Part shown: positions 1 to 64,000 of the stretch, in pieces | Position numbering within the stretch: the stretch's first letter is position 1 | Layout of the letters: each line of letters begins with the position of its first letter | Virus record (IMG/VR): IMGVR_UViG_3300033072_000473 | Location: 23,212-87,211 of that record | From: a virus | Taxonomy: Duplodnaviria; Caudoviricetes | Strand: one strand, 5' to 3' | DNA: 64,000 nt | Notes under the pieces: model-generated | What the model saw: the letters and a program-made list of their open reading frames with translations, nothing else | Database searches by the model: none | What the model was told of the DNA's origin: nothing | Position numbers and translations under genes: made by a program

Positions 1-2
1 TA

Positions 3-2165
3 TACACTAAACCTGATTTAGACTTAGCAGGTTATGAAATTAGAGAATTATATTCCACAGGATTAGACCCGTATACTAAACTAAGTGGTAGTACTGTAGT
101 TTGGAAGGATAAAATAGAATTAGGGGCCTACTTAGGAACTGTTCTAACGGATGATCAGTATTACCAGAAACTAAATGATAAGTGGGATACTTTAGCTAAA
201 GCAGAGCAGGGGTTAATAAAAAATACCTCATATATTGATATATCTGCTTTAACCGGGTATAATACTTTTTTAGTAAAGGCAGTAGATACTAGCGGTAATT
301 ACTCTAAAATACCAGCACTTATAGGTATTGAGTTAAAGGGCCCTTCCTCAGTTACAGTCGGCGGTATTACAGTAAGAATAGATGGTGAAGACTTAGTTGT
401 AACTTGGCCTAGACCTTCTTCTGATACAAAAGTAGATAACTATGTGGTAGCTATTGATGGACAAACCTATACAGTTTATACTGAGGAATTTAGACGTAAA
501 GCCTGGTTTATTGGTACTGAAGTATTTGATGTTACACCTTATGATAAGGCCGGTAACTCTGCTGCCAAAGTATCTCTAAATATAACTATTGAGGATAACT
601 TAGCACCTCAAAACCTTAGCTATTCTATAGTTGACGACTTAGCTACTGTACAAGTTTTAAATGACTCTTTCAAGTTAACCTGGAATGAAACAGCACCTAG
701 TGGATTAAGTTTACCTATAGTAGAATACGAAATACGTATAGATGCAAACTTTGGACAAGCTATAGGACTAATAGCTAAAACAAGCTCTAAACAGTATGTT
801 TCAAAAGTTACTTGGGGCGGCTCAAAAACTTTATATGTAGGGGCTAAAAATTCCGCAGGGTTTTATACACCTTATAGTTCAAAGACTATTAGTATAGTAT
901 CTCCAAATGAACCCACTACCGTAACTAGTAAAGTTGTTGATAATAATGTTCTCTTATATTGGACTGCTCCTACTGCTGGAGGTAGCCTACCTATTGACGA
1001 ATACGTAATTAAAAAGGGTGCTACATTAGGTACTGCTATAGATGTAGGTACTAAGGCAGGTAACTTTACAACAGTATTTGAAACTGTTGGAGGAGACTAC
1101 GTATATTGGGTAGCTGCAAAAGATACTGCAGGTAATATAGGTACGTATAAAAGTACTGCTGCAACTGTTAATCAACCCCCAGACTACGTATTACAGTTTG
1201 ATTATACTAGTGATTATAGTACAGGTACGAAAACTAATGCAGTATTAGATTCAGATAATAATTTAATTCTACCTGTATATAGTACTGAAACATTTACAGG
1301 GCACTTCTCAGTAATTCGTATAACTACAGCTACAATTAATGCTGGGGGTACTGGGTATGCTGTAGGGGATACTGTATATATAAATACTGGTACATACACT
1401 TACAGAGCTGTATTAACTGTAACAGCAGTTTCAGCTGGTGTAGTTACTGGTATAAGTATTGAATACCCTGGTATATATAGTGTTGCTCCTACTGCTATAG
1501 GAAGTGCAACATTAAAAATAACAGGTAATGGTACTGGGTTAACTGTAAATACTACTACAGCTACTTGGACAACTCCACAAAATCAAATTGATGCAGGGTA
1601 CCCTATATATATTCAACCAGAACTACCTTCTGGTAGTTATATAGAGGTTAAAGATTATGGTACTACTTTAGTAGGTAATACAGTTACAATAACTACAGAT
1701 ATTGAGGAAGTAGTTACGGGAGCTATTATTACTTATAAAATAGAGTCTTCACCAGATAACTTAGTATGGACTTTAGTATCAGACGCTAAATCAGGTTTTG
1801 CCACTAATTTTAGATACTTACGTGTCACTGTAACAGTAACTAATGGCTTAATTAAATTAAAGTTATTAAATACAAAAATTGATAGTAAATTAAAAACACA
1901 ATCTGCAAGTAAGGTAGTTAATGCTGCGGATACTAATGGCACTATAATATACTTAACCAAAGATTATACATCTACAGGTACTAAAGTATTTAAAGATGTG
2001 CAATCAATTACTGTAACACCTAGTTTTGTAGTAGGTAGTCAACCGATAGCTATATATGATTTTACGGATATTGCCGATCCATTATATTTTAGTATTTATT
2101 TATATGATTCTTTAACAGGTAACAGACTAAGTGGTACCTGCAGTTATACCGTAAGAGGTGTTTAA
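3..2165 (+). CDS. Tail tip / central straight fibre protein (T5 pb4-like, FN3 repeats), 5'-truncated by the window
   Basis: Frame +3 is open from position 3 (YTKPDLDLAGYEIRE...) into ORF 444..2165; FN3-like repeats; C-terminus ...SGTCSYTVRGV resembles pb4/J-type ends. Confidence 0.75.
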   Translation, partial: YTKPDLDLAGYEIRELYSTGLDPYTKLSGSTVVWKDKIELGAYLGTVLTDDQYYQKLNDKWDTLAKAEQGLIKNTSYIDISALTGYNTFLVKAVDTSGNYSKIPALIGIELKGPSSVTVGGITVRIDGEDLVVTWPRPSSDTKVDNYVVAIDGQTYTVYTEEFRRKAWFIGTEVFDVTPYDKAGNSAAKVSLNITIEDNLAPQNLSYSIVDDLATVQVLNDSFKLTWNETAPSGLSLPIVEYEIRIDANFGQAIGLIAKTSSKQYVSKVTWGGSKTLYVGAKNSAGFYTPYSSKTISIVSPNEPTTVTSKVVDNNVLLYWTAPTAGGSLPIDEYVIKKGATLGTAIDVGTKAGNFTTVFETVGGDYVYWVAAKDTAGNIGTYKSTAATVNQPPDYVLQFDYTSDYSTGTKTNAVLDSDNNLILPVYSTETFTGHFSVIRITTATINAGGTGYAVGDTVYINTGTYTYRAVLTVTAVSAGVVTGISIEYPGIYSVAPTAIGSATLKITGNGTGLTVNTTTATWTTPQNQIDAGYPIYIQPELPSGSYIEVKDYGTTLVGNTVTITTDIEEVVTGAIITYKIESSPDNLVWTLVSDAKSGFATNFRYLRVTVTVTNGLIKLKLLNTKIDSKLKTQSASKVVNAADTNGTIIYLTKDYTSTGTKVFKDVQSITVTPSFVVGSQPIAIYDFTDIADPLYFSIYLYDSLTGNRLSGTCSYTVRGV

Positions 2166-3308
2166 ATGGCAACTTATGATTGGTCTTTACCAACAACAAC
2201 TACAAATTATAGTACGTTCGTAACAGAGTTACATAATAGGTTAAACGAGACTGCAAAAGGATTTCCTTCAGCAGATACCTATAGTAACCTAGTTACAGGT
2301 GCTATAAGTTTTAGAAGTAATAAATGGCAGATTTGGTCAGGTACTGCTTGGGGCGATCTAACTACTACCTATGCTATAGATATTAGTGGTAATGCTGCTA
2401 ATGTAACAGGCACAGTACTAGCTACTAAAGGTGGTACTGGATATTCTACATATACTGTAGGAGACTTACTAGTCGGTGGAGCTACTAATACATTAACAAA
2501 ACTTGCTGCGGTTGCTGTTAATAATGTATTAATTTCAGCTGGCGTAGGTACTGCACCGGCTTGGGGAAAAATAGACTTAAGTAATCATACTAATACTACT
2601 GCTCTACCCGTTACAAAAGGTGGCTTAGGAGTAACTTCAGGCATAACTGGGTTAATTATGGGTAATGGTACTGCGTACTCTGCAGCCATAGCAGGTACTG
2701 ATTATGCTGCAGCTTCACATACTCATAATTACTTAAGTACTTCTGGTGGTATTTTAACGGGTAACTTGAGTTTGGTAAATGGCACCACGGAAATGTCTAT
2801 TACCTTAGGGTCTAGTGGTGGATATTTTTATGGTAATGCTACAACTGTTGGGTTCTACAAAGCTTCCGGAGCTAGTTTTGCAATTACTATAGCATCAGGC
2901 AACTTATCTACTAATGGATCAATAACTGCAGGTAATGGTTTAACAGTATCTGCAAGTGGTATTACCGTAACTTCAGGTAATGTAACATTAAGTAGTGGTA
3001 ATTTATCCGTAACAGGTGATATAACAGCTACTGGAACAATCGCATCCACCTCAGATAGTAGACTAAAGTCTAGTATTAATACTCTAGAAAATGCACTTAA
3101 TAAGGTTAATAGTCTACGCGGTGTAAGCTACACGAAAGCAGGCAAGCCTGAAATCGGTGTAATTGCACAGGAAATTGAGCTAGTAATACCTGAAGTAGTT
3201 GAAGAAGTAGGCGAGTATAAAGCAGTGGCTTATGGTAACCTTGTAGCTCTTTTAATCGAAGCTATAAAAGAGCTAGATAGGAAAGTAGATGCCAGAGCCA
3301 GCAATTAA
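2166..3308 (+). CDS. Tail fibre with C-terminal intramolecular chaperone (peptidase S74)
   Basis: G/T-rich fibre repeats; SDSRLK...IGVIAQE...VAYGNLVALLIEAIKEL chaperone motif. Confidence 0.85.
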   Translation: MATYDWSLPTTTTNYSTFVTELHNRLNETAKGFPSADTYSNLVTGAISFRSNKWQIWSGTAWGDLTTTYAIDISGNAANVTGTVLATKGGTGYSTYTVGDLLVGGATNTLTKLAAVAVNNVLISAGVGTAPAWGKIDLSNHTNTTALPVTKGGLGVTSGITGLIMGNGTAYSAAIAGTDYAAASHTHNYLSTSGGILTGNLSLVNGTTEMSITLGSSGGYFYGNATTVGFYKASGASFAITIASGNLSTNGSITAGNGLTVSASGITVTSGNVTLSSGNLSVTGDITATGTIASTSDSRLKSSINTLENALNKVNSLRGVSYTKAGKPEIGVIAQEIELVIPEVVEEVGEYKAVAYGNLVALLIEAIKELDRKVDARASN

Positions 3309-3615
3309 CTCTACCGTAGAATGGTTGAAGTCTAACTTACCGTTCTTTTATGCAATAGCCCTCTCCTTATGGGGAGGGTTCGTGCAGTATGTAAATAAGG
3401 TTAGAATGGGCGAAACTTGGAAGTGGAACTCTATGCTATTAGATATGATTGTATGCTCTTTTACAGGAGTATTAGCCTTTTTTATGTGTCAATCAATAGG
3501 TGTAGATGGTTGGAGAGCTGCATTAATAATAGCAATTTCCGCCCATGAAGGTACTAGAACTATTGGCATATTTATAAATTGGAGAGATAAGCTTATTGGA
3601 GTTGAAAAATCATGA
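3289..3615 (+). CDS. Holin (LydA-like)
   Basis: 108 aa, three hydrophobic segments, upstream of the endolysin. Confidence 0.65.
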   Translation: MPEPAINSTVEWLKSNLPFFYAIALSLWGGFVQYVNKVRMGETWKWNSMLLDMIVCSFTGVLAFFMCQSIGVDGWRAALIIAISAHEGTRTIGIFINWRDKLIGVEKS

Positions 3616-4067
3616 TAGTAGAGTCTACAAAAGCAATTATAGCTAAACTACTAAATATTTTTATTGTATCAATTGGAGCAATCTTTCTTATATTAATTGG
3701 GCCTTCCATTGATGAAGCCTTTCCGGTAGTATATCCCTTTAATGTAGACTATGTACAACAACTGGATAATAAGGTAGAAATATATGGAACAGCGTTAAAG
3801 ATAAGAGACTGTAAGCCAATAGATGTACAAGTACTTGCCTACGATAATAATCATGTAGCCACCCTAGGCTCTATAGAGTATAAGGATACTCCTACAGGTA
3901 TTATACCTGCAAGACCTAAATCTGATAATACTCAGAATTGGGGGCCTTGGGTTTTAACAGTACCTATAAATACTACTAATATAGAATTAAGTGCTTTGCA
4001 TAAATGTCATATATTATGGGATACAAGAACTTATTTTACTAGCCTAAACTTAAAGGACTATGAATGA
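3612..4067 (+). CDS. Membrane-anchored hypothetical protein in lysis cassette
   Basis: One N-terminal TM segment; overlaps neighbours by ATGA. Confidence 0.5.
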   Translation: MIVESTKAIIAKLLNIFIVSIGAIFLILIGPSIDEAFPVVYPFNVDYVQQLDNKVEIYGTALKIRDCKPIDVQVLAYDNNHVATLGSIEYKDTPTGIIPARPKSDNTQNWGPWVLTVPINTTNIELSALHKCHILWDTRTYFTSLNLKDYE

Positions 4068-4561
4068 CAAATAAATGGATCGATGTAGTCTCCCAAGTCG
4101 CACCGTCTATCGCATCCGCGATAGGCGGGCCTCTTGCTGGAAATGCTGTAGGAGCTTTATTAAAAGTCTTTGGAGTAGAATCTGAAGCTCAACTAGATAA
4201 AGCTGTCGCTAATGCTAGCCCGGAGCAACTACTGTTATTAAAACAAGCTGATAATGAGTTTAAGCTTGCATATTTAAATGCTGAAGTAAAAGACAAATCA
4301 GATGCTAGAAATATGCAAAATAATGCTCTACAGCAAGATGATGTATTTGCAAAACGATTTGTTTACTACTTTGCTATTTTTTGGTCAGTAGTTGCTGCTG
4401 CATATATTGCATTTATTACTTTTGGTAATATACCACAAGCTAGTATTAGGTTCGCTGATACTATTTTAGGATTTTTATTAGGTACAATAGTAACAACTAT
4501 TATACAGTTCTTCTATGGAAGTTCATTCGGCTCTAGACTTAAAGATGAAAGAAAACTTTGA
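4064..4561 (+). CDS. Holin-like membrane protein (3TM/GTA-holin type)
   Basis: APSIASAIGGPLAG N-terminus, DARNMQ motif, C-terminal TM helices ending FFYGSS. Confidence 0.55.
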   Translation: MTNKWIDVVSQVAPSIASAIGGPLAGNAVGALLKVFGVESEAQLDKAVANASPEQLLLLKQADNEFKLAYLNAEVKDKSDARNMQNNALQQDDVFAKRFVYYFAIFWSVVAAAYIAFITFGNIPQASIRFADTILGFLLGTIVTTIIQFFYGSSFGSRLKDERKL

Positions 4562-5063
4562 AAAAGCATTTCAAGATGTTTTAAAATATGAAGGTGGATA
4601 TGTTAATGATCCAGACGATCCAGGTGGTATGACTAATATGGGCATTACTGCTCAAACATACGCGGAATTTACTGGACGTCGTTTATTAACTATTACTGAA
4701 AAGGAAATGCAGGAGTTAACAAAAACTCAAGTAAAACCTATTTATAAGCGTAAATATTGGGATGCGTGTAAATGTGACCAACTACCAGCAGGACTAGATT
4801 TGCTAGTCTTTGACTTTGCAGTAAATAGTGGCCCAGCTAGGGCTATTAAAGAGCTGCAGAAGTGTTTGAGGGTTGAGGCAGATGGTATACTAGGAGCTAT
4901 AACACTAAAACATATCGCTACCTTTCCACTAGACCAAATAATCAAAGAATATGCTGAGGCTAGACGAGACTTTTTACGAGACTTAAAGACCTTCCCTAAA
5001 TTTGGAAAAGGTTGGATTGCTAGAGTTGACAAAGTAGAAAATACCGCTACAAGCTTTGCATAA
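4545..5063 (+). CDS. Endolysin, glycoside hydrolase family 108 with PG-binding domain
   Basis: EGGYVNDPDDPGGMTNMGIT motif; likely start is ATG 4545 rather than 4515. Confidence 0.9.
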   Translation: MKENFEKAFQDVLKYEGGYVNDPDDPGGMTNMGITAQTYAEFTGRRLLTITEKEMQELTKTQVKPIYKRKYWDACKCDQLPAGLDLLVFDFAVNSGPARAIKELQKCLRVEADGILGAITLKHIATFPLDQIIKEYAEARRDFLRDLKTFPKFGKGWIARVDKVENTATSFA

Positions 5064-5066
5064 AAT

Positions 5067-5100
5067 AAAAGCCACTATACTTTCGTATAGTGGCTTTTTT
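5067..5100. terminator. Bidirectional rho-independent terminator between convergent late and early blocks
   Basis: AAAA-GCCACTATAC-TTTC-GTATAGTGGC-TTTTTT. Confidence 0.9.
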
Positions 5101-5101
5101 A

Positions 5102-5797
5102 TTATCTAACAACTTTCCAACCTTTACAGGATGTATACTGACCGCGAAGTACTTTTCCTAAGTAGCTAGGGTCTAGGTTATTTTCTCTGGCAAATTGCGC
5201 TATGGAAGTAACTTCTTTAACTATACCATCCTTCTCTATTTTAGGGTATACTATACCTTTGGCTTCCGCAGAGTTACTATACTTACGTCTATCTTTATTA
5301 ATAATTATACTTCTAAGTATAGGGTATTTTTCTGGATACTTTTCCTTTAACCATTGATGTGCATCTCCATTAGCAATATGTCTTACTAAGGATTCGTTAA
5401 CATTTATAAGTTTAGCAATACTAGTTATATTATTTTTTGGGTCTAATAATAAAAAGAATACCTGTTCCACTATCTCAGTAGAATACTTTGAAGCAGGGTT
5501 TTTATCTCCGCATTGAAAAATATCCGAGTACTTAGCAATATTAAAGCCATTTATTATTGAGTCAAATATACACATAGCTTCCATTTCGGCATCATTCAAC
5601 TCTTTTATACAGCACTCTAGTATAATTTTTAATATTGGATTACCGTATGTTGTATACGCACTCATTAACTTATAGTTAGCAGTACCATTTCTAAAAGATA
5701 GTAGGTGTTCTCTAAATCTTTTTTCTATGTTTACTGCTTGACCTACGTATACAGCGCTTGTACCAGTAAACTCTAATAAATAAATTCCTGTTGTCAT
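5102..5797 (-). CDS. Free-standing GIY-YIG homing endonuclease
   Basis: MTTGIY...VYVGQA...RFREH motif. Confidence 0.85.
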   Translation of the reverse strand: MTTGIYLLEFTGTSAVYVGQAVNIEKRFREHLLSFRNGTANYKLMSAYTTYGNPILKIILECCIKELNDAEMEAMCIFDSIINGFNIAKYSDIFQCGDKNPASKYSTEIVEQVFFLLLDPKNNITSIAKLINVNESLVRHIANGDAHQWLKEKYPEKYPILRSIIINKDRRKYSNSAEAKGIVYPKIEKDGIVKEVTSIAQFARENNLDPSYLGKVLRGQYTSCKGWKVVR

Positions 5798-5844
5798 TAT
5801 CCACTCCTTAAATAGATAATAACATAAGGAGTGGATAAAGTCAA
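5798..5844 (-). promoter_or_regulatory. Sigma70 promoter embedded in an RBS-sequestering hairpin
   Basis: TTGACT-17-TATTAT; 13-bp inverted repeat TATCCACTCCTTA/TAAGGAGTGGATA covering the SD. Confidence 0.8.
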
Positions 5845-5875
5845 ATTAATTTATGGATTTTATAAGGTGATAACT

Positions 5876-7777
5876 TTAAATTTCACAGAATCCAGCAACA
5901 CAGGCTAGAGTTTGCGCTCCCTCAGTTTCATCATCAATCTCTACAATAGAGTCCCAGTTTAGACTAGTAGGTACTAGTTCCGCTACTTTACTAAATTCAT
6001 CACTAGAACACTCTTCGTAAGGGGCTTGGCGATAAGATCCTCCGTCATGCGGTAGAAAAGATACTCCGCTCATCCAATCGAAGTTTTCCCATACAAAGTT
6101 ACCTACTGCAGGCCACTCATGCTCTTTAACATTAATAGTAACAGAGGGTTTATGCTCGCACCAATATTGTTGATAGATTAACCAGAGTTTTAAATGTTCA
6201 ATAGCAGTAATGTCATCTCTAGTAATGCCAAATTCAGGGGCTTTTTTAGCAAATGTAAATACCACTGTTTGATCTGGTTTCATTACACAAGGCTCATTAG
6301 GTACACCTTGCTCAATCATAAATTGAGTAAGTGGATCTTTTTTATCGGCTCTAACTCTACGTAAATAGTATTTAGAATGTCTAGCATGGATTCCACTTGC
6401 GGAATCGGTAAGCTGTGAAACAGTTCCACTAGGTTTTACGCAAGTAATTGCTGCAGCTTGAGGGATACCTAACTCATTGGCTAATTCTGCATTTGTACTA
6501 ATACATACTTCTTTAAGTGTTTGAAGAGTCTCAGCTAAAAATTCAGTTTTACCATTGGTAATCTTGTTATCAAAGATACCAGTCATACTAACACCTAATA
6601 GGCGTTCTTCTTCGGTATTCTTTCTCCAAATATCACGAAGGTAAGGAAAGTTAGTAAGAGTTGACTGAAAAGTGCCAAGAATAGTTGCTAAGCGAACTTT
6701 ATTGATTAAAGTATCGACTGTATCGTGTTCTCGTACAATAATCTCGCTAAGGTTACAAAACTGGTATGGGCGAAGTATTATTTCACTACACGGATTGGTG
6801 CCAAAGTCATGGGTTGAGTCTCTACGACCAATAGCCTCTACAACTCGCTTAGAGGCTTGGCGATTAAATATACCTCGTTCACCAGACTTAGAGTCGTATA
6901 AAGCTAACCACTCCCGCATAAAGCTACCAACATCAGGCTTTTCTGTATAGCAAACAGAGTTATTTGCTAAAGATCTATGTGGTGCAGTATCCCACCAAGC
7001 GCCAGATTTAGCGTGACGCATGCGATCGTCCGATAAATTAGATAAAGAAATCATGGCACTTCTACGAACGCCACCAACTACAACTACCTCCCCAATCTTA
7101 CACATAATATCATGGCACTCTAGAGAGTTTAGCTTACGATTTTGCGCTTGCTTGAATACTTGAATTACAAATTGAAATAGGTCTACTAGAGGTTCTGGGC
7201 CGCTTGCTCTACCGCCAAAAGTTTTAAGCCTAGCGCCTTTTTTTCGTACCTTACTAGTGTCCCATTTTGGTATTTGTCCTGAGAATAGTAAAGCGATTAA
7301 CTGTCTAAAAGCGGTAGCCCAGCCCTCTTTACTATCTTCTACTACAATAATAGTAGAAGAATACGTAAGTTTAGGTACTTCAGGTAGCTTATTAATATAT
7401 TGACGTTCAACAGAAAAACCTACTCCTGTACCGCATAGTAGTATATACATAGCTTCGTCAAAAGCTTTTTGATCGTCAATAGGTAAATAGGAGCAGTTAT
7501 ATCCTGCAGTATTATCTCTACGTAAAGCTTCTCCTGCAGTCATCATAGCGCGCATAGACGGCATAATATCTGCAGAATAAATAGCTTCAAATAGTTCGTT
7601 ACGTAGTTCTTGACTAATACTATAATCACATTCCTCTAATAGATGTTCTCCGATATAGTCTAAGTACCTATCAATAGTTTCAGGCCAGTTCTCCCTACGT
7701 TGTTTGCTGTCTAAATACCTAGCATATCTAGACTTATGAATAAACTGCTCATAAGGGGTCATTATAAAATTCTGCAT
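5876..7777 (-). CDS. nrdJ: Class II (B12-dependent, monomeric RTPR-type) ribonucleotide reductase
   Basis: MPSMR, GYNCSY, GGVRRSA, TNPCSEI, CVKPSGT and C-terminal ACVAGFCEI motifs; no NrdB in window. Confidence 0.9.
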   Translation of the reverse strand: MQNFIMTPYEQFIHKSRYARYLDSKQRRENWPETIDRYLDYIGEHLLEECDYSISQELRNELFEAIYSADIMPSMRAMMTAGEALRRDNTAGYNCSYLPIDDQKAFDEAMYILLCGTGVGFSVERQYINKLPEVPKLTYSSTIIVVEDSKEGWATAFRQLIALLFSGQIPKWDTSKVRKKGARLKTFGGRASGPEPLVDLFQFVIQVFKQAQNRKLNSLECHDIMCKIGEVVVVGGVRRSAMISLSNLSDDRMRHAKSGAWWDTAPHRSLANNSVCYTEKPDVGSFMREWLALYDSKSGERGIFNRQASKRVVEAIGRRDSTHDFGTNPCSEIILRPYQFCNLSEIIVREHDTVDTLINKVRLATILGTFQSTLTNFPYLRDIWRKNTEEERLLGVSMTGIFDNKITNGKTEFLAETLQTLKEVCISTNAELANELGIPQAAAITCVKPSGTVSQLTDSASGIHARHSKYYLRRVRADKKDPLTQFMIEQGVPNEPCVMKPDQTVVFTFAKKAPEFGITRDDITAIEHLKLWLIYQQYWCEHKPSVTINVKEHEWPAVGNFVWENFDWMSGVSFLPHDGGSYRQAPYEECSSDEFSKVAELVPTSLNWDSIVEIDDETEGAQTLACVAGFCEI

Positions 7778-8244
7778 TAAACACCTGTGCTTCCAAATCC
7801 TGCGCTTCCGCGGTTAGTTTCATTAAGTTCGTCTTTTGTACTAACATTATGCCATTTGATAGTAGGTACCTGCTTTAGTACAATCTGTGCAATACGATCC
7901 CCATGTTGAATATTAATTTCATGCTCACCAATATTATCTACAATAATACAGATTTCCCCACGATAGTTACTATCAATAGTACCCGGAGAATTTGCCACAC
8001 GCATTTTAGTTTTTAAACTAAGCCCACTGCGTGGGCGCACTTGTAGTTCATAGCCAAACGGTAAAGCTACATATAATCCTGTTTTGATTGTAGTAGTTTC
8101 ACCCGGATATAGAAGCTTAGTTTCCAAAGACTTAATATCTAATCCGGCATCCCCATTTTTAGCATATTCAGGGTTATCAAACCCTGAATCGTTGAAGATG
8201 TCAACCTCTACTTGGTGCTTATAATCGTATCCAACAGTTCTCAT
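7777..8244 (-). CDS. dut: dUTPase
   Basis: AGLDI, RSGL, GTIDSNYRGE, RIAQ, RGSAGFGSTG motifs. Confidence 0.95.
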   Translation of the reverse strand: MRTVGYDYKHQVEVDIFNDSGFDNPEYAKNGDAGLDIKSLETKLLYPGETTTIKTGLYVALPFGYELQVRPRSGLSLKTKMRVANSPGTIDSNYRGEICIIVDNIGEHEINIQHGDRIAQIVLKQVPTIKWHNVSTKDELNETNRGSAGFGSTGV

Positions 8245-9074
8245 AAAAATAAAGCGTCAATCTTAGCTGTATTAGCTTGGTTATCCCAATTAATAGCATC
8301 TTCACAATATGTTAAAATATCTACTAACTGCATATTAAGTTCTAGTAGTTGACCAGATTCGTTTAGTGCTTGAATATACTTTTGTTTACCTGCTAGTGGG
8401 ATACTATCCATAATATCGTATACAGAGCCGTACTTAGTAATAAGTTCTAGTCCACGTTTAGGGCCAATACCTTGTACGCCTTTAATATTATCTCCACTAT
8501 CTCCCATAATTGCTTTCAAGAAAACATAATCTTCTCGATTACAATCATGATGCTCTGACCAGTTATCTACTGTAGTTTCTTTACGAGTTACATAGGAGAA
8601 TCTATTTACTCCTGATTGTACTAAAAGATCCCAGTCTTTATCAGAGGAGGCAAGCCAAACCTGCTCAAGGTTAAACTTTTCTTTATTTCTAACTATATAA
8701 CCTGCAATGTCATCAGCTTCAACACCGGGAAATCTAACAAGGGTGAATTCTTGCTCTAGAATTAGTAAGCACTCTTCCCAAGCATTAAAGAAGCGTTCAA
8801 ACTTTTCACGTTCTTCTTCAGTTTGAGTTTCGTACTTTTCTTTACGATTTTGCTTATACTCAGGATAGATAGTTTTTCTATAGCTAGAAGAGCCTTGATC
8901 TGCTGCAATTATAATTTTTCCAGCTTTATAAGACTTAGCTAATGAGCGTACTACTTTAATATATTCGTTAGTAAATTCATCGAAGTCTCTCCAGCGAAAT
9001 GCCAAGTTAAGACCGTCAATTACCAGAAGTGTATTTTCGTTAGTTTGTGTGAGTTCTTGAAATGTTATTGCCAT
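8241..9074 (-). CDS. D15: Flap endonuclease / 5'-3' exonuclease (T5 D15-like)
   Basis: VIDGLNL, EADD, SSDKDW, GDSGDNIKGVQGIGPK motifs; synteny. Confidence 0.9.
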   Translation of the reverse strand: MAITFQELTQTNENTLLVIDGLNLAFRWRDFDEFTNEYIKVVRSLAKSYKAGKIIIAADQGSSSYRKTIYPEYKQNRKEKYETQTEEEREKFERFFNAWEECLLILEQEFTLVRFPGVEADDIAGYIVRNKEKFNLEQVWLASSDKDWDLLVQSGVNRFSYVTRKETTVDNWSEHHDCNREDYVFLKAIMGDSGDNIKGVQGIGPKRGLELITKYGSVYDIMDSIPLAGKQKYIQALNESGQLLELNMQLVDILTYCEDAINWDNQANTAKIDALFL

Positions 9075-9508
9075 AGTGGTTTACAAAGAGTTATCCAATC
9101 ATCTAATATCATAACATAAATATTATCTTTACTCAAGTATATAAATTTCTGAGGTGGTGGAGTGTCTTGTTGAAACGCCACAAATAACTTAGAGCGATTG
9201 AATTTAAATATTAATAAAGGTTGCCTACCTACTTCTTTAGACTCTCTAATTGTTTGAGCCCACCAAGTACTTATCTGTGGACTTACACTTGTAAGATACT
9301 TAGAGGTTAGATGGTCCTCTTCGTAGTTTTTAACTTCTACACAATATACATTTTTTGAGTCTGGGATGTATAGATCCCCTTTTAATTTATGTTTAGCGTC
9401 TAAAGCGCCCGAACCGGGAGTTCTCTCCCAGTTCAGTCCTGTTAGTTTTCTAAGTGCATCTCTAACAACAGTCTCGCCTCTAGCACCTTTTTGTCTAGCA
9501 TCAACCAA
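9065..9508 (-). CDS. D14: Holliday junction resolvase-like endonuclease (T5 D14-like)
   Basis: KGARGE...GDL...VEVK PD-(D/E)xK motif; synteny. Confidence 0.8.
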   Translation of the reverse strand: MVDARQKGARGETVVRDALRKLTGLNWERTPGSGALDAKHKLKGDLYIPDSKNVYCVEVKNYEEDHLTSKYLTSVSPQISTWWAQTIRESKEVGRQPLLIFKFNRSKLFVAFQQDTPPPQKFIYLSKDNIYVMILDDWITLCKPLWQ

Positions 9509-11306
9509 GTTCTAACCTACTAACTCCTTCCTCTTTTATAACTAAAATTTTACTAATAAGAGGGTGTGTATATCCGTGCGATATTAGGAATGTATTCAAG
9601 TACTCTTCACTAAGTAGCACTTCTACTAATTTTTCTTTTCCGAAAGTATCCAAGTTATCAATAGTTTCATCCAAGAATAAAATATTCAGTCTACACTTAG
9701 ATAGGCTAGACATTAGTTTTCGTATTGCCAGTAGTGTAGATGTTGTAACTCTTGCTAGCTCACCAGCACTTAAAGCAGTAATATCAATAGACTTACCATT
9801 ATCAATAATTACTATATTTAGTTTATCATTATGTAAACTAAACTCTAATTGAAATCTTCCATCACTAAGTTCTGCTAAATAAGTATTAGTTAGTGATTCT
9901 AAGTCTTTTACAGAATTTTCAATTTTATATGCAAGTAAGCCATTAGTAGAAAAAGCCTTTTTAAGAACTTCTAGTAAGCCCATCTGCTCCTCTACTACTT
10001 CCAGTTCCTTACTATGCTCTTCTAGTTCTTTTGTAAATTGCTGTGTTTGTTCCTTAATAGAATCAACCTTAGCATTATGCAAAACAACACTTTGATTATA
10101 CTTAGTTACTGAATCTATTTCCTTACGGATAGCCTCCAAACTAGATTGAACTTCAGCCAGTTCACTAGATATTTCCTCTTTATCTAGCAATAATTGAGGA
10201 ATAGAGTCATCAATTAAATTAGAGTATTTTTCAAAGTCTTCTACTAATTGCTGGTGTTCTTCTAATTTTGAGTTATTTGATTTAGCTTCTTTAATAATAA
10301 CAGATAGCTTATCTTTTTCAGTAGATAGTTCTGTTATTACTTTTTGTGCATCTTCAATTATCTTATTGATAATTGAAATGTCAATAGGTTGATAACAAGT
10401 ACTACAAGTACCTTCATGTATGTGTTTATGAGAGGTAATTGTTTTCTGAGCAGAAGCTACTGCCGCATTTATTTGAGCAACCCTATCACTATACTGACTA
10501 TACTCAATATACTCATATTGTTTAGCTAGTTGGCTTTTATCAATAGTTTCTAGTAGCTTTTTATACTCATTATTCTTTACAATACTTTTATTTGTAGCTT
10601 CAATAGTTGCTAAAGTAGATTTTAAAGAACTAACTCTATCAATAATGATAGGGTCTAGCACCGGTGAAGACTTTTCTACTAGATAGCTATCTACTTTGCC
10701 AGTATTTTTAGCAATCCATGCTTTAATAGTATCTAGCTTTGTCTGTACTGTAAGTAGCCTATCCGCTACGCCTTTATGTACCTTTTTGACTTCTTCAAAA
10801 ATCTTTACATAACGTTCTAGAGATAGTAGCTCAATTAAAAAGTTCTTTCTAGCTGTATCAGTAGCCGTTAAAAATTGAAGAGAGCTATTAGAGTTTTGAT
10901 AAACGATTTGACTAAATGTTTTGAAGTCTAAACCTATAATTGATTCTATTTGTTTAAAAGTATCTGTTGCTGTGTGAGAGGAAATATCCGAACCGTTCTT
11001 TAACAGTTTTACTTTTTGTGTTGCTCCAGTCCTACTAAGTTCAATCCTATAGTTATCATTAAATACTTTAAAAGTCAATGTAGCATTAAACTTATTAGTA
11101 TCTAAATTTCTATTTACAATATCACCTTTTTTAATACCTTTAGAATTCTTATTAAATAAAACCTCTTCTAGTATTAAGGGTACTGAACTTTTTCCATGCC
11201 CGTTTAATCCAATCAATTGAGTAATAGGTTCCGATGTAAAATTGATGCCATTATTAGCGCCATACGAGAACATATTACTCCATTCCAACTTCTCGAATAT
11301 AATCAT
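9501..11306 (-). CDS. D13: SbcC/Rad50-like recombination ATPase (T5 D13-like)
   Basis: Walker A GLNGHGKS, coiled coil with CSTC hook, LSAGE signature, LDE Walker B. Confidence 0.9.
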   Translation of the reverse strand: MIIFEKLEWSNMFSYGANNGINFTSEPITQLIGLNGHGKSSVPLILEEVLFNKNSKGIKKGDIVNRNLDTNKFNATLTFKVFNDNYRIELSRTGATQKVKLLKNGSDISSHTATDTFKQIESIIGLDFKTFSQIVYQNSNSSLQFLTATDTARKNFLIELLSLERYVKIFEEVKKVHKGVADRLLTVQTKLDTIKAWIAKNTGKVDSYLVEKSSPVLDPIIIDRVSSLKSTLATIEATNKSIVKNNEYKKLLETIDKSQLAKQYEYIEYSQYSDRVAQINAAVASAQKTITSHKHIHEGTCSTCYQPIDISIINKIIEDAQKVITELSTEKDKLSVIIKEAKSNNSKLEEHQQLVEDFEKYSNLIDDSIPQLLLDKEEISSELAEVQSSLEAIRKEIDSVTKYNQSVVLHNAKVDSIKEQTQQFTKELEEHSKELEVVEEQMGLLEVLKKAFSTNGLLAYKIENSVKDLESLTNTYLAELSDGRFQLEFSLHNDKLNIVIIDNGKSIDITALSAGELARVTTSTLLAIRKLMSSLSKCRLNILFLDETIDNLDTFGKEKLVEVLLSEEYLNTFLISHGYTHPLISKILVIKEEGVSRLELG

Positions 11307-12249
11307 CGTAAATAGATTTTATCCTGATGATTTTAGTATCATCTAATTTCATTACTTCTTTTAAGTATACACCTAATTCATCCTTTATAGACATATCAGC
11401 CGTAAGTTGTAGAGAAGATTTAGACTCTTTCCTAATAATCTTTTTATCCAGTAGCTCTGAGTCTACTTTAATCGACATATCGGCAGCATCACCTTCTAGC
11501 TCATATATAGTATGATGAAAGTCAGTTTTAATCATCTGATCTTTAGAAGTAACAGTTTTTCTAATTAACTGTGGTAAGTCTAGTTTTATAAACTTATGAG
11601 ATAGACTAGAACTATCTATAACTATAACTCCTGTAGTAGCCTCATTTCTATGAAAGCTAGTGGTCATTGGAGAACCTGGGTATAGAATATTTCGCTGACA
11701 GTTTTCATAACTATGAAGGTCACCTGCTAGTACTACTTCCCACCTTTCAAATAGTTCAAGAGGTACTTCAGGTTGAACATGTGGAGGTATTTCACCACGT
11801 ACATGCGTACATAGGATCTTGTTATGGAAGTCAACATCTTGTGGGTGATACTCTTTAAGTTTATTGTAGGGAATAATATCTAAAAGATCATCGCTATAGA
11901 AGTCATCAATAATAGATGCCCAAGACTCAGTAGCAGAAGCCGTAATGTCTTTAAGATTTGTCAAGAAGCTTGTATTCTTCTTAACGGCTTCATGATTTCC
12001 AGGGTATATAAGTGTATTTAGATGATACTTTTTAATAGTATTTAAGAACTCAAAGTATAGCTCTAGTTCTTCCATACTCGGCATTTTATCAAAAATATCA
12101 CCACCAATAATTAGCATACTACAATTTTCAGCTTCATATACTTCTGCAATACTGGAGAATAGTTGTCTAAATCTATTCTTTTGCCAGTCTACTGGAACAT
12201 TTTTCTGCCCCAGCTTAATGTGCCAATCTGCACTAAATAGGATCTTCAT
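11275..12249 (-). CDS. D12: SbcD/Mre11-like nuclease (T5 D12-like)
   Basis: ADWH, GGDIFD, GNH, GDLH phosphoesterase motifs. Confidence 0.9.
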   Translation of the reverse strand: MKILFSADWHIKLGQKNVPVDWQKNRFRQLFSSIAEVYEAENCSMLIIGGDIFDKMPSMEELELYFEFLNTIKKYHLNTLIYPGNHEAVKKNTSFLTNLKDITASATESWASIIDDFYSDDLLDIIPYNKLKEYHPQDVDFHNKILCTHVRGEIPPHVQPEVPLELFERWEVVLAGDLHSYENCQRNILYPGSPMTTSFHRNEATTGVIVIDSSSLSHKFIKLDLPQLIRKTVTSKDQMIKTDFHHTIYELEGDAADMSIKVDSELLDKKIIRKESKSSLQLTADMSIKDELGVYLKEVMKLDDTKIIRIKSIYDDYIREVGME

Positions 12250-12406
12250 GCTTAGGTTTATTATAACTTGTCAGAATTCTAGTTCTGTACTCTTTAAGTG
12301 CTCTATCAAACTCTTTTATAATACGATCAGGGCAGCCCCATTCATACTCATATATTGTTGCGAGCACCCAGCGTAATTCTGCTTCATTTAACTTATAGCT
12401 TTTCAT
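12233..12406 (-). CDS. Small hypothetical protein (57 aa, not in ORF track)
   Basis: MKSYKLNEAELRW... fills the gap between D11 and D12. Confidence 0.5.
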   Translation of the reverse strand: MKSYKLNEAELRWVLATIYEYEWGCPDRIIKEFDRALKEYRTRILTSYNKPKHEDPI

Positions 12407-12413
12407 AAAATAG

Positions 12414-12438
12414 AAAAGCCGGGAATACTCCCGGCTTT
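12414..12438. terminator. Rho-independent terminator
   Basis: AAAGCCGGGA-ATAC-TCCCGGCTTT. Confidence 0.8.
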
Positions 12439-12442
12439 AATC

Positions 12443-13087
12443 TTAGTACGGAATATCGTCTACAGATTCCTGCATCTCTTCCGGTACTTCTTCATCAGAT
12501 TTAGCACTGTCAAGAATATTTTCTTCAATAAACTTCTTCTGTTCGTCTGCTGTTAGACGCGGAACTAGTTCATCAATACTTTGAGCACTTTCTACAATCT
12601 GCAATTCTTCATCAGTAAGAGCACGCTTTTTACAACGTAGTACACTAAGAGTATATTCTACGTTGAAAGCAAGACTACCTGTTTTTTGCTTTTTGAATAC
12701 AATATCCCAGCCATCTTCTACAGAGGTAGGGTCGCCAAGGTCTTCTGCTGCATTAAGAATCTGTTCAAAGAGTTTCTTTTTAAGATTAATAACTACAGGC
12801 TTCTTTTCAGCTACATCAAACCCTTGTACAACATAAGCCCAAGAACACTTCAGGTCAGGGAAGTATTCACGCACCCAATCCTTTTCCTGATTAGTAAACT
12901 TTTCTTTATTACGATCAAACGACAAGCACTCTACAGGAAGGTCCTTACCATTCTTACCCTTAAGCCAATAAATATAGCGTGGGAGAACTTCACCAAAGAT
13001 GCGAATAGTATTTTCGCCATCTTTAAAAGCGTATGCATTAGCACCCTTTTTAGCCTTACCTGCTACTTCTCCAAATTTGATTGCCAT
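12443..13087 (-). CDS. D11: ssDNA-binding protein (T5 D11-like)
   Basis: Acidic C-tail; KTGSLAFNVEY; synteny. Confidence 0.75.
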   Translation of the reverse strand: MAIKFGEVAGKAKKGANAYAFKDGENTIRIFGEVLPRYIYWLKGKNGKDLPVECLSFDRNKEKFTNQEKDWVREYFPDLKCSWAYVVQGFDVAEKKPVVINLKKKLFEQILNAAEDLGDPTSVEDGWDIVFKKQKTGSLAFNVEYTLSVLRCKKRALTDEELQIVESAQSIDELVPRLTADEQKKFIEENILDSAKSDEEVPEEMQESVDDIPY

Positions 13088-13433
13088 AGTATTCCTCGTA
13101 TTTAAATAATATTTCTTTGCCTACTATCTTTAGTAGTCTGTTTGATTTAAGTTTATTTAAGTCTATATCGTAAGCGTAGTATATTGATAACTTTGCATTA
13201 TGCAAGTATTCTGCATCAAAATAATTTCTTCTTGATGCTAAAGCTATATATTCAACTAACTCTGCATCATATGTATTTGGTAACTTAAATAACTCAGTAT
13301 GTTCGAGTAAAAAACTAGTTCCTGAAAACCTTTTATACTCGCCTGATTTAAAACACTTTAATATCTTAAAAATGTTAAAGTTACAATGTTTGGTTATCTT
13401 TTCCCAAGAAAAGAAAGTAGGATACTCCCTCAT
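13056..13433 (-). CDS. Conserved T5-like hypothetical protein
   Basis: ORF track; EYIALASRRNY motif; position between D10 and D11. Confidence 0.6.
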   Translation of the reverse strand: MREYPTFFSWEKITKHCNFNIFKILKCFKSGEYKRFSGTSFLLEHTELFKLPNTYDAELVEYIALASRRNYFDAEYLHNAKLSIYYAYDIDLNKLKSNRLLKIVGKEILFKYEEYYGNQIWRSSR

Positions 13434-13473
13434 TGTTTATAAATTATAACATGATTAGATATTAAATTCAAGA

Positions 13474-14769
13474 TTATTTATCTAGTACTCTAATCTTATA
13501 ACCCTTTCTTAGATAATGATTATATCTGTTACGGGCTTGGTTAACTGTCTGTGAACCTTTTAAATTAATATCTATAATTAAAGGCTGCTTTTTTCCTTCT
13601 TTTAGTCGTACAATTCTACCTATTAACTGTGTTAGCATTGGATCGTTGTTAATAGGTGTTGCTAAAATAATACAACTCAAATCATTTTGAGATATACCTT
13701 CTGCAAAAATAGAACAAGTTCCATATATAATATGTTTATCTCCAGTAGCTACAGAATCTAAAATATCTTGTCTATCCTGCATATTTTTTATAGCCCCAGT
13801 AATTGCGGCAGCAGGATTTTGAGAATCTCTAGCACACTTTTCTAAAAAGTCTACCCTTGAACCAACTACTAGCACTTTATGTCCTACATTTACAGCACTA
13901 TCAGCAAGTTCAACCACTAGTTTCTTATAGGGTATAGTATGATTCTCTAGGTTAGTTACTTTATCTGCCCACGTAGATCCACTAGGCATAATAATATCTG
14001 TATTTACTATAAGTACTTCTGGAGTTAAGCAATTTTCTGGATCAGGTTTATAGATATTAAACCCAAAGTAATCATTAAATACTACGTGCTTACCGTCTTT
14101 ACGTTCTAGTGTACCAGATAAACCTATTTTATATCTAGCTTTACACTTATCAATAATATTGGAAAAGGTTGTAGCAGGAGTATGGTGACATTCATCAACA
14201 ATAATTGTACCAAATATATCACTAATTTGTGGTATACATTTAGTTAGTGTCTGTACATTACCAATTACAATAGGTGAATCTAGGTTAAACTTACCACTAC
14301 CAATAACTCCTGCTTGAATTCCAAGAGTTTTTTCTACTTCTTTTACCCATTGGTCTCTAAGCATTGTTGTATGCGTTACTACCAAGGTTTTCTGCGATAG
14401 TTTGGAGGCTATAGCAATAGCGGCAAAGGTTTTACCCCAACTTACAGGAGCGTTCACAATAGCACTATCATCAATATCATCAAATACTACTTGTTGTGAA
14501 TCTCGAAGTGGAAACTTAAACTTAGGAAACTCAACAGGAACTAATACTCGTTTATCTACTATCTCATAGTCAGCAGGTATTAAGTCCATTCTTCCAGAGG
14601 GTATAGAAAATATTCCGTCCTTAAGCCTAGAGAACGTCTTAATAATTTCAGGGCCGGTATTTAGCTTTGCATACTTTTGTGGTATCCTATAGGTTAGTTC
14701 TGAAATTATTCTTTCCTGTAGCTCTTTATCTACATTGAGAATTATTCTATTTGATAGTACAGCCTTCAT
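13474..14769 (-). CDS. D10: SF2 helicase (T5 D10-like)
   Basis: APVSWGKT, DECH, LSGT, QLIGRIVR motifs. Confidence 0.9.
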   Translation of the reverse strand: MKAVLSNRIILNVDKELQERIISELTYRIPQKYAKLNTGPEIIKTFSRLKDGIFSIPSGRMDLIPADYEIVDKRVLVPVEFPKFKFPLRDSQQVVFDDIDDSAIVNAPVSWGKTFAAIAIASKLSQKTLVVTHTTMLRDQWVKEVEKTLGIQAGVIGSGKFNLDSPIVIGNVQTLTKCIPQISDIFGTIIVDECHHTPATTFSNIIDKCKARYKIGLSGTLERKDGKHVVFNDYFGFNIYKPDPENCLTPEVLIVNTDIIMPSGSTWADKVTNLENHTIPYKKLVVELADSAVNVGHKVLVVGSRVDFLEKCARDSQNPAAAITGAIKNMQDRQDILDSVATGDKHIIYGTCSIFAEGISQNDLSCIILATPINNDPMLTQLIGRIVRLKEGKKQPLIIDINLKGSQTVNQARNRYNHYLRKGYKIRVLDK

Positions 14770-15302
14770 AATTTTAGTCTACTAGGTTTTCTATATTCAC
14801 GCTCTAGTTCATACAGTAAGTAACCCATACCCACACGTAACACTCTAGCAAACTTTTCATCCACATGCGGCGCACGATTTAAAAAGAAGCTACAATGAAT
14901 TCCGTGTACTTTAATAATATACCCCTCTGAAACTTCTATAAACTCTTGTATCTTGAAGGACTCTAATTTAAAGAACTTTGATTTTGTATAGTTAAATATT
15001 TTACCTTTGCTATCTATAAATTTAGATGCAGGGGTATGCAAAATATCTATAATACTATATAGTGGCTTAGATAGTTTAAATAATTTCTTACTAAACATAT
15101 CTGCTGAAGCTTGATGCTGTAGTCTACGTAACCCAAGGGTCTCACCGGGCATGGACATATTGTCCAGAACCCGGTGATTACCTTCTAGGTCCTCTACAAT
15201 TAAACAATTATCTATAGTCTGTATGCAGTGCTCTTTAGCAATTGGGAATATAGGAAATTGGATCTGCCAAAAATTTAGCATACTCTTCACCAAACTTATC
15301 AT
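14766..15302 (-). CDS. Conserved T5-like hypothetical protein
   Basis: ORF track; position after DNA polymerase. Confidence 0.6.
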   Translation of the reverse strand: MISLVKSMLNFWQIQFPIFPIAKEHCIQTIDNCLIVEDLEGNHRVLDNMSMPGETLGLRRLQHQASADMFSKKLFKLSKPLYSIIDILHTPASKFIDSKGKIFNYTKSKFFKLESFKIQEFIEVSEGYIIKVHGIHCSFFLNRAPHVDEKFARVLRVGMGYLLYELEREYRKPSRLKL

Positions 15303-17538
15303 CGAATTTACCGAAGCTATAGTCGTCGCCTACATCTTGGTCAACTCCAATGGGAAATCCGGAAATAGAAAAACCTCTATCTTTTTGAGTACAGCTTTTA
15401 AGAATAGCCTTATACTCGTCTACTTGATCTTCACGAACTTCAGCAACAATAGAGTCGTGCACAAGCATAAATACTTTAGCATCTAGTTTGTATGCTTTGA
15501 TAGCTTTTAGTACATCTACTACAGCAATCAAGTTTACATCGCTAGCCAATGCTTGTACCATAGCGTTAATACCGCTACGAACTTCGTGAGATGCAATACC
15601 CTTATCGCTAGAAAATACGTTTTTTAAACGACGTTTACGACCAAAGCTAGTATAGCAGTAACCGTCTTTCTCAATCTGAGCTTTGCAGTCATCTAGCCAT
15701 TTACGCAGCTTTTTAAAAGTATTGAAATACTGTTCAATAACCTCTCGTGCTTCACCTACTGACATAGGAGTACCAGATTTAGTTACAGTATCTGCAACTT
15801 TTTGAGGGCCAGAACCGTATAGAATACCAAAGGTAATTGCCTTAGCTGCTTGACGATCGCCCGGATATAGCTTCTTTACATCATCTACTTCACATGGAAG
15901 ATTGAAAACCATCTTAGCAATAGTAGAGTGCAAGTCACCACCAGACTTAAACACATCTTGTAGTTTTGGATCCTTGCTAAGTACAGAAGCATAATAAACT
16001 TCTGCAGTTGATAAGTCTTGGGATACTATTTTATAGCCAGGTCTGGCAACAATAGATCCTTTAACTCGCGCTTCATCTCTTGGAATTTGTTGGGCGTTGA
16101 ACTTACCACTACTAGACAATCTTCCAGAGGTTGTAGTAATAAGATTAAAACCTGTACGAATTCTCCCATCTTTATCTAACTCAGTAATTAGTTTATCAAT
16201 ATAAGTATTCTTAATCTTATTAAGTTTACGAATAGTTAATAAGCTGTTAACAATAGGATGCTGACCTTCTAGAGATTCTAGAACTTCTGCATCAGTACTT
16301 TGTACACCTGTGCTAGTAAGTTTATGTAGAGGATTCAGTCCAAGTCGATCAAATAAAAGCTCACGCAATTGTTGAACAGAATTAGGGTTAAAAGAAGCTC
16401 CACGAGAGGCTTCTAGCTCTTTGATTTCACTAAAACTATAAAGATTATTAGTAGCCTTTTCAATAGCTTCATTGATAGTTACTTGAGCAAACTTAAGTCT
16501 ATCAATACTTAGTGGAATACCTGCTTCTTCAATTTCTTTAAGAGCAGTAGAGCCTGGAATCATTAGATTATAATATACATTCTTTAACTTTGGGTTCTTA
16601 TCAATCAAAGGTTTAAACATATAGTATAGTTCTAGAGTTACTGCTGTATCCATTGCAGCATACTCTGAAATGATTTCAAAAGGAATTAAATCATAAGAAA
16701 ACTCTTCTTCTTTAATCTTATGAGTCTTACAATAAGACTTCTTAAATTCCTCTAGGGCTGAATCATAGTCTCCAAACTTGGTGTACTTAATTGCTAGAGT
16801 TTTTAGACCATGAGTTCCTTGTGTTTCATCAAGGAGATAATGCATAAGAATAGTATCATCATAGTCTTCACGGAATTGAAAACCAAAGTGATACTCAAGC
16901 ATTTTCAAGTCAAACTTACTGTTATGAAAAACAGTACGATGTTTCAAAAATACTCGCTGCATAATATCATATACGCGCTCACTAATTACATCACTGGAGA
17001 TGTAAGCGGCTTTTTTAAGCTTAGAGCATAGAGAGATACCAAGAACAAAGCCATCACGCGGGTACAGTGCAGTAGTTTCCGTGTCCACTGCTGTAACACC
17101 ACTTTGTTCCGTATCTTTTTCCCACTCTACAATCCAGTTGTAGGCTTCTTCTTCGTCAAGGATACCAACATAGTCTCCAGAACGGTCTACTAGCTCTTCT
17201 CCTGAAAGAATTTTATGCAACTGTTCTAGTGAACGCTCAAAGGCAGGTTTAGCTTCCGGCTTAAAAATAACCATACTGGGATTAGTAAGTGGAATAAACT
17301 TGCCATCAATGCATGTACCTGAATGTTCAGATACACTAGCTTTTGTATATTGTTTTGTAGCTTCAGAACCTACCAAAACTACATATTCATACTCGTCAAT
17401 ATTTACTTCAATATCAACGTCTTTCTTCAAAATCTTAGGTAGCTTCTTAGAGCATAGGTGATATAGATCAAATTCAAAATCAAAGTAATTCTGATATTTG
17501 ATATTACTTGGGCATTTATCAATAACAGCAATTTTCAT
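15235..17538 (-). CDS. Family A DNA polymerase with 3'-5' exonuclease
   Basis: DTET, FDL, YAAMD exonuclease motifs; TGRLSS, RQAAKAITFGILYG, VHDS polymerase motifs; no intein apparent. Confidence 0.97.
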   Translation of the reverse strand: MKIAVIDKCPSNIKYQNYFDFEFDLYHLCSKKLPKILKKDVDIEVNIDEYEYVVLVGSEATKQYTKASVSEHSGTCIDGKFIPLTNPSMVIFKPEAKPAFERSLEQLHKILSGEELVDRSGDYVGILDEEEAYNWIVEWEKDTEQSGVTAVDTETTALYPRDGFVLGISLCSKLKKAAYISSDVISERVYDIMQRVFLKHRTVFHNSKFDLKMLEYHFGFQFREDYDDTILMHYLLDETQGTHGLKTLAIKYTKFGDYDSALEEFKKSYCKTHKIKEEEFSYDLIPFEIISEYAAMDTAVTLELYYMFKPLIDKNPKLKNVYYNLMIPGSTALKEIEEAGIPLSIDRLKFAQVTINEAIEKATNNLYSFSEIKELEASRGASFNPNSVQQLRELLFDRLGLNPLHKLTSTGVQSTDAEVLESLEGQHPIVNSLLTIRKLNKIKNTYIDKLITELDKDGRIRTGFNLITTTSGRLSSSGKFNAQQIPRDEARVKGSIVARPGYKIVSQDLSTAEVYYASVLSKDPKLQDVFKSGGDLHSTIAKMVFNLPCEVDDVKKLYPGDRQAAKAITFGILYGSGPQKVADTVTKSGTPMSVGEAREVIEQYFNTFKKLRKWLDDCKAQIEKDGYCYTSFGRKRRLKNVFSSDKGIASHEVRSGINAMVQALASDVNLIAVVDVLKAIKAYKLDAKVFMLVHDSIVAEVREDQVDEYKAILKSCTQKDRGFSISGFPIGVDQDVGDDYSFGKFDDKFGEEYAKFLADPISYIPNC

Positions 17539-18383
17539 AGTAGTGTCTTTAAGCGTCTTATATCTTCTTTTGAAAGTGATCCGGGGTCAGTATCTTCTGG
17601 CAATTCTATATTATCCACTATAAAGCCAGACTTTTCAAGATGAGGTTTTAATATCTCAACAGCTTTCTGACCTGGGGCATCTCCATCGTATAAAAATACG
17701 ATCTTATGAATACCTTGTAGCTTAAGACCTAGTATCTTTTCTTTATTTAAGCCTTTTACGGAACCTAGACCTTGAGTTCCCATTGTAGCAACAACATTTT
17801 TAATACCATTATCGTATAAGTTTAGCATATCAAATATGCCCTCTACTAGAATAACAGTACCATTATTATCTTCTATTTTGGCAGGGAATAGTGGAACCTC
17901 TACACCACTAGGAAAGTTTAAATATCTAGGTGTTCCTGCACTAAGTATATGCCTGCCTACAAAGCAAACAATTTTATCTTTTGAGTCCCTTAGTGGGAAT
18001 ACTACTCTATCCTCATAGTCTTTATGTGTAAAAGCATTAAAGTACTGTAGAGTAGCAGGACTAATTCCTCGAAATTCTCTAGTGTATGGTTGAGCACCTT
18101 TAGGCATCTCTAAACCATAACTATCTGCGTATATCTTTGCAATTTTATCACGTATTTTTGTTACGTATATACTTTGAGTATCAGCAATTAACCCAAAGTA
18201 TTTATAAATATTTAGTTTAAATCCACAAGAGAAGCAATGGCCGATACCCGTCAACTTATCAATCCTAAGTGACGGGTCTCGATCATTATGCTCTGGGTTT
18301 AAGCAGCGGATAAGAAAGTCTTTACCGCTAACTTTATATTCAAGTTTATTAGATTGTATTAACTCTAAAACGGTCATTACCAC
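17535..18383 (-). CDS. DNA primase (Zn finger + TOPRIM)
   Basis: RCLNPEH...CFSCG; LVEGIFD; YDGD. Confidence 0.9.
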   Translation of the reverse strand: MVMTVLELIQSNKLEYKVSGKDFLIRCLNPEHNDRDPSLRIDKLTGIGHCFSCGFKLNIYKYFGLIADTQSIYVTKIRDKIAKIYADSYGLEMPKGAQPYTREFRGISPATLQYFNAFTHKDYEDRVVFPLRDSKDKIVCFVGRHILSAGTPRYLNFPSGVEVPLFPAKIEDNNGTVILVEGIFDMLNLYDNGIKNVVATMGTQGLGSVKGLNKEKILGLKLQGIHKIVFLYDGDAPGQKAVEILKPHLEKSGFIVDNIELPEDTDPGSLSKEDIRRLKTLL

Positions 18384-19759
18384 GGTAAGTCTTCCTTATC
18401 TACTGGAGTTTGCGCTTGCGCAGGTTTTTCTTTCTTTTCTTTTGCTTCTAGTTTTTTAACTGGTGTTGGTATTTCTGAAGGATCAATCTTAAGTGTATCC
18501 CAATCCATTCCACTACTAAACTTAATAGGCGAACCGCCACGAATTTTAGTAGTTTCAAAGGTTAGGGCGTTATCTTCTCTAGTATGCGCATCTAGTAGCA
18601 GCGCAATATCCGCTGCATCTAGAATACCTTTTGCAAAGCGTGTGCCACCAGAATCATCAATCTGATATGGTGAGAAAATACAAACATCGTACTTTCTAGC
18701 AAACTCTTTCATCTTTTTAGAGATATAAATTTGTGTAGCCCAGTCATACATGCCTTCTTCACTACCAGGTACTACAATCTGATTCAAGTAGTCAATAACT
18801 GCTAGTTTCAACCCATCACCTAGTTGAGCTTTTAGCTTTTGTAAATGAAGATCAATTGCAGTTATAGTTAACTCTCTATCATCAATAATTACTAATTGAT
18901 TTTGCTTGAGAGATTTTGTACGAAGTAAATCACTTTCAAACTTGAACTTATCTTTATGCTCTAGAAATTCATTGACTAAACTATCTGCATCTTCAAACAT
19001 AGATGCTCTAGCTTTTACCAATTTAATAATATCAGTAAACTCTAGGTTATTCTGTCGTACTTTGGCGTGGGACACGCCCGACATTATAGATAGTTGACGC
19101 TCAAAGATTTCATTACCCGTCATTTCAATAGTAAAGTACACAGCAGAATTGCCAATATCCAGTTGATTAACACATAGATTTGTACATACAATTGATTTAC
19201 CAGAACCACGTTTACCGCCTACAAGGATTAACTCTTGTCTATAGGCTCCACCAAGTGCACTATCAAAGGTATTGTTAATACCAAGGGGGAATCTAGCATG
19301 ATTTTTATCTTCATCACGCTTAAACAGCGAAATAGAATTCATAGAGATAACTGTTTCACTAGTATGAGTCTTTTCATCTAGCTTCATTGCAATATTTGCA
19401 ATATTATCTTTAATCTCTTGAGTGGTACAAAGTGTTATATTGTCAATAAACCTATCTATCATTCTCAATGCTTCAGTTTGCGTATAACTGTCAATTAAAG
19501 CATCAATAGCTAAGTCTATTTCTACATCCGGGACTTCTAAATCTTTTAACGAGGCAAGCGCCCTAGTTAATGGTGTATCTCTAGTAGTAAGTTCTAAGTC
19601 TTCGAAACTAGGTATAGTATTATACTTATTGTAATACTTGGTAATAGCAGTATATAAGCTACTGTATGAAGGGTCAAGAAAGGCAAGTTTAATTCTAGCC
19701 CATGCCTCTAGGCTCTTCTCTTTTAGCAGTTTATGTAAAACTATTGCCCCAATATCCAT
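18377..19759 (-). CDS. Replicative DnaB-like helicase
   Basis: GGKRGSGKS Walker A, FTIEM, IDYLN. Confidence 0.9.
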   Translation of the reverse strand: MDIGAIVLHKLLKEKSLEAWARIKLAFLDPSYSSLYTAITKYYNKYNTIPSFEDLELTTRDTPLTRALASLKDLEVPDVEIDLAIDALIDSYTQTEALRMIDRFIDNITLCTTQEIKDNIANIAMKLDEKTHTSETVISMNSISLFKRDEDKNHARFPLGINNTFDSALGGAYRQELILVGGKRGSGKSIVCTNLCVNQLDIGNSAVYFTIEMTGNEIFERQLSIMSGVSHAKVRQNNLEFTDIIKLVKARASMFEDADSLVNEFLEHKDKFKFESDLLRTKSLKQNQLVIIDDRELTITAIDLHLQKLKAQLGDGLKLAVIDYLNQIVVPGSEEGMYDWATQIYISKKMKEFARKYDVCIFSPYQIDDSGGTRFAKGILDAADIALLLDAHTREDNALTFETTKIRGGSPIKFSSGMDWDTLKIDPSEIPTPVKKLEAKEKKEKPAQAQTPVDKEDLPW

Positions 19760-19761
19760 GT

Positions 19762-20061
19762 TTAGGAAACTCTTGTCTCGTTATCCTTGATAACTGTATT
19801 TAACTCATTTACTAGTCTTGATAGTACTGTTTCTTTTAATTCTTTTAACTTATCATTATATAACCCTCCAGAATCAAAAAGTATGCCTAATTGATCATAG
19901 GTTATTGCTTGTTGTAGTCCGAAGTACACAATATCCCAAGGATCATTAGAGCTTGGAAATACTTCTACTTCGGTATATTCGCCAAATAACTCTTTAGCTT
20001 GGCGAATTACTTCATCTTTTGTAAGAGAAGTATGGTCATAATATGTAATTCGTACTTTCAT
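19762..20061 (-). CDS. Hypothetical protein
   Basis: ORF track; synteny with T5 block. Confidence 0.55.
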   Translation of the reverse strand: MKVRITYYDHTSLTKDEVIRQAKELFGEYTEVEVFPSSNDPWDIVYFGLQQAITYDQLGILFDSGGLYNDKLKELKETVLSRLVNELNTVIKDNETRVS

Positions 20062-20128
20062 AGTCTATAAACTAAAAATGGCGGCTTTGTTAAAACAAAA
20101 CCGCCATTTTGCAAATAATAATTAAGAA

Positions 20129-20866
20129 TTATTCAGCGGCTTTTGCAGCAGCTTTTTCCTTACGTCCTGCACCATCATAGTCAGCACAAGTAATACCACG
20201 ACGAGTAAGCGTAGTCTTAATACCGCGCTCAGTCTTACCAGTTGCTTCAGCAATTTCAGCAACAGTCATACCAGTTACATCGCCAAGAGCTTCAAGAGCA
20301 TCTTCCTTCTCTTTAGCGTGAGACTCCTTCATTGCAGGAATCTTTTCAATTTCGCCAGACTTCAGTAAAGACAAAGCCTTACCACGAACTGAATTAATGC
20401 TCTTACCAAGCTTATCAGCAATTTCTTCAACGAACTTGCCAGCCTTAACAAGTTGAACAAACGCAGTTTCTTCTTCACCAGTATAAGAGCGAGCAGCTTC
20501 AACCTTTTCAGTAGGCTTAACCAAGCTAGTCAACTCAAGAGAAAGAATCTTACCCTGAACTTGCTTTGCAGTAAACTTACCATCAGCAAAGTTTTCAGCA
20601 ATTTCAGCGTAGGTATACTGGTTGGCATAACGATTAACAAAGTTACTCAAAGCATCAGCTTCTTCTTGGCTAAAAGCAGAAGTATGAACCTTAGCCATGC
20701 TAGCAACTTCAAAACCAAGTTTACGCAACTTAGCAGCTACGGAACGAGTAGTAGTCTCAAGAGTCTCAGCAGCGGCTTCAACAGTTTTCACAGAAACTGG
20801 GCTTTCATCGCCAACGATGCCTTGAAGTTGTTGAGTACGTTCGTCAGTCCATTTAGCAGTAGTCAT
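20129..20866 (-). CDS. D5: DNA-binding protein (T5 D5-like, repeated HTH units)
   Basis: Repeats of IAE..G....SV..KL; position after ligase. Confidence 0.8.
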   Translation of the reverse strand: MTTAKWTDERTQQLQGIVGDESPVSVKTVEAAAETLETTTRSVAAKLRKLGFEVASMAKVHTSAFSQEEADALSNFVNRYANQYTYAEIAENFADGKFTAKQVQGKILSLELTSLVKPTEKVEAARSYTGEEETAFVQLVKAGKFVEEIADKLGKSINSVRGKALSLLKSGEIEKIPAMKESHAKEKEDALEALGDVTGMTVAEIAEATGKTERGIKTTLTRRGITCADYDGAGRKEKAAAKAAE

Positions 20867-20867
20867 A

Positions 20868-21608
20868 TTATTTATATTCCTTAATAAGTTCTTCGATTGT
20901 AATAATCGGGATGTTTAGTTTTTCAGCTTTTTCACGCTTAGAAGAAGCTTTACCTTCTTCGTCAATAAGAATATTAGTGGTTTTAGTTACTGAATCAGTA
21001 ATAGTAAACCCTAACGATTCAAGATATTTAGCAGCATCACTTCTATTCTTGAAGTTTAGCAGCTTCCCAGTAATACATACTGAAATATTTTTAGAAGTTT
21101 CACTAGCCGTTTGTTCTTCAAAAGTTAAATTAATCGGTAATCCAACGTATTCCTGTGAGTCAATCCATTCTAAGAGATTAGCCGTTGCTTTTTCACCAAG
21201 TCCTGCTTGTTTACACGATTCTTTTGAAATATCATCAATAGTTTTACATACTGTTCCCAACTTCTTAGATGCTGTTTCACCGATTAGTGGAATACTAAAA
21301 GCGGCTAAACCAACATTAAGAGGAATAGTCTTAGATTGTTGAACTTCTTTAAACAACTTGTTGCCCATAGTATCACCAAGGGCATCGACATAGTAATGAA
21401 CGCTAAAATCATATAGATCGTGAATTTTTTCAAAATCTAGTTTTTCTAGAGTTTTCTCACCCATGCCTTTAATCTTCATTACTTTACAGTAATGCTGAAT
21501 CTTTTTCAGAGTTTGAGCAGAACATTCCTTATTCCTACAAAACAACTGCTCATTAACCATTTCCAAGTTACTATTACAAGCGGGGCAGGTCGTAGGTATT
21601 TGAATCAT
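20868..21608 (-). CDS. NAD-dependent DNA ligase subunit B (Zn finger/HhH/BRCT)
   Basis: CPACNS...CRNKEC; KGMGEK HhH; VCITGK...SVTKTT BRCT. Confidence 0.9.
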   Translation of the reverse strand: MIQIPTTCPACNSNLEMVNEQLFCRNKECSAQTLKKIQHYCKVMKIKGMGEKTLEKLDFEKIHDLYDFSVHYYVDALGDTMGNKLFKEVQQSKTIPLNVGLAAFSIPLIGETASKKLGTVCKTIDDISKESCKQAGLGEKATANLLEWIDSQEYVGLPINLTFEEQTASETSKNISVCITGKLLNFKNRSDAAKYLESLGFTITDSVTKTTNILIDEEGKASSKREKAEKLNIPIITIEELIKEYK

Positions 21609-21665
21609 TATTCTCTCTCAATCACTGTATGAATACATTATAGCACTATAGTTGAACATAATCAA

Positions 21666-22631
21666 CTAGATTTTTTCTGATCTTACTACGCATGGGATGA
21701 TGCCACCAGCCCGTTCAATATATACCATATCACCAATATCTAAATCTAGGGCTTTGATGAAACCGGGATTATTAAGAGTAGCTCTACTAATATTAGCCCC
21801 GTCAATACAGATTGGGTCAAAAATAGCCACTGGAGTAACCTTTCCAGATTTTCCTGTTTGCCAAATAACTTCCCTAAGAATGGTTCCAAGGCCACTAGTG
21901 CGATTCTTAATAGCATAAGCACCGCGAGGATGTTTAGAAGTGAACCCGAGGTCATCGTAATCTTTCTGCAAATTTACTCTAACTACTGCACCATCGTGTG
22001 GGAAGTTATCACAAAAGTCAGTATCTTGAACAGTATTAAACCCAAGATTATGCAAAAATTCAAGTTTTTGAGTGTAGTAATCGAACTCAATACCTGCACA
22101 GTCATATGCAACAAAGTACAGATCACGATTAGAGAACTCAACAGTATCTAGAAGCCCCAATGCTCCGGATGCGTAGTTACGAGCATTAGGAATAGACTTA
22201 GGGGCTACTACTTCGCCAGTTACTTGAATAGTACGCAAATCATCAATGTAAATAGGTAACATCTTATCAGGGCAAAGTAAGAACTTATCAGTAATTACTT
22301 CACCAGTCTCACCATCACCCCGTTTCAGTACTTGAGTAAGAAAGCCATTTACATATAGAGCCGAGATAGCTGCGCCATCTAGCTTAGGGGTTGTAATCTT
22401 TTGCTTAGTATAATCTGCCAAAGGAACTTTACCTTCACCAGCATAGTACTTTTGCAAAGAATAGAGCTTGTAGGTGTGCTTTGCAGTTAGACCCCGATCA
22501 GGGGTTGAACCCAAACGATTGTAACCTACCATATCAGCAAGATAATCAAACTGACTATCGCTGATAATAGGTTGACCTGCGTAGTAATGTTTACTAGCTG
22601 TATCAAGAAATTCAGAAATGGATTGCGTCAT
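21666..22631 (-). CDS. NAD-dependent DNA ligase subunit A (adenylation/OB)
   Basis: TPKLDG, RGDG, DGAVV, TGKSGKVTPVA, RATLNN motifs. Confidence 0.92.
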   Translation of the reverse strand: MTQSISEFLDTASKHYYAGQPIISDSQFDYLADMVGYNRLGSTPDRGLTAKHTYKLYSLQKYYAGEGKVPLADYTKQKITTPKLDGAAISALYVNGFLTQVLKRGDGETGEVITDKFLLCPDKMLPIYIDDLRTIQVTGEVVAPKSIPNARNYASGALGLLDTVEFSNRDLYFVAYDCAGIEFDYYTQKLEFLHNLGFNTVQDTDFCDNFPHDGAVVRVNLQKDYDDLGFTSKHPRGAYAIKNRTSGLGTILREVIWQTGKSGKVTPVAIFDPICIDGANISRATLNNPGFIKALDLDIGDMVYIERAGGIIPCVVRSEKI

Positions 22632-22926
22632 CTTTAGTTACACTTTCATTATAAGAATTAATTATATCATATAAGGCTTCATCAATCAAGCCTTTTTCTG
22701 CTTCTGATATTAACTCAGATACAGCTAGAAATAATGCTAAGGTACTAGATATTTCTAATGGCATTGAGATTCCATCTTTAGTTGGAACCCATTCGCCTTC
22801 AAAGTCTAGAAAGTACTTTCGTATGTGTAAGTACTGTACGTTTCTAAACTCATTAATAGTAATGCGTACTTGTATTTCTTTTTCAGGATTATAGTAGAGA
22901 GTTCTACTAAATAAATCCTCACTCAT
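22612..22926 (-). CDS. PC4-like ssDNA-binding protein
   Basis: INEFRNVQYLHIRKY...EWVPTKDGISM. Confidence 0.8.
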   Translation of the reverse strand: MSEDLFSRTLYYNPEKEIQVRITINEFRNVQYLHIRKYFLDFEGEWVPTKDGISMPLEISSTLALFLAVSELISEAEKGLIDEALYDIINSYNESVTKDDAIHF

Positions 22927-23069
22927 CGTATGCTTTTCCGAAGCCTACTGAAATATACCAAAATAACAAAACACAACTAATAGTTAGTTGAAAAGGGAAC
23001 TTATCAAAATGGATTCCTAATCCGAACCCACGTGATCGCCCATAAGTAAATCTATCTCCTGATCCCATG

Positions 23070-23342
23070 TTATCGCAACATAGAGGATAGTGGGACTACT
23101 GAAACTACTTGTGAGATTTCAATATTTTTGAAGTCGTCCAAGTCCCAGCAAAAGGCCCTGACCGTTCCAGGTTTAGGAACTGACATGGCCGGTCGTTGTG
23201 AGAGTTTGTCTGTGATATATTTGCAGTTATCCAGTTCAATGGTACAAATATGATATTTTTGCTTATTAGAGATAGGACTAACGTAATAAACGTATGCATC
23301 GCCTGCCTCATTCATTTTTTGCTTAAAAATATCAAAGTTCAT
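23070..23342 (-). CDS. Conserved T5-like hypothetical protein
   Basis: GDAYVYY...FCWDLD; synteny. Confidence 0.6.
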   Translation of the reverse strand: MNFDIFKQKMNEAGDAYVYYVSPISNKQKYHICTIELDNCKYITDKLSQRPAMSVPKPGTVRAFCWDLDDFKNIEISQVVSVVPLSSMLR

Positions 23343-23947
23343 TATAGTGTAATTCCTTGTTGTCTCAAATGGTCTAAGCTAGCCAACTCCCAATACGGCT
23401 GATAGGCAAACTGTTGCCATTCTTCAGCATCTAGCCAAACTCTATAAACTTCTGGCTGATTGGGTACTAGTGATTTAATAATTGCCATAGAATTGTATCT
23501 TGCCGACCATACGCGCTCATTTACTTCAAACTTTTCACGCATGGCAGCTTCAGGGATTAGTTCAGGCGTCCAGTAATCTGCTCCTTGAATACGTTTAGGG
23601 CAAGATACACGTTCTAAAATATTCTTTACAAAATTATCGCTGCGGTAAATACTATTAGCAATTTTACTAATTGGCTCACCTTCCAAATAAGAAGTAACTA
23701 TCAAATCAATTTCTTCTTTGGAAGCTGCCTTATAACGCTTTTTCTCACGCTGTAGACGCTCGTGATCTTTTTTATCTTTGTAATTATTAATAATACTATC
23801 TAATCGAGTAGTATTATAACTAATACATAAGATTTCACATGCAGCCTTCTTAGTAATAGGCTTTTCAGCAGAAAGAAGGCCAATTACTTTCTCAATATTA
23901 GAATCGGTTAGATTCTCATGTTCTGCATTAGCCCGCTTTCTAGCCAT
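23342..23947 (-). CDS. D2: T5 D2-like protein
   Basis: ITKKAACEILCI motif; synteny. Confidence 0.7.
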   Translation of the reverse strand: MARKRANAEHENLTDSNIEKVIGLLSAEKPITKKAACEILCISYNTTRLDSIINNYKDKKDHERLQREKKRYKAASKEEIDLIVTSYLEGEPISKIANSIYRSDNFVKNILERVSCPKRIQGADYWTPELIPEAAMREKFEVNERVWSARYNSMAIIKSLVPNQPEVYRVWLDAEEWQQFAYQPYWELASLDHLRQQGITL

Positions 23948-23958
23948 TTAACTACTCC

Positions 23959-24321
23959 TTAAAGGAACTTCTTCAAAAGTTCAGTAAAGTATACTGCTTG
24001 CTTACCCGTCAACTTATCAAGGATTTCAGCATCAGGAGTGATACCTTCAGATTCAATAAGTTGAGAAAGTGCCTGAATAGAATCAGCCTTGGAAACACGC
24101 TTCGGCTTATCTTCAGAATCCTTAGTAGTGCTAGACTTGGATGCTGACGCAGCCTGCTTAACATATACTTCAGCTTTAGAGAGGATCATGCGAACACCAT
24201 TAGTAGTTTCGCCAAGAGCCTCAGCAACTTCCTTGACAATCTCTACAGAGTTTTCAGGGGTCGGGTCAGCTTCGGTATACATCTTAACAGCTTGCGCTTT
24301 CTTTTCATCAGTCCATGCCAT
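23959..24321 (-). CDS. D3: T5 D3-like DNA-binding protein
   Basis: WTDE...EIVKEVAEALGETTNGVRMILSKA. Confidence 0.7.
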   Translation of the reverse strand: MAWTDEKKAQAVKMYTEADPTPENSVEIVKEVAEALGETTNGVRMILSKAEVYVKQAASASKSSTTKDSEDKPKRVSKADSIQALSQLIESEGITPDAEILDKLTGKQAVYFTELLKKFL

Positions 24322-24399
24322 GTTTTATTTCTCCAGTTGTGTTAATCAAATTGAAATAGTATTATACAGCGTTAAATCATTAAAATCAAATGAATATTT

Positions 24400-24913
24400 T
24401 TAATGATAAACTTCGTGAAACCTACGTTGGTTTTTTGGTGATGGAATTTGTTTTTGTTCCATCATCATGTTATATAGATATAAAAATCCGTTAGATACGT
24501 TAAACAGCTTATCATACCTAACTTTAACAAAAGGATCGTTAGGGTCAAATTGCAAGTTCTGAAGCTCAGTGATAGTCTGCATTGCATCTGTAGCAATGCC
24601 ATCAATGACCTTCATATGATTTTTACCTTTAACCCGCATTGGTAACAATCTCTACGTCTTGAATACCTTCAGGATTAAAGTTCTTAAAGTATTTCTTAAT
24701 CATACTCTGAATACCAAACTTAGCATCCAGTTCTTCTAAAAGAGTCGTTTTTTCTTCCAAGTATTGCTCATAAATATCATTAAAAGACGCTTGTTCATCT
24801 TCAGTAAGATCAGATAAATCAAGAATACTATAATGCTTGGCAGGAGAAGAAACGACAATACCAGTCCGGTTAGAAATCTCGCCATTTGCCTTCTTATATT
24901 TAAACTTAATCAT
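24400..24913 (-). other. Two small hypothetical CDSs (24400..24648, 24629..24913)
   Basis: ORF track; co-oriented; promoter-like sequence upstream. Confidence 0.55.
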
Positions 24914-24973
24914 ATAGCCCTCTTATCAATTTATAAATATATTATACAGTAATAAGCATGTATACTCAAGTTA

Positions 24974-25648
24974 TTAATTTTCAAACTCTTTATACAATGC
25001 TACTAGAATATCCTTGACAATTTTGGATCTAACAACGTCATCTAGATCAAAATGTACTACAGGAACATCTAGCCCGTATTTTTTGCTTATTTCATCAAAC
25101 CATACAAGACCGTTCTGGCCTTTAATATCGGTTTGAAATGGGTCACCTAAAAGTAGGAGCTTAGAGTACTCACCTAATCTTGTAGTTATAGAAATTACTT
25201 CTTCTATAGATAGGTTTTGTGCCTCGTCGATAACAATAAAGCTTTGTTCAAAGCTACGCCCTCTAATTGTTTCTAGCGGTTGTAGTTGAATTTGTTTTTT
25301 CTCCATAGCATATTGATACTTGTGATCTCCGAGGAACTTTCTCAATACATCTAATGCAGGGGTTACCCAAGGAGTTAACTTATCTTCTACTGTGCCGGGG
25401 AAGTGACCTAAAGTCCTGCCAGTTGGCACATTAGCTCTAGAAAGCACTATCCTGTCCACGTAATCATTGTAGAAGTATTTTGCAGCCATTGCGGCGCTAA
25501 CATAAGTTTTTCCGCAGCCTGCTGGCCCAATAGCTAAAGTTATTGGGTGCTTTTCTATTGCTTTAATAAGCAACTCTTGGTTATGAGTTTTAGGAACTAG
25601 TTGTGCAGCACCTTCGTGGTACTCACTAAATTTTTTATGTCGTCCCAT
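24974..25648 (-). CDS. phoH: PhoH-like ATPase
   Basis: GPAGCGKT, RGRSF, IDEAQN, GDPFQTD. Confidence 0.93.
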   Translation of the reverse strand: MGRHKKFSEYHEGAAQLVPKTHNQELLIKAIEKHPITLAIGPAGCGKTYVSAAMAAKYFYNDYVDRIVLSRANVPTGRTLGHFPGTVEDKLTPWVTPALDVLRKFLGDHKYQYAMEKKQIQLQPLETIRGRSFEQSFIVIDEAQNLSIEEVISITTRLGEYSKLLLLGDPFQTDIKGQNGLVWFDEISKKYGLDVPVVHFDLDDVVRSKIVKDILVALYKEFEN

Positions 25649-25684
25649 ATAGTTTTTTCTCTTATCGACAAGAGGGCTAATGAT

Positions 25685-25918
25685 TTAAAATAAGTCTAGA
25701 ACATCGTCTACTAAACTTCCTAAATCTGATACGATGCCGGTTTCTCTATCAAGAGCCTTTAATGTAGCATCGGCTATGTACCCTACGGCAATACCTCCAC
25801 CAATACCTAGTACTGTGGTTAGCATTGTATCCCCATAAAGTTGTTTAATTGTTTTTTCTGTGATTAAACCTGCCGCTAAATCGGCGGCTAGTTCTACAGC
25901 ACTTTTACCTAGTGACAT
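25685..25918 (-). CDS. Hypothetical protein
   Basis: ORF track. Confidence 0.55.
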   Translation of the reverse strand: MSLGKSAVELAADLAAGLITEKTIKQLYGDTMLTTVLGIGGGIAVGYIADATLKALDRETGIVSDLGSLVDDVLDLF

Positions 25919-25924
25919 TAATAA

Positions 25925-26860
25925 TTACCATTTCGATTCGTTTGCTAGTAGTTTTCTGTGTTGTACCCAACCTCGGAAATTACCAGACCACAACTCACCA
26001 TTAGCGGTCATATGTGTAGTACCTGGCTGCCAAGATTCTGGACTATCATAGTACCTAGCATCTGTATACAGCATAGGAGTAGCTTGATGCTCAACTGGAG
26101 AAGCGTGACATGGTTCAGAGAAGATTAACCTATCCCAGATCATTGCAGCTTTTTCTAGGCTAAGGTCATTTTTGCGATAGGATACTTGTGCACATGCAGA
26201 GGCTGAAATCTTCTGAGCTTCTTCTAGCGAAATATCTTCTCCGTTTTCATCAAAATACCATAGAAACTCACCAAATTGATCTCTATAAGTACTAACAAAC
26301 GGTAGATGCCATTCTCCAAACTTTAGTTTTACAGGAGTGCTAGCATCAATGGCCTCTTGCATACGTTCTGCTAGAATTTTAATTTCAGGTTGAGCATCTT
26401 CGTGATTACGCAGCCAGAAAAAGTTAGTAAGCTCTGTAGCAGTCATAATCACGTTAATGTGTTGAAAAGGCTCTAGGATACGGTTTACGATTTGCTTATG
26501 GCATCCAAACTCTTGAAGCTTTTTAGCATGTTCAACCGCTGAGTCTAGTGCAAGCATCCATTCTTGTTGTGATCGTGCACGTGCTGGAATGTCTAGTTCA
26601 TGTTTAGCTTGCATACCACTCTGGTTCTTACCCCAGTGTTCCGGCGTAGCCGGTGATTGGGTCACTTGGTCGATAACGCTAGTAATTGGGATAGCGCGAG
26701 AACTAGAGGCATTACGACTAAATAGTCGGTGAGTCATAAACTCAGCATGGATAAAGCGTGGGTAGTGCAACTGCAATGTAGTAATACGAATACCATTACT
26801 AATGGAATCCGCAACTACTTTAGCAGAGATATTATAGTGATCCTTCATACATCCCTTCAA
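25925..26860 (-). CDS. thyX: Flavin-dependent thymidylate synthase
   Basis: THRLFSRNASSSRA, LRNHEDAQPEI, HASPVEH motifs. Confidence 0.9.
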   Translation of the reverse strand: MKGCMKDHYNISAKVVADSISNGIRITTLQLHYPRFIHAEFMTHRLFSRNASSSRAIPITSVIDQVTQSPATPEHWGKNQSGMQAKHELDIPARARSQQEWMLALDSAVEHAKKLQEFGCHKQIVNRILEPFQHINVIMTATELTNFFWLRNHEDAQPEIKILAERMQEAIDASTPVKLKFGEWHLPFVSTYRDQFGEFLWYFDENGEDISLEEAQKISASACAQVSYRKNDLSLEKAAMIWDRLIFSEPCHASPVEHQATPMLYTDARYYDSPESWQPGTTHMTANGELWSGNFRGWVQHRKLLANESKW

Positions 26861-27247
26861 TAAGAGCTTCTTTGATATTATCAGACAGAACTACTGCAAA
26901 AAATATAGGACTTAGTAAACAAGTAAATGCCATAAAAACTAAAGAGGATAGTAAGGGCCTTTTTACATATAAGTGCTCAATATCATTATCAATTAATTTA
27001 GCTTTTAGTGGTCGATATACCATAAACCAAGAGTAAATACTAGTAGTTAGGCTAAATAGTACATAATAGTACAGTAATTCCATCATAGTTTAATATACTT
27101 AAATACTTGTCTAATAGACAGTGTGTTTGCTTTGGATATAGAGAATTCTGTAAACTCCCCTCTAAATATATAGTGTGTTTTAGTAGCTCCTGTATAGGTA
27201 GCTACGTATTTTAAACCTATTAAATAATCTTTATTTTCAATAAACAT
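26832..27247 (-). other. Two small CDSs: membrane protein 26832..27086 and 54-aa ORF 27083..27247
   Basis: ORF track plus manual translation (MFIENKDYLIG...). Confidence 0.5.
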
Positions 27248-27267
27248 AAAATCTCCATTGAATTTAC

Positions 27268-27296
27268 ATTATATCAGTTTATCATAATAAAGTCAA
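27268..27296 (-). promoter_or_regulatory. Sigma70-type early promoter
   Basis: TTGACT-17-TATAAT. Confidence 0.85.
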
Positions 27297-27341
27297 TAGA
27301 GAATTTTAAAAATAAAAAAGGAGGCTCTTGGCCTCCTTTTA

Positions 27342-27743
27342 TCAATCCTCAATAGGAATTGAATTGTCTTTTTCAGACCCTACCTTACTAACATGAATAG
27401 TAAGAATACCATTCTTCATCTGCACTTTAGTAACCTCATAAAGTTTACCAATCATAAACTCTCGGCTAAATGAACGTAGTGCGATTCCACGATAGAAGGA
27501 TACCATATTCTCAAGATAATCTGGTAGTGCTTTATTACCGTTTACGGTAACAACGCCATTGTTACTGGTTACAGAAATATCTTGTTTATCAAAACCAGCA
27601 ACAGCTAGCTCAATAATATACGTATCTTGTTCTTTATCGTGATAACCGTTCCAGAAAGGAAACTTATCAATAGTTTTATTAACAAAATCCTCGAATCCGA
27701 TCATAGGAAGTTTACTAAATAGTTCAGCAATGTGATTAGGCAT
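27342..27743 (-). CDS. Small heat-shock protein (Hsp20/IbpA-like)
   Basis: YIIELAVAGFDKQDI...YRGIALRSFSREF...MKNGILTI. Confidence 0.9.
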   Translation of the reverse strand: MPNHIAELFSKLPMIGFEDFVNKTIDKFPFWNGYHDKEQDTYIIELAVAGFDKQDISVTSNNGVVTVNGNKALPDYLENMVSFYRGIALRSFSREFMIGKLYEVTKVQMKNGILTIHVSKVGSEKDNSIPIED

Positions 27744-27828
27744 AATTTACTCCGTTAAGCGAGCACTTTTGTAAATGTTTTTAATACAAAACCATTTACA
27801 ACTTTAGTTTCAAATGTTAAAATGTACT

Positions 27829-28230
27829 TCATAGTTTCACTCCCCTAGGGCGAGCTTTCTTCTTGTAAAAGGCATGTAGGCCAATTACTTTAGTACGTGT
27901 ATACTTCTTATTCCACGTATAAGGAAGTTTTGTATTGTGGAAGTGCGTAGCTCCAAGTGTAGGATCACGACTTTCGCCATCCAAAACTTTTTGAGCTATG
28001 TGCTGTGCATCTTTCCAAGCAGGTCCTTGAGGTTTTTTCAATTTCATAGTAATCCATGAAAATTGACCTGGTTGATAAACCACCTCGCAGACCGTATCTG
28101 GGTACTCAGGTGCTTTAAGCCTATTCATTACGACATGGGCTACAGCTTCTTTTCCCACATAGCTTTCACCTCTAGCCTCATAATATACATTAAGAGCTAA
28201 GCATAAAAGCGCGGTTGCTACAGTTGACAT
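27829..28230 (-). CDS. Cell wall hydrolase SleB (Hydrolase_2)
   Basis: CLALNVYYEARGE...VVYQPGQFSW...GATHFH. Confidence 0.9.
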   Translation of the reverse strand: MSTVATALLCLALNVYYEARGESYVGKEAVAHVVMNRLKAPEYPDTVCEVVYQPGQFSWITMKLKKPQGPAWKDAQHIAQKVLDGESRDPTLGATHFHNTKLPYTWNKKYTRTKVIGLHAFYKKKARPRGVKL

Positions 28231-28316
28231 AGGTACCTCCTATTAGGAATATCGGGGCGTATATTCCGTGACAGCTAAGGTTACGAGGGCTGTCAGTTTT
28301 TGCAATATTGCTCCCC

Positions 28317-28511
28317 CTACTTACCAGTACTACATTCTTGCGCACGATAGTATTGCAAGGTTTGCAGGTACAACTGATAAGGTAGTTCTTTGTATGGATA
28401 CTTTAGATTAAAATAGTTATCCCATTTAGCTTCGTCAATAAACTTAAATAGTGCATCACGATGCTGTTTATTGGTGGGGTCGTAGTCTACTCGAACAATC
28501 TTAGAAATCAT
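28317..28511 (-). CDS. Hypothetical protein
   Basis: ORF track. Confidence 0.5.
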   Translation of the reverse strand: MISKIVRVDYDPTNKQHRDALFKFIDEAKWDNYFNLKYPYKELPYQLYLQTLQYYRAQECSTGK

Positions 28512-28687
28512 GGTTTCCTCACTGTTAAAATAATATTATATCACTGAAGAACGTTAATTTCAAATGAAAAAACCCGTTGGTATTAGCAACGGGTTCAAAT
28601 ACTTACTTTAATGAATTGTAGTGATCGTATCGTCCGTTTGTATTGCCACTATTATTTTTATATATATATATAATCTTTGATACTTTT

Positions 28688-28716
28688 ATTATATAAAAAT
28701 AGACTCTTAAAGTCAA
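28688..28716 (-). promoter_or_regulatory. Sigma70-type promoter
   Basis: TTGACT-17-TATAAT. Confidence 0.8.
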
Positions 28717-28732
28717 GGATAAATACAGCTTT

Positions 28733-28806
28733 TGGAGGGGGTACTAGGGCTCGAACCTAGAACAAAAGAATCAAAATCTCATGTGTTACCTTTACACCAT
28801 ACCCCT
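28733..28806 (-). tRNA. tRNA-Gln(UUG)
   Basis: Cloverleaf; loop TT-TTG-AT; encoded CCA. Confidence 0.9.
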
Positions 28807-28808
28807 TC

Positions 28809-28885
28809 TGGCCCGCCGTGAGGGACTCGAACCCCCAGTCAGGGAGTAGAAGTCCCTTGGTTTTTCCAATTAACCGAACGGCGGA
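28809..28885 (-). tRNA. tRNA-Arg(UCU)
   Basis: AGGGA-CTTCTAC-TCCCT; CCA. Confidence 0.92.
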
Positions 28886-28891
28886 AATAAC

Positions 28892-28980
28892 TGGCGGGTG
28901 ACTGTGAGCACGATTCACATACTGAAACTCAGTACGAGCTGCTTAGCAGGCAGTCCTAGCTCCTCGCTAGTTAATCACCC
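28892..28980 (-). tRNA. tRNA-Ser(GCU), atypical T-loop
   Basis: CTGC-CTGCTAA-GCAG; long variable arm; T-loop ATCGTGC; CCA. Confidence 0.8.
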
Positions 28981-29507
28981 TTAAAATACTTTCTAACCTC
29001 TTCAAAAGCTATAGGAATATAGTTAATACTCTCTACAGAAGCATTGAAGTAAAACGGGTCTATAACTTCTTGATTATACTTATTAGTTAGCATTACACGC
29101 TTATCGTGTAGATGCCCATGTACATTACCACGAAACCTACCTTGAGATTCAGGATGAACTGGAATATGACTAAAGATTAGCTTATCCATTACATGATAAG
29201 CTCTAATATCTCTAAAGTGCTCAGTATACTCTGTTAGCTTAAAAATATCATGGTTGCCCTTAATCAGAACTTTATCACCATTAAGACGATAAAGTGTAGA
29301 CATGGCACGACGGTTAATAACTACATCGCCCAGGTGGTAAACCTTATCACAAGGTCTAACCACACTATTCCAGTTTTCAACTAGAGCTTCATCCATTTCT
29401 TCTATAGTAGACCAAGGGCGTAGTTTTGTTACCCCATCTCTGCGTAGGAACTGCGTAACCCCTAAATGTCCAAAATGGGTATCTGATACTATAAAAATAT
29501 TAGCCAT
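28971..29507 (-). CDS. Calcineurin-like metallophosphoesterase
   Basis: SDTHFGH, HLGD, GNHD, SHIP, HGHLH. Confidence 0.9.
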   Translation of the reverse strand: MANIFIVSDTHFGHLGVTQFLRRDGVTKLRPWSTIEEMDEALVENWNSVVRPCDKVYHLGDVVINRRAMSTLYRLNGDKVLIKGNHDIFKLTEYTEHFRDIRAYHVMDKLIFSHIPVHPESQGRFRGNVHGHLHDKRVMLTNKYNQEVIDPFYFNASVESINYIPIAFEEVRKYFKGD

Positions 29508-29520
29508 TGTATTCTTTCAA

Positions 29521-29583
29521 CAGGATCGACCTTTTACAAGTCAGATTAGCAGTCTGGTGTATTTTATTTGCTGAAACGATCCT
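29521..29583 (-). ncRNA. CAGCAA-motif RNA, copy A (carries a Ser-GCU-type anticodon arm)
   Basis: AGGAUCG/CGAUCCU stem + UUUCAGCAA + CAGA-CUGCUAA-UCUG. Confidence 0.7.
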
Positions 29584-29593
29584 AAATAAGTAG

Positions 29594-29684
29594 TGGCGGG
29601 TCGAGAGAGAGTCGAACTCTCAAGGGCTTATTAGGCCTCGACTGTTTTCAAGACAGGTTCCATCGCCAATTGGATTGCCGACCC
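29594..29684 (-). tRNA. tRNA-Ser(UGA)
   Basis: Loop CT-TGA-AA; long variable arm; CCA. Confidence 0.92.
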
Positions 29685-29690
29685 GTTAAA

Positions 29691-29732
29691 TTACTTTTTC
29701 TTTTTTCCGCCTTTTTTAGGTTTACAAGCCAT
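29691..29732 (-). CDS. 13-aa basic micropeptide MACKPKKGGKKKK
   Basis: Strong SD (TAAGGAG) 6 nt upstream of ATG; fills the gap between tRNAs. Confidence 0.55.
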   Translation of the reverse strand: MACKPKKGGKKKK

Positions 29733-29791
29733 AATTTTCTCCTTATTGGTCTCCATGACCATAATTAAACCTACCTTAATAAGTTTAATTA

Positions 29792-29866
29792 TGGAGCGTC
29801 CACTCGGAATCGAACCGAGATCCTCAGCTTGGAAGGCTGTGATAATAACCATTATACGATGAACGC
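29792..29866 (-). tRNA. tRNA-Gly(UCC)
   Basis: CAGC-CTTCCAA-GCTG; CCA. Confidence 0.93.
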
Positions 29867-29867
29867 T

Positions 29868-29946
29868 TGGCTCCGCATCAGGGAATCGAACCCTGCTAGC
29901 CATTGATTAACAGTCAAGCCCATGCACCTTGCTCGGGTTCTGCGGA
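29868..29946 (-). tRNA. tRNA-Asn(GUU)
   Basis: TTGA-CTGTTAA-TCAA; CCA. Confidence 0.9.
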
Positions 29947-29952
29947 ATTGAT

Positions 29953-30332
29953 TTACACTAATACTTTGCAGCGTTTAATACAGTTTTCAATTCTAGACCA
30001 TTGAACTTTTGTTAGGGCTGGATCAGAGCTTACAAATCTTTGTAAGTCATCTAGCGTGTCCTGTATTAGCTGAATTGCTTGAGTTTGAGGAATTTCTTGA
30101 AATTTCTTTTTAGCATGTTCCCAAGCTTCCTGCTCTAGCTCTTCTGCCCACGCTTTTTGTCCTGATCCCATTGTAGTTCTCTAAATTTAGAAATAAACGA
30201 ATGATATGCTACGTAGGGTGTAGTATGCACTAAAAACCATGCATAAAGTACTTGCTGTACTCTATGTTTAAGTGTTAGTGGATAAACGGTACGTAGAAAC
30301 TCTTTTTTGCTTTGAAACATAGTATTCTCCAT
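29953..30332 (-). other. Two small hypothetical CDSs (29953..30171; 30135..~30320)
   Basis: ORF track; SD GGAGA precedes ATG 30320. Confidence 0.55.
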
Positions 30333-30416
30333 CAGGATACTGTGCCTACCATTAGGCTTATCTCGCTAAGACGAAACAATGGAATCGAACCATTAAAAAT
30401 TTTGCTGAAAGTATCC
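30333..30416 (-). ncRNA. CAGCAA-motif RNA, copy B (YrlA-like permuted tRNA mimic)
   Basis: GGAUAC/GUAUCC stem + UUUCAGCAA, then T-arm, loop-closed acceptor-like stem, D-arm. Confidence 0.75.
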
Positions 30417-30422
30417 AAAAAT

Positions 30423-30540
30423 TGGCCCCGAAACTAGGATTCGAACCTAGAACCTCTCCATTACAAGTGGAAGTTAAAGATGCGGTAAATATTCTTACAG
30501 AATACTATTTTTAGCGCTCTACCGATTGAGCTATTTCGGG
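30423..30540 (-). tRNA. tRNA-Thr(UGU)-like gene with 42-nt insertion (30471..30512) at the 5' side of the anticodon stem
   Basis: Perfect acceptor, D and T arms and CCA; removing 42 nt restores CTCCA-CTTGTAA-TGGAG. Confidence 0.8.
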
Positions 30541-30547
30541 ATTAAAC

Positions 30548-30625
30548 TGGTCTCAGTGGTAGGATTCGAACCTACGGTTTCCTGCTCCCAAAGCAGGCGA
30601 CTTAACCAAACTAGCCTACACTGAG
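30548..30625 (-). tRNA. tRNA-Pro(UGG)
   Basis: CCTGC-TTTGGGA-GCAGG; CCA. Confidence 0.93.
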
Positions 30626-30631
30626 TAATTC

Positions 30632-30706
30632 TGGAGTGAGTGGTAGGATTCAAACCTACATTGAGAAGATTTGCAGTCAACTGCCTAGTCTTTCGGCCAC
30701 ACCCAC
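30632..30706 (-). tRNA. tRNA-Cys(GCA), two U-U mismatches in anticodon stem
   Basis: Loop CT-GCA-AA; U73 discriminator; CCA. Confidence 0.8.
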
Positions 30707-30713
30707 AGTAACT

Positions 30714-30789
30714 TGGTCGTGAGAACAGGATTTGAACCTATAACCAACAGCGTATGAAGCTGCAGCTCTACCACTTGAGCTATCTCACG
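30714..30789 (-). tRNA. tRNA with CAU anticodon (Met elongator or Ile2)
   Basis: CAGC-TTCATAC-GCTG; paired 1-72; CCA. Confidence 0.85.
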
Positions 30790-30791
30790 TT

Positions 30792-30868
30792 TGGTACTCC
30801 CTCGCAGACTTGAACTGCGGACCTATCGCTTATCAAGCGATTGCTCTAACCAACTGAGCTAAGGAAGC
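30792..30868 (-). tRNA. tRNA-Ile(GAU)
   Basis: TCGC-TTGATAA-GCGA; CCA. Confidence 0.93.
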
Positions 30869-30875
30869 ATTAAAT

Positions 30876-30950
30876 TGGTGCTTAGTGTAGGGATCGAACC
30901 TACGGCCTCCGCCTTGTAAGGGCATTGCTCTACCGCTGAGCTAACCAAGC
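30876..30950 (-). tRNA. tRNA-Val(UAC)
   Basis: GCC-CTTACAA-GGC; CCA. Confidence 0.92.
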
Positions 30951-31277
30951 TTAAAAGTTTGCTTCTGTATAGAATTCACTCTGAGACGGGTCTTTATAGT
31001 ACTTCCAGCACTCATGTTGTTCTGTAAACTCTTCTACAGAGCAAATAGAGTAGAAAATACCTTCTTCTGTAAGACCATCCTCTTCTAGTTCATCCATATA
31101 TAATTCGTAGAAGTACTCATTGGCTGAATCTTCTACTAGTTCTTCTGCCTGAGCTATGGAGTTGGCTTTTACTATAAAATGTTGTCCATACCCAGCATAT
31201 TGAGCAGAGTCTGCGTAAATAATATATAGCATATGTACCTCTTTTGATTGATAAAGAACCTTCATAGTATCTAGCAA
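30951..31277 (-). CDS. Acidic hypothetical protein
   Basis: ORF track; stop codon abuts tRNA-Val. Confidence 0.6.
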   Translation of the reverse strand: MLDTMKVLYQSKEVHMLYIIYADSAQYAGYGQHFIVKANSIAQAEELVEDSANEYFYELYMDELEEDGLTEEGIFYSICSVEEFTEQHECWKYYKDPSQSEFYTEANF

Positions 31278-31346
31278 CTTTGAGGAGGATTGGCTAGCAA
31301 ATCAGTAAACTGACAGAAGGCTCTTTATCAATCATTGAAATAATAT

Positions 31347-31375
31347 TATATCAATGATTGAATAGGAAAACAAGT
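31347..31375 (-). promoter_or_regulatory. Sigma70 promoter; -10 flanked by inverted repeat TCAATCATTGA/TCAATGATTGA
   Basis: TTGTTT-17-TATAAT. Confidence 0.75.
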
Positions 31376-31390
31376 TTAAATTTCTTTTCT

Positions 31391-31419
31391 CCAAAAGAAA
31401 AGAGGGCAAATTGCCCTCT
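31391..31419 (-). terminator. Terminator after the DUF2828-type gene
   Basis: AGAGGGCA-ATT-TGCCCTCT followed by U tract. Confidence 0.8.
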
Positions 31420-31422
31420 ATC

Positions 31423-32838
31423 CTACAAACTATAACGATCGCTCATTACAGCTTTCAGCATAATTGCTTCAGGAGTAAATTCTTCTAAATCGCCACTAAG
31501 GACTGCCTTCATAATAGAAGGCGAGAATCCCGAAATAAGTGCCACGCCTTGTTGATTAAACTTAGCAGGAACATTATCATTGGCGTTTAGATTCCAAAAT
31601 ACAACTTTAGGCACTTGATAGCCAGCACGCTGATATTTGCTGGCAATCATTTGCATAGCATTATGGTCGTACTCAGCGCAATGATCGAACTGCATATCCG
31701 AAAGGATAAGCAAAATTTCAGGCATTTCGCTTTGTGGTACTTGATTTTTCACTGCTACACCCAGCACTTTATCAAAGGCCACATGTAGGTTAGTATTCAT
31801 ATTCCACAGAGATTTAACCATTTGTTGTGCACGCTGAACTACATCACCTTTGAGGCTAAGTAGTTCAGGAGTACCAGAGAAAGTAAGGAACAAATCCTTG
31901 AACTTACCCTGGTTCTTTTCACTAAGGTATAAGCCTAGTGAAACTGCAACATCCATGCAGGTAGTTGAACCTTTACTACCGGCTGCACAACTCATAGAGC
32001 CTGAAACATCTACCATCGGTAGAATACTTGCAGAACCTACGTAGTTTGGCAGCGCTTTCCACTGAGCTACAATCAAATCCTTTTGAGTTTGGTTATACTC
32101 AGCAGTATAATAAAGGTTAGCAACTCCCTTTAGCACGTCATAAGGGTAAACTGCACCAGCATTAACTTTTACAGTTTTATCGCCCTCTTTAAGTTTAGCT
32201 ACATATTCTGCGTACTTGGGAGTATTACGGAAAAATGCAGTCTTATAACGTGCATGTGCTAGACTAGGAACATGGGAGAAATTAATCTCTTCCCACTGCT
32301 TAGAGCACATTTGTTGTTCTACAACTTTAGTCAAATTGACTAGAGTTTTACGATAGAACTTTGGTGACCAACCAAGATACTGACGGAATTGTTCCGCCAC
32401 ACGGCCTTTACGTGGAGTCCACTTAGCCGCCAGACCGTTGCCTTCGGCAAGAGCTTGGCGCACTAGTTCGAACCCTACGTCTTGCATCTTAGGGGTTTGA
32501 AACGCAAACAAATCATCAAAGCGACCAAGGTCGGGAACCTTTTTAGCTAGACGAATTGCAGACTCCATATCATTCTTTTCCAGATATTGCAAAATATCAC
32601 GGAAAATCTGGCGTTCACCTACCCCTTGACGAATATCACGAACCCATTGTGCAATGCGTAGCGCAATATCCTTGTTCTCTACTAGAGCTGCGACAAAATC
32701 AGGAATAATATCCTTACCACGAGATGCACCAATCTTAAAGAAAAGATCAGTACAAGCATTTTCAGTTGCCTTAAATGCTTTCATCCCATTCTGGGTACGA
32801 ACTTCTTGATTTTGTACAGCTTGAGCAAAAGTAGTCAT
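31423..32838 (-). CDS. DUF2828-type protein: helical N-domain plus C-terminal vWA (Ro60/TROVE-like architecture)
   Basis: DLFFKIGASRG, WVRDIRQGVGER, AAKWTPR; MIDAS DVSGSM...TFS...TNL...LSDMQFD; VVFWNL. Confidence 0.8.
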   Translation of the reverse strand: MTTFAQAVQNQEVRTQNGMKAFKATENACTDLFFKIGASRGKDIIPDFVAALVENKDIALRIAQWVRDIRQGVGERQIFRDILQYLEKNDMESAIRLAKKVPDLGRFDDLFAFQTPKMQDVGFELVRQALAEGNGLAAKWTPRKGRVAEQFRQYLGWSPKFYRKTLVNLTKVVEQQMCSKQWEEINFSHVPSLAHARYKTAFFRNTPKYAEYVAKLKEGDKTVKVNAGAVYPYDVLKGVANLYYTAEYNQTQKDLIVAQWKALPNYVGSASILPMVDVSGSMSCAAGSKGSTTCMDVAVSLGLYLSEKNQGKFKDLFLTFSGTPELLSLKGDVVQRAQQMVKSLWNMNTNLHVAFDKVLGVAVKNQVPQSEMPEILLILSDMQFDHCAEYDHNAMQMIASKYQRAGYQVPKVVFWNLNANDNVPAKFNQQGVALISGFSPSIMKAVLSGDLEEFTPEAIMLKAVMSDRYSL

Positions 32839-32852
32839 TTTTTAAATATCTC

Positions 32853-32916
32853 CAGGTTAAGTTTTTGGTTTCTTGATAATTTGTAAGAAATTTCTGTTTA
32901 TTGCTGTAGTTAACCT
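32853..32916 (-). ncRNA. CAGCAA-motif RNA, copy D (abuts the SD of the DUF2828 gene)
   Basis: AGGUUAA/UUAACCU stem + CUACAGCAA. Confidence 0.7.
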
Positions 32917-32924
32917 AAAATCAA

Positions 32925-33053
32925 CGGGATGCTTTGTAACTGTTTATTAAACGAAAACCGTTACCCAAACGTTCGTCGACACCGATATCTATAAATAGAT
33001 ATCTGAAAGCCTCGACCATCTCCATAAGTGTATATGGTTGCTGAAGTCATCCC
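32925..33053 (-). ncRNA. CAGCAA-motif RNA, copy E
   Basis: GGGAUG/CAUCCC stem + CUUCAGCAA; internal hairpins GAUAUCUAU-UU-AUAGAUAUC and GUAAC...GUUAC. Confidence 0.7.
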
Positions 33054-33058
33054 AAAAC

Positions 33059-33132
33059 TGGTTGCGAGGCCCGGATTCGAACCGGGAATTTTGGCTTATG
33101 AGACCAAACGGATGCCTTTTCCACACCTCGCG
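33059..33132 (-). tRNA. tRNA-fMet(CAU), initiator-like
   Basis: C1:A72 mismatch; loop CTCATAA; CCA. Confidence 0.85.
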
Positions 33133-33614
33133 TCAAATTTTATATCGCTCTAGCAAATCTTTAGCGATTGCTAATAGCTGTTTGCGTCGTTCTAAAGAAG
33201 TTATAAGCAGCTTTTTAGCATTATCAGTGTAATGTTCAAGCTGTTCTTCACACTCAGAGATAGTACTCATTGAATCTTCGACTGCATTTTCAATGATTTG
33301 AATTAGCTCTGGTGTTACTGGAATGCTTTTCATTTGTAATCTCACTTAAAGATATATTATACAACTTTAAGTAAAAGGTTTCAAACTCAAATTTTTCAAA
33401 CTATATCCCAAACATCTGTGCGGTATAGTTTGGGAAATTCTTGTTTATGTTGCTCAGCAAAGTCTAGAATTTCTATTAGAATTTGAAATTCAAAACCTTG
33501 CCTGTTGGGTCTAGAAGTGGTTATTAACCCTTCTAAGTATTCTTTACACTCTTTTGTACCCCATAGTATACGTAAGTTTTTTACTATATGAGGATGCCTA
33601 GTTGCTAAACCCAT
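33133..33614 (-). other. Two small hypothetical CDSs (33133..33345, 33396..33614)
   Basis: ORF track; promoter TTGAAA-17-TATAAT at 33356..33384 lies between them. Confidence 0.55.
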
Positions 33615-33639
33615 AGTAAAATCTCCTCAAATTTTAGTA

Positions 33640-33715
33640 TGGCGCCCTGTAGGGGTTTCGATCCCCTTGCCTCTGCAGTGACAGTGCAGTGCTCTCCCGA
33701 TTGAGCTAACAGGGC
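33640..33715 (-). tRNA. tRNA-Asp(GUC)
   Basis: CTGCA-CTGTCAC-TGCAG; CCA. Confidence 0.93.
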
Positions 33716-34290
33716 TATGGATTAGCTAGAAAGAAAGCTTTTGCAAACCCTAGCGGAGTCATTGACCTTAATTCTTTTGTGCGTTCAGATTTACCACCCA
33801 ATTTCATAATCCACGAATTAGGATTAGGTTTAACAGGAGTTTTTACAAGTTCTTTATTGAAGTTACCCCATAATCCTGTCTTTTTTGTGTACGGATCACC
33901 AAAATCGCAAGGATTAAAGTGCCAAGGTTTTCCTAGTTGTGGACGTAGCTTTTGTAGTCTACCAACAGGGTTCTCTAGTGCCCACCAGCAAGGCTGGCAT
34001 ACTTCAATTATTTCTAGTACTTTGTCAATTAGTTTTAAACTAGCATCTGTACGCCCGTCTAAATCTTTTTGTTTCCAGTATTGTGCACCACTTCCAGCAA
34101 AATCAGTACATGGAGGGGCTGCTAAAATTCCGTGAATCTTTCCCAGTGGAATAATATCATTATACACGTCTAGTTCAAGAATATCAAATCCATTTTTTAT
34201 ATCTAGAGAGTATACCTCATAGCCAGCTTCACGATAGTACTTTGGCCAGTTACCACTATAGTCGAAAAACGAAAGGATTATTTTATTCAT
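33715..34290 (-). CDS. Compact C5-cytosine DNA methyltransferase-like protein
   Basis: AAPPCTDF catalytic motif, WALENPVG; likely start ATG 34290 (the track start lies inside tRNA-Thr). Confidence 0.8.
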   Translation of the reverse strand: MNKIILSFFDYSGNWPKYYREAGYEVYSLDIKNGFDILELDVYNDIIPLGKIHGILAAPPCTDFAGSGAQYWKQKDLDGRTDASLKLIDKVLEIIEVCQPCWWALENPVGRLQKLRPQLGKPWHFNPCDFGDPYTKKTGLWGNFNKELVKTPVKPNPNSWIMKLGGKSERTKELRSMTPLGFAKAFFLANP

Positions 34291-34297
34291 ATGTTTT

Positions 34298-34372
34298 TGG
34301 TGCTCCCACTGTGAGTCGAACACAGATTCGCGGGTTACAAAGCCGCAGTAATAGCCATTATACTATAGGAGC
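34298..34372 (-). tRNA. tRNA-Thr(UGU), uninterrupted
   Basis: Loop TT-TGT-AA; G1-C72, C2-G71; CCA. Confidence 0.88.
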
Positions 34373-34376
34373 TTAT

Positions 34377-34452
34377 TGGTGCTACCTCTTGGAATCGAAC
34401 CAAGTTCAAAGGTTCTTCAAACCTCCGCTATGACCACATCAGCTAAAGTAGC
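34377..34452 (-). tRNA. tRNA-Phe(GAA)
   Basis: AGGT-TTGAAGA-ACCT; CCA. Confidence 0.92.
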
Positions 34453-34597
34453 ATTAATCTTCAACTACTTCACAGTAATTTCTAGGTTCTTGCTGTACTC
34501 GGGCCAGAATGGCCCCGATTCTTTGCTTCCAGTAGTCTGAAACGCCTGAATCTCCAGCAAGAAGTTTTAGTAATTCAAATATTTCTTTGTCCATAAT

Positions 34598-34673
34598 TGG
34601 GGTGATATGTGAGAGTCGAACTCATTCGCAAAAGGTTCACAGCCTTCGCCTGCTCCACGCAGCCTCATACCAC
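34598..34673 (-). tRNA. tRNA-His(GUG)
   Basis: AAGG-CTGTGAA-CCTT; G-1:C73; CCA. Confidence 0.9.
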
Positions 34674-34680
34674 GAATAAA

Positions 34681-34837
34681 TATACTAGTCAATAGGTGCA
34701 TCAAGTTTCTAGTGTCCAGTTACTAGTCTTATATCCGTCACGATTACCCTAAAGTTCCCGGATTCAGAGTAGCCTATTGCTTAATATAGCTATTTTCTGT
34801 AATTCATACTATATTAAATTAGGACTTCACCAGTATA
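34681..34837 (-). ncRNA. Structured ncRNA candidate (~157 nt) with Y-RNA-like terminal helix
   Basis: UAUACUGGU/ACUAGUAUA closing stem; nested AAUAUAG/CUAUAUU, CAAUAGG/CCUAUUG, AUCCG/CGGAU, CUAGU/ACUAG; no ORF. Confidence 0.6.
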
Positions 34838-34845
34838 TTTATTCG

Positions 34846-34921
34846 TGGCACCCTCGGTAGGATTCGAACCTACAGTCATGACTTCGTAGGCCATTGGTTT
34901 ATTCCATTAACCGACAAGGGT
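34846..34921 (-). tRNA. tRNA-Arg(ACG)
   Basis: ATGGC-CTACGAA-GTCAT; CCA. Confidence 0.92.
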
Positions 34922-34929
34922 ACTGTATT

Positions 34930-35005
34930 TGGTACGAGTAGCGGGGTTCGAACCCACGACCTTAGGATTAAAAGTCCTCTGCTCTACCAACTGAGCTATA
35001 CTCGC
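34930..35005 (-). tRNA. tRNA-Lys(UUU)
   Basis: AGGA-CTTTTAA-TCCT; CCA. Confidence 0.93.
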
Positions 35006-35009
35006 ATTA

Positions 35010-35084
35010 TGGTGGACAGTGGGGGATTCGAACCCCCGACTCCTGCGTGCAAGGCAAGTGTGTTCCCAATTATACCAACCGCCC
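35010..35084 (-). tRNA. tRNA-Ala(UGC)
   Basis: G3:U70; loop CT-TGC-AC; CCA. Confidence 0.93.
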
Positions 35085-35169
35085 AGTTTATGAATTCTTT
35101 TAATTAAACTCAGAAATAGTATTTTATAAGTTTAATTAAAGTAATTCAAGTTTATTTTTCTGTTACTAG

Positions 35170-35450
35170 GAAAATAAACAAACCCTAAGCAGTATTTAGG
35201 CTGCTAAAGCAAAGGTATTATCGTTTGCGTTTACTTTATTTGCTTTTTACGTCTACTCCTGACGTGTTGCCCTATCAACTATCTCACGCTGTCGAAACCA
35301 GGTCAGGCCCATCAAAAGCATACTAGGGAATCGAACCCCATTTCTAGAATAGTTCCAAACGACCAGAGCGACTGGCAGTATGCTTTTGGTGGACCTGGGC
35401 GGAATCGAACCGCCGTCCAACGCGCCTTTATATCAAAGGTTATACAACAA
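35170..35450 (-). ncRNA. ssrA: Circularly permuted (two-piece) tmRNA, tag ANDNTFALAA
   Basis: Acceptor piece (...GGCGGTTCGATTCCGCCCAGGTCCACCA, ends 35387) precedes coding piece (GGGCCTGACCTGGTTTCGAC, starts 35310); tag ORF 35228..35196; outer ends approximate. Confidence 0.92.
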
Positions 35451-35696
35451 TTACTTACAAGTAGCAAGCCACTTTCTGATTTCTTCTACAGTCTTAACAC
35501 CGCTAATAGAATGTTTACTAGGGAGATGTAGTAGTGTTGGTACTCCGCGGATCATATATTCATCTACAAGATCTGGGTGTACATCAATATCTACTACTTC
35601 TACATCAATACCTAAATCTGCACTTTCCAAGTTTTTGGCAAGTGCCTTACATGGTTGACACCAACTAGCAGTAAATCTGAGAACTTTTTCTTGCAT
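35451..35696 (-). CDS. Thioredoxin-like protein
   Basis: FTASWCQPCK, IRGVPT; SD GGAGA before ATG 35696. Confidence 0.9.
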   Translation of the reverse strand: MQEKVLRFTASWCQPCKALAKNLESADLGIDVEVVDIDVHPDLVDEYMIRGVPTLLHLPSKHSISGVKTVEEIRKWLATCK

Positions 35697-35811
35697 ATTA
35701 TCTCCGTTCTTAGGGCTAGAACCGCGATGCAACCGACAGTGCCTAGGTATCTTCTATTTAATCGCTCGAACGTTTAAGACTTGTTCAGTCTGCGAACCCT
35801 GTTCTTTAATT

Positions 35812-36132
35812 TGGTACCCGTGGCCGGAATCGAACCGGCATGCTTGCGCGAGGGATTTTAAGCGGTTATGTCCTAAAGTTTCCTAAAGGCCCGGACTATC
35901 TCTTTACCTTCAACACTACTTGTTAAGGTAGTGGGCGTTCTTGCTGGTTATTAAGAGGGCTAAACCTCTCCAGTAGTCTCTACACCTTCCAATACTGTAG
36001 TATTGGCTTGGCTCGCGATTGCCATTTTACAGACTCTCCCGAATTAACCCACAGTTTATCTAACTATTTCTAATTAGAGGGGACTATCAGTTTCTGCTGA
36101 TCCCTTGTGTCTTCCTATTTCACCACACGGGC
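35812..36132 (-). tRNA. tRNA-Leu(UAA) interrupted by a group I intron
   Basis: Exon 1 GCCCGTG...AGGGA(T); exon 2 CTTAAAATCCCT...ACCA. Confidence 0.88.
35863..36099 (-). mobile_element. Group I intron (~237 nt, no ORF)
   Basis: P7 elements GAGACUAC / GAUAGUCC, P1 GGGAU/GUCCC with U-G pair, P9 GAAA hairpin, terminal AUAACCG. Confidence 0.88.
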
Positions 36133-36133
36133 A

Positions 36134-36850
36134 TTATGTTCCATAATGCTTTAAGTTATACTCTTCTAGATCTATTCTGTTTCCTTTTGCAATATTCTCT
36201 TCTGGAGTTAAATATTGCAGATTGGCAACAACGTGTAGCCCAGATACTAGCTCACCTTTTAATGGTAATATATGATCTACATGTAACCCTTTAGGGCAGT
36301 TCCTATAAAATTCTTGTAAACCTTTTATATCTTCCCAATTAACGCACCGTAAAGAACGTTCACCTTTATAGTGCTGATTTCGCTCTAGAATTTTAGTATA
36401 ATTCTTTTCATAAGACCGTTTATGTGCTTCTTTAGTACTGTCTTTTGAATACGCAATTTTATTTAATTCTTTTCTACAACTTTTACAATAATGGTGTCTA
36501 CCACAAGTTGCACTATTGTCTATATCAAATTCTTTGAAGGTCTTTATCTCTCTACAGGAGATACAAAGTTTATACTCAATAAATATTAGTAATTTCCACT
36601 TCCAAGTTTCGTTGCCGCCGTTTAGCTTTCCAAATTTTGGAACAAAGTATTCATCTAATACTCTATTAATGGTTTGCGCACCTCTATTCAATAGTTTAGC
36701 AGCTTTTGGTATTGTACCTTGCTCAAGTATGGCTAAAATCATATCACCGGCCAATACTTCGGCAGTATTGGATCTAGCCTTTCTTAGCACTGTATTATAC
36801 TCTAAATTAAGTTTATTAAGTATTAAAGTTGTTAATTCTTGATTTGTCAT
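36134..36850 (-). CDS. Free-standing HNH endonuclease
   Basis: CISC...CKSC Zn motif; CPKGLHVDHILPLKGELVSGLHVVANLQYL; SD GGAGG before ATG 36850. Confidence 0.88.
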   Translation of the reverse strand: MTNQELTTLILNKLNLEYNTVLRKARSNTAEVLAGDMILAILEQGTIPKAAKLLNRGAQTINRVLDEYFVPKFGKLNGGNETWKWKLLIFIEYKLCISCREIKTFKEFDIDNSATCGRHHYCKSCRKELNKIAYSKDSTKEAHKRSYEKNYTKILERNQHYKGERSLRCVNWEDIKGLQEFYRNCPKGLHVDHILPLKGELVSGLHVVANLQYLTPEENIAKGNRIDLEEYNLKHYGT

Positions 36851-36908
36851 TTGTGTCCTCCATTTAAATATTATAAATTTAGAAGACATAAAAGTCAAAT
36901 TTAATTTT

Positions 36909-36992
36909 TGGTACCCTCGGTCGGACTCGAACCGACACGCAACTAAGCCCAGGGCCTAAACCTGGTGGATATACCAATTCTCCTACGAGGGT
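36909..36992 (-). tRNA. tRNA-Leu(UAG)
   Basis: CCAGG-TTTAGGC-CCTGG; variable arm; CCA. Confidence 0.92.
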
Positions 36993-36994
36993 AT

Positions 36995-37722
36995 AGTATA
37001 GGAAATTGTTCTTCGTCTACTTCACATGCACTTCTTGAAACCTACAAGTACTAGCGTGTGCCATGTTTTTCGATCTCGCTCAGAAGTAGGTTCTAGCGTT
37101 ATCTCTCCGAGATCTATTTAGACTAGATATACTAAGGGCATGACTCCCGTTCTACTATTAGAATAAATAAACTCTGCGTTAAGAACAATTTACTATACTG
37201 ACAGGCACTCCATACTGTCATTAGGGGACGGGTATCGCAATCCACACGGGGTTCATTTGTCATGGTAACTACCTAGTATCACGGGAACTCCTACCCGAGT
37301 CTAGACTAATTGGGAATACTAGTAACGGCTTTCTGTTATCTCATAATTCAGTAGCTCACCAAACCCATTGGCCTTGTCACATAAGTCGCCCAAATATGAG
37401 TCGGGTCGAAACAGAGTACTTGGTCTACGGCTTGTTACCAGTATAGTTAAGAAGCATCTTTGGCTGTCCCGAAGTTCGAAAACAAGGTAAAGTCCTACAA
37501 GTTGCTTCTTGACTATACCGCCTCCGCCGAGGCATTGTGGTATAGTGTTAGTGATACCTAAGGTAATCCGCACTCCTTTGTATCCCCTAAAAGGGCTGAG
37601 ACTCGAACTCAGTCGGTATTAAGTATCTTTTAAAGGTCTTGCTAACTTCCGACCCCCTAGTCTAACTGTCGACAAGTTACTAGGATTTAGTCTGATTCTT
37701 TGTTTATCTTTCGCCGAATCAG
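36995..37722 (-). ncRNA. Large ornate ncRNA candidate (~720 nt; GOLLD/ROOL-like in size and context)
   Basis: Own promoter (TTGTTT-17-TATAAT, 37730..37758); 16-18 bp long-range stems; T-arm mimic; no credible ORF; ends at tRNA-Leu. Confidence 0.75.
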
Positions 37723-37766
37723 AAATAATATTATACGCTAATAGTTAGCGATAAACAAGTCAAAAT

Positions 37767-38768
37767 TTACTTATTCATTAGCATCATCATCATGAGCATA
37801 TTTTGATCCATCTGCTTTCCGCCCATCATGCTCATCATAGCAAAAGTTTTCATATCAAACTCTTTGCCGTCGCCCATCATCATAGCCATCATCATAGGAT
37901 TGGTATTTTCACCAAACATATTCTTAACGGCTAGAACAGTATTCTTACCGAAGAATAGGTTGGTTACTTGCCCAACCTGCTTTACTTCGCCGTTAAGCGT
38001 AACTACTTCATAGCCACTTTCAGTTTTCTGCTTGAAGAAATAGGCATCTTGCCCGCTAATGATAATGTCCCCTTCTTCTAGCGTTTCTACAGCCACTCGC
38101 ATAGCAAAAGCTGGTACTTTAACACCAAAATCAGTAATAGGATTAACGGAAACGCCACCATCAACGTAGACAGAAATCCCGTCTTGGGACTGTACACCGA
38201 ACTTTCCTGATTGGATGTCGATTGCAACATTCTTGACCTCACGAAAGAAAGAGTCACGCATATTAGATTGAATGTTCATTTGTGTATCCTTAGATTTATT
38301 AAGCTGTTCGTTAACGTATTTTTTAGTTGCTACTTCTTCACCATTTACTACTAAGTTTCCAGTAGTGTTGCTAGTTAAATTAGCAAAGCGCTTAGAGGTT
38401 CCTGAAGCTGCAAAAGTATATGCCGCAGTATTTTGTAGTGAAGAAGGAAGTCGTTGAAGAATTAAGTAGTTAGGAGTATATTTAGTGATAGTGTATTTAG
38501 CACCGTAACCGGCGAGTGTTTGTGCTGCTGCTACCTCATATTGAGGTATATCAGCATTGCGAATATACGCAACATGTACACCCTTAATCAACACTGCGTA
38601 GGCCTGCCCATTAACTCCATTAGTATTATACTCATGTTTAATCTCAACCTCAGGTTTAATACTACCTGGATCATTAATTTGAGGAATAAAACTTTTTAGG
38701 TATTCTTGATCTTGCGTAGGTCTAAACCGCATACCTACTGCAATTAATTTATCTGGATATGAGGACAT
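37767..38768 (-). CDS. Hypothetical protein with HIRAN-like N-terminus and Met-rich C-terminus
   Basis: LIAVGMRFR...EHEYN...AYAV...HVAYI; tail NPMMMAMMMG...LMMMMLMNK. Confidence 0.65.
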   Translation of the reverse strand: MSSYPDKLIAVGMRFRPTQDQEYLKSFIPQINDPGSIKPEVEIKHEYNTNGVNGQAYAVLIKGVHVAYIRNADIPQYEVAAAQTLAGYGAKYTITKYTPNYLILQRLPSSLQNTAAYTFAASGTSKRFANLTSNTTGNLVVNGEEVATKKYVNEQLNKSKDTQMNIQSNMRDSFFREVKNVAIDIQSGKFGVQSQDGISVYVDGGVSVNPITDFGVKVPAFAMRVAVETLEEGDIIISGQDAYFFKQKTESGYEVVTLNGEVKQVGQVTNLFFGKNTVLAVKNMFGENTNPMMMAMMMGDGKEFDMKTFAMMSMMGGKQMDQNMLMMMMLMNK

Positions 38769-38783
38769 TTTTATCTCTTAAAA

Positions 38784-38875
38784 TGGTAGAAGCGGCAGGA
38801 ATCGAACCTGCATTGGCCAATTATCTATTGCACACGGGATATAAGTCCGCTGTTTTACCGTTAAACTACGCTTCC
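38784..38875 (-). tRNA. tRNA-Ile(UAU)-like with long variable arm
   Basis: GGAAGCG/CGCTTCT; loop CT-TAT-AT; 22-nt variable region with CAAT/ATTG stem; CCA. Confidence 0.8.
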
Positions 38876-38921
38876 CAAACTGTAAATAATATTATACAGA
38901 GATTAACTACTAAAAACAAGT

Positions 38922-39098
38922 TTAAATTTCTAGATATGAAATAAACGCATCACAGTTTGCACAGTAATCGTATATATCTTCTTCAGTATCAAAGTCACCA
39001 CCTAGAAAATTATTCATAGCCTCTAAGGGTGAACAGTCGTAGTATGCTGCTTGTTTAATTTCACCATCAAATAGTGAAAGATATGCAATTATAATCAT
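38922..39098 (-). CDS. Small acidic hypothetical protein (58 aa, not in ORF track)
   Basis: MIIIAYLSLFDGEIK...; ATG overlaps the uvsE stop. Confidence 0.5.
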   Translation of the reverse strand: MIIIAYLSLFDGEIKQAAYYDCSPLEAMNNFLGGDFDTEEDIYDYCANCDAFISYLEI

Positions 39099-40096
39099 TA
39101 AATAACTCCCTGTGCAAATTGAAAACTAGCTAAATTCTTTTCTTTAGCCTCACACATAATATCAACATATGGTAAAAACTCTTTAGCCCACTGATTACAC
39201 CAAGTATTATGATAGTAATCACTATGTGCGCGAAGTTTAGCTTTAGTTAGACCACTAGCCAATAGTTGCTTAAGATCGTATGGTTGATCTCGGTCAAGAT
39301 TGCCTACATGCTCTATACGGCTAACTGCATAGTGCAGTGTGGGTCGCACACCTCGCCAAGATTCAATAACCTGCTGTACTCGTGGATCACTAGGTTTAAT
39401 ATACTCACCGGTAGCAATCCAGTGATGATGAATATCAAGCACTAAAGCGCAACGGTCTTTAAGCTCTAGTGAGTGTTCAAGATGCCAAGAGAACTCAGCA
39501 TTTTCAATAGTTAAACAGTTTCTAGCTTCGCGACTGAGTTTTTTAAGAACTTGCTTAATGCCTTCAGGCCCGCGCTTACCGCCAATGTGTACATTAATTT
39601 TAAAGTCTTGAAACTCTTGACCATAGCCCATCCAACGAGCAATGTCTGTATGATATTCAAACTCATAAATTGAGTTTTCTACGATTTGATCGTTATCACT
39701 GGCAAGAACGCAGAACTGCCCAGGGTGAAATGAAAGTCGAATATCGTGTTTACGTGCTAGATCGCCGCACTCTTTAAAGCCGCGTTCTAGTAAGTTTTGC
39801 ATATCTAGTTCTTGATAACACCACATATAGTCTTCATGCGTATATGCAGTAAGCAAGTCGCTAGTCATGCGAAACATACGCAAATGTTCAGGCTGCTTAG
39901 CTAAGAACAAGATTTGCTTTTTAAGTGCTTCAATATTAAACTTAGCAAGAGCGTATAATCGCTCATATGCTTTTTGTTTAGTTTGTTTAGATAGCCAAGC
40001 AATAGTAGTTGAACTAGTATTCAAGGCTTTATCTGCCGTTCCCGGACTTTGTTGAATCTTACACGCAAAACCAATTCTAGGAATTTGTTTGAACAT
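39098..40096 (-). CDS. uvsE: UV damage endonuclease (UvsE/UvdE)
   Basis: RIGFACK, FRMTSDL, RLSFHPGQF, LTIEN, VLDIHHH, HSDY, DIMCEAKEK. Confidence 0.93.
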   Translation of the reverse strand: MFKQIPRIGFACKIQQSPGTADKALNTSSTTIAWLSKQTKQKAYERLYALAKFNIEALKKQILFLAKQPEHLRMFRMTSDLLTAYTHEDYMWCYQELDMQNLLERGFKECGDLARKHDIRLSFHPGQFCVLASDNDQIVENSIYEFEYHTDIARWMGYGQEFQDFKINVHIGGKRGPEGIKQVLKKLSREARNCLTIENAEFSWHLEHSLELKDRCALVLDIHHHWIATGEYIKPSDPRVQQVIESWRGVRPTLHYAVSRIEHVGNLDRDQPYDLKQLLASGLTKAKLRAHSDYYHNTWCNQWAKEFLPYVDIMCEAKEKNLASFQFAQGVI

Positions 40097-40161
40097 TTTT
40101 ATACTTTCAAATAATATAAAAAATTATACCCGCTTGATAACAAAGTATCAAGCGGGTATTT

Positions 40162-40758
40162 TTATACTTCAAATTTATTATGTTTTGAACAATTATCTTG
40201 TGCAGGTAAATATTGTAAATTAATTTCTACATGAAGCCCCGATACTAATTCTCCCTGTAGTGGGATTATATGGTCTACATGATAACCTTCGGGACAGTTT
40301 TTATATATTTCTTTTATTCTTGAAATATTAGCCCAATTTGGAGTTCTTTGTAACTTGCTACACTTATAAGTAGCTGTACGTTCTGTTTGTGTCTTTTTAG
40401 TTGTAGTATAATGACAGGTTTTACACATTGTTTGTAGCCCGTCTTTCCTACTAGCGTTTTTTCTAAAATTATCTATACTATGTACTTTATTGCAGTGACT
40501 ACAGTATTTTAGTTCAAATAAAGGCAGTATATACGAATGTATTTTTGTAGCAGACTTTGTTCTATTAGGAAATAGTTCTGATAGAAACTTTGAAATAGTT
40601 TTAGCATCTTTATTTAAAAGATATGCTAAGTTATAATTTTTAAACTTAGAAAAAGTATCTATTACTAATTCCGGGCATAAGTTATAGTTTTTACATATAG
40701 TAAAATACTGAGGTTGTAGCACTAGTATGCAATTAAGCAAAATTTCTTTATCTGTCAT
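40162..40758 (-). CDS. Free-standing HNH endonuclease (paralog of 36134..36850)
   Basis: CSHC...CKTC; CPEGYHVDHIIPLQGELVSGLHVEINLQYL. Confidence 0.88.
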   Translation of the reverse strand: MTDKEILLNCILVLQPQYFTICKNYNLCPELVIDTFSKFKNYNLAYLLNKDAKTISKFLSELFPNRTKSATKIHSYILPLFELKYCSHCNKVHSIDNFRKNASRKDGLQTMCKTCHYTTTKKTQTERTATYKCSKLQRTPNWANISRIKEIYKNCPEGYHVDHIIPLQGELVSGLHVEINLQYLPAQDNCSKHNKFEV

Positions 40759-40805
40759 AATAAATGTATTATAGCAGCTGACTCAGAAATTTTCAACTAA
40801 ATTTT

Positions 40806-40882
40806 TGGTCCCCCCGACAGGACTCGAACCTGTAATCAACAAATTATGAGTTTGCTGCCTTAACCAATTAGGCTACAGGGGG
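40806..40882 (-). tRNA. tRNA with CAU anticodon (Ile2- or Met-type)
   Basis: GCAAA-CTCATAA-TTTGT; slightly irregular acceptor stem; CCA. Confidence 0.8.
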
Positions 40883-40891
40883 TACTAATAT

Positions 40892-41200
40892 TTACCAACG
40901 AGCAATATCTTCTTTAAAAGAGCCACCACCTTGACGTTGGCAGTCGTGCTCTACTGGATCATACTCTTCCCAGTAGTACTCAAGGTCTTCGTCGCAGAAT
41001 ACTCGATCCATATCACGATCAGTTCCTTGCATATTGTAGTAGTCATCTACCTCTACAAACTCTCCAAAAGACTCAGCACATTCAGCAGCAAGCTGATAGG
41101 CTGCATCAGAAATTTGTTCATCGGAACAATCTTCCATATCATATACATGGGTATAGTGCATACCTACGCCACAAGAAACATAGAAAAATACAGGACGCAT
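40892..41200 (-). CDS. Acidic hypothetical protein
   Basis: ORF track. Confidence 0.55.
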   Translation of the reverse strand: MRPVFFYVSCGVGMHYTHVYDMEDCSDEQISDAAYQLAAECAESFGEFVEVDDYYNMQGTDRDMDRVFCDEDLEYYWEEYDPVEHDCQRQGGGSFKEDIARW

Positions 41201-41247
41201 GTTTAGCTCTTTATCAACGATTAAAATAGTATTTTACATCAAATATA

Positions 41248-41805
41248 TTACTTATTCAAGCTTAGATTTTTAATATAAGTATCTCTTATACCTTCTGCAT
41301 CATGTAGTGCATGATGTGGCACTTTAGATGTGTACTCTAGAGTACGATCAATCTCAAATAGCAATTTGGAATGAATGTTCAACATTATTCCAGGTCCAGT
41401 AATCAATAAGTCGTTAAAATACTTAATATCATCAGGCCAGTCTGCAATTATAATGCAATCACCTAGTTCATTAATATAATTTTCCAAGTCTAGCTGTATT
41501 TCTAGTTTATTTTTTGGTACTAGAGTCATATTTGGGATAACATTTTCTGAAACCCAAGGATGTAAAGGCTCAGTAATATTAAACTCTTTATAAAAACTAG
41601 GGTAGCTCTTATCAAGGGGCACTAATGCAATAGATAAAATTTGACCACCGAACCCATTAAATTCAGTATCAATAAATAGCTTAACTGAATCTTTTCTCTT
41701 CATTGGATTATCCCTAGCAAAGATCATATCCCAGCGTTGAGCATACTCTTCATTACTTACTTGTTGTGGGCGTTGTTTACTGCCCTTTCCTGCTTCACTT
41801 GCCAT
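41248..41805 (-). CDS. DnaQ-like 3'-5' exo(ribo)nuclease with short N-terminal extension
   Basis: FIDTEF, ADWPDD, HHALHDA (DEDDh). Confidence 0.75.
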   Translation of the reverse strand: MASEAGKGSKQRPQQVSNEEYAQRWDMIFARDNPMKRKDSVKLFIDTEFNGFGGQILSIALVPLDKSYPSFYKEFNITEPLHPWVSENVIPNMTLVPKNKLEIQLDLENYINELGDCIIIADWPDDIKYFNDLLITGPGIMLNIHSKLLFEIDRTLEYTSKVPHHALHDAEGIRDTYIKNLSLNK

Positions 41806-42164
41806 AACTATCTACCTCAAATGCGTAGTGTAATACGCAAAAATCTTCAATACATCGTTGATAATTAATAAGATGCTTTTTATTTACTGCTTCCATTCTT
41901 TGTGACCAATATGGAAAATACTGTTCAATAATTTGAGCTTCTGTAATATATTGATCACCTTCTAAATCAAAGTATTTATACAGTTTCATATTCAGAAAGT
42001 TCAATAATGTTGCTTAGGTTATTGGCACAGCGTTTAGCGTAGTATTTACCACCATCTACTGCAATTTCTCCGCATTTACACCATACAAAGTCATGTCGAT
42101 GCTTAGACTCGATAATATCACCACATAGTTTGCACTGAGCTTTATTAACAACAATCTTTTCCAT
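41795..42164 (-). other. Two small CDSs (41795..42004; Zn-finger 41976..42164)
   Basis: ORF track; CKLCGD...CKCGEIAVDGG. Confidence 0.6.
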
Positions 42165-42272
42165 ATTAATCTCCAGTATCCCGCTTACTTTATACGGGAA
42201 CCACTACGCGGGTTAGTGTAATTACGCGGACGCCTTTTACGTAGCCTCCAACGATCCTAAGGTGGATTCTAT

Positions 42273-42920
42273 TTAGAATTGAAAACTAATACCACTAAAA
42301 GTTTCAATATCTTTAATACTAGTAGGCTTAACTACGCTATCCTTAATATTGGGAGCATAGTAAGCATCTGTTTTTCCATCTGGAAAGAATACTACTTTAT
42401 AGTAGGCTTGAGGAACAGGTATTTTATTGACTAACTTAGGCTGAGCTTCATAGACTGCTCCAGTTACCACTACTAAATCTAGATTTAGATTTGTAGAGTT
42501 CTGTCTAATACGTTCTTCTAAGTTTTTCCAAGATTTTCTATTAAGAGTAGGTTCTTGCGGAGTCATGTTAGTCATGAAAAAGGTTTCATGCATTTCTTTT
42601 TCATTTGTAGCGTCTGCTGCCGGAACCATATGCCCTCTATCATACCCAGTATTTAAATACTGTTTGGGAGATACAGGATAAGGAACTCTATAGTCTGCTC
42701 TAAAATCATTAGTACGCTTTACTAAATCTCTACTAGGGCGTACAACTTCAGAGGTTAAAATAACTTTATGAGCTAGAGCATCGAACCTGGAAACATAAAA
42801 ACTATTACATAATTCTACAGTGCCAGTAACTGCGAGTTCTTTACTTTTTGGGTAAAGAAAGTCGCAGTTGCCAGCAAAAGCCGAATTACATAATAAAAGG
42901 GTTAGTAAAAACTTTTTCAT
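42273..42920 (-). CDS. DNA/RNA non-specific endonuclease (NucA/Serratia family) with signal peptide
   Basis: MKKFLLTLLLCNSAFAG signal; DRGH catalytic motif; FFMTNMTPQ; track start lies inside tRNA-Trp. Confidence 0.88.
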   Translation of the reverse strand: MKKFLLTLLLCNSAFAGNCDFLYPKSKELAVTGTVELCNSFYVSRFDALAHKVILTSEVVRPSRDLVKRTNDFRADYRVPYPVSPKQYLNTGYDRGHMVPAADATNEKEMHETFFMTNMTPQEPTLNRKSWKNLEERIRQNSTNLNLDLVVVTGAVYEAQPKLVNKIPVPQAYYKVVFFPDGKTDAYYAPNIKDSVVKPTSIKDIETFSGISFQF

Positions 42921-42927
42921 ATAAATT

Positions 42928-43001
42928 TGGCGAAGCCTCAGGGACTCGAACCCCAACCAGTGATTTTGGAGATCACCATACTGCCATTATACTAAGGCCT
43001 C
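42928..43001 (-). tRNA. tRNA-Trp(CCA)
   Basis: GTGAT-CTCCAAA-ATCAC; CCA. Confidence 0.93.
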
Positions 43002-44638
43002 TTACATTCGTGCAATATCTTTTAGTTTAAAACCATGTGCACGCTTACGCTTCATGATTTTCTTCTTGGAGCCTTCAAACTTAAACAACACTGCATCACC
43101 ACGCGACTCTTTATAAGCCTGCTCTGCCTCACGGAAGTGAGTAGTCCACTGAAGGGTAGTGCCGTTAGATTGTACTTCAAACATCAAAATCTCCTAGAGA
43201 GTTTAGGTCAAATAGCTGGGAAACATCTTCCCAGCTATCATCGAGTTCTTCATCAAATAAATTATCTGGTATTACATCAGGGGTATAGTCGTCGTCTTGT
43301 TCTTCAAATCCCATACAATGGTAATAGAGTCGTAGCCCTTTTCTACGAGGGCTTTTGCATCTCTAGAGGAGAAGTAAGATCCGCCAACTACTTTAAAGTC
43401 TTTACCCGCGTTCCAATCTTCTAACATAGCTGCTACGCTAGTATAAGACCGGCCATACGCTGGAATTGCTTCAATAGTATTGAACATACTGTACCCCTGA
43501 GTGATTAAAAAATTAATTATATCAAGTTAATTGATAAAAATCAATCTAAAAATTTTAATCTTCCAGATAGCAAGACTTTACAGTAAGCTCAAGTTCGTCA
43601 AGCTCGTTACGAATGTGATAGAAATAGTTCAACCACATGGCTTCTAGGTTTTGGGCAATGGTAATCTCGCGATTCCACTCAAACGAAACATATTCACCAA
43701 TCTTAACAAATCGACCAAGTGCTACCTGGCGACCAATATCTTTATTATACAAATCCTTGGATGAACATTCTGCAACTGCTACGTGAAGCAGCTTAGAGTC
43801 GGGTTCTGCAGCAATGCAGAAAGTTACTCCGCCCTTTGCTTCAATCTCTAGCTGATCTTCATCAAGAACGCGATAGTGACGATACGTTACAAACATATCT
43901 TCATCGCAAGAACCTTGATGCTCTTCCAGAGTAGATTTAACCAAAAAATGTTCAACTGCTTGAGTGCTATTCATACTTTTTTCCTTCTTTCAAAAATGAT
44001 TTATATTCCCGGATTGCTTCAGGGTCTACACTACCTAAACTCCTGAACTCGTCTTTGCCAAATTTATCGTACCAGTCATTAGCCTTCTGCTCAAAATCTT
44101 TATTGTTTACGTTAACACCGTATTTACGGAATCTATGCAAAAATGCACCAACAACAAGCTCTTTTGAATATCCAGCCATGCTAGTCTCCCAAGCAAAGAT
44201 AATATTATATTATTATTTAGCTAAAGTATCAAGTGTAAATTTTGCGTTCTGTTGGCGTACAGTATATCCGCCCACTGCAACAGCAGGCCCTCTAAATACT
44301 CTACTCTTTTCTAAACTCTTGATTGCTTCACTAATAGAGTCTGCATTTTTATTTTGTTGCAGTACTTCCTGCTCTTTAGCTTCTGCTTTTAGTGCGGCAT
44401 AGGCAACACAGTCTTCTGCACTATCTTGATGATAACCTGGGCGTTGCCACTGGCGTACATCCTTTAAGATTTGTAGTAATAGCCAACCTTCTGCTTCAGT
44501 TAAGTTGCGTCCAGTAATAATATTAAAAGCATCAACACATTTGCCCATAGAACGCTCACCTTCTGGCTTATCATACTGTTTGCCGCGTTCTTGCATAATT
44601 TGTGCAGCCTTATTTAAAAAGTCTACTGCTGTAGTCAC
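43002..44638 (-). other. Run of small hypothetical CDSs (43002..43187, 43272..43487, 43555..43974, 43967..44179, 44213..44638)
   Basis: ORF track, co-oriented; 44213..44638 has ERGKQY...QDSAEDCVAYAAL, a common phage domain (DUF6378-like). Confidence 0.6.
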
Positions 44639-44807
44639 ATTGCACCATATTCACTATACTTTGGAAAGACCACATCTTTACGATCTACCCATACTTTAAT
44701 AAAATCTAGTTCTGCTAAATCCCAATATTCAATTAAACAGCGATCTCCAGTAGCCTGTAGTATTTCACACTCTACTAAAGTTCCGCAATATTTCCAATAA
44801 GTTTTAA

Positions 44808-45335
44808 TCATACATCACCTAGTGGCCCGCCTTCTTCATCGTAGAAGTGCTTGTTATTTAATTCATCATACCAAAAAGCCCTACCGTTTTCAGTATAAGG
44901 CTCGTCAGGCTCATAAGCCCAGCCAAGCTGCTTCATTAGCTTGTGCTTTACTAAAAGATTAGGAGCGCGATAATCAAACATATCACGAAAGCCCATCATT
45001 ACGCCAACTTCACATACTGCACCGCTGCGACATACACCGGCAACACAGTGCACAACAACATTCATTTTATTGTCAAGTGCGCGTATAAGAAGATCAATAA
45101 TGCTAGCAGCTTGCGCATCAGTAATCTTAAATTCATCACCCCACATATCAGTCGCTTCCAGATCAAGAAATTCAAACTGATGAACTTCTTTGAACTGATG
45201 TTGAGGCTTAGGAAATTCCATAGCAGGATCAACAATCTGGATTAACATAGAGTTAATACCAGCGTCATAATTCCATCCCCGCTGAATATCTTTTAAGCTA
45301 CAATTTTGAATCCAAGGTTGCATACTGTTCTCCAA
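44808..45335 (-). CDS. Protein-tyrosine/dual-specificity phosphatase-like protein
   Basis: HCVAGVCRS P-loop (CX5R). Confidence 0.8.
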   Translation of the reverse strand: MENSMQPWIQNCSLKDIQRGWNYDAGINSMLIQIVDPAMEFPKPQHQFKEVHQFEFLDLEATDMWGDEFKITDAQAASIIDLLIRALDNKMNVVVHCVAGVCRSGAVCEVGVMMGFRDMFDYRAPNLLVKHKLMKQLGWAYEPDEPYTENGRAFWYDELNNKHFYDEEGGPLGDV

Positions 45336-45391
45336 TCAATATATCCATTATACCCACTTAGCAGAATAAATTCAATTTAAAAAATTTTAGT

Positions 45392-45420
45392 TTGTTTTTA
45401 GTTTACTTTAGGGGTATAAT
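45392..45420 (+). promoter_or_regulatory. Sigma70 promoter at the divergence point
   Basis: TTGTTT-17-TATAAT. Confidence 0.75.
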
Positions 45421-45577
45421 ATAAAAATAGAAATTTGGAGAGCAAAAATGAGACCCAAACGTAACTTAGTGGCCCGATTCGCACAAAGATGCGGGACTGG
45501 CCGGCACGTATCTAAGCAAGGAAAGCTTGCTCCTAGAGCTAAACATAAACAACATTTTATCAAGGAAATGAAACGCT

Positions 45578-45931
45578 ATGGATGACAATACTAAGCTTCA
45601 ACCCTACACTAAAGAAATGATTGAGGAGTTGAAGGCAGAATACTTGAAGTCTCCTACCCGAGAGACTATTGAGGCTTTGGCAAAGAAGTTTGATCGTAAT
45701 GTTAGATCAATTACTGCTAAACTGTCAAGAGAAGGTATTTATGTTAAACTTCCGTACAGAACCAAGCAGGGTGAAGTACCTCATACAAAAGAGGATTTAG
45801 TTGACTTAATTGCCGAATTAATGGGTGAGTTTCCAGAAGCGCTAGAGGGGCTTGAAAAGGCTCCTAAATTAGTATTGAGAAAGTTAGCCCAGGCATTGGA
45901 TGAAAATGCGCTTGAACGCTTCAAAGGTTAA
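45578..45931 (+). CDS. A2/D3-family DNA-binding protein paralog
   Basis: YT.E...LA.KF...VRSI.AKLSREG.Y motif shared with 59052.. and 61032.. Confidence 0.7.
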   Translation: MDDNTKLQPYTKEMIEELKAEYLKSPTRETIEALAKKFDRNVRSITAKLSREGIYVKLPYRTKQGEVPHTKEDLVDLIAELMGEFPEALEGLEKAPKLVLRKLAQALDENALERFKG

Positions 45932-45973
45932 ATTACGCTTGATTATTTTTAGCCTTTAGTATATACTTGTTGG

Positions 45974-46302
45974 GTGAGTGCGATACTATTAATTAGTCAC
46001 TCAGCTCACAGCATATTGCCATTATACTAGTCGAGACTATTACGCTCGAAAAACAACCTTTAGGCAACAGTGGTGACTACTGGCTAGTCACATACAATTA
46101 CTAAAATCCGGATCAGACTGAGTGCAACGCCAGTCGACTATATTTTAATAGGTTTTTCAGTAAATCCTGCCGAGGCTCAAAAAACTGTCATTACTGGGTA
46201 TGTTTACAATGTAGATAGTAAACAGGAGAGTACCTGCGAATCCTACAGCTTCTCCCGCTGATAGCTAGTAGCGAACATCTATGGGCCTCGATTATGAGGC
46301 CC
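45974..46302 (+). ncRNA. Structured ~330-nt leader or ncRNA
   Basis: Promoter TTGATT-17-TATACT (45939..45967); successive hairpins; last hairpin masks the GAGG SD. Confidence 0.55.
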
Positions 46303-47254
46303 CTTATGATTTTTAAATCCAAATATACACAAGTACTAGAACTCTTACAACAATTTTCTGAAATATTTAACGGAGTAGTTAATAATCATGGTGAAGTACT
46401 AAATCAGCTATTACAAGATAATAGAGAATTAAAAGAACGTATTTCTAAACTAGAAGAGATTATAGATGAAAGTTAATATTGGTAACTATCCACAATGGAT
46501 TGGGCCTTATCAAATTGCTGATGCTGTATTTTTCTGGGTAGATAAATATCCTGAACTAAAATACGAAACTAAAGCAGAAATCAAGGCTTATGAAAATCGT
46601 TGGGATTATAAAGCTAAAGAATGGCTTGGGGAGTTTTTAGCGCACGGCTTTCAAAAACGTGACCCACTAGACTATAGTCTTGGGGGTAGTCGTAAAATTA
46701 CTTGGTTTTATAAACTGCTTGGCTGGATTCATTCCAAACAAAAGCAAAAAGTCAAGATTAAGATTGATCGCTGGGATTCTTGGAATTGTGACTCCACACT
46801 GTCTCCTATTATCCTGCCATTGCTTAAACAACTTCGTGAAACTAAACACGGTTCTGGCTATATTGAACTAGAGGATGTTCCCGAGCATCTACGCTATACT
46901 ACAACTGAAGAGTATAGCGATCAACTATGTTTTGAATTCTATCACGAAAAGGATGTAGTTAAGCAAGAGTGTGATGTGCATACCCGTTATAACTGGGTAT
47001 TAAACGAGATTATTTGGACTTTTGAACAACTTCAACCAGATTACGACTGGGAAGAGCAGTACCGTTCTGGAAATTTAGAGTTTCTTAGTATACCATGTGA
47101 ATGGGATGAAGATGGTAAACCCATTATGTATAAACTAGAACACGGGCCTAATGATACCTATGAGTGTGATTATAAGGCTACTGCAGAACACCAAAAACGA
47201 ATTAATAATGGACTCCGTTTATTTGGTACCTACTACCAGACCTTCTGGGATTAG
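46294..47254 (+). other. Two CDSs: coiled-coil 46294..46476 and conserved hypothetical 46466..47254
   Basis: ORF track. Confidence 0.65.
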
Positions 47255-47277
47255 TTGTAGGTTAGTCAGTTAGTCAG

Positions 47278-48102
47278 TTATACTTTTAGTTTCCATCCAT
47301 GGCAGCTCTGTTTACGACCATGTAATAGGTTATTTAAATGACTAGAATCTATTTTCAAACGCTTAGCAAGATCTGATTGGTTTGTATACTCTGTAACTGT
47401 AATTTCTTCTAAATCTTTGTATATTACTTTACTCCATTTGGGAGGACTTTCTATATTATACCACTCTTTACAATATTTAGTGTCCCCTCTTACTAAACTA
47501 TATAGGTTACTTTTAGAAACGCATAGATTACGAGCAGTTTGAGCTATATTAGTAACTTCTATTATTTGCCTACCATTGGTTATAGTTGTGTATACCTTTT
47601 TTGGTTTTGTAAAGTAAGTTGTATATCTATCTTTAAATATGTCTTTTAGCCAGCTATGAGTCCTACCAGTTGCTAGATCCGCAAGCATAGTTTCAGATAC
47701 CTTAGTACTTTTAATAATTTCCTTTCTAGGTACTTCGTCTAGCAACATAGAAAAAACATTAATAATGGTATCTTTATCAGTATAACAATTATGATTATAT
47801 ACACCAATACTAGCACCGACAGCATTTAAATTTATATTTAAACATGTATAGTTTTTAATATCTTCTATTGAGTTATTTAAGTATTCCTGTTCTAGGTTAT
47901 CCAATTTATCTATACTACAGGTTTCTAATACTATAAACTCTGGGAATCCGCATGCTAAATACGTAAATTGAACGTTTTCATTAACATGCTTATTTAATTT
48001 TAAACTTCTAAAATGCTCATCTTTACGTCTGGTTAAATCTACTGATTTGCCTATATAGTATGCTCCATCTTTAAAGTATAGTTTATATATTCCTGAGTTC
48101 AT
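47278..48102 (-). CDS. Free-standing GIY-YIG endonuclease (paralog of 5102..5797)
   Basis: SGIY...YYIGKS...R..EH; C-terminal repeats ending GWK; antisense to neighbours. Confidence 0.85.
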   Translation of the reverse strand: MNSGIYKLYFKDGAYYIGKSVDLTRRKDEHFRSLKLNKHVNENVQFTYLACGFPEFIVLETCSIDKLDNLEQEYLNNSIEDIKNYTCLNINLNAVGASIGVYNHNCYTDKDTIINVFSMLLDEVPRKEIIKSTKVSETMLADLATGRTHSWLKDIFKDRYTTYFTKPKKVYTTITNGRQIIEVTNIAQTARNLCVSKSNLYSLVRGDTKYCKEWYNIESPPKWSKVIYKDLEEITVTEYTNQSDLAKRLKIDSSHLNNLLHGRKQSCHGWKLKV

Positions 48103-48287
48103 TTTAACATTTCCAATACTTTATCAATAGATAGAGGCTTTGGAATACTTCCTTGTTTAGATATAACTCTACGCTCAAGAATACCTGTAGTAGTACCATA
48201 AAAAGCTGCTATATTTGATTTTGGGATACCAATACTAATAAGTTTATTAATATTATTTAATACTTCATCAGTTAGATCAAAACTCAT
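48099..48287 (-). CDS. Small hypothetical protein coupled to the GIY-YIG gene
   Basis: ORF track; ATGA overlap. Confidence 0.45.
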   Translation of the reverse strand: MSFDLTDEVLNNINKLISIGIPKSNIAAFYGTTTGILERRVISKQGSIPKPLSIDKVLEMLK

Positions 48288-48619
48288 TTTTGTTTCCTAT
48301 ATTTACTTACCAACAACTTTTGTTAGTATTATAATGTTAACATATTAACAAAAAAGTTTCAACCATTATTTTAAAATGCAAGAAATTAAATTTACTGTAG
48401 AACAAGTTAATCAACTTTTAAATGCCCTAGGTGAACTAAGCTTTAAACAAGCTGCCCCAATTATTCAGTATGTGCGTTCTATTGCAGAACCACAATTAGC
48501 ACCTTCTGAAGATACTAAACCTCAAGAATAATAAAGGCCAGCCTTGTGCTGGCTTTTTTCTTATCTTGAATCTTTATCCTTAAAATACTATAATATTACT
48601 TTAAAGATAAGGATTTGAT

Positions 48620-48817
48620 ATGGCACAGTGTATTAAATGTGGTGATGACTACAGTGATGCTCGTAAGCAACTTGGTTACAAAGTTTGTCTGGCTTGCGGC
48701 GAAGCCGCCTCCAAACAAGTTGTACGCACTGTTGTGCCACTTTCAAAATCAAACTATGTACTTATTACTGATCTAGAACTACTAAAGGGAATCAATTCTA
48801 AGTATACCCCAATTTGA
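48620..48817 (+). CDS. Zn-finger hypothetical protein
   Basis: CIKCG...CLACG. Confidence 0.65.
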   Translation: MAQCIKCGDDYSDARKQLGYKVCLACGEAASKQVVRTVVPLSKSNYVLITDLELLKGINSKYTPI

Positions 48818-48824
48818 GGTTATT

Positions 48825-49664
48825 ATGAAAATTAAATTATTAAGCGACTTACACCTTGAATTTGGTAAGTTTGACTTGCAACATGATGATGCAGATATTC
48901 TTGTAATTGCTGGTGATATACTCATTGTAGAGGATTTATACGATATTTCTGAATTTGATATGAATAATCGCTTTACTCAACAAATTATGAGTACTAAGCT
49001 CTTAAAGGTTCAAGACTTCAGAAATTTCTTAAAGCAAGCCTCTGAAATGTTCAAGCATGTTGTGTATGTTATGGGCAATCACGAGTTTTATAACGGCCGT
49101 TTCTTTGGTTCCATTCTACACTTACAAGAAGAACTAGAGCCTTTTGACAATATTTATCTCCTGGAAAATAATGCAAAGGAACTTGATGGAGTCTTATTCT
49201 TAGGTGCTACGTTCTGGACTGATTTCAATAAGCATGACCCTATTAGCATGTATGATGCGGGTTTGTTTATGAATGATTATAAAAGTATTCGCTGGGATAA
49301 AGACGGTAATTACCGTAAGCTAAAACCTCAGGACAGCTTCGGACGGCATGTGCGTTCAGCACATTATTTCCGCGGAGTGCTTAAAGATACTGTTCAGCCG
49401 GTAGTTGTAGTTACACATCATGCACCTAGTTACGCTAGTATTCATGACCGGTATAAACAAGAGATTGGTTTGAAGGGTGCATATGCTAGTGATATGTCGG
49501 AACTAATCTTTGAGTTTCCAAACATTGTGTACTGGCTGCATGGTCATGTGCATAATACTAACGATTATATGATTGGAAATACTCGTGTAGTTTCTAATCC
49601 TCGTGGCTATCATGGCTATAAGGAGAATCCTGATTTTAACCCTAACTTAATTCTGGAGATTTAA
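48825..49664 (+). CDS. Calcineurin-like metallophosphoesterase
   Basis: SDLHLEF, AGD, GNHEFY, THHAP, HGHVH. Confidence 0.9.
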   Translation: MKIKLLSDLHLEFGKFDLQHDDADILVIAGDILIVEDLYDISEFDMNNRFTQQIMSTKLLKVQDFRNFLKQASEMFKHVVYVMGNHEFYNGRFFGSILHLQEELEPFDNIYLLENNAKELDGVLFLGATFWTDFNKHDPISMYDAGLFMNDYKSIRWDKDGNYRKLKPQDSFGRHVRSAHYFRGVLKDTVQPVVVVTHHAPSYASIHDRYKQEIGLKGAYASDMSELIFEFPNIVYWLHGHVHNTNDYMIGNTRVVSNPRGYHGYKENPDFNPNLILEI

Positions 49665-49945
49665 ATGTCGAAATATACTCTGCTGTGTGAAGATACTGCG
49701 CTTGATGGTACCCCCTTGTTTGAACAAACTTTTGTTTTTGAAACTGATACCTTAGAAGAAGCCGTTGTATACTTGGATATGTTTTTAAAAGGTTCAGGCT
49801 TTGTGTATAAAGGTGAGCTAGGGGTTATTACATATGAATGAGCTTGAGGTACAGGCTTATATTAATGGATGGGATGATGCCTTAAAGCACATCTCTACTA
49901 TCCTAGATAAACTAGACAGTACAGCAGCCGTAAGAAAGCTGCTGT

Positions 49946-50233
49946 ATGAAGATTTATACTATAAGGACAAACACTATGGCCCTTTTTCTTATAAAGACAA
50001 TCTCAAGCCATGAACTTGAGTACATTGTAGATGCTGAAACTAAAGAGCAGGCTGAACAAGCTGTTAAAGACGGTAATTATGATTACGAGTTCTATCAGCA
50101 TCATCTAGGTGAAAGTATTCTTAGCTCTAAGCAAGTTACAGATCAAGAATACTTGCAAGTATTTAGGCAAGTAAATCCTGAGTGGAATAACTGGTCTGAT
50201 GACTTTGTTTTAGCAAAGGTTAATAAGGCATGA
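49946..50233 (+). CDS. Hypothetical protein
   Basis: ORF track. Confidence 0.55.
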   Translation: MKIYTIRTNTMALFLIKTISSHELEYIVDAETKEQAEQAVKDGNYDYEFYQHHLGESILSSKQVTDQEYLQVFRQVNPEWNNWSDDFVLAKVNKA

Positions 50234-50460
50234 TTTTAAAGAATTGTCCTTTTTGCAACTCTAAAGAAACTTTAGAGTGCGCAGACGAAGAGGAACAAGA
50301 ATTTGGTAATACCAACACACTCCATCAAAAACGTTGGATAGAGTGTTTGGAATGTGGAGCTAGAGGGCCATATGTTTACTGGGACAGTATCAACAACTGC
50401 GACGAATTTGCAGCTGAAGAGTGGAATAAACGCGCTGCTGAAGGCTATGCTAGGAGATGA
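50230..50460 (+). CDS. Lar-like restriction alleviation protein
   Basis: CPFC...CLECGARGP...A.EEWNKR. Confidence 0.65.
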   Translation: MILKNCPFCNSKETLECADEEEQEFGNTNTLHQKRWIECLECGARGPYVYWDSINNCDEFAAEEWNKRAAEGYARR

Positions 50461-53400
50461 TATTCTAGTAGAGCGCTGGTGGACTACCTATAATAGACAC
50501 TTTGATGACTACCCAGAAAACTGCGATTTGCAAGAAGTATTTCGCTATGTACTTGGATTTTATGACAGATGAGAATTAAAGATATGGTAATAGAAGAACG
50601 TGTAAAAGAACTAGAGCGTAGGATTAAACTGCTTGAAGATCGCCTATTAAATCTTGAGTTTTTACCCTCTCAACGTGTTTATGGCCCGACTATTGATCCA
50701 CGTCAGGTTAAGATCAAACAAACTTGTCCAGAGTGCAGTTTAGACTTAAGCGGTATTTTAAGCTATAGTTGCACAAATATTGCTTGCCCAACAGGGCTAG
50801 GGCCGATTACAGTATAATGGAATTAACTAAACAAACATTGGATCTAGTTAGACTAGGGGCAGTGGTTTATAATAACCAGCGGCTATGTAAAGACTTTCAA
50901 GAACAGGAAGTTTTAAAATTTGTAGAGTGGCTTTATAAAGAATGGGGTTATACTTATTATGAGCGACGAACAAACTAGTCAACTTCAACTATTAAAGCTG
51001 AAAGCTTACGTCCTTGGGGAATTAAATGGGCACCGACTGCATATTAACACACAAACTATGCTAGAAAAGATTAACGAACTACTTGAGGAGCTAAACAATG
51101 GATAAGTATAAGATCGCTAAAGATTACCTAAAAATGGTACAAGAGTGTGATAAGTTTGTTGATAAACTTCCTCGCTCTATTTCTCCTGCTTTTTTCGATA
51201 ATGAGTATACTGATGCTCAAATTACATTAATCAACAAACTACTAAAGCAGTGTTTGACTAATGAACAATATGAAGACTTAATGTACTTTGCACATGAAGA
51301 CTATCCGGTTACCTACTATGATGATTACCAATTTACTGATGTATTTTCGTACTGGACTTATAAGTATAGTATTGAGTGAGGCGGGTAAAGCCTTGCTCAA
51401 GGCACTAGAAGAGCACCCTGAAGATTTTAAATGGACTGCCCACACTCTAACGCATAAGTCAAGTGACACAACTTGGTGGACCTCTAACGGTGGGTTCTTC
51501 TTTAATGGTTACGACGGTACTCCAAAAGTACTAAACTTACTAGAACGCCACTATCTTTACTATAAAGCAAAACAAGCCCAAAAAAGGGCTGTTGCCAATA
51601 TTATCCTTAACGGTCAGCCTTGAGCTGGCCTTTTTTATTTGTAGAATATGACAAACTATACTGACCTTGCTAAAAAGTATTGCTTATTTGACTATGGTGT
51701 TGACAAAGAGCTAATAAATAACTTTGCTAATCAAGTAGCCAATAATATTATTGAACAATGTGCCTTAAAGGTTATTGAACAGCCAGGTATTGATCGTTAT
51801 AGCCTTGCTAGATCTATACGAAGCCTTAAAACACAAACTTGAAATGCCTATTTAAAAAGAGTATAATATTCTTTTAAGGATAAAAAATGACCAAAGAAGA
51901 ATATATAGTTTTAATGCAGGCTAAAATGGCCCTGTTAAGGGCCGAACAGTCGCTGGGAATTTTATGGGTATCACATCATGCTAACCGTACTGATATGGCA
52001 ATTGAAAGCTGCTTAAGTACGGTTCAGAGTATTAACGCTCTGCTAGAAGGCTACCACGATGTATTTAAATGGAGTGAATAATGAAAGTATGGCTTGGTGC
52101 ACACTGCTGGGGTTGGCAACTATTTGGTGTGTCGTTTAAGGATAAGTGGTTCTTTGGGTTTTCTAGACGGGCTACTCCACTGGCGGATAAATATGATTAA
52201 ATACTGCGTAGATTGTAAATATTTTGTAGATGGAAAATTTGGTAACTGGTGTGAAGCCCATTATCGTGAAATAGATATAGTTACTGGTAAGGCTAAAGCA
52301 ACCTTTGCTCACCAATGTCGTAAAGAGCACCATTTATGCGGGCCTGAAGCTAAGTGGTTTGAGCATAGACTACTAAAAACTAAAGTTAAATTCTGGCGAA
52401 AGTGGCTAACATTATGAACTTTGATTATCAATTATACGAATCTGGGCTGTCGGCCCACGGTTGTTGGGAGAAGTTTGATGAATATGATCGTGGGGCCTTA
52501 GAACGCTTTGCCAAGTTGATTGTTAAAGAGTGTATTAAAGAACTGGGGTATAAAAGTATAGAACTACTGGATACGGAGTTTTACCCACACTATAAACAAC
52601 TACTAGAAAACCTTTATGACTGATACTGAACGACTAGATTTTTTAGAAACCCGAGATATTTTTAGTAAACACCTACTACAGCTAGGTTCCACACACTACT
52701 GGAGAAAGGGCTATAATAAACCCTATAAAAGAGCTGAGTCTCTTAGGGATGCAGTGGATAAAGCTGTAGAGGCTATTAATGCAAAAGGATTATAAACTTA
52801 TTTTAGCCAGAGATTTTATTCTGGCTGTAATCGTCGGGTCTTTACTAGGAACTTTATCCTTTTTATATTTGCTTTGGACATTTATAAAATGAATTTAATT
52901 GATGCAGGCTACTGGACAAGTCCTGAGCAGTGTCTTGCTGCAGACGAGATTCGAAGTCTAAGTGGTAAACTAGCTAAGGCAGAGCTACAGTGCGAGTATA
53001 TGGAAACTATTAGGCGAGAAAATGCTTTATATTTTGAAAAGCGTGAACAAGAATTAATCTCCATTATTAAAGTGTGTAAGGAAACACTATTAGATTGTGA
53101 GGCTGCCCTAGACGAGTGCAGAGGCTATCCAATTACTTATGATGAAGTAATTGAATCCTTAGTTAAAATTAGTGAGGTTTTGAAATGACTGATCGAGAGT
53201 TGTTGGAACTGGCGGCGAAGGCTGCTGGGATTGAAATATCCACTTGGAGTAATTGCCAAGCTGGCGGATTTCTGGCGGGAAACACGGGCCGTTTTTGGAA
53301 CCCACTTACAGACGACGGCGATGCGCTGCGGCTGGCGGTGAAGTTGGGGATGCGTATTCACATATCACACGAGCAGCAGATTACTTACGTTGATGGTATT

Positions 53401-55469
53401 CCGTTTCGATTCCCGGTGATAGTTAATCTTGAAGGCGACCCCTATGCAGCAACCCGCCGAGCAATTGTCCGTGCTGCTGCCGAGATTGGAAAGGAAATGA
53501 AATGAATCCATTTGAGCATATGTCACAACGGTTTATTAACCTCAACCGAGATGACCTTGAAGAAGCATTATTCAATCAAGTTGTTAATCCGCCGGACTCT
53601 ATTGGCGATTGTATAGAACAAGGATTGTGTGATCTTGGTAATGGAATCGGATCAGGTATAGCTTGGTTTGGATTCTGGCTGTTCGCTGGAGTGGTTTGTA
53701 TTTGCGTAACACTACCTGAGGTAATGAAATGACCCGCGAAGCTGAACTTGAGTTGGAGATTGCGAGACTGAGAGAAGCGCTACATAAAAAAGATGAGTTC
53801 ATTATTTCTGGAGAGCTATCAAACGCTCTTGCTATACACCAGCAGTGCGATGCAACCACCGCACTGCAAGAACTGATTAACGAGGTAGAGCGCAGGACGA
53901 TTGAGCGGTGTGCTTCTTTTATTGAACAGGGAACTGGAGACTGGTTGCTTGGTAAAAAGCAAGCTACAGCAATCCGAGCACTACCAACCGGAAATTTGAA
54001 GCTGGAGGATTTGTGATGAAGATTTGGCTAGGCACTTACGGATGGGGATGGAACCTATACGGAATAGGGTATAAAGACCAATGGTTTCTTGGCTTCAGTC
54101 GTAAAGCAAAAACTTTTTCGGATCAAATGAAATGAAATTCTGTATAGAGTGTGCACACTACAAGCCTAAGCACCAACTAGATCGTAGTTGTAAAAAGTTT
54201 TTGTATTATCAAAATATGGTAACTGGTGAGATTTTATTTGAAGATGCTGGGCTGTGTAGGCGAGTACAAACAAAATGTGGAAAAGAGGCTAAACACTTTG
54301 AGCCTAATAAACTAGGTTTTTTCGGAAGGTTATTTAGAAATGTACACTCCAGATAAATGGGTAGTTATTACTATTACTAATAAAACTGGGCGAACCCACC
54401 AACGAGTTCTAGCAGGTTGGTATGGTGGCTGGGCGGGTTCAGATTCCTGGAAAATGAATTCAGGTATCACTAAGGTTGAAGAGCATGATGAATACTATGA
54501 TTTCTATGGTGAGTCTGGCTCTATTTACCGTTGCTATAAAGCTGCGTATGGTCTGTCTAGTTATACTCAACAAATTCTAGAACACTATAAAAAAGAGTGC
54601 TATATTATTATAGATGAGTCTTATGAGCAAATTTGAAAAAGCTGTTTTAGGTACAGTAGTACTTGTTTTTATTGTACTTTTATTTATAGGACTAGAGCAC
54701 GATATTGAATGGAATGACTGGTGTACTCAGCAGGGTGGCCAGATAGTAAAAACACTGAAAGGGTATAAGTGTGTTGAAATCAAGGAGATTAAATGAGGGT
54801 ATACGATTTACCAGTAAACGCTGATGTAGTAGATTTACTCAACCCTAGCCTTGATGACTGGAATAGTTATATTGAAGTAATGCATCAAGTATTGCTGTGG
54901 GAACTAGAGCTGCAGATGACTGGATCACTGCCGAGTGCGGTTAAAGATCGTGGCTGTTCAGCGCATGTAAGGGATGGACTATAATGGAACAACTAGAATT
55001 ATTAGCAGAAGCACTATGGCGTAAGGGTATGCACCAAAGCCATGATTATATCTGGCAAATTATTGAATTTATGCACCACGGATCAACTTTTGAACAGGCA
55101 CTAGACTTATGGGAACATTCAACCCCGAACAAAACTACAAACTTGCTCTAGCAATTACCCTACCAAGTGGCGAAATTTTCCAGATTAAGAACACTCTATC
55201 GCCACAGGCGATACTTAGTCTAGACGAGGACAGTTTCGCAAACCTGATGAAACCTTATTTACGAGAACTGGCTGTTATCTGTGGAAAAACTTACTAGAAT
55301 TATGCGCTTTCCTAAAGGAGCGATTTGGGTTATACGCTCCTCTGAACCTAGAAAATTATTTAAAAAGTATTTGTCACAATTAAAACTACAAAAGCACCCT
55401 AATAAAGAGCTTCAAGAGATTTACAATGAACAAGGTATTCCAACCCTAGAAGTGGAACCAGAGCACTAA
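50461..55469 (+). other. Dense array of small co-oriented early hypothetical CDSs (about 60-110 aa)
   Basis: ORF track, tightly packed with ATGA overlaps; includes a higher-GC trio at 53185..54016. Confidence 0.6.
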
Positions 55470-55534
55470 GAAAAAAATGCTTGTTTTGTTAAAAATTCTG
55501 TGATATAATTGTTTATAATTTAGTGAAACTAGAA

Positions 55535-55635
55535 GGAACTCTAAAAGATATTAAAACTGACGTGTCTTAGACATTGAGGGCTTCGCTCGAATTGTCTTAG
55601 ATATAGTTAGTTTTTATCATTCTTTTAGATGTTCC
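55535..55635 (+). other. ~100-nt rod-like hairpin downstream of a promoter (TTGTTT-17-TATAAT, 55481..55509)
   Basis: GGAAC-TCTAAAAGA...TCTTTTAGA-TGTTCC with nested AAAACTGAC/GTTAGTTTT. Confidence 0.55.
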
Positions 55636-55856
55636 CGATAACAGCCTTGGGGAGAGTGTTTATTCAATTTGTACAATAATTAAAGAAGTATTAATTTTTG
55701 CGAACCAAGCACCCCGTCGCCCGCACTAGTAGGGCAAATCTCTTTTTCTTTCTAGTAATCTTTTTCTAGCGTATTGGGGCTTTAGCCCCCGATTGCTACG
55801 CCCGTGGGTCAGAGCTATCCACTACTCCTTATTAGCTCTAGTATACTTTATAATCA

Positions 55857-56641
55857 TGCAAAAGAAATACATACTGTCCGATTTGAGCGAAGGCTCTGAA
55901 GACCTGGCCTATATGGCTAAGTTTGCTCCTTCCAGTTTATATAATCTAGTACCATTTTTAACTTGTCAAATGCCTCCAAAGGTTAATGGCAAGTATAGTG
56001 CTTCTGGCTTATTTAAGAAGCTTAAAGAAAGTGATTATGTAGTAGAAAATATTGCCTTTCCAGGCTCTAAGGTTATTGAGTTTTTCAAACTATTCTACTA
56101 TGAAGATGCAAAAACTTATATGAAAGCCTCTCAAACCGCTGAACCTAATTGGTCTTCAGCAGTTCCAATTATTATGTACATGTATAAGATACAGTATAAT
56201 ATTAATTATGAGGAGTGGGATAAAACAGATCCCTATATTAAGTTTCTATTAGGTAAAAAACTGGAGTGGTTAGTAGATCCTAGCTTTACAATGCCTACTT
56301 GGACAGATGAAGAATTACAGAATATTCAGCTAGTTGCTCTAACTACGGCAGCAACTGGTGTAGTACGCTCTATTAAATCTCATATTATTGCAAAACGTAC
56401 TGGTGATGAAGACTTTGATAACCTTCCTAGAATGGCGAGGTTTATGGTAGCACAAACTTGGATTTATAGTCCACAAGTGCGTTCACCAGCAATGATTACA
56501 AACTATCATAATTGGGATGAATTGGCACCTTCTTTTACTACAAGTAACCTAATTACTGAGGAAGCTAAAGTTGCAGAGTGGAACCCAAAGAAGAAGAAAA
56601 AAGAACCAAAGGTATTCAATATTGAGGATATGCCTTGGTAA
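55857..56641 (+). CDS. Hypothetical protein
   Basis: ORF track (TTG 55793); ATG 55857 more likely. Confidence 0.65.
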
Positions 56642-56705
56642 TTTTTAACTTGTTTTCTCTGCATTAAAGCTGTATAATATTATCTTTCAGTGAGGGAATA
56701 GCGAG

Positions 56706-57173
56706 ATGGATAAAATTCAGAAAAAATTGAATGAACTTGTTCAGCTCGCTGAAAAGCTGTTCTATCCCGGTAAATTTGGTGATATTACTTTCAAGATGAA
56801 TAGTCGCCTTACTAGCACTGCTGGTCGTGCTTTTTATGATCGCGGATACATGGATTTCTCCACCAGCCTCTACGAGGCAAATCAGGAGGAATTTTTACTA
56901 GATACTGTTCCGCATGAGTTTGCTCATATGGTAGCATTTCGTGTGTACAATAGTACTGGCCATGATAATCGCTGGCGTTACGTTGTTGAACAACTTGGTG
57001 GCACTTCTAATCGTTGCCATAATTATCAGGTTGCACAACGCAAGCAAACAAAAAGTTATCAGTTTAAGTGTGCTTGCCGTGTTCATGAGTTTACTCCCCA
57101 ACGTTATGCTTGGGTTAAAAAGGGCAAGCAGTATAAGTGCAATACCTGTAACCAACTTTTAGTAGAGGTATAA
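56706..57173 (+). CDS. SprT-like metalloprotease
   Basis: TAGRA...HEFAH...GH...W...C..CH; CAC and CNTC Zn motifs. Confidence 0.9.
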   Translation: MDKIQKKLNELVQLAEKLFYPGKFGDITFKMNSRLTSTAGRAFYDRGYMDFSTSLYEANQEEFLLDTVPHEFAHMVAFRVYNSTGHDNRWRYVVEQLGGTSNRCHNYQVAQRKQTKSYQFKCACRVHEFTPQRYAWVKKGKQYKCNTCNQLLVEV

Positions 57174-57174
57174 T

Positions 57175-57520
57175 ATGCAAGATCAATGGCTCAAAATTAA
57201 GCAGTGTTTTACTCAAATGCAGTCTGCTCCCGACCAACCGCCGCCACGTTGCCAGACCCCACAACAACTGGCAATGGCAGCGGCTAAGTTTATGAAACCT
57301 CGTGCCGATCAGGGTACTCACCGTAAACTTGCAGAGCGTATTAAATTCATTTGTTTTGGACTTTAAAATGACTGTTTTCTACTTTATTTACTTCGCTTTA
57401 TTTGGTGTACTTGGTACACTTCTAGCCATTGGTGGCATTGATATAATGAACAAGACCTGGCTATTCATTGGTATTTATTGTACTGTGTGGGCAATTGAGG
57501 CAGTTAGTAAAGAAATTTAA
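57175..57520 (+). other. Two small CDSs (57175..57366; membrane protein ending 57520)
   Basis: ORF track. Confidence 0.5.
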
Positions 57521-58121
57521 ACTTGAGTGACTACAGCATTTCCTGTATAATATAGTCTGAATCGTTGATAAAGGGGCTTTAAATGAAACAGTTTGCTTAC
57601 CACATCGCCTACTTCTCTGGCAAGGTTTTTTACGGTTTTATTGATGCTCTCGATCTGGAAATTGCACTGCTTCATGTTGAGCAAGATGCTTACATGGGTG
57701 AAGGTTTCGAAGATCAGGTTGTTGAACTCAAGGTTGTGGAGGTTTAAGTGAGCTATTATACTAAGCTCATTAACTTACTACAGTCCCGCCTTCGTGGTGA
57801 GGATTTTCAACTAGCAGAAACACTTCTAGACGCCTTGCTGGCAGAGGATACAAACTCTGCTTTTGCTGAAGGCTATAACGAAGGTTTTGCAGATGCCAAG
57901 GAGTTGCAAGAAGAGTAATAAAAATTCTTTCTTGTTTTTGTATAGTTAACATTATATAATATTATTTCTGAGTGAGGGACAGGCAGCCTTAACCGCCAAA
58001 GAAAGCGCAATCTTGTAAGGCTTTTGCAATCGTTCCCTCACTGGCGTTCTTTATTCCCTTAGCTAAGGAAGATACCATGTGCTTTTTGCCACCGTTCGCA
58101 CAGAAATAAACGGAGCACTAT

Positions 58122-58197
58122 GCAGCTATCGTCTAAAGGTTAGGACATTGCCCTTTCAAGGCAGGAATGTTGGGTTCAAGTCCCACTAGCTGTACCA
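58122..58197 (+). tRNA. tRNA-Glu(UUC)
   Basis: TTGCC-CTTTCAA-GGCAG; CCA. Confidence 0.92.
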
Positions 58198-58497
58198 TAT
58201 CAAAGCATTTTATAGTAGCTACACTGGAACCCCGAAATACTTGTCAAAGTCGACCAGAACAAGGACCGGCCAGGCAGAGTAGGGCTACCACAGTTTCAAG
58301 CACTGAATAAAATGTTTTGATATGGTAACTAACAATCTTAATAAGCAGCTAATTGCAACGCGAAGCGACAATATTAGTAGAGTCTTCCAACTGCTACTTG
58401 AGTGGCGTGCCTAGCCCCTGCAATTACACCACACTTATTAAGGTGAGCCGAAAATGCAATATTGGAAGTGAGCAAATTAAGCTCTGTTAGTTATCAT
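58194..58497 (+). ncRNA. Two adjacent structured RNA candidates between tRNA-Glu and tRNA-Tyr
   Basis: 20-bp stem 58194-58213/58307-58326; 13-bp stem 58322-58334/58485-58497 with nested stems and a pseudoknot. Confidence 0.6.
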
Positions 58498-58500
58498 ACT

Positions 58501-58585
58501 GGAGGATGAGCAGCATTGGCGACTGCAGCGGATTGTAAATCCGTGTCCACTGGAACACTTGGTTCGACTCCAAGATCCTCCACCA
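58501..58585 (+). tRNA. tRNA-Tyr(GUA)
   Basis: GCGGA-TTGTAAA-TCCGT; variable arm; CCA. Confidence 0.93.
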
Positions 58586-58737
58586 TAATTTAGTACTTTC
58601 CACTGTATCGTTTGCAGACGTGTAAACTACTCGACACCAAAGGGCCATCTTCGGAGTCTGAAATAAAGTGGCAAATGGCTTACTAGAGAATCGAACTCAC
58701 TGGGAAATTCTGCTCTAGAAAGTACTAAATTATGGTG
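58581..58737 (+). ncRNA. Structured trailer RNA after tRNA-Tyr
   Basis: Perfect 20-bp stem CACCATAATTTAGTACTTTC/GAAAGTACTAAATTATGGTG. Confidence 0.6.
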
Positions 58738-58758
58738 TTTTAGAATTTTGTGAAAACT

Positions 58759-58902
58759 AACCCACTTGGAACTGGCAATTTTTCGCATTATTTAGATTTT
58801 TGGGCGGTTCACGTGTAGAATTTTCGAGGTTAAAGAACCCATTTGGAACTGGTTTTTTAACGTGATTTGGGGAATTATGGGCCGTCCACGTACCGAATTT
58901 TG
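58759..58902. repeat. Two degenerate tandem units, period 77 bp
   Basis: AACCCA(C/T)TTGGAACTGG...GGGC(G/C)GT(T/C)CACGT...GAATTTT at 58759 and 58836. Confidence 0.7.
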
Positions 58903-59051
58903 CACTTGTTGTAAGCGTCCCAAACCTGTATAATTGTATTTGTTGGATCGGGAAGTAGCGATTGGCACAGATTGTGAAAATTAGGCTTGATTGTGCTGAA
59001 CTAATCCTGTATAATAGAATCTTAAATTAATCGAACTCTCGGGAGATCAAG

Positions 59052-59354
59052 ATGGCTGAAAAAACTTATAGCGACGAGCAAACTTCCCTGCTGGTTGAGC
59101 AGTACAAGGCTGGCGAGACCGTTGAGGAGCTGGCCCTCCAACTGGGCAAATCGGTTCGTAGCGTTGTGGCAAAGCTGGCTCGCGAAGGCGTGTACCAGAA
59201 AAAGACTGCCTCCGCAGGAAAACAGACTAGTACCAAGAAAGACGAGCTGGTTTTGCAACTGGAACTGTTTGCCGGGGTTGAACTGAAGTCTCTGCAAAAG
59301 GCAACCAAGGAGGATTTGGAAAAGCTGGTGGCCTTCGTCAAGCGCGAAGGTTGA
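59052..59354 (+). CDS. A2/D3-family DNA-binding protein paralog
   Basis: YSDEQT...LGKSVRSVVAKLAREGVYQKK. Confidence 0.7.
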   Translation: MAEKTYSDEQTSLLVEQYKAGETVEELALQLGKSVRSVVAKLAREGVYQKKTASAGKQTSTKKDELVLQLELFAGVELKSLQKATKEDLEKLVAFVKREG

Positions 59355-59359
59355 TTGAG

Positions 59360-59782
59360 TAAGGTAAGTTTATGCACTGGCGATCATACTAGGGGTTCCC
59401 TGTAAACCCGCCCAAAAAACAGGGGTCTGCACTTAGGGCTAGCTAGGTGTGGGCTTACTTACTAGCCAACCAGTTCCGGGAAGGAACATCTACTAAAGCT
59501 TATAGCGTTGATAGTAACGCTAGGTCAATAGTACTGCAGCCTGAATGTAGTCTCCTTACCTAGAGGGATAGATAGGTAACTTGTGGTGGACCGGCATCCT
59601 GTACAGCTGCAGGGATAGGTTCTTAATTGGTGAGGAACTGCCTAGCACCAGCCACCTCGGTAGTACACTGGTCCTGTACTTGGCGCACCACTTGCGGCTT
59701 GACCCGCCGCATTAGGTACAGCTTGTAAACTGTTGGCGCCTTCCGGCAAATCAGCCCACTTTCTTTGAAGGTGGGCTTTTTT
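59360..59782 (+). ncRNA. GC-richer hairpin-dense ncRNA candidate (~420 nt) ending in a terminator
   Basis: Hairpins CCCTGT/ACAGGG, TAGCGTT/AACGCTA, ATCCTG/CAGGGAT, GCGG/CCGC; terminator AGCCCAC/GTGGGCT-TTTTT. Confidence 0.55.
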
Positions 59783-60231
59783 GCGTCTTGAGGTTTGAGC
59801 ATGAAAAATTTAATCTTGACTTTATTTGCCACGCTGGGGAGACTCGCTAAAGGTTTGCGAGGTCTGAGCAGCGAAAATTCTGTCTTGAAAGTATACTAAA
59901 CACTGTGATAAAATCGGCGCCTTTTGCTCCCAAAAAGGTTTTAAAACCTAAAAAATCTACTGTTGACTTTAAAAAATCTTTTTAATTGTACAAATTCAGA
60001 CAAGGAATTTTAATGTTGTTATTTTACTACTGGGGGCGGCGCGGAAATTTTAACTTGAATAGTTACTTTACTACTGGACGGCGCAGAGCGCGCCTATATA
60101 AGTGAAAGCTTATATAAGTACAAGCTTATATAACAAATTTGAGAAAAGTGTCAAGGCTGGTGCAATAGTGACACGCTATCGGAAACCGTGTCAAGATAGA
60201 AAAAATTTGCTTGATTGGCCCCGAAGGGGCT

Positions 60232-60276
60232 GGTACGCTACGCGGCGCTAAGTCCTTGATTTTAAAGGCTTTTTTC
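60232..60276. repeat. 45-bp direct repeat, copy 1
   Basis: GGTACGCTACGCGGCGCTAAGTCCTTGATTTTAAAGGCTTTTTTC. Confidence 0.9.
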
Positions 60277-60434
60277 TTGAGCTAAGTCCTTGATTTTATA
60301 GGCATTTTTCAGAAAATATGACGGCAAAATCTATGCCAGCATAGCCTGGTACGTTTTATGCCTTAGCAATTACCATGCCAGATTATTTTAGGCAAAATAA
60401 AAAACCGCTTTTCAGCGGTTAATAATATTTCATT

Positions 60435-60970
60435 TTAATCACCCCAGTTTAAAATAAAAGCGTGCTCGTCTGAAATAATAACCGGGTCGCCGTGTTTAGC
60501 TAATTTTAAAAGGTTATTGGCAGCTTCTTCATTATCGCTAGTATAGGTTAAATTAATATCGAAAGGATCCTGATAAGTCATACCGGCCTCGCCATTAACA
60601 AGGCGATCATATGCTATTTCATAACCCATTTTCTTAAAGTTCCAGAGCCGGGTATTAGCATATTTATTTATAATTTCTTCCAGTCGTTCCTTTCTTTTTT
60701 CGGCAGCATTATCTAGAAAGTTTTCACAACATTTAATAACCTTTTCAGCCGAAACAGTAATATATGACATTTTTAGTATTCCTTTACAATAATATTTTTA
60801 GGGTTAGCCTTTTTAGCTTTATCACGCTTAATCAGTTCGTTAAGTTTCCATTCACAAAACTCTAAATCGTTTAATAGTGTTTCATCAACCCAAAATATAA
60901 AAAGCATACGCTTTTGTAGCTTGTAGCTATTTTCATAACCTTTAACCTTAATAATCCGGTATTTAGTCAT
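60435..60970 (-). other. Two pre-early-type hypothetical CDSs (60435..60770, 60773..60970)
   Basis: ORF track; strong SDs. Confidence 0.65.
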
Positions 60971-61031
60971 TTTAATTTCTCCTTTAAGATTTATTTAAAT
61001 CAAGGCGGCTGTTTAAACCGCCTTTGTTTAA

Positions 61032-61367
61032 TTAAATCGGCTTAGAATTTGCCAGAGCCGTGAAAATCTTTTGCAGAGCCGTTTTATTGGCTTTTGCTAG
61101 AGAATCAATTTCACCATCTGACATTTTCAGAATAGCGCCGATTGCATCGGCTACAGAATCTTTCTTTTCAGGCTTTTGCCCTGATTTAGAAACATATTCC
61201 TTCTTCTGATAAACGCCCTCACGGGAAAGTTTAGCGATTACCGATTTAACGGTTTTACCGAATTTTTCGGCAAATGCCGCAACGGTTTCGGCATTTGGTT
61301 CAGCCTTATAAGCCTCAACCAGTTCAACGGTTTGTTCCGTAGTGTAAGCGGTTTTAACGGTTGCCAT
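61032..61367 (-). CDS. T5 A2-like pre-early DNA-binding protein
   Basis: AYTTEQT...FGKTVKSVIAKLSREGVYQKK...DSLAKA; location in pre-early-type block. Confidence 0.7.
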   Translation of the reverse strand: MATVKTAYTTEQTVELVEAYKAEPNAETVAAFAEKFGKTVKSVIAKLSREGVYQKKEYVSKSGQKPEKKDSVADAIGAILKMSDGEIDSLAKANKTALQKIFTALANSKPI

Positions 61368-61382
61368 AATATTATCTCCTAA

Positions 61383-61533
61383 TTAAAACATATCAAAAAC
61401 AATGTTAGCATCAGCAGCCGAATAAATCAGCTTATCATATGCTACCAGCAACAGGTTGCCAAAGCCATCATCCGCGTGCGGGTGGCCCGTGGAATCATCC
61501 AGCCAAATACCAAAAAATATTTTTTTTTTTCAT
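61383..61533 (-). pseudogene. 49-aa ORF frameshifted by an A11 tract right after ATG
   Basis: With A10 the frame reads MKKKIFFGIWLDD...FDMF* and ends at the A2 RBS; strong SD upstream. Confidence 0.55.
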
Positions 61534-61813
61534 TTCTCCTGCTCCTAAATCGTTGTCCATGTAAAGAATTATACAGGAACGCGCCCAGGATGCAAGCCTT
61601 TTTGCAAATATTTTTGTAACCAATTGTAACAAAGAATTCCTAGCATAGACCAGCCCAGGATGTCAAGAAATTTATTTTCAAAAAAGTCTTGACAACCATA
61701 GAAAATTTGTGGTAAAATCGGCGCGGCCGCACCCTGGCTGCGCCTAACACAGACCCGCAAAAAAGTCAAGCAAAATAAAAAATAAAAATTTGTTGCCAAA
61801 AAAGTTTTTTGCG

Positions 61814-61858
61814 GGTACGCTACGCGGCGCTAAGTCATTGATTTTAAAGGCTTTTTTC
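61814..61858. repeat. 45-bp direct repeat, copy 2 (1 mismatch)
   Basis: GGTACGCTACGCGGCGCTAAGTCATTGATTTTAAAGGCTTTTTTC. Confidence 0.9.
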
Positions 61859-61987
61859 GAGGGTTAAGTATTTGATTTTAAAGGCTTTTGTCCCGCCCCC
61901 ATACGGTAGCGTATGGCAAAATCAAAATAGCATATTACCCCAGCATAATATTATGCCGGGGTAATAAGATAATATTATCTAATAATA

Positions 61988-62173
61988 TTATCCTGGAATT
62001 AAATCCAATTCAAATAATTCATCAACGTAATTATATCCAATATAAATAACGGCAGAATCAGCGCCATTAAAATAATTATCCTGAATATAATCTACCAGAA
62101 TTTCAGAAAAATTAGAATCATTTACCGGCAGATTCATTTTTTCCATATCATATTTTGAAATGTAGATTCGCAT
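61988..62173 (-). CDS. Small acidic hypothetical protein
   Basis: ORF track; SD GGAGG. Confidence 0.55.
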   Translation of the reverse strand: MRIYISKYDMEKMNLPVNDSNFSEILVDYIQDNYFNGADSAVIYIGYNYVDELFELDLIPG

Positions 62174-62414
62174 TTTATTTAACCTCCGAGTCAGTTACCT
62201 TACCATTATATTTTTCATGTAATGTATAGTCCAAATTATCTAGCAATTCAACGATAATATTTTCATCCTTATCAAAATCATTTTCATCTGGTAAATCAAT
62301 AGTCAAATAAATTTTATATTGCATTTTATTTTCTCCAGTTATACCAGCAACAAATTACGGTAATTATAATAATCGTATAAATCATTTTATTAAATAGGGC
62401 TTTCGCCCTATTGT

Positions 62415-63113
62415 TTATTTAGCCGAATAATGGTCTTTAACCTGATAATCGCGCCAATTATAAGCATTACCCGTATAATCTTTCCAATTACGATTTTTCA
62501 AAACGGCAATTAGAATCGGCAATTCAAAATAAATAGCATCTTCAATTGCAGTATGCGGTTCCTCATTATGGCGACCAGTAATATAATGAGCCATAATTTC
62601 CGCATTTGTTTTAATCGTCATATTACCTTTTGCGGTTTTATCTCCGAAATAAAGGTTTTCTAGTGCGAATTGCTTATATTGCTTTTTATTAGCAAACATA
62701 TTAGCGGCAGTATGCCATAAGCAAAAACGAGTAGCAAAAATAGTCAAATCAATTCCGGTATTATGGCATTTTGTAGAATCAAAGCCGATATTATAAGCTG
62801 TCAAGGTAGGATTATATTTTGCATTTACCTTTTCAAGCCAGCGATTAACGGCATTTACAGAGGCCATCATGCGATTGCCTTTATCCAGCATTTCCATATA
62901 GTTATTTTTCTTTTGTTGAGCATAATCTTTTGACCAAAAAGATTTTCCGGTAGGGTCTTGGAATAATTCTTTTCCGATATTTTCGCGGATAATAATAGAG
63001 CATTGATTAACAATTTCGCCCTTACGATCAACAACAACCGCGCCAAAATCAAATACCTGATCGTCGTTTGTGGTTTCAGTATCCACAATCATAAAAAATT
63101 GCTTTTTAGCCAT
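62415..63113 (-). CDS. DEDDh 3'-5' exonuclease
   Basis: IVDTETT, AYNIGFD, HTAIEDA; promoter TTGACT-17-TAAAAT upstream. Confidence 0.85.
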   Translation of the reverse strand: MAKKQFFMIVDTETTNDDQVFDFGAVVVDRKGEIVNQCSIIIRENIGKELFQDPTGKSFWSKDYAQQKKNNYMEMLDKGNRMMASVNAVNRWLEKVNAKYNPTLTAYNIGFDSTKCHNTGIDLTIFATRFCLWHTAANMFANKKQYKQFALENLYFGDKTAKGNMTIKTNAEIMAHYITGRHNEEPHTAIEDAIYFELPILIAVLKNRNWKDYTGNAYNWRDYQVKDHYSAK

Positions 63114-63211
63114 TTTTGAATCTCCTTCTTTGCATACCGGAAAAGGGCCGGATGCTCGCCCGAAAACATTATTTTATCAAAACGCCTGAATCTAGTCAAG
63201 CGTTTTGTAAA

Positions 63212-63694
63212 TTAATGTCCTTGATTAGAAGGAATATAAACGCCTTTACATTTGAAATAATCGCAGATTGCTTTGAGATATTTTGCGTTATCTTCAAACA
63301 TCGTAATATCTTTAATATTACGGAACTGTTTTAGGGAAAGAATCTTTTTTAATCCGGCAATTTTCATATCAGCCCCGCCCCGATTATCATTATCTTTACG
63401 ATAAATAATCGCATTAGGTTTTCCGAGTTTATTATCAATAAAAGCCCAAGATGCCGTGTTCATAGTTCTAGCTGTTGCAATAATAACAAAGTATTCAGGG
63501 TTATTTAGCATTGCCTGATATTCTTTTGCCATCGGCAGCAATTCATCAAAATATGCGCCGCGCTCATTATCACGCCAAAATTGCAGGTCAATTTTAGTAG
63601 CATCCTCTTTTGAAACACGATAACGCCAAGAAGAATCAACCAAAACGCCGTCCATATCAAAAATCGCGATTTTCTTAATTTTTGCCATTTTCAT
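63212..63694 (-). CDS. HAD-family phosphatase (possible functional analogue of T5 dmp)
   Basis: IFDMDGVLVD, TAR, K, FEDN; promoter TTTACA-17-TAAAAT upstream. Confidence 0.8.
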   Translation of the reverse strand: MKMAKIKKIAIFDMDGVLVDSSWRYRVSKEDATKIDLQFWRDNERGAYFDELLPMAKEYQAMLNNPEYFVIIATARTMNTASWAFIDNKLGKPNAIIYRKDNDNRGGADMKIAGLKKILSLKQFRNIKDITMFEDNAKYLKAICDYFKCKGVYIPSNQGH

Positions 63695-63765
63695 TTCCTT
63701 TCAAAATTGATTCAGTGAGATTATTTTATCAAAAGCCTTCAAGTATGTAAAGGCTTTTTGTAAAA

Positions 63766-63978
63766 TTATTTCAGGTAGGAGAACAGGCCAATAATGTTAA
63801 TAAACAGGAAAACCCCCCACAAAATAATTGCATCATTCTGTTTTTTCTGAATCGAAGAAGCCAGCGAAAAAACAGAGCCAATTGTAAAGAAGATATAACC
63901 AATATCATTCAAACCCATATTAACGGCTACAAAAACCGCGCCCAGGATACCGAAAACCGTACCAGCCCAACCCATCAT
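63766..63978 (-). CDS. Small membrane protein
   Basis: Three hydrophobic helices. Confidence 0.65.
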   Translation of the reverse strand: MMGWAGTVFGILGAVFVAVNMGLNDIGYIFFTIGSVFSLASSIQKKQNDAIILWGVFLFINIIGLFSYLK

Positions 63979-64000
63979 TTTTTGCTCCTTGTTGTTTGTT

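What the first reader, a model, noticed from the sequence alone, without database searches (positions are those of the whole stretch)
29521..33053. Candidate new RNP system: Ro60/TROVE-like vWA protein with a family of CAGCAA-motif tRNA-mimic RNAs
Seen: five - strand copies of a 6-7 bp helix followed by a near-invariant single-stranded motif. A 29521-29583 AGGAUCG-UUUCAGCAA...CGAUCCUG; B 30333-30416 GGAUAC-UUUCAGCAA...GUAUCCUG; D 32853-32916 AGGUUAA-CUACAGCAA...UUAACCUG; E 32925-33053 GGGAUGA-CUUCAGCAA...GCAUCCCG; C is inside-out within tRNA-Thr (GUAUUCU-GUA-AGAAUAU-UUACCGCA). The stems covary while the motif and 3' (U/C)G stay fixed. A, B, D and E each follow a U-rich spacer after a tRNA CCA or another copy. 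All lie within about 2 kb of the 471-aa helical plus vWA (DVSGSM) gene, and two are directly upstream of it. Established: bacterial Ro60 (Rsr; TROVE+vWA) binds a conserved helix of Y RNAs; YrlA RNAs mimic tRNA; the Salmonella rsr-yrl-rtcBA operon responds to tRNA cleavage. Inference: the DUF2828-type protein binds this helix-motif as a handle and displays interchangeable tRNA modules, as decoys for anticodon nucleases or as adaptors for RNA repair or decay. I know of no description of this motif, and no RNA ligase is visible in the window.
Basis: partly seen in the sequence, partly recalled or inferred. Interest (0 to 1): 0.92.

Follow-up and report, generated by a model that had tools for sequence, protein, structure and literature searches.

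The report
Phage Ro60-like protein with partner RNAs
A freshwater or wastewater phage encodes a ring-shaped relative of the RNA-binding protein Ro60, plus five small RNAs in its tRNA operons that share one "handle" and carry tRNA parts; the same pairing recurs across very distant phages and microbes, and I found no published description of it.

Summary
A covariance model built only from other phages' sequences ranks D, A, B and E as the four best matches in the whole 64-kb window. C is also real: it is a circularly permuted copy of the handle, inserted into tRNA-Thr.

- **Protein:** the 471-aa DUF2828/DUF7788 protein is predicted to have the Ro60 fold (Z 21.6 to Xenopus Ro60) with an intact MIDAS site.
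- **Co-occurrence:** handle RNAs sit beside DUF2828 genes, always on the gene's strand. This holds in 5 of 5 complete phage genomes tested, 69 of 80 viral contigs and 43 of 80 bacterial or archaeal contigs. T4, T5 and the TROVE-type Ro60 phage Bxz1 have none.
- **Cargo:** the cargoes mimic tRNA parts. B is a permuted T-arm/D-arm body like YrlA. A, and 43% of the short relatives, carry an anticodon-loop look-alike.
- **Known relatives:** the handle differs from the known Y-RNA motif (CGAA). It matches the design of Dictyostelium Class I RNAs (Rfam RF01414) below threshold.

Best reading: an apparently undescribed Ro60/Y-RNA-like particle. Binding and function are untested. This scan has reported the same pairing before on many other genomes.

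The parts
31423..32838 (-). Gene for a 471-aa Ro60-fold protein: N-terminal helical-repeat ring (Pfam DUF2828) plus C-terminal vWA domain (DUF7788) with MIDAS residues D277, S279, S281, T349, D381
   Evidence: ORF. Pfam PF11443 at 83.8 bits and PF25043 at 159.9 bits; PHROG 850 'RNA-binding protein' at E 4.6e-139. AF2 model pLDDT 88.5, pTM 0.88. Ro60 structures are the top fold matches, Z 21.6. MIDAS residues are invariant in 57 homologues.
32925..33053 (-). RNA E (129 nt): handle GGGAUG/CAUCCC + CUUCAGCAA + 3' G, with a large structured cargo. Follows tRNA-Met CCA + GUUUU.
   Evidence: R2 20.3 bits, E 0.035. Fold z-score -4.95. A longer RNA with the same stem sequence sits before the gene in L010 and L009.
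32853..32916 (-). RNA D (64 nt): handle AGGUUAA/UUAACCU + CUACAGCAA + 3' G. Its last pair lies 15 nt before the AUG and it abuts the GGAG Shine-Dalgarno sequence of the gene. Candidate partner RNA and translational operator.
   Evidence: R2 44.5 bits, E 1.3e-7. RF01414 21 bits over its full length. In relatives the gene-proximal handle ends 11-24 nt before the AUG in 48 of 53 cases.
30333..30416 (-). RNA B (84 nt): handle GGAUAC/GUAUCC + UUUCAGCAA. Cargo runs T-arm (AUGGUUCGAUUCCAU), closed acceptor-like hairpin, D-arm (GCCUAAUGGUAGGC): a circularly permuted tRNA body as in YrlA.
   Evidence: z -3.12. R2 25.6 bits, E 0.0022. After re-permutation ARAGORN calls a tRNA at the 90% threshold, against 0 of 300 shuffles and no call at the default threshold.
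30426..30540 (-). Element C: tRNA-Thr(UGU) carrying a 42-nt insert between the D arm and the anticodon arm. The insert holds a circularly permuted handle at 30480-30505 (S3 GUAUUCU, loop GUA, S5 AGAAUAU, motif UUACCGCAU).
   Evidence: Rfam tRNA 49 bits over 115 nt. Sequence. Permuted-handle scan finds it here and in a tRNA of relative L011.
29521..29583 (-). RNA A (63 nt): handle AGGAUCG/CGAUCCU + UUUCAGCAA + 3' GUU. Cargo has an anticodon-arm look-alike, CAGA-CUGCUAA-UCUG ('GCU'). Follows tRNA-Ser(UGA) and lies just before a phosphoesterase gene.
   Evidence: R2 38.7 bits, E 2.6e-6. Anticodon-loop-like hairpins occur in 56 of 129 short relatives against 2.9 expected.
33356..33384 (-). Promoter-like site (TTGAAA-17-TATAAT) at the head of the unit small ORF, tRNA-Met, E, D, DUF2828 gene
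   Evidence: Consensus scan, 11 of 12 matches. A consensus match only.
31401..31419 (-). Intrinsic-terminator-like hairpin plus U run, directly after the gene's stop codon; ends the E-D-gene unit
33059..33132 (-). tRNA-Met(CAU), whose CCA end lies 5 nt before RNA E
29598..29684 (-). Type-II tRNA with anticodon UGA (Ser), whose CCA end (to about 29594) lies 10 nt before RNA A
   Evidence: Rfam tRNA-Sec model 41.7 bits. Read by eye. Missed by ARAGORN.

Best explanation
The five elements are genes for small noncoding RNAs that partner the neighbouring DUF2828/DUF7788 protein. Together they form a Ro60/Y-RNA-like particle.

**The handle.** Each RNA has a constant handle: a 6-7-bp helix joining its 5' and 3' ends, with a near-terminal G:C pair; the single-stranded motif YWNCAGCAA right after the 5' strand; and a 3' G(U) tail. 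By analogy with Y RNAs, this handle is where the ring-shaped protein binds (inferred).

**The cargo.** The handle carries a variable cargo that often copies part of a tRNA: an anticodon arm (A), a T/D-arm elbow with a closed acceptor stem (B), or a whole tRNA with the handle as an extra arm (C).

**Production (inferred).** The RNAs are transcribed within two tRNA operons and are cut out at U-rich spacers by host tRNA-processing nucleases.

**Possible operator (inferred, about 40%).** The gene-proximal copy D abuts the Shine-Dalgarno sequence. It probably also lets the protein repress its own translation.

**Role (inferred, not shown).** The particle acts in the tRNA-centred conflict of infection. 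It either presents tRNA look-alikes to host tRNA-targeting or tRNA-handling enzymes as decoys, or tethers them to a host exonuclease such as PNPase, as bacterial and Thermus-phage Ro60-Y RNA particles do.
For: **Protein.** The AF2 model is confident (pLDDT 88.5, pTM 0.88). The ten best PDB entries are all Ro60: Xenopus 2i91/1yvr/1yvp at Z 21.5-21.6, rmsd 3.7-3.9 A over 395-409 residues; also human, D. radiodurans and phage phiLo. vWA-only matches follow at Z about 10 (Foldseek E 1.5e-8). MIDAS residues are invariant.

**RNAs in this window.** Model R2 contains no window sequence, and its four best hits in the window are D, A, B and E.

**Co-occurrence.**
- In five complete genomes (Mycobacterium phage Crossroads, Escherichia phage REP8, Listeria LP-039, Staphylococcus CF9, Campylobacter F207), every R1 hit with E<0.01 lies within about 1 kb of the DUF2828 gene.
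- T4 and Bxz1 (TROVE Ro60, no DUF2828) give no R1 hit at E<=1, and T5 only two at E 0.63.
- In 80 IMG/VR loci, 158 of 158 hits are on the gene's strand. Of the top 150, 145 are upstream and 4 downstream; 69 of 80 loci have a hit; 50 of 76 have one within 100 nt of the AUG.
- In 80 bacterial or archaeal contigs at 33-63% protein identity, 62 of 62 hits are on the gene's strand, in 43 loci.

**Stem.** 99.4% of cells are paired, with 235 double changes.

**Cargo.** B is a permuted tRNA body. 56 of 129 short relatives carry an anticodon-loop-like hairpin, against 2.9 +/- 1.8 in shuffles.

**Separate transcription.** In L010 two of the RNAs have their own TTGACT-17-TATAAT promoters.

**Operator hint.** The gene-proximal handle ends 11-24 nt before the AUG in 48 of 53 relatives. 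In Vibrio phage 6E35-1b the handle encloses the SD and the AUG.

**Precedent.** Ro60 binds the terminal helix and motif of Y RNAs, and YrlA mimics tRNA (PMC4201824). phiLo Ro60 binds two upstream Y-like RNAs and attenuates PNPase (PMC12135203).
Against: - No binding, expression-end or phenotype data exist here. The metatranscriptome data were contigs only and show neither strand nor ends.
- The sequence link to Ro60 is faint: profile E 0.03-0.07, and only over the start of the vWA domain. No Pfam TROVE match.
- The handle lacks the CGAA/GNCGAA motif of known bacterial and phage Y RNAs, and Rfam YrlA does not score these RNAs.
- The stem statistics come from hits selected by, and aligned to, a model that rewards pairing.
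- Many contigs in the surveys are related, so counts are not independent events.
- D and E show no tRNA mimicry.
- Dictyostelium Class I RNAs, the closest look-alikes, are known to bind an RRM protein (Rnp1A), not a Ro-like protein (PMC7919456).
- No RNA ligase or other repair enzyme was found in the record.
Confidence: 0.78

Rival explanations
1. The elements are cis-acting processing or stability signals of the polycistronic tRNA-mRNA transcripts. Terminal hairpins would mark RNase E or RNase P cuts, or protect the downstream mRNA's 5' end. They would have no dedicated protein partner, and the neighbouring DUF2828 gene would be a passenger of tRNA clusters.
For: In the window, all copies lie at tRNA/mRNA junctions after U-rich spacers, and A, B and D lie directly before ORFs. 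DUF2828 genes often sit in tRNA clusters.
Against: T4 gives no hit at E<=1 and T5 only two at E 0.63, although both have tRNA clusters. The RNAs flank the gene where no tRNA genes are annotated within about 3 kb (Crossroads) or only one is nearby (Staphylococcus CF9), and in bacterial contigs. Some have their own promoters. A fixed single-stranded 9-mer next to a covarying helix points to a specific binder, not a generic hairpin.
Confidence: 0.07
2. The handles are only operators. The DUF2828 protein binds them to control its own translation and that of neighbouring genes. The RNAs have no function as free particles or as tRNA mimics.
For: The gene-proximal handle abuts the Shine-Dalgarno sequence at a fixed 11-24 nt from the AUG in 48 of 53 relatives. 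It encloses the SD and AUG in a Vibrio phage. A, B and D in the window each precede an ORF.
Against: Copies also lie downstream of the gene, or between tRNAs with no ORF behind them (Crossroads, CF9, REP8). E is followed by D, not by an ORF. Cargoes are strongly enriched for anticodon-loop and tRNA-body mimics, which an operator does not need. One handle is built into a tRNA.
Confidence: 0.1
3. The RNAs are real small RNAs whose partner is some other factor, for example a host protein, as the RRM protein Rnp1A is for Dictyostelium Class I RNAs. Linkage to DUF2828 would reflect a shared pathway rather than direct binding.
For: The only experimentally known binder of the look-alike Class I RNAs is an RRM protein (PMC7919456). 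No binding data exist for DUF2828.
Against: Linkage is tight, strand-specific and maintained from actinophages to archaeal contigs. The protein has the fold of a known RNA-handle binder. Both points favour direct partnership.
Confidence: 0.05

Closest known systems
Bacterial and phage Ro60 (Rsr, TROVE + vWA) with Y RNAs YrlA/YrlB (Rfam RF02553; Chen et al. 2014, PMC4201824)
   Same: Ring + vWA protein fold. RNA genes lie within a few kb on the same strand as the protein gene. The terminal helix is formed by the 5' and 3' ends, with a conserved motif near the 5' end. RNA B has T-arm, acceptor-like hairpin and D-arm in the YrlA order.
   Different: The protein belongs to other Pfam families (DUF2828/DUF7788, no TROVE hit). 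The motif is CAGCAA, not GNCGAA. The YrlA model does not score these RNAs. Most members are about 60 nt with an anticodon-arm-like or unrelated cargo. There are several copies per genome, embedded in tRNA operons.
Thermus phage phiLo Ro60 with Yrl1/Yrl2 (PMC12135203; PDB 9KOP, 9L5Y)
   Same: A phage-encoded Ro60-fold protein with small RNAs encoded just upstream. 9KOP and 9L5Y are among the top fold matches (Z 17.2 and 15.9). It offers a tested precedent: RNA binding and attenuation of host PNPase.
   Different: phiLo Ro60 is deposited as a TROVE-domain protein and its RNAs were picked by their CGAA motif. There is no significant sequence match to the window protein beyond E 0.03 over the start of the vWA domain.
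Dictyostelium Class I RNAs (Rfam RF01414; Kjellin et al. 2021, PMC7919456)
   Same: Same design: invariant 5' G, 6-bp covarying terminal stem, motif CCUUACAGCAA directly after the 5' strand, variable middle, 3' CUG(U), about 60 nt. The Rfam model, built from amoeba RNAs only, aligns D over its full length (21 bits). The best hit in four of five phage genomes, and the eight best overall, are the RNAs beside DUF2828 genes.
   Different: All phage scores are below the gathering score (13-26 against 41.5 bits). Class I RNAs are eukaryotic, have a DUSE promoter, and are reported as unique to Dictyostelia. Their shown binder is the RRM protein Rnp1A. I could not test whether dictyostelids encode a DUF2828 protein.

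Membership tests
DUF2828 / DUF7788 protein family (Pfam PF11443 + PF25043; PHROG 850) | Matches to both Pfam models above their curated cut-offs | tested here: met
   PF25043 at 159.9 bits (cut-off 27.1) and PF11443 at 83.8 bits (cut-off 29); PHROG 850 at E 4.6e-139.
Ro60 / TROVE (Pfam PF05731) | Closed ring of helical repeats followed by a vWA domain | tested here: met
   AF2 model (pLDDT 88.5). The ten best PDB entries are all Ro60, Z 13.2-21.6, about 400 aligned residues spanning model residues 9-453. This is a predicted structure, not a solved one.
Ro60 / TROVE (Pfam PF05731) | Sequence match to the TROVE profile | tested here: not met
   No TROVE hit at E<=0.1 for the window protein. PF05731 finds nothing in three DUF2828 phages but does find Bxz1 Ro60. 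The family profile reaches Ro60 chains only at E 0.03-0.07, over the start of the vWA domain.
Ro60 / TROVE (Pfam PF05731) | MIDAS metal site in the vWA domain (DxSxS...T...D) | tested here: met
   D277, S279, S281, T349 and D381 are invariant in 57 homologues.
Ro60 / TROVE (Pfam PF05731) | Binds Y RNA on the ring's outer surface and RNA 3' ends in the hole | not testable with these tools
   Needs EMSA, CLIP or a structure.
Y RNA, YrlA type (Rfam RF02553) | 5' and 3' ends pair in a terminal helix; gene within about 4 kb of the Ro60 gene on the same strand | tested here: met
   All five elements lie within 1.9 kb of the gene on its strand.
Y RNA, YrlA type (Rfam RF02553) | Conserved GNCGAA(N0-1)G / CGAA motif near the 5' end | tested here: not met
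   The motif here is YWNCAGCAA. For the CGAA motif see PMC4201824 and PMC12135203.
Y RNA, YrlA type (Rfam RF02553) | tRNA-like module with T and D arms | tested here: inconclusive
   Present in B and, as a whole tRNA, in C. A has only an anticodon-arm look-alike. D and E have none.
Y RNA, YrlA type (Rfam RF02553) | Score at or above Rfam's gathering score (69 bits) | tested here: not met
   No YrlA hit on A, B, D or E even at E<=10. The Crossroads T/D-arm member scores 21.6 bits.
Dictyostelium Class I RNA (Rfam RF01414) | 5' G, about 6-bp terminal stem, conserved motif (..UUACAGCAA) next to the 5' strand, 3' CUG(U) | tested here: met
   Consensus alignment of D to the Rfam model. Family profile: G3, C12, G14, C15, A16, C186 and G188 are invariant in 150 relatives. 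Features as in PMC7919456.
Dictyostelium Class I RNA (Rfam RF01414) | Score at or above the gathering score (41.5 bits) | tested here: not met
   D scores 21 bits. Phage relatives score 13-26 bits.
Dictyostelium Class I RNA (Rfam RF01414) | Dictyostelid origin with a DUSE promoter about 60 nt upstream | tested here: not met
   This is a phage of a prokaryote. Here the RNAs lie within tRNA operons, and in L010 they are driven by sigma-70-type promoters.

The most novel reading that the evidence does not exclude
The stem + ACAGCAA handle is the recognition tag of one ancient ribonucleoprotein found across domains of life. DUF2828 Ro60-fold proteins of phages, bacteria and archaea would bind it. 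The orphan Class I RNAs of Dictyostelium, held to be unique to social amoebae and linked to their multicellular development, would be the eukaryotic members of the same RNA family, partnered by a DUF2828-type protein. In phages, the particle would display interchangeable tRNA parts as bait for host anticodon nucleases.
Probability: 0.3. Interest if true: 0.93.

Novelty: new variant of a known kind. Interest (0 to 1): 0.8.

Why it matters
DUF2828/DUF7788 is a very large family of unknown function: 6,175 clusters at 50% identity match at E<=0.001, and 711 sequenced phages carry it, among them Felix O1-type (genus Felixounavirus), Listeria Pecentumvirus and Campylobacter Fletchervirus phages.

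- Giving the family an RNA partner turns it into a testable second branch of the Ro60/Y-RNA system. That system is central to RNA quality control and autoimmunity research.
- The modular "handle plus tRNA part" design suggests a phage strategy in the contest over tRNAs with host anticodon nucleases.
- It would annotate many small RNA genes that go unannotated inside phage tRNA clusters.
- The match to Dictyostelium Class I RNAs offers a concrete hypothesis for an RNA class that has lacked a mechanism since 2004.

Tried and rejected
- **Rfam:** no family reaches its gathering score on any of the five elements. At E<=10 the only hit on them is RF01414, on D.
- **Close relatives:** megablast against named phages found none.
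- **Sequence search against PDB:** the single sequence finds nothing relevant.
- **Metatranscriptome runs from four studies:** contigs of 90-99% relatives cover the gene together with D and E. Contigs show neither strand, ends nor level, so there is no verdict on expression.
- **RNA ligases:** neither RtcB nor Rnl2-type ligases are found in the 87-kb record, which is 83% complete, so absence from the phage is not proven.
- **ARAGORN on re-permuted B:** no call at the default threshold; called only at the 90% threshold.
- **First descriptor scan:** too loose to be useful and missed D through a greedy-extension artefact. It was replaced and the covariance models.
- **Dictyostelium DUF2828 gene:** I could not test whether one exists. 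The tools hold no eukaryotic genomes, the Atlas search returned only viral and bacterial clusters, and Avesson 2011 and Aspegren 2004 are not held.
- **Literature:** searches for DUF2828, UCP015417, 'Ro-like RNA binding' and TROVE / Y RNA / phage found no description of these RNAs.

Full report
**What is there.** The window is part of an 87-kb IMG/VR virus record. Its - strand carries 23 of the window's 25 predicted tRNA genes and a permuted tmRNA. Within this region lies a 471-aa gene (31423-32838) that matches Pfam DUF2828 and DUF7788 and PHROG 850 'RNA-binding protein'.

Each has a 6-7-bp helix joining the two ends, YUNCAGCAA right after the 5' strand, and a G after the 3' strand. Each follows a U-rich spacer after a tRNA CCA end or after another copy.

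A promoter-like site at 33384-33356 and a terminator at 31419-31401 bracket one unit: small ORF, tRNA-Met, E, D, gene. A and B lie in the next unit downstream, among ten tRNA genes and small ORFs (consensus matches only).

**Is it more than chance?** The 9-mer alone is common, but the full design is not. A constrained descriptor finds only these four plus one stray on the - strand.

The cleanest test uses model R2, built solely from 150 RNAs found in other phages. The fifth hit has no motif.

**Element C.** tRNA-Thr(UGU) at 30426-30540 has a 42-nt insert between the D arm and the anticodon arm. The insert reads S3(GUAUUCU)-GUA-S5(AGAAUAU)-UUACCGCAU. This is the handle with its termini fused (3' tail GU joined to the 5' A) and its interior opened. 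It keeps the family's invariant G:C pair.

A tRNA of relative L011 (53% protein identity) has the same kind of insert at the same site.

Read this way, B and C share one architecture: D arm, S3, (ends or loop), S5, motif, then the T arm. C keeps the anticodon arm and true acceptor ends.

**The protein.** An AF2 model from 57 homologues is confident (pLDDT 88.5, pTM 0.88).
- Foldseek's best matches are all Ro60 chains, E 1.5e-8 to 3.8e-7, before vWA-only matches begin at E about 2e-3.
- VIA-align gives Z 21.6 and rmsd 3.7 A over 403 residues to Xenopus Ro60. All ten best entries are Ro60 (human, D. radiodurans, Thermus phage phiLo). vWA-only matches follow at Z about 10.
- The MIDAS residues are invariant.
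- By sequence the link is faint: profile E 0.03-0.07 and no TROVE hit.

The protein is therefore Ro60-like by predicted fold, not a member of the Pfam TROVE family. Some phage records already annotate homologues as 'Ro-like RNA binding protein'.

**Co-occurrence.** Reading the relatives by eye showed the same design before the gene in L010 and L011. Three copies follow the homologue in Mycobacterium phage Crossroads, one of them with T and D arms.

Model R1 (eight short members from five phages) then found unseen members beside the gene in Staphylococcus CF9, Campylobacter F207 and Bacillus PK-3.

- **Complete genomes.** In five of them, every hit with E<0.01 lies within about 1 kb of the gene.
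- **Controls.** T4 (tRNA cluster, no DUF2828) and Bxz1 (classical TROVE Ro60) have no hit at E<=1. T5 (many tRNA genes, no DUF2828) has only two noise-level hits at E 0.63.
- **80 IMG/VR loci.** 158 of 158 hits are on the gene's strand. Of the top 150, 145 are upstream and 4 downstream, although the loci hold more downstream than upstream DNA. 69 of 80 loci are hit.
- **80 bacterial or archaeal contigs (33-63% identity).** 62 of 62 hits are on the gene's strand, in 43 loci, mostly within 400 nt upstream. They include cultured Dysosmobacter and Hominicoprocola and a Woesearchaeota bin.

The stem covaries: 99.4% of cells are paired, with 235 double changes. This alignment is fitted to the model and the contigs are partly related, so the strand and position statistics are the more independent evidence.

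**Cargo.** B's interior runs T arm, closed acceptor-like hairpin, D arm. Cut in that hairpin's loop and closed at the handle, it is called a tRNA by ARAGORN at the 90% threshold. None of 300 shuffles is called, and it is not called at the default threshold. In that reading the handle helix takes the place of the anticodon stem, as in YrlA.

A holds CAGA-CUGCUAA-UCUG, a 7-nt loop with the U33 and R37 pattern. Among 129 distinct short relatives, 56 have such an anticodon-arm look-alike, against 2.9 +/- 1.8 in shuffles. The most frequent 'anticodons' are UGU, UUU, UCU and UGA.

D and E show no tRNA feature. E is strongly structured (z -4.95).

**A second role for the gene-proximal copy.** D's last pair lies 15 nt before the AUG, and its 3' G begins the GGAG Shine-Dalgarno sequence. 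In relatives the distance is 11-24 nt in 48 of 53 cases. In Vibrio phage 6E35-1b the handle encloses both the SD and the AUG. This fits autogenous translational control by the protein. It is an inference.

**Comparison with the known.** Known bacterial and phage Y RNAs (YrlA/YrlB, phiLo Yrl1/2) carry a GNCGAA/CGAA motif and accompany TROVE-type Ro60 (PMC4201824, PMC12135203). The RNAs here do not score with Rfam YrlA.

Their handle instead matches the design of Dictyostelium Class I RNAs: 5' G, 6-bp covarying stem, CCUUACAGCAA, 3' CUGU, about 60 nt (PMC7919456). I reached this through the weak RF01414 hit on D. That amoeba-only model gives the best hit in four of five complete phage genomes to an RNA beside the DUF2828 gene, and its eight best hits overall are such RNAs, all below threshold.

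[quoted passage not shown] I could not test whether dictyostelids have a DUF2828 protein.

**Literature and earlier notes.** My searches found no paper describing these RNAs or linking DUF2828 to an RNA.

This scan's notebook shows the same pairing reported many times on other genomes. I used those notes for one paper lead (PMC12135203) and otherwise re-derived the claims here. One note records that a later check gave its bold reading low odds, which tempers my estimate for the cross-domain reading.

**Verdict.** The partnership reading is well supported by fold, synteny, strand bias and controls, but no binding has been measured. The function (decoy, adaptor to an exonuclease, or tRNA surveillance) is inference. 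It is best filed as a new variant of the Ro60/Y-RNA kind.

Noticed in passing
window:28971-29507 (-); L012:1-51; L016:3654-4832; L014:12852-14063 and 17614-18231: A calcineurin-type metallophosphoesterase gene lies right after RNA A. Phosphoesterase genes also sit near the DUF2828 gene in Crossroads, Staphylococcus CF9 and Listeria LP-039, and LP-039 also has an RtcB-type RNA ligase 1.3 kb downstream. This may be an RNA end-healing partner.
   Followed up: partly
window:35105-35502 (-): Phage-encoded permuted (two-piece) tmRNA with tag ANDNTFALAA. It matches the betaproteobacterial tmRNA and permuted tmRNA models.
   Followed up: no
window:35872-36099 (-) and 36134-36898 (-): A group I intron (59.6 bits) lies next to an ORF with endonuclease VII/HNH matches. 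The interrupted gene was not identified.
   Followed up: no
window:30417 (5' edge of RNA B): Metatranscriptome contigs of close relatives from three studies carry 92 extra letters exactly between the tRNA-Thr end and the first base of B. This would fit one more module inserted at a module boundary.
   Followed up: no
L015:9964-10010 (Vibrio phage 6E35-1b): A 39-nt handle (GACAUU-AUACAGCAA...AAUGUC-AG) behind its own promoter encloses the Shine-Dalgarno sequence and start codon of the DUF2828 gene.
   Followed up: partly
window:38784-38875 (-): A 92-nt tRNA called Ile(UAU) with an unusually long stretch between the anticodon arm and the T arm. It contains no handle motif.
   Followed up: no
window:37956-37981 (+): A short hairpin, UAGGUUGG-UUAC..CCAACCUG, resembles the handle helix and its flanks but lacks the CAGCAA motif (R2 18.4 bits).
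   Followed up: no
window:29598-29684 (-): A type-II tRNA with anticodon UGA (Ser) is missed by ARAGORN and scores only as tRNA-Sec-like (41.7 bits). Its D arm looks atypical.
   Followed up: no

What the first reader, a model, noticed from the sequence alone, without database searches (positions are those of the whole stretch)
30333..30416. YrlA-like circularly permuted tRNA core closed by the motif helix
Seen 5'->3': helix + motif, T arm AUGG-UUCGAUU-CCAU, acceptor-like stem UGUUUCG/CGAGAUA closed by a 6-nt loop, D arm GCCU-AAUGGU-AGGC, then the helix 3' strand. Established: bacterial YrlA Y RNAs have T and D arms and a loop-closed acceptor stem, with the Ro-binding helix where the anticodon stem would be. 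Inference: a phage Y-RNA analogue with a different Ro-binding signature. This is the strongest single link between the motif and Ro biology.
Basis: partly seen in the sequence, partly recalled or inferred. Interest (0 to 1): 0.82.

Follow-up and report, generated by a model that had tools for sequence, protein, structure and literature searches.

The report
Phage Y-like RNA with tRNA mimic
This 84-nt phage RNA gene folds as a rearranged tRNA body held shut by a conserved "handle"; it belongs to a widespread RNA family, absent from Rfam and the papers searched, that sits beside a Ro60-shaped protein gene, so it is most likely that protein's partner RNA.

Summary
On the minus strand, 30416-30333 reads: terminal helix, UU-CAGCAA, T arm, loop-closed acceptor stem, D arm, and the returning helix strand. 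RNAfold reproduces this fold.

It is not chance. A covariance model built only from other phages finds it at 53 bits (E about 2e-7 in 843 kb). Across 24 distinct homologues, 96% of pair cells are paired and 23 of 26 pairs show two-sided changes, including all 7 acceptor-hairpin pairs. The tRNA tertiary pair 15:48 also covaries.

Rfam YrlA does not detect E2. The tRNA-like module resembles YrlA, but the protein-binding "handle" differs and instead resembles Dictyostelium Class I RNAs.

Best reading: a Y-RNA-like partner of a divergent phage Ro60, carrying a tRNA mimic. Binding and function are inferred, not shown.

This scan has met the same family before on other DNA (107 notes, at least 91 genomes). 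I found it in no Rfam family or paper searched.

The parts
30333..30416 (-). E2: the whole handle-plus-permuted-tRNA RNA. The model match with flanks is 30331-30420.
   Evidence: Sequence; RNAfold; R1 44.1 bits; R2 53.2 bits.
30410..30416 (-). Handle 5' strand GGAUACU; pairs with 30335-30341.
   Evidence: The helix covaries in homologues: 5 of 6 pairs change on both sides, 99.3% paired. It is also recovered by RNAalifold on a MAFFT alignment.
30402..30409 (-). Single-stranded motif UU-CAGCAA next to the handle.
   Evidence: CAGCAA is conserved at 90% or more across the rows of A7. The pattern GRWYNNYTWCMGCAW occurs 5 times in the window against 0.28 expected.
30378..30394 (-). T arm AAUGG / UUCGAUU / CCAUU.
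   Evidence: The GGUUCGAnUCC core is conserved and the stem covaries.
30360..30377 (-). Acceptor-like stem GUUUCGU/GCGAGAU closed by CUUA.
   Evidence: All 7 pairs show two-sided changes in homologues, 95.4% paired.
30344..30357 (-). D arm GCCU / AAUGGU / AGGC, with A14 and G18-G19.
   Evidence: A14 is invariant and 15:48 covaries (G:C 11, A:U 7, U:A 2, exceptions 4); E2 has A15:U48.
30335..30341 (-). Handle 3' strand AGUAUCC, followed by the tail UGAU (30331-30334; family consensus UGUU).
31423..32838 (-). Gene for a 471-aa Ro60-fold protein (Pfam DUF2828 + DUF7788; MIDAS motif DVSGSM). It is the presumed protein partner.
29521..29583 (-). E1: sibling mini RNA with the same handle (GGAUCG-UUU-CAGCAA ... 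CGAUCC-UG).
   Evidence: R1 35.7 bits; R2 36.2 bits.
32855..32915 (-). E4: sibling mini RNA ending 16 nt before the start codon of the Ro-like gene.
   Evidence: R1 23.6 bits; Rfam Dicty_Class_I_RNA 21 bits, below threshold, at the same bounds.
32926..33053 (-). E5: sibling RNA with handle GGGAUG-ACUU-CAGCAA ... CAUCCC, directly after tRNA-Met.
   Evidence: R2 28.2 bits.
30426..30540 (-). tRNA-Thr(UGU)-like gene directly upstream of E2. It carries a 42-nt insert with the handle in hairpin form (E3: AGUAUUC-UGUAA-GAAUAUU-UA-CCGCAU).
   Evidence: Rfam tRNA 49 bits with a 55-nt block in place of 13; not called by ARAGORN; pattern hit.
30242..30266 (-). Terminator-like hairpin plus U run about 70 nt after E2; a possible end of the tRNA/E2 transcription unit.
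   Evidence: Consensus scan only; inference.

Best explanation
E2 is a small non-coding RNA gene, the last in a tRNA operon. It belongs to a widespread phage RNA family built from two modules.

The first module is a constant "handle": a 6-7 bp helix joining the 5' and 3' ends, starting with G, followed on the 5' side by NNN-CAGCAA and on the 3' side by C-UGU/UGA. The family is encoded beside, and co-oriented with, the gene for a Ro60-fold ring protein (DUF2828/DUF7788). The handle is therefore most likely that protein's docking site, as the terminal helix of a Y RNA is for Ro60.

The second module is variable cargo. In E2 it is a circularly permuted tRNA body: a T arm stacked on a loop-closed acceptor stem, plus a D arm. 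The elbow nucleotides and the 15:48 tertiary pair are kept, so it should fold into a tRNA-like L shape without an anticodon arm or a CCA end.

The RNP would thus present a non-chargeable tRNA look-alike. It could tether the Ro-like ring to tRNA-recognising enzymes, or act as a decoy or sensor in tRNA damage and defence conflicts.

Shown here: the structure, its conservation, its co-location with the gene, and the predicted protein fold. Inferred: expression as a discrete RNA, binding to the protein, and the function.
For: - Fold and sequence.
- Family membership using models that exclude E2: 44.1 and 53.2 bits.
- Covariation: 95.9% paired against 68% in shuffles and 35-50% in slid controls; 23 of 26 pairs with two-sided changes. 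RNAalifold on an unfitted MAFFT alignment recovers the handle, T arm and D arm.
- Tertiary pair 15:48 covaries and A14 is invariant.
- All 300 listed of the 354 R1 hits in 86 homologous loci are on the gene strand, and one mini handle almost always lies just before the start codon.
- E2-type RNAs lie next to the gene in Mycobacterium phage Jobypre (69.9 bits, about 100 nt after a gene annotated 'Ro-like RNA binding protein'), Felixounavirus JH2, Bacillus phage PK-3, Synechococcus phage BUCT-ZZ01, and Cronobacter S13 / Citrobacter Ci1.
- In whole-record searches the best hits lie beside the gene in JH2, Jobypre and S13. T4 and T5, which have tRNA clusters but no such hits, give nothing.
- Literature: YrlA Y RNAs with the same tRNA-like layout accompany Ro60 (PMC4201824). 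A preprint reports that Bas63 gp130 is structurally similar to Ro60, counters the ppl defence, and sits upstream of tRNA genes that its authors suggested may be Y RNAs (10.1101/2024.10.10.617714). I did not check whether gp130 belongs to the DUF2828 family.
Against: - No expression, end-mapping or binding data exist for this uncultured phage or, as far as I found, for any member.
- The single-sequence folding z-score is modest (-2.1).
- The pair counts come from an alignment fitted to the model. The unfitted alignment did not recover the acceptor hairpin because hairpin lengths vary; its support then rests on the descriptor scan.
- Pfam TROVE and sequence searches of the PDB do not link the protein to Ro60. 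The link is by predicted structure only.
- Co-location is also shared with tRNA genes, so another protein could bind the handle.
- E2 has A, not U, at the position of tRNA U8.
Confidence: 0.7

Rival explanations
1. E2 is a cis-acting processing element. The tRNA-like body and handle act as punctuation that directs RNase P, RNase Z or RNase E cleavage of the polycistronic tRNA/mRNA transcript, or as an operator on the Ro-like mRNA. In this reading it has no life as a trans-acting RNP.
For: Elements usually abut a tRNA CCA end or a stop codon, and one sits directly before the Ro-like start codon. E2 lies between the last tRNA and a terminator-like hairpin.
Against: Punctuation does not need a conserved single-stranded CAGCAA, a conserved 3' CUGU, a maintained 15:48 tertiary pair or several copies per genome. 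It also does not explain the tight linkage to one protein family across four host phyla or the absence from T4 and T5.
Confidence: 0.12
2. The handle is bound by some other phage or host protein, for example an RRM protein such as Rnp1A, which binds Dictyostelium Class I RNAs. The Ro-like gene would then be only a neighbour in the tRNA region.
For: In Dictyostelium the protein shown to bind Class I RNA directly is the RRM protein Rnp1A (PMC7919456). No binding data exist for phages.
Against: The Ro-fold gene is the only neighbour I saw shared by proteobacterial, cyanobacterial, firmicute and actinobacterial phage loci. Its homologues are known Y-RNA binders.
Confidence: 0.1
3. E2 is a circularly permuted tRNA gene, matured by cleavage in the acceptor loop (as in two-piece tmRNA) or by circularisation (as in Cyanidioschyzon) into a working, chargeable tRNA.
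For: The order is 3' half then 5' half. This same phage encodes a permuted tmRNA. Relatives carry a full anticodon arm with a 7-nt CU-NNN-AA loop. The Cronobacter S13 copy has ACCA in the acceptor loop.
Against: E2 has no anticodon arm at all. Its acceptor loop is 4-6 nt with no discriminator or CCA, and most relatives also lack CCA. No bulge-helix-bulge junction is apparent.
Confidence: 0.03
4. E2 is a decayed tRNA remnant or a chance fold in an AT-rich spacer.
For: The single-sequence z-score is only -2.1. ARAGORN and Rfam do not call it.
Against: E2 has model scores of 44-53 bits, compensatory changes in every helix, and orthologues without an anticodon arm in other phages, such as L034:1334-1423.
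Confidence: 0.01

Closest known systems
YrlA, the tRNA-like Y RNA of bacterial and mycobacteriophage Ro60/Rsr (Rfam RF02553; Chen et al. 2014, PMC4201824)
   Same: It is encoded within a few kb of, and on the same strand as, a Ro60-fold gene. The order is terminal helix, T arm, loop-closed acceptor stem, UA-type linker, D arm, helix. The T-loop and D-loop nucleotides are conserved and 15:48 covaries as G:C or A:U. A mycobacteriophage sibling scores 39 bits on RF02553 through this module alone.
   Different: RF02553 gives no hit on E2 even at E<=10, and the sibling stays below the 69-bit threshold. The protein-binding stem columns do not match, and the YrlA-type GNCGAA motif is replaced by NNN-CAGCAA next to a 6-7 bp end helix. 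The partner protein is DUF2828/DUF7788, not a Pfam TROVE hit. Many relatives also carry a full anticodon arm. E2 is much smaller (84 nt).
Dictyostelid Class I RNAs (Rfam RF01414; Kjellin et al. 2021, PMC7919456)
   Same: The handle layout is the same: a 5' G, a short covarying end helix, the motif CCUUACAGCAA directly after the 5' strand, a variable middle, and a 3' CUGU. The published sequences in the paper's supplement read GTTGAC-CTTACAGCAA...GTCAAC-TG. E2's ACUUUCAGCAA matches 9 of the 11 motif positions.
   Different: Class I RNAs are 42-65 nt with unstructured or hairpin cargo. They are eukaryotic and Pol-transcribed from a DUSE promoter, and were reported as unique to Dictyostelia. RF01414 does not hit E2 and gives only 21 bits (threshold 41.5) on sibling E4. 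No Ro-like partner is known for them.
Thermus phage phiLo Ro60 with Yrl1/Yrl2 (PMC12135203; PDB 9KOP, 9L5Y)
   Same: A phage-encoded Ro60-fold protein with small RNAs encoded next to its gene. It is among the top structural matches of the window's protein.
   Different: Yrl1 and Yrl2 are stem-bulge-stem RNAs with a CGAA motif, and no tRNA-like module is described. The proteins share only about 15% identity.
Circularly permuted tRNA genes (Cyanidioschyzon type) and two-piece tmRNA genes
   Same: The 3' half (T arm, acceptor 3' strand) is transcribed before the 5' half (acceptor 5' strand, D arm).
   Different: Those genes yield functional chargeable molecules with a CCA end and, for tRNAs, an anticodon arm. 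E2 has neither.

Membership tests
YrlA (Rfam RF02553) | Reaches the Rfam gathering score (69 bits) | tested here: not met
   No RF02553 match on E2 at E<=10. The only YrlA rows in the region are junctions of adjacent tRNAs (17-21 bits). A mycobacteriophage sibling scores 39.3 bits.
YrlA (Rfam RF02553) | tRNA-like domain: T arm, loop-closed acceptor stem and D arm, with conserved loop nucleotides and 15:48 covariation | tested here: met
YrlA (Rfam RF02553) | Encoded within about 4 kb of a Ro60 orthologue, on the same strand | tested here: met
YrlA (Rfam RF02553) | YrlA-type Ro-binding stem with its conserved motif | tested here: not met
   The stem columns are mismatched in the RF02553 alignment of the sibling. 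E2 instead has helix plus UU-CAGCAA.
YrlA (Rfam RF02553) | Bound by Ro60 and carrying tRNA-type modifications in vivo | not testable with these tools
   Needs RIP or EMSA and modification mapping.
Dictyostelid Class I RNA (Rfam RF01414) | 5' G, short end helix, 11-nt CCUUACAGCAA-type motif after the 5' strand, 3' CUGU | tested here: met
   E2 reads G-GAUAC, then ACUUUCAGCAA (9 of 11 positions), then ...GUAUC-CUG, compared with the published sequences.
Dictyostelid Class I RNA (Rfam RF01414) | Reaches the Rfam gathering score (41.5 bits); length 42-65 nt; dictyostelid genome with DUSE promoter | tested here: not met
   No RF01414 hit on E2 and 21 bits on sibling E4. E2 is 84 nt and lies in a phage record.
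tRNA (RF00005 / ARAGORN) | Standard cloverleaf order with an anticodon arm and open acceptor ends | tested here: not met
   Not called by ARAGORN or Rfam tRNA. The order is permuted and there is no anticodon arm.
Circularly permuted tRNA gene (functional) | Complete anticodon arm, and a discriminator or CCA or a processing junction at the acceptor | tested here: not met
   E2 has 15 nt of single strand where the anticodon and variable region would be, and a 4-6-nt acceptor loop without CCA.
Ro60 / TROVE+vWA protein (the neighbouring gene) | HEAT-repeat ring plus a C-terminal vWA domain with MIDAS | tested here: met

The most novel reading that the evidence does not exclude
The helix-CAGCAA-CUGU handle of E2 and its siblings is the same RNA module as in the unexplained Class I RNAs of dictyostelid amoebae. 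If so, both are Y-RNA-type partners of a DUF2828-class Ro60-like protein, and one ancient RNP is shared by phages of at least four bacterial phyla and by eukaryotes. E2-type members would then show that tRNA mimicry, as in YrlA, is a recurrent cargo of Ro-class RNPs, here probably used in conflicts over tRNA cleavage and repair.
Probability: 0.3. Interest if true: 0.85.

Novelty: new variant of a known kind. Interest (0 to 1): 0.7.

Why it matters
Ro60-Y RNA particles are a classic but poorly understood RNA-surveillance system, and the role of YrlA's tRNA mimic is still open.

This finding shows a second, much larger phage lineage of Ro60-fold proteins: over 7,900 homologues scored at E <= 1e-10, and 711 phage records. 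It has its own RNA family, whose handle differs from YrlA's but whose cargo converges on, or retains, the same permuted tRNA body.

It gives named, cultured phages in which the partnership can be tested: Felix O1 types, Cronobacter S13 and Mycobacterium cluster-L phages.

It could link to a reported anti-defence phenotype of a Ro60-like phage protein (Bas63 gp130 against ppl), if that protein belongs to this family, which I did not check.

It also offers a candidate protein class for the orphan Class I RNAs of Dictyostelium.

Tried and rejected
- Rfam at gathering and at E<=10, and ARAGORN: nothing on E2.
- Megablast of 8 kb against phage records: only tRNA fragments.
- phmmer and an HMM profile of the protein against PDB sequences: no Ro60 hit.
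- AlphaFold without an alignment failed (pLDDT 40); with 111 sequences it worked.
- A loose script for stem+N3+CNGCA gave too many chance hits to be used alone. It was replaced by a strict descriptor and covariance models.
- R1 first joined E2 to the E3 motif inside the upstream tRNA (30331-30498). A local unfiltered search and R2 set the bounds at 30331-30420.
- MAFFT plus RNAalifold recovered the handle, T arm and D arm but not the variable-length acceptor hairpin or the anticodon arm.
- Some model hits are junctions of adjacent tRNAs (model positions 27-104) and were disregarded.
- The 65-aa ORF 30135-30332 after E2 was considered and judged probably non-coding: I saw no Shine-Dalgarno-like sequence before its ATG, and it contains a terminator-like hairpin.
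- The 2004 Class I RNA paper was not held.
- The protein Atlas returned only viral DUF2828 clusters, so it told nothing about eukaryotic homologues.

Full report
**What is there.** The window is part of an 87,211-nt uncultured virus record. It carries about 25 tRNA genes and a permuted tmRNA, nearly all on the minus strand. On that strand, 30416->30333 reads:
- terminal helix strand GGAUACU
- UU-CAGCAA and an A/U spacer
- T arm AAUGG/UUCGAUU/CCAUU
- hairpin GUUUCGU-CUUA-GCGAGAU, which stacks where an acceptor stem would
- linker AA
- D arm GCCU/AAUGGU/AGGC
- AC, the returning strand AGUAUCC, and the tail UGAU.

RNAfold's MFE and centroid give exactly this four-way junction. Its z-score alone is modest, at -2.1. 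E2 begins 6 nt after the CCA of an unusual tRNA-Thr-like gene. About 70 nt after E2 comes a terminator-like hairpin. Upstream, a terminator-like hairpin follows the Ro-like gene and a promoter-like TTG...TATAAT box is visible by eye near 31340-31370; the promoter scan itself did not list it. E2 therefore looks like the last gene of a tRNA operon. That is inference.

**It is a conserved RNA, not chance.** Relatives of the neighbouring 471-aa protein were used to fetch 3 + 80 IMG/VR loci and 9 regions of named phage records holding a homologue. Several independent lines agree.
- A strict descriptor (T loop, T stem, an immediately following 6-7 bp hairpin, D arm with GG, closing helix with N3-CNGCA) found 16 complete elements. 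All were on the gene strand and none on the other strand. E2 is one of the 16, though for it the script paired the upstream E3 motif rather than E2's own helix. Their stems differ in sequence.
- A covariance model from five of them (R1) scores E2 at 44.1 bits.
- A second model from 20 hits, again without E2 (R2), scores it 53.2 bits, E 1.8e-7 in 843 kb.
- On the 24 distinct sequences of that alignment, 95.9% of pair cells are standard pairs, against 68% in shuffles and 35-50% when partners are slid. Of 26 pairs, 23 show two-sided changes, including all 7 pairs of the closed acceptor stem. That alignment is fitted to the model.
- RNAalifold on an unfitted MAFFT alignment independently recovers the handle, T arm and D arm, with 12 of 15 pairs compensated. 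It misses the variable-length acceptor hairpin.
- The tRNA tertiary pair 15:48 covaries (G:C 11, A:U 7, U:A 2, four exceptions) and A14 is invariant. E2 has A15:U48.
- The closest orthologues, also without an anticodon arm, are L034:1334-1423 and its copies.

**The family.** Consensus features are UUUA-G, a 6-bp helix, NNN-CAGCAA, cargo, often an A-rich run, the 3' helix strand ending in C, then UGUU. All 300 listed of the 354 R1 hits at E<=1 lie on the gene strand. Many are 55-68-nt mini elements that are handle only, and one almost always sits just before the start codon of the protein gene. The window has siblings E1, E4 and E5, and a hairpin form (E3) inside the tRNA-Thr-like gene.

Many E2-type relatives also have a 5-bp arm with a 7-nt CU-NNN-AA loop and a 4-5-nt variable loop before the T arm. 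In them the handle emerges at the tRNA 26/27 junction rather than replacing the anticodon stem. E2 is the minimal version.

E2-type RNAs also lie next to the gene in:
- Mycobacterium phage Jobypre (69.9 bits, about 100 nt after a gene annotated 'Ro-like RNA binding protein')
- Felixounavirus JH2
- Bacillus phage PK-3
- Synechococcus phage BUCT-ZZ01
- Cronobacter S13 and Citrobacter Ci1.

Mini handles precede the gene in Listeria and Campylobacter phages. In whole-record searches the best hits fall beside the gene in JH2, Jobypre and S13. T4 and T5 have none.

**Comparison with known systems.**
- YrlA Y RNAs have the same tRNA-like layout and accompany Ro60 in bacteria and some mycobacteriophages (PMC4201824). 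Rfam's YrlA model, however, finds nothing on E2. On the Jobypre sibling it matches only the tRNA-like part, at 39.3 bits against a threshold of 69, with the Ro-stem columns mismatched. E2 works like YrlA but is not a member of RF02553.
- The handle has the layout and motif of dictyostelid Class I RNAs: G, stem, CCUUACAGCAA, variable part, CUGU. I confirmed this in the paper's text and in its supplementary sequences. Rfam RF01414 gives only a sub-threshold 21 bits on sibling E4. This lead came from earlier notes of this scan.
- Phage Ro60 with Y-like RNAs is known for Thermus phage phiLo, with a CGAA motif and no tRNA mimic described.
- A preprint noted that Bas63 gp130 resembles Ro60, counters the ppl defence, and sits upstream of tRNA genes that 'possibly are Y RNAs'. 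It did not identify the RNAs, and I did not check that gp130 belongs to this family.
- I found no paper or Rfam family describing this RNA family. The literature search covers open-access papers only.

**Mechanism and rivals.** The most likely reading (about 0.7) is that E2 is a Y-RNA-like partner. The handle docks on the Ro-like ring, and the permuted, non-chargeable tRNA body presents a tRNA shape to tRNA-binding enzymes as a tether, decoy or sensor. Binding, expression and function are all inferred. The rivals are:
- a cis-acting processing signal (0.12)
- a handle bound by another protein (0.10)
- a permuted tRNA gene matured into a working tRNA (0.03 for E2, which has no anticodon arm or CCA)
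- a remnant or chance fold (0.01).

**Standing.** This scan has already noted the same family on other DNA: 107 notes in at least 91 genomes. This report adds another genome with a minimal, anticodon-less member, plus independent covariation and tertiary-pair evidence.

Noticed in passing
window 30426-30540 (-): A tRNA-Thr(UGU)-like gene with all four arms and CCA carries a 42-nt insert between the D arm and the anticodon arm. The insert is the handle in hairpin (permuted) form followed by CCGCAU. Rfam tRNA scores it 49 bits and ARAGORN misses it. Cronobacter S13 (L006:7896-8016 and 8026-8138, annotated tRNA-Ser and tRNA-OTHER) and Citrobacter Ci1 (L005:8012-8125, annotated a pseudo-tRNA, plus an unannotated one just upstream near 7890-8010) have similar long tRNAs with CAAACU-GAYA-AGUUUG-UAUU-CAGCAY.
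   Followed up: partly
L007-L086, about 10-70 nt before the DUF2828 start codon (for example L031:4931-4990); window 32855-32915: A 55-68-nt mini handle RNA sits directly upstream of the start codon of the Ro-like gene in most loci. It may be a co-transcribed partner RNA or an autoregulatory leader.
   Followed up: partly
window 35142-35502 (-): A circularly permuted (two-piece) tmRNA gene with tag ANDNTFALAA (Rfam tmRNA_permuted 139.6 bits).
   Followed up: no
window 35872-36099 (-), within about 35850-36132: A group I intron (Rfam 59.6 bits) that appears to interrupt a tRNA-like gene starting near 36132, reminiscent of the cyanobacterial tRNA-Leu intron.
   Followed up: no
L006:8300-8590 and L005:8290-8560: In Cronobacter S13 and Citrobacter Ci1, an RNA-like stretch of about 280 nt follows the E2-type RNA. 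Its 5' end GCUCGU pairs with ACGAGC, followed by GCCA, just after a T arm. It looks tmRNA-like or like a long tRNA-ended RNA, and no Rfam family reached threshold.
   Followed up: no
L008:6613-6748, L075:427-605, L032:1171-1377: E2-type variants with an unusual T loop (UGCAAUU or UGCAAAU) and long insertions, giving total lengths of 136-207 nt.
   Followed up: no
window 30135-30332 (-): A 65-aa ORF starts right after E2. I saw no Shine-Dalgarno-like sequence before its ATG, and it contains a terminator-like hairpin (30242-30266). It is probably not a gene.
   Followed up: partly
window 29598-29684 (-): A class-II tRNA-Ser(UGA)-like gene missed by ARAGORN. Rfam lists it only as a sub-threshold tRNA-Sec match (41.7 bits). 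E1 follows it after 11 nt.
   Followed up: no

What the first reader, a model, noticed from the sequence alone, without database searches (positions are those of the whole stretch)
30423..30540. tRNA-Thr(UGU) carrying the motif helix as a 42-nt insertion: a circular permutation of copy B
Seen: an intact cloverleaf with AAAAAUA-GUAUUCU-GUA-AGAAUAU-UUACCGCA-UCUUUAACUU inserted at the start of the anticodon stem; deleting it restores CUCCA/UGGAG. Read as a circle, the order helix-motif, (anticodon), T, acceptor, D matches copy B, but it is opened at the acceptor (with CCA) rather than at the helix. An uninterrupted Thr(UGU) exists at 34298. The insert is too short for a group I intron, and the site is not a canonical intron position. 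Inference: either an aminoacylatable tRNA with a protein-binding handle, an evolutionary intermediate between tRNA and Y-like RNA, or a new protein-dependent intron or split tRNA.
Basis: partly seen in the sequence, partly recalled or inferred. Interest (0 to 1): 0.8.

Follow-up and report, generated by a model that had tools for sequence, protein, structure and literature searches.

The report
tRNA-shaped RNA with Ro60-type handle
A phage gene encodes a complete tRNA-shaped RNA with an extra conserved arm in its anticodon stem; it is most likely a partner RNA of the neighbouring Ro60-like ring protein, in a widespread pairing I found in no RNA catalogue or paper searched, not a tRNA with an intron.

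Summary
On the minus strand, 30540..30423 is a full cloverleaf with encoded CCA. A 42-nt insert splits the 5' strand of the anticodon stem; removing it restores a 5-bp stem and a Thr(UGU) loop.

It is not an assembly artefact. The same gene occurs in three independent metagenome assemblies, with the insert 42/42 identical. A homologous insert at the same site occurs in at least 12 divergent phage lineages.

Covariation supports every helix, including the inserted hairpin and the two base pairs that bridge the insert. The insert is a hairpin, 3 nt, then CNGCAW. This is the same "handle" that closes the Y-RNA-like tRNA mimic immediately downstream.

The handle travels with DUF2828 genes: 5/5 carrier contigs against 0/4 controls, often within 0.2-2 kb. 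The DUF2828 model matches Ro60 over its full length (Z 17.8).

Within clades the anticodon triplet is the most variable site, while the handle motif never changes.

Best reading (about 0.6): an unspliced, tRNA-shaped partner RNA of a Ro60-like protein. The intron reading is poorly supported, and charging is untested.

This scan has reached the same RNA class before on other genomes. I found no Rfam family or paper describing it.

The parts
30423..30540 (-). Whole gene: tRNA-shaped RNA ('tRNA*') with encoded CCA (30425..30423)
   Evidence: Rfam tRNA 49 bits, model 1-71. Family model R1 scores 107.7 bits. Sequence read.
30471..30512 (-). 42-nt insert between anticodon-stem positions 28 and 29 (or 27 and 28): A-rich linker, hairpin, 3-nt spacer, CCGCAU, U-rich linker
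   Evidence: 42/42 identical in L007, L008 and L009. Same site and design in L004 and many other lineages.
30489..30505 (-). Inserted hairpin: 7 bp (one G-U pair) closed by a 3-nt loop
   Evidence: Present in the minimum-free-energy fold. All 7 pairs show changes on both sides across 22 sequences, 91.6% paired.
30480..30488 (-). Handle motif: 3-nt spacer plus CCGCAU, a variant of the family consensus CNGCAW (usually CAGCAA)
   Evidence: Alignment A3 columns 64-72. 0 changes in 30 within-clade cells. Variants seen in other members.
30456..30470 (-). Inner anticodon hairpin (3 bp plus 7-nt loop with U33, UGU at 30465..30463, A37, A38), followed by the 3' bases of the two outer stem pairs (30457..30456)
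   Evidence: Inner pairs 100% paired, and all 3 covary. Outer pair 29:97 is G-C in 12 sequences and U-A in 10, with no mismatch.
30513..30514 (-). 5' bases of the two outer anticodon-stem pairs that bridge the insert
   Evidence: helix 3.
30516..30531 (-). D arm (4 bp, loop with G18 G19)
30434..30450 (-). T arm (5 bp, canonical T loop)
30335..30416 (-). Copy B: YrlA-style permuted tRNA mimic. A 7-bp terminal helix followed by CAGCAA, a T arm, a loop-closed acceptor stem and a D arm. It starts 6 nt after the CCA of tRNA*.
   Evidence: Fold (z -2.75). Permutation alignment. Present in L009 and absent in L007/L008.
31423..32838 (-). DUF2828 + DUF7788 gene (471 aa): Ro60-fold ring plus a vWA domain with a conserved MIDAS motif; the presumed binder of the handle
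   Evidence: Pfam. Model and fold matches. Invariant D277, S279, S281.
32926..33053 (-). Copy A: another terminal-helix plus CAGCAA RNA, just upstream of the DUF2828 gene and directly after a tRNA-Met
   Evidence: (repeat D14).
29523..29582 (-). Small terminal-helix plus CAGCAA RNA displaying an anticodon-arm-like hairpin (4 bp, 7-nt loop)
   Evidence: Sequence read.
34298..34372 (-). Ordinary, uninterrupted tRNA-Thr(UGU) with G1-C72 and C2-G71; unrelated in sequence to tRNA*

Best explanation
The gene makes an unspliced, tRNA-shaped non-coding RNA that serves as a partner RNA of the phage's Ro60-like DUF2828 protein.

Proposed steps:
1. It is transcribed with the tRNA operon (Val-Ile-Met-Cys-Pro-tRNA*-copy B).
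2. It is trimmed like a tRNA, since it has a 7-bp acceptor stem and an encoded CCA.
3. It folds into a normal L shape.
4. An extra arm projects from the upper anticodon stem as a three-way junction.
5. That arm (7-bp hairpin, 3 nt, single-stranded CNGCAW) is the handle gripped by the ring protein, as Ro60 grips the conserved helix of Y RNAs.
6. The rest of the molecule displays a complete tRNA, including a canonical anticodon loop, to tRNA-recognising factors.

Shown here: the anatomy, its conservation and covariation, linkage to DUF2828, and the Ro60 fold of DUF2828.

Inferred: physical binding, absence of splicing, and the downstream role. My guess for the role is a decoy or tether for anticodon-directed host enzymes, because the triplet is the fastest-changing site.
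For: (a) The insert is under strong constraint. It is 42/42 identical in L007/L008, whose DUF2828 is 77% identical and whose tRNA cluster is 88% identical. The chance of no change at that divergence is about 0.006.

(b) The same site and design occur in many lineages. On 22 sequences, 97.1% of cells pair. All 7 hairpin pairs and all 3 inner stem pairs covary. The pair bridging the insert is G-C in 12 and U-A in 10 with no mismatch. 0 of 500 shuffles reach these values, and slid controls pair at 32-45%.

(c) The same handle closes non-tRNA RNAs: copy B, copy A and the 29.5-kb element in this window, and permuted forms elsewhere. The permuted copy B is colinear with tRNA*.

(d) Linkage to DUF2828 is strong. 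A homologue is present in 5/5 carrier contigs and in 0/4 control contigs whose long tRNA inserts lack the motif. It lies within 0.2-2 kb in at least 8 lineages whose proteins are only 31-35% identical to this one. Here it lies 883 nt away.

(e) The DUF2828 model matches Ro60 over its full length. The Thermus phage Ro60 gives Z 17.8, rmsd 4.0 over 380 residues. The top 10 entries are all Ro60. The vWA MIDAS residues are invariant.

(f) Within clades there are 34 minimal changes. Four fall in the anticodon triplet, the highest rate (0.27 per site, P 0.011). None falls in the motif, in loop positions 32, 33, 37 and 38, or in the anticodon stems. The family carries at least 9 different triplets.

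(g) The phage already has an ordinary Thr(UGU), and L004 has an ordinary Ile(GAU) beside its GAU-bearing member.

(h) Contigs from three RNA libraries bridge the gene with the insert in place.

(i) Precedent: the tRNA-like Y RNA YrlA of M. smegmatis is cleaved by RNase P and receives CCA in vivo (PMC4201824). A phage Ro60 binds phage-encoded Y-like RNAs (PMC12135203).
Against: - No binding, expression or processing experiment exists; the linkage is correlation only.
- The anticodon arm keeps exactly 2+3 bp, a 7-nt loop, U33 in 18/22 and A37/A38 in 21/22. Thr triplets (UGU or GGU) dominate, in about 6 of 13 lineages. Two of the four within-clade triplet changes are Thr-synonymous. All this would also fit a working tRNA.
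- The window's motif deviates from the consensus at two of six positions.
- The RNA-library contigs may derive from DNA or from precursors.
- The DUF2828 model is of middling confidence (pLDDT 70.5).
Confidence: 0.6

Rival explanations
1. A working, aminoacylated elongator tRNA that keeps the extra arm. It decodes ACA in this phage. The arm serves to protect, sequester or regulate it through the DUF2828 protein.
For: All tertiary-fold nucleotides are intact, with an encoded CCA and a canonical 5-bp (2+3) stem and 7-nt loop with U33 and A37. Thr triplets predominate and UGU/GGU exchanges are synonymous. In some members the discriminator base fits the triplet, for example G73 with CCA and A73 with Lys or Ile triplets (identity rules from my own knowledge).
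Against: The triplet is the most variable site within clades, including Thr to Ile and Thr to a Ser triplet on a body without the long variable arm that SerRS needs. The gene is redundant with an ordinary isoacceptor in the same phage. This gene has C1-G72, whereas bacterial ThrRS identity uses G1-C72 (my own knowledge); its ordinary sibling has G1-C72. Some relatives have no usable anticodon loop at all, such as the L011 clade. A 42-nt branch in the anticodon stem has no known precedent on the ribosome.
Confidence: 0.17
2. A new protein-dependent tRNA intron. The hairpin-CNGCAW element guides a nuclease and a ligase that excise it to give a normal 76-nt tRNA-Thr.
For: Deleting the insert restores a perfect anticodon stem in every member, with the 2+3 bp register strictly kept. 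The insert is too small to be self-splicing, so any splicing would have to be protein-dependent.
Against: The same element occurs where there is nothing to splice, in copies A and B and in permuted forms. The junction linkers are unconserved, and in L096 both are A-rich, so no bulge-helix-bulge can form. The Rfam group I model does not match. The insert is more conserved than the neighbouring DNA. The L011 clade would yield no anticodon loop after excision.
Confidence: 0.08
3. The handle is real but is bound by something other than DUF2828. It could be a host factor or a small phage protein, or it could act in cis as a processing or stability signal for the tRNA operon.
For: Linkage is only correlative. 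Some carrier loci show no DUF2828 within the fetched DNA, including the CCA clade in loci up to 9 kb. Dictyostelium Class I RNAs with a near-identical stem-plus-motif design were reported to bind an RRM protein (PMC7919456).
Against: 5/5 against 0/4 contig co-occurrence, and sub-2-kb spacing across very divergent phages. The Ro60 fold has a well-known habit of binding stem-plus-motif RNAs encoded next to its gene.
Confidence: 0.12
4. A decaying tRNA pseudogene, or an assembly chimera.
For: ARAGORN does not call the gene.
Against: It is present in independent assemblies and in sequencing runs from several studies. There is covariation in every helix and zero change in the insert.
Confidence: 0.02

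Closest known systems
YrlA-type bacterial and phage Y RNAs bound by Ro60/Rsr (Rfam RF02553; Chen et al. 2014, PMC4201824), especially M. smegmatis YrlA, which is cut by RNase P and gains CCA
   Same: A tRNA-like module (T arm, D arm, acceptor stem) joined to a protein-binding helix with an adjacent conserved motif. It is encoded beside the gene of a Ro60-fold ring protein and occurs in phages.
   Different: The topology is permuted: here the acceptor end is open and the handle is a closed hairpin inside the anticodon stem. A full anticodon arm is kept. The motif is CNGCAW, not GNCGAAN0-1G. The protein is DUF2828, with no TROVE match by sequence. The RF02553 model scores only 17 bits against a threshold of 69, and that weak match lies mostly over the neighbouring tRNA-Pro, touching only the first 25 nt of this gene.
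Thermus phage phiLo Ro60 with Yrl1/Yrl2 (PMC12135203; PDB 9KOP, 9L5Y)
   Same: A phage-encoded Ro60-fold protein with partner RNAs encoded next to it. It is the best structural match of the DUF2828 model (Z 17.8).
   Different: Sequence identity is about 13%. The phiLo RNAs are terminal-stem Y-like RNAs with a CGAA motif, not tRNA-shaped RNAs.
Dictyostelium Class I non-coding RNAs (PMC7919456; search pattern in PMC5054030)
   Same: A 6-bp stem whose sequence varies but covaries, followed by a few bases and then CAGCAA. That is the same handle design as in this phage family.
   Different: They are eukaryotic. Their stem joins the 5' and 3' ends, they have no tRNA body, and the reported binder is an RRM protein. 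Homology was not tested here.
tRNA genes with introns (group I in bacteria and phages; bulge-helix-bulge in archaea)
   Same: A tRNA gene interrupted in the anticodon arm; removing the interruption restores a canonical arm.
   Different: The insert is too short for group I, has no match to that model, and has no bulge-helix-bulge. Its sequence is conserved as a module that also occurs outside tRNAs.
Two-piece (permuted) tmRNA, present in this same window (35142-35502, minus strand)
   Same: Another tRNA-derived RNA whose gene order is circularly permuted relative to its relatives.
   Different: It is a different family, with a known function in ribosome rescue.

Membership tests
tRNA (Rfam RF00005) | Score above the curated threshold over the whole model | tested here: met
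   49 bits against 29, model positions 1-71.
tRNA (Rfam RF00005) | Cloverleaf with 7-bp acceptor stem, D and T arms, and tertiary-fold nucleotides (U8, A14, G18 G19, R15-Y48, T-loop) | tested here: met
   Read directly. The helices covary.
tRNA (Rfam RF00005) | Continuous 5-bp anticodon stem | tested here: not met
   42 nt split the 5' strand after 2 bp. ARAGORN does not call the gene.
tRNA (Rfam RF00005) | Aminoacylation and decoding | not testable with these tools
   Needs acid-gel or ribosome assays. Indirect evidence is mixed.
YrlA Y RNA (Rfam RF02553) | Score above the curated threshold | tested here: not met
   17.1 bits against 69, partial match at 30516-30576.
YrlA Y RNA (Rfam RF02553) | tRNA-like module with T arm, D arm and acceptor stem | tested here: met
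YrlA Y RNA (Rfam RF02553) | Ro60-binding stem formed by the 5' and 3' ends, with the GNCGAAN0-1G motif (PMC4201824) | tested here: not met
   The handle is an internal hairpin followed by CCGCAU.
YrlA Y RNA (Rfam RF02553) | Encoded next to a Ro60 orthologue | tested here: inconclusive
   The neighbour has the Ro60 fold but only DUF2828/DUF7788 by sequence, with no TROVE match at E 0.01.
Stem-CNGCAW 'handle' RNAs linked to DUF2828 (uncatalogued; defined in this scan) | A covarying 6-7 bp helix, then 3-4 nt, then CNGCAW | tested here: met
   7-bp hairpin, 3 nt, then CCGCAU. The family model scores 107.7 bits, against 53 or less for ordinary tRNAs.
Stem-CNGCAW 'handle' RNAs linked to DUF2828 (uncatalogued; defined in this scan) | Co-occurrence with a DUF2828 gene | tested here: met
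   883 nt away in this window. 5/5 against 0/4 contigs, and 0.2-2 kb in at least 8 lineages.
Stem-CNGCAW 'handle' RNAs linked to DUF2828 (uncatalogued; defined in this scan) | Physical binding to the protein | not testable with these tools
   No RNA-protein predictor is on hand. Needs EMSA or co-immunoprecipitation.
Group I intron | Catalytic core (roughly 200 nt or more) matching RF00028 | tested here: not met
   The insert is 42 nt and gives no match at E up to 1. The model does find the true intron at 35872-36099.
Archaeal-type bulge-helix-bulge intron | Two 3-nt bulges flanking a 4-bp helix formed across the junctions | tested here: not met
   The junction linkers are unconserved A/U-rich strings. 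In L096 both are A-rich and cannot pair.
Ro60 / TROVE protein (for the neighbouring gene) | HEAT-repeat ring plus vWA domain with MIDAS | tested here: met
   Z 17.8 and 13-14 to Ro60 structures over residues 27-471. The DxSxS residues are invariant.
Ro60 / TROVE protein (for the neighbouring gene) | Sequence match to the Pfam TROVE domain or to solved Ro60 chains | tested here: not met
   Pfam gives only DUF2828 and DUF7788. A profile of 20 homologues against PDB sequences finds nothing.

The most novel reading that the evidence does not exclude
These are chargeable tRNAs, or exact tRNA decoys, physically tethered to a Ro60-like ring. On this reading the phage uses the particle to present chosen anticodon arms to host anticodon-directed nucleases or tRNA-modifying enzymes. 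The rapidly changing triplet would then record an arms race. The same handle-protein pair would also explain the orphan Class I RNAs of social amoebae and the function of DUF2828 in eukaryotes.
Probability: 0.2. Interest if true: 0.9.

Novelty: new variant of a known kind. Interest (0 to 1): 0.7.

Why it matters
DUF2828 is a very large protein family with no assigned function. A capped search found more than 7,900 relatives, and the papers that mention it concern plants and other eukaryotes.

This locus, with its relatives, gives the family a concrete and testable RNA ligand and a Ro60-like mode of action. It extends the Ro60/Y-RNA principle in two ways: to a second protein family, and to RNAs that are whole tRNAs rather than partial mimics.

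There are practical consequences too. Gene finders either miss these genes (ARAGORN) or would count them as decoding tRNAs (the Rfam tRNA model), which distorts phage tRNA inventories.

If the anticodon display proves to be a decoy for host tRNA nucleases, it would be a new kind of phage counter-defence.

Tried and rejected
- An exact 25-nt search for the hairpin plus motif in viral contigs found nothing. Relatives were reached only through the protein and through degenerate patterns.
- A 15-nt motif search in the window gave one near match at 23639, which lies inside a coding region and is chance.
- blastn of the region against deposited phages found only generic tRNA similarity.
- The single-sequence minimum-free-energy fold recovers the inserted hairpin, D arm and acceptor stem but not the T arm or anticodon hairpin. 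I relied on the covariance model and on covariation instead.
- Pattern hits L014, L018, L024 and L025 have long inserts without the handle and were used as controls. L006 is a different, more complex arrangement. Many metagenome hits (for example L062, L097, L048, L049, L095, and the L055 group) are adjacent tRNAs or other RNAs.
- A profile of 20 DUF2828 proteins against PDB sequences found nothing. Only the fold comparison shows the Ro60 relation.
- RtcB and Rnl2-type RNA ligase families have no match in the 87-kb contig. The contig is 83% complete, so this is not proof of absence.
- No contig in four RNA libraries joins across the insert. Contigs drop rare forms and small, modified RNAs are poorly sampled, so this is not evidence of absence of splicing.
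- 'Evolutionary intermediate' is rejected as a description, because the design is conserved and constrained across distant phages.

Full report
**Setting.** The window is part of an 87-kb IMG/VR phage contig, estimated 83% complete. A block on the minus strand from about 28.7 to 43 kb holds roughly 25 tRNA genes, a two-piece tmRNA and a group I intron. Inside this block lies a 471-aa gene with Pfam domains DUF2828 and DUF7788 (31423-32838, minus strand).

**The observation.** Read on the minus strand, 30540..30423 is a complete cloverleaf:
- It has a 7-bp acceptor stem, U8 and A9, a 4-bp D arm with G18 G19, and G26.
- It has a 5-nt variable loop, a T arm with a canonical loop, G73 and an encoded CCA.
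- The anticodon stem is split. Two bases of its 5' strand are followed by 42 extra nucleotides (30512..30471), then by the remaining three bases, a 7-nt loop carrying UGU, and an intact 5-nt 3' strand.

The Rfam tRNA model matches end to end at 49 bits and reports 55 nt where it expects 13. ARAGORN does not call the gene. The junction is ambiguous by one nucleotide.

The insert consists of an A-rich linker, a 7-bp hairpin with a 3-nt loop, three bases, the hexamer CCGCAU and a U-rich linker. An ordinary Thr(UGU) gene, unrelated in sequence, lies at 34298-34372.

**Not an artefact, and under selection.** The gene is present in three independent metagenome assemblies. Their DUF2828 proteins are 94% (L009) and 77% (L007, L008) identical to this one. 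In L007 and L008 the tRNA cluster is 88% identical overall, yet the insert is 42/42 identical. Only four positions of the gene differ: two in the D loop, position 26, and the middle anticodon base, which turns UGU into UAU. L007 and L008 lack copy B, so the two RNAs are retained independently. Near-identical sequence is also held by sequencing runs from several studies of wastewater, freshwater and aquaculture samples.

**A widespread family.** A more distant phage (L004, DUF2828 53% identical) has a 41-nt insert at the same site. Its hairpin sequence is different, a closely related motif follows, and its triplet is GAU. Two degenerate pattern scans then recovered many further lineages with the same order of parts (viral contigs; metagenome contigs). 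That order is D arm, N26, two stem bases, A/U-rich linker, hairpin, 3-4 nt, CNGCAW (mostly CAGCAA), linker, 3-bp/7-nt anticodon hairpin, two stem bases, variable loop, T arm.

Covariation on a 22-sequence alignment (A3) gave these results:
- 97.1% of cells form standard pairs, against 65.8% in shuffles and 32-45% when partners are slid.
- All seven hairpin pairs and all three inner anticodon-stem pairs show changes on both sides.
- The outer pair that bridges the insert is G-C in 12 sequences and U-A in 10, with no mismatch.

The interrupted stem therefore forms around the insert, as a three-way junction.

A covariance model built from this alignment (R1) separates family members from ordinary tRNAs. 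Members score 55 bits or more and are over 100 nt long. Ordinary tRNAs score 53 bits or less. The model finds exactly one member in this window. Several other phages carry two to four paralogues with different tRNA bodies. Motif variants among them show that the window's CCGCAU lies within the family's range.

**The same handle on other RNAs.** Six nucleotides after the CCA starts copy B (30416..30335). It has a 7-bp terminal helix followed by CAGCAA, a T arm, an acceptor stem closed by a tetraloop, and a D arm. This is the architecture described for YrlA Y RNAs (PMC4201824).

I opened copy B in its acceptor loop and joined it at its helix. It then aligns colinearly with tRNA* at score 64.5, against 42.1 +/- 4.6 for shuffles. 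The unpermuted order scores no better than shuffles.

Further helix-plus-CAGCAA RNAs lie just upstream of the DUF2828 gene (33053..32926) and at 29582..29523. The latter displays a 4-bp/7-nt anticodon-like hairpin.

**Link to the protein.** Five of five contigs carrying members of different lineages encode a DUF2828 homologue. Four of four control contigs, whose long tRNA inserts lack the handle, do not. Within the fetched loci the gene lies 0.2-2 kb from the RNA in at least eight lineages, although those proteins are only 31-35% identical to the window's.

The AlphaFold model (pLDDT 70.5, pTM 0.65) matches Ro60 structures over its full length. The ten best entries are all Ro60. The Thermus phage Ro60 leads at Z 17.8 (rmsd 4.0, 380 residues), and Xenopus, human and Deinococcus Ro60 score 13-14. 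vWA-only matches stop near Z 10. The vWA MIDAS residues are invariant in 20 homologues. By sequence the relation is invisible.

**Intron, decoder or handle?**

Evidence against an intron:
- The module occurs where nothing can be spliced.
- The junction linkers are unconserved, and in L096 both are A-rich, so no bulge-helix-bulge is possible.
- The insert is far too small for a group I intron and does not match that model.
- The insert is better conserved than its surroundings.
- One clade (L011) keeps an intact 5-bp stem around the module and would have no anticodon loop after excision.
- Contigs from three RNA libraries bridge the gene with the insert in place, although these may stem from DNA or from precursors.

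Evidence against a dedicated Thr decoder:
- Within five clades there are 34 minimal changes. Four hit the anticodon triplet, the highest per-site rate (P 0.011). None hits the motif, the other loop positions or the anticodon stems.
- The changes include Thr to Ile, and Thr to a Ser triplet on a body lacking the long variable arm.
- The phage already has a normal isoacceptor.
- This gene starts with C1-G72, whereas bacterial ThrRS identity uses G1-C72 (my own knowledge).

Evidence for some tRNA-like use of the anticodon arm:
- The 2+3 bp register, the 7-nt loop, U33 and A37/A38 are kept.
- Thr triplets are over-represented.

**Conclusion.** I conclude, at about 0.6, that this is an unspliced tRNA-shaped partner RNA of the Ro60-like protein. 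Its handle is gripped by the protein and its body displays a tRNA, anticodon arm included. What the display is for remains inference. A decoy or tether for anticodon-directed enzymes would fit the fast-changing triplet.

**Comparison with known systems.** The closest known system is Ro60 with YrlA-type Y RNAs. It includes a phage example with solved structures (PMC12135203) and M. smegmatis YrlA, which is cut by RNase P and receives CCA. The differences here are:
- the permuted topology;
- the retained anticodon arm;
- a different motif;
- a protein family unrelated by sequence;
- failure of the RF02553 model (17 bits against a threshold of 69).

The handle design (a 6-bp covarying stem, a few bases, then CAGCAA) is also that of Dictyostelium Class I RNAs. 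I did not test that resemblance for homology.

I found no Rfam family and no paper describing these RNAs or a function for DUF2828.

**Earlier notes of this scan.** Earlier AI notes describe the same class on other genomes, including cyanophage tRNAs with the module in the anticodon stem. I treated them as leads and derived the evidence above independently.

Noticed in passing
window 29598-29684 (-): A class II tRNA-like gene with a long variable arm and a UGA triplet in its loop, probably tRNA-Ser. ARAGORN misses it, and the only Rfam match is the tRNA-Sec model, below threshold (41.7 bits against 47). It is followed directly by a small helix-CAGCAA RNA.
   Followed up: partly
window 38784-38875 (-): ARAGORN calls a 92-nt tRNA-Ile(UAU) with an unusually long variable region (about 19 nt). 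The Rfam tRNA model matches it at 58 bits. Its identity is unclear.
   Followed up: no
window 30416/30418: In contigs from two RNA libraries (X11, X16), a related strain has 92 extra letters between tRNA* and copy B. This may be one more small RNA of the same kind.
   Followed up: no
L051 469-1007: Four tRNA-shaped handle RNAs in tandem, with different tRNA bodies and loop triplets, on a 1.4-kb metagenome contig.
   Followed up: partly
L006 1700-2000 (348-kb phage contig): A cluster of rearranged tRNA parts: a D-arm half followed by an insert of about 100 nt, then a T arm, an acceptor stem closed by a loop, and another D arm. The contig has only a weak DUF2828-like match (E 8.5e-5).
   Followed up: no
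alignment A3, columns 1 and 127: 15 of 22 family members start with C1-G72. Several (L010, L012, L013, L034, L057) could extend the acceptor stem by a G(-1):C73 pair, as tRNA-His does. This is unusual for Thr, Ile or Lys tRNA bodies.
   Followed up: no
L047/L053/L081 (about 51-154, minus strand): A permuted, copy-B-like handle RNA that also carries a 4-bp/7-nt anticodon-like hairpin with a GCA triplet, directly after an ordinary tRNA.
   Followed up: no
window 35142-35502 (-) and 35872-36099 (-): A phage-encoded two-piece (permuted) tmRNA with tag ANDNTFALAA, and a group I intron, in the same tRNA block.
   Followed up: no

Follow-up and report, generated by a model that had tools for sequence, protein, structure and literature searches.

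Which 5′ splice site does a group I intron use when the near-universal U-G rule would leave its tRNA with eight nucleotides in the anticodon loop? We address this question for a tRNA-Leu(UAA) gene in a 64,000-nt stretch of viral DNA (the window), which has a GC content of 37%, comes from an IMG/VR virus record of 87 kb, and carries an array of about 25 tRNA genes plus a two-piece tmRNA of betaproteobacterial type. From comparative sequence evidence we infer that an ORF-less group I intron, lying between A31 and C32 of this gene, probably splices itself out with a cut after A31 and leaves a normal tRNA.

Layout of the gene and fold of the intron

The tRNA-Leu(UAA) gene lies on the minus strand at 36132-35812 and is interrupted by a 238-nt group I intron without an ORF (36100-35863). 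On the minus strand, its junctions read ...ACACAAGGGA-U(36100)-CAGCAG...ACAUAACCG(35863)-CUUAAAAUCCCU, or, in the letters next to the intron, ...AAGGGA-U(36100)-CAGCAG...AACCG(35863)-CUUAAAAUCCCU. The 5′ exon (36132-36101, positions 1-31) ends with the anticodon-stem strand AGGGA, whose last base is A31 (36101). The 3′ exon (35862-35812) contains the entire 7-nt loop from C32 onward (C32 followed by UUAAAA), then UCCCU, the long variable arm, the T arm, the acceptor strand and an encoded CCA. ARAGORN does not call the unsplit gene, and it identifies the joined exons as an 83-nt tRNA-Leu(taa). The Rfam model RF00028 matches the minus strand at 36099-35872 with 59.6 bits (E = 1e-12), above its gathering score of 50, which bears out the group I intron that a preliminary description had proposed for this gene. 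The same description had called the insertion position unusual, and position 31/32 does differ from the classical site between U34 and A35.

By scanning IMG/VR, JGI metagenomes and GTDB genomes with sequence patterns, we collected 30 distinct intron-bearing genes from phages and metagenomes, and six further copies from bacterial assemblies: Curvibacter microcysteis RS43, C. cyanobacteriorum HBC61, and Burkholderiales and betaproteobacterial MAGs. Several of the junction patterns had fixed exon letters, so the conservation of AGGGA and CUUAAAA in those matches is circular; intron-based patterns were run as a check and recovered copies with other anticodon stems. The intron copy of Curvibacter scores 46.8 bits with RF00028, which is under the gathering score, yet it is clearly homologous. 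One relative (L004) is an independent assembly of a near-identical phage, with an intron core 97% identical to that of the window and the same junction bases.

The alignment of the 30 sequences supports the fold. Pairing occupies 91.9% of the cells of the P1-P9 model, compared with 35-45% in controls with slid partners. Changes on both sides are found in 45 of the 69 pairs, and none of 500 shuffles reaches the observed covariation score. The P3-P9 core, including the P3/P7 pseudoknot, is upheld by covariation, with the terminal pair of P7 changing from G-C to C-G in 7 of the 30 sequences, and all eight pairs of the P2 hairpin (36078-36059, GAAA loop) change on both sides. We conclude from these sequence comparisons that the predicted fold is real and that selection acts on it. 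The 5′ strand of P3 (36052-36047) opens a stretch that reaches 35985 and includes the P4-P5-P6-P6a domain. It is followed by the 5′ strand of P7 (35980-35974) and an extra hairpin, P7.1/P7.1a (35973-35944), ahead of the 3′ strand of P3 (35936-35931), P8 (35929-35906) and the 3′ strand of P7 (35898-35893), all of these helices being supported by the alignment. The intron closes with P9.0 and P9, both of which covary: the 5′ strand of P9.0 is GG (35892-35891), the P9 hairpin occupies 35889-35872, and the 3′ strand of P9.0, CC (35865-35864), directly precedes the omega G (35863).

Two local features of the fold stand out. In every one of the 30 family members, the fifth pair of P4, which adjoins J4/5 (36039/36016; column pair 78/113), has G opposite G and is unpaired, whereas it is Watson-Crick in canonical U-G relatives (L007, L008, the introns L068 and L069 of crAss-like phages, and the seed sequences of Williams). 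This non-pair may have evolved together with the unusual 5′ splice site, as an adaptation to it, or may merely reflect shared ancestry. Separately, the 8-mer GAUAGUCC occurs twice on the minus strand of the intron, in the P1 guide region (36088-36081) and across the 3′ strand of P7 (35900-35893); the guide-region copy could compete for the 5′ strand of P7 during folding.

The two splice sites

The 3′ splice site is fixed by P9.0. Its 3′ strand consists of the two bases ahead of the last G and its partners are the two bases just after P7, and across the relatives this helix covaries in four Watson-Crick combinations: GG/CC, GU/AC, AU/AU and AA/UU. The terminal G before C32, which the preliminary description had seen directly ahead of CUUAAAA, is invariant in the relatives, even though the pattern used on the metagenomes left that base free. 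Together, the covariation and the invariant G show that the 3′ exon begins at C32 and supplies all seven loop bases, CUUAAAA.

The 5′ splice site lies in P1, where the guide sequence UCCC (36083-36080) pairs with G28-A31 (36104-36101). The register of this pairing follows from covariation. Three relatives (L037, L039 and L041) have the exon stem ACGGA and with it the guide UCCG instead of the UCCC of the window, a change from G28:C to C28:G at column pair 6/34, so that guide U36083 is opposite A31 and G36084 faces the base that follows. In the window this base is U36100, and GGGAU is able to pair with GUCCC (36084-36080), with U36100/G36084 as a U-G pair. The preliminary description had taken G36084 as the wobble G of P1. 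The pair can indeed form in the minimum-energy hairpin (-8.3 kcal/mol), but an alternative without it, with U36100 paired to an A and G36084 left free, is only 0.2 kcal/mol worse.

The family does not conserve this U-G pair. Of the 30 distinct sequences from phages and metagenomes, 14 have G directly after A31, nine have A, seven have U and none has C; five of the six bacterial copies have U and one has G. This base has changed at least nine times on the tree of intron cores, and the U type is not a clade. The two bases just 5′ of the guide (A36085 and G36084 in the window) are AG in 20 of the 30 sequences, CG in 9 and AA in 1. G36084 is left unpaired by 26 of the 30 P1 folds of minimum energy, while the base after A31 is paired to the 5′ neighbour of that G (U-A, or G-C for the most frequent G type), is paired to a base further along, or has no partner either; only this window and three relatives have a minimum-energy P1 with the U-G pair. 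The variable base and the mostly unpaired G together speak against conservation of the pair, and we regard U36100 as most likely the first base of the intron rather than the last base of the exon.

At the site that restores the tRNA, A(-1) is paired with U, so the U-G pair of the group I class is missing there. This is a departure from a near-universal trait of the class and not from the group I fold. A purine at -1 in a Watson-Crick pair contravenes the U-G rule and counts against a cut after A31. In its favour, the variable base next to A31 and the intronless alleles described below support the non-canonical splice-site choice that the preliminary description had raised. The base after A31 is never C among the 36 sequences, which may suggest that G36084 must avoid Watson-Crick pairing, as a cleavage-site G would.

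The sequence AG-UCCC around the guide is exactly complementary to the ligated junction GGGA/CU (the slash marks the junction), corresponding to P1 plus a 2-bp P10. We propose from this complementarity that G36084 and A36085 could form such a P10 with C32-U33; its partners never vary, so the pairing is beyond the reach of covariation. With a cut after U36100, no P10 is possible. The distance from the cut-site pair of P1 to P2 cannot separate the two registers, since it ranges from 4 to 8 nt in canonical relatives (the seeds of Williams and L007).

Splice products and alternative explanations

When the exons are joined as A31/C32, ARAGORN reports tRNA-Leu(taa), whereas joining U36100 to C32 gives AGGGA-UCUUAAAA-UCCCU, which ARAGORN reports as 'tRNA-???'. 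The canonical register thus leads to an 8-nt loop, as the preliminary description had stated. Natural intronless alleles have the shorter loop: genes reading AAGGGA-CTTAAAA-TCCCT, with a 7-nt loop, are found on at least 119 IMG/VR contigs. A scan for an 8-nt-loop tRNA gene, which was less specific, gave only two matches, both inside protein-coding sequence. The identity between the A31/C32-joined exons and intronless phage genes reaches 96.7% across the U, G and A types, and the inserted element at the DNA level is therefore N...G, beginning with the variable base and ending with the terminal G.

We propose the following course of splicing. Exogenous G would attack the bond after A31 (36101), which would be held in an ordinary A-U pair with the guide, and U36100 would be the first base of the intron and receive the added G. 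G36084 would act in the first step as an unpaired base adjoining the cut site, and in the second step it might, with A36085, form P10 with C32-U33. The terminal G (35863) would then be followed by C32, and ligation would produce exons reading GGGACUUAAAA, with the stem and loop AGGGA-CUUAAAA-UCCCU of a normal tRNA that would read UUA and UUG.

Alternatively, the intron may be cut after U36100 at the U-G pair, yielding, as the main product or a sizeable by-product, a tRNA-Leu with the 8-nt loop UCUUAAAA that might be a +1 frameshift suppressor or an odd decoder. The ligated exons would then be GGGAUCUUAAAA, with the added G on C36099. We consider this unlikely. In its favour, the U36100-G36084 pair is part of the minimum-energy fold in the window, the base is never C in 36 sequences, and the related case BcISt1 (discussed below) forms some circles from which the initial base of the intron is missing. 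The A-rich J4/5 also looks like that of canonical introns, though this does not discriminate between the registers. Set against these points are the G or A found at this base in two thirds of the family, the lack of any 8-nt-loop gene beside the at least 119 genes with 7-nt loops, the loss of P10 in this register, and the fact that BcISt1 splices ahead of its U. The needs of the cell and the phage count against this cut as well. All 47 tRNA hits of C. microcysteis RS43 were located, and those with a long arm are Leu CAG (two copies), CAA, GAG and UAG, four Ser and one Tyr; thus, this free-living bacterium has no tRNA-Leu(UAA) gene other than the split one. Among the leucine codons of the window, TTA is commonest (31%) and CTA second (30%), matching the two tRNA-Leu genes of the phage, so a frameshifting decoder for TTA would be costly. 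For the expanded-anticodon or +1 frameshift tRNA of the preliminary description, the variation among U, G and A after A31, the want of an 8-nt-loop gene, the intronless 7-nt loops and the role of the gene as sole UUA decoder of a free-living bacterium are all unfavourable.

The two sites may also not exclude each other. The canonical site could be a competitor in the window and the three relatives whose minimum-energy P1 forms the U-G pair. A more far-reaching version, to which we give little credence, is that in this phage and the Curvibacter chromosomes, the U-type members, both the A31 and the U-G sites are used, so that a minor tRNA-Leu with the loop UCUUAAAA might be made beside the normal one and cause programmed +1 frameshifting at a low level, or affect decoding at UUA in some other way.

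It is similarly improbable that the intron no longer splices, or requires a protein, and that the phage gene is a dead or decaying tRNA. The site yielding a proper tRNA lacks a canonical U-G pair and ARAGORN makes no call, as would be expected of such a gene; however, covariation is strong over the whole ribozyme, the tRNA exons are intact in more than 30 diverged copies, Curvibacter has this gene as its sole tRNA-Leu(UAA) gene, and the phage gene encodes its CCA and is located inside an array of intact tRNAs.

Very little speaks for a cut after U36100 combined with a 3′ cut after C35862, which the preliminary description had offered as another way to a 7-nt loop. The resulting loop, UUUAAAA, is presumably identical to that of E. 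coli leuZ, but an intron ending in C is excluded by the P9.0 covariation and the invariant G, which anchor the terminal G at 35863. Such a cut would also place G or A at position 32 in relatives, and the intronless alleles carry C32. A one-base assembly error as the source of the apparent extra nucleotide can be dismissed, since the independent assembly L004 has the same junction bases and 35 other copies from separate assemblies, more than 30 of them diverged relatives and some of them isolate genomes, keep one base between A31 and the extension of P1.

Known introns and genomic context

The closest parallel for a cut after A31 is BcISt1, a group B IStron of Bacillus cereus ATCC 10987, which splices after the G of AGGG and leaves the following U, for which a pair with the guide G is predicted, at the start of the intron (Tourasse, Stabell, Kolsto 2014, PMC4227781). 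This site was shown experimentally by sequencing of ligated exons and intron circles (PMC4227781), and group B IStrons insert after AGGG-type sites, with the U followed by an internal loop (PMC4227781). The intron of the window resembles BcISt1 in that its 5′ exon would end in a P1-paired purine (AGGG/U in BcISt1, AGGGA/U in the window) with the U next to an internal loop. It differs in that the U is not conserved, two thirds of the tRNA-Leu family having G or A and hence no U-G pair available. Furthermore, IStrons, at about 1.9 kb, contain transposase ORFs of the IS607 type, whereas the window intron has 238 nt, no ORF and a tRNA as its host gene; a phage search turned up no DNA similarity to Clostridium phage IStrons. 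BcISt1 also yields circles from which the initial U of the intron is missing (PMC4227781). The bond that follows this U may therefore be reactive, and by analogy a minor cut after U36100 may occur in the window intron. A non-U 5′ splice site one base before a U-G pair is thus already known from group B IStrons.

Our literature searches on phage tRNA-Leu group I introns and non-U 5′ splice sites directly gave only Williams 2020 (bioRxiv 10.1101/2020.01.27.920355). According to the text of that paper, U(-1) and a terminal G are found in 98.5% of raw tRNA-intron calls, and the sole non-U(-1) class named in it, among 21 tRNA settings, is Leu.3Cg (bioRxiv 10.1101/2020.01.27.920355); a class 'Leu.0Ag' is not named in the text (bioRxiv 10.1101/2020.01.27.920355). 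As that text presents it, Leu.3Cg shares the non-U(-1) with the window intron but has a pyrimidine paired with the guide G, where the window has A(-1) paired with U. The classical cyanobacterial and plastid Leu.3Ug (Williams 2020) is likewise a group I intron of the same tRNA species with a guide complementary to the ligated junction: its guide UU-GAG matches CUU/AA, in parallel to AG-UCCC and GGGA/CU here. However, Leu.3Ug is listed as subgroup IC3, is inserted between U34 and A35, has a U(-1)-G wobble and lacks P7.1, unlike the window intron with its site at 31/32 and its P7.1 hairpin (35973-35944). In Williams' seed alignment, several bacterial tRNA introns have a hairpin of the P7.1 type, which the classical cyanobacterial Leu intron lacks; the window intron resembles these P7.1-bearing bacterial tRNA introns and phage introns rather than Leu.3Ug. 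Leu.1Ug (Williams 2020) is similar to it in three ways, being in tRNA-Leu, only one position away (32/33), and having a P7.1-type insert, but it has a canonical U(-1) and needs U32, whereas the 3′ exon of the window gives C32 and a cut after U36100 would leave eight loop bases. In the Anabaena circular-RNA paper, guide changes that preserve base pairs keep activity, a weakly supporting observation because the pairs tried at the cut site are unspecified.

The +1 frameshift-suppressor tRNAs of the sufD and sufJ type have 8-nt anticodon loops. Here, only the hypothetical canonical product would have such a loop, and its extra base would be 5′ of C32, neither in nor beside the anticodon.

The U-G rule underlies annotation tools as well as ribozyme designs for RNA circularisation and trans-splicing. 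A whole natural family, with more than 35 copies in phages and Burkholderiales chromosomes, appears to choose its 5′ splice site without the U-G pair, and in two thirds of the copies no U-G pair is possible at or beside the cut. Blind use of the rule leads to the prediction of a spurious tRNA with an 8-nt loop, and the usual tRNA finders overlook the gene entirely. Since the only tRNA gene that decodes UUA in cultured Curvibacter strains belongs to the family, the question is accessible to ordinary RNA work. In the Curvibacter chromosomes (L055:1094-1342 and L054:725-1322), the intron-bearing tRNA-Leu(UAA) gene lies just downstream of a tandem tRNA-Gly(GCC) array, which is an ordinary chromosomal tRNA context and not a prophage-like one.

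We also examined related introns and the surroundings of the gene. Another phage tRNA-Leu(UAA) is interrupted at 25/26, outside the anticodon loop, by an intron of this lineage whose P7-P7.1 region is nearly identical (L007:8059-8409, minus strand). This intron has a canonical U-G pair (GACAU/...GAUG/AGCGGA, with slashes at the splice sites), and ARAGORN reports its joined exons as tRNA-Leu(taa). Two crAss-like phages, cr118_1 and cr55_1 (L068:300-560 and L069:300-560), have related group I introns, again with a canonical U-G pair, after the T-loop-like GGTTCGAnT. These parallel the intron-bearing tmRNA genes of Williams 2020, and the annotation of the records at these sites is limited to hypothetical or HNH proteins.

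A free-standing ORF of 254 aa, endonuclease VII/HNH-like, lies on the minus strand at 36898-36134 and ends 2 nt before the tRNA. It matches PHROG phrog_1035 (E = 4e-22) and has no match in Pfam. Among 40 intron loci, only L004 has a homologue of this ORF beside the intron, so it is not a general partner of the intron family. The tmRNA of the window, two-piece (permuted) and of betaproteobacterial type, is at 35502-35142 on the minus strand (RF01850, 144 bits; RF04321, 140 bits); together with the Burkholderiales intron copies, it suggests that the host of the phage is betaproteobacterial. Two over-long tRNA matches on the minus strand, one of 115 nt (30540-30426) and a 92-nt tRNA-Ile(tat) (38875-38784), suggest further inserts in tRNA genes of the array.
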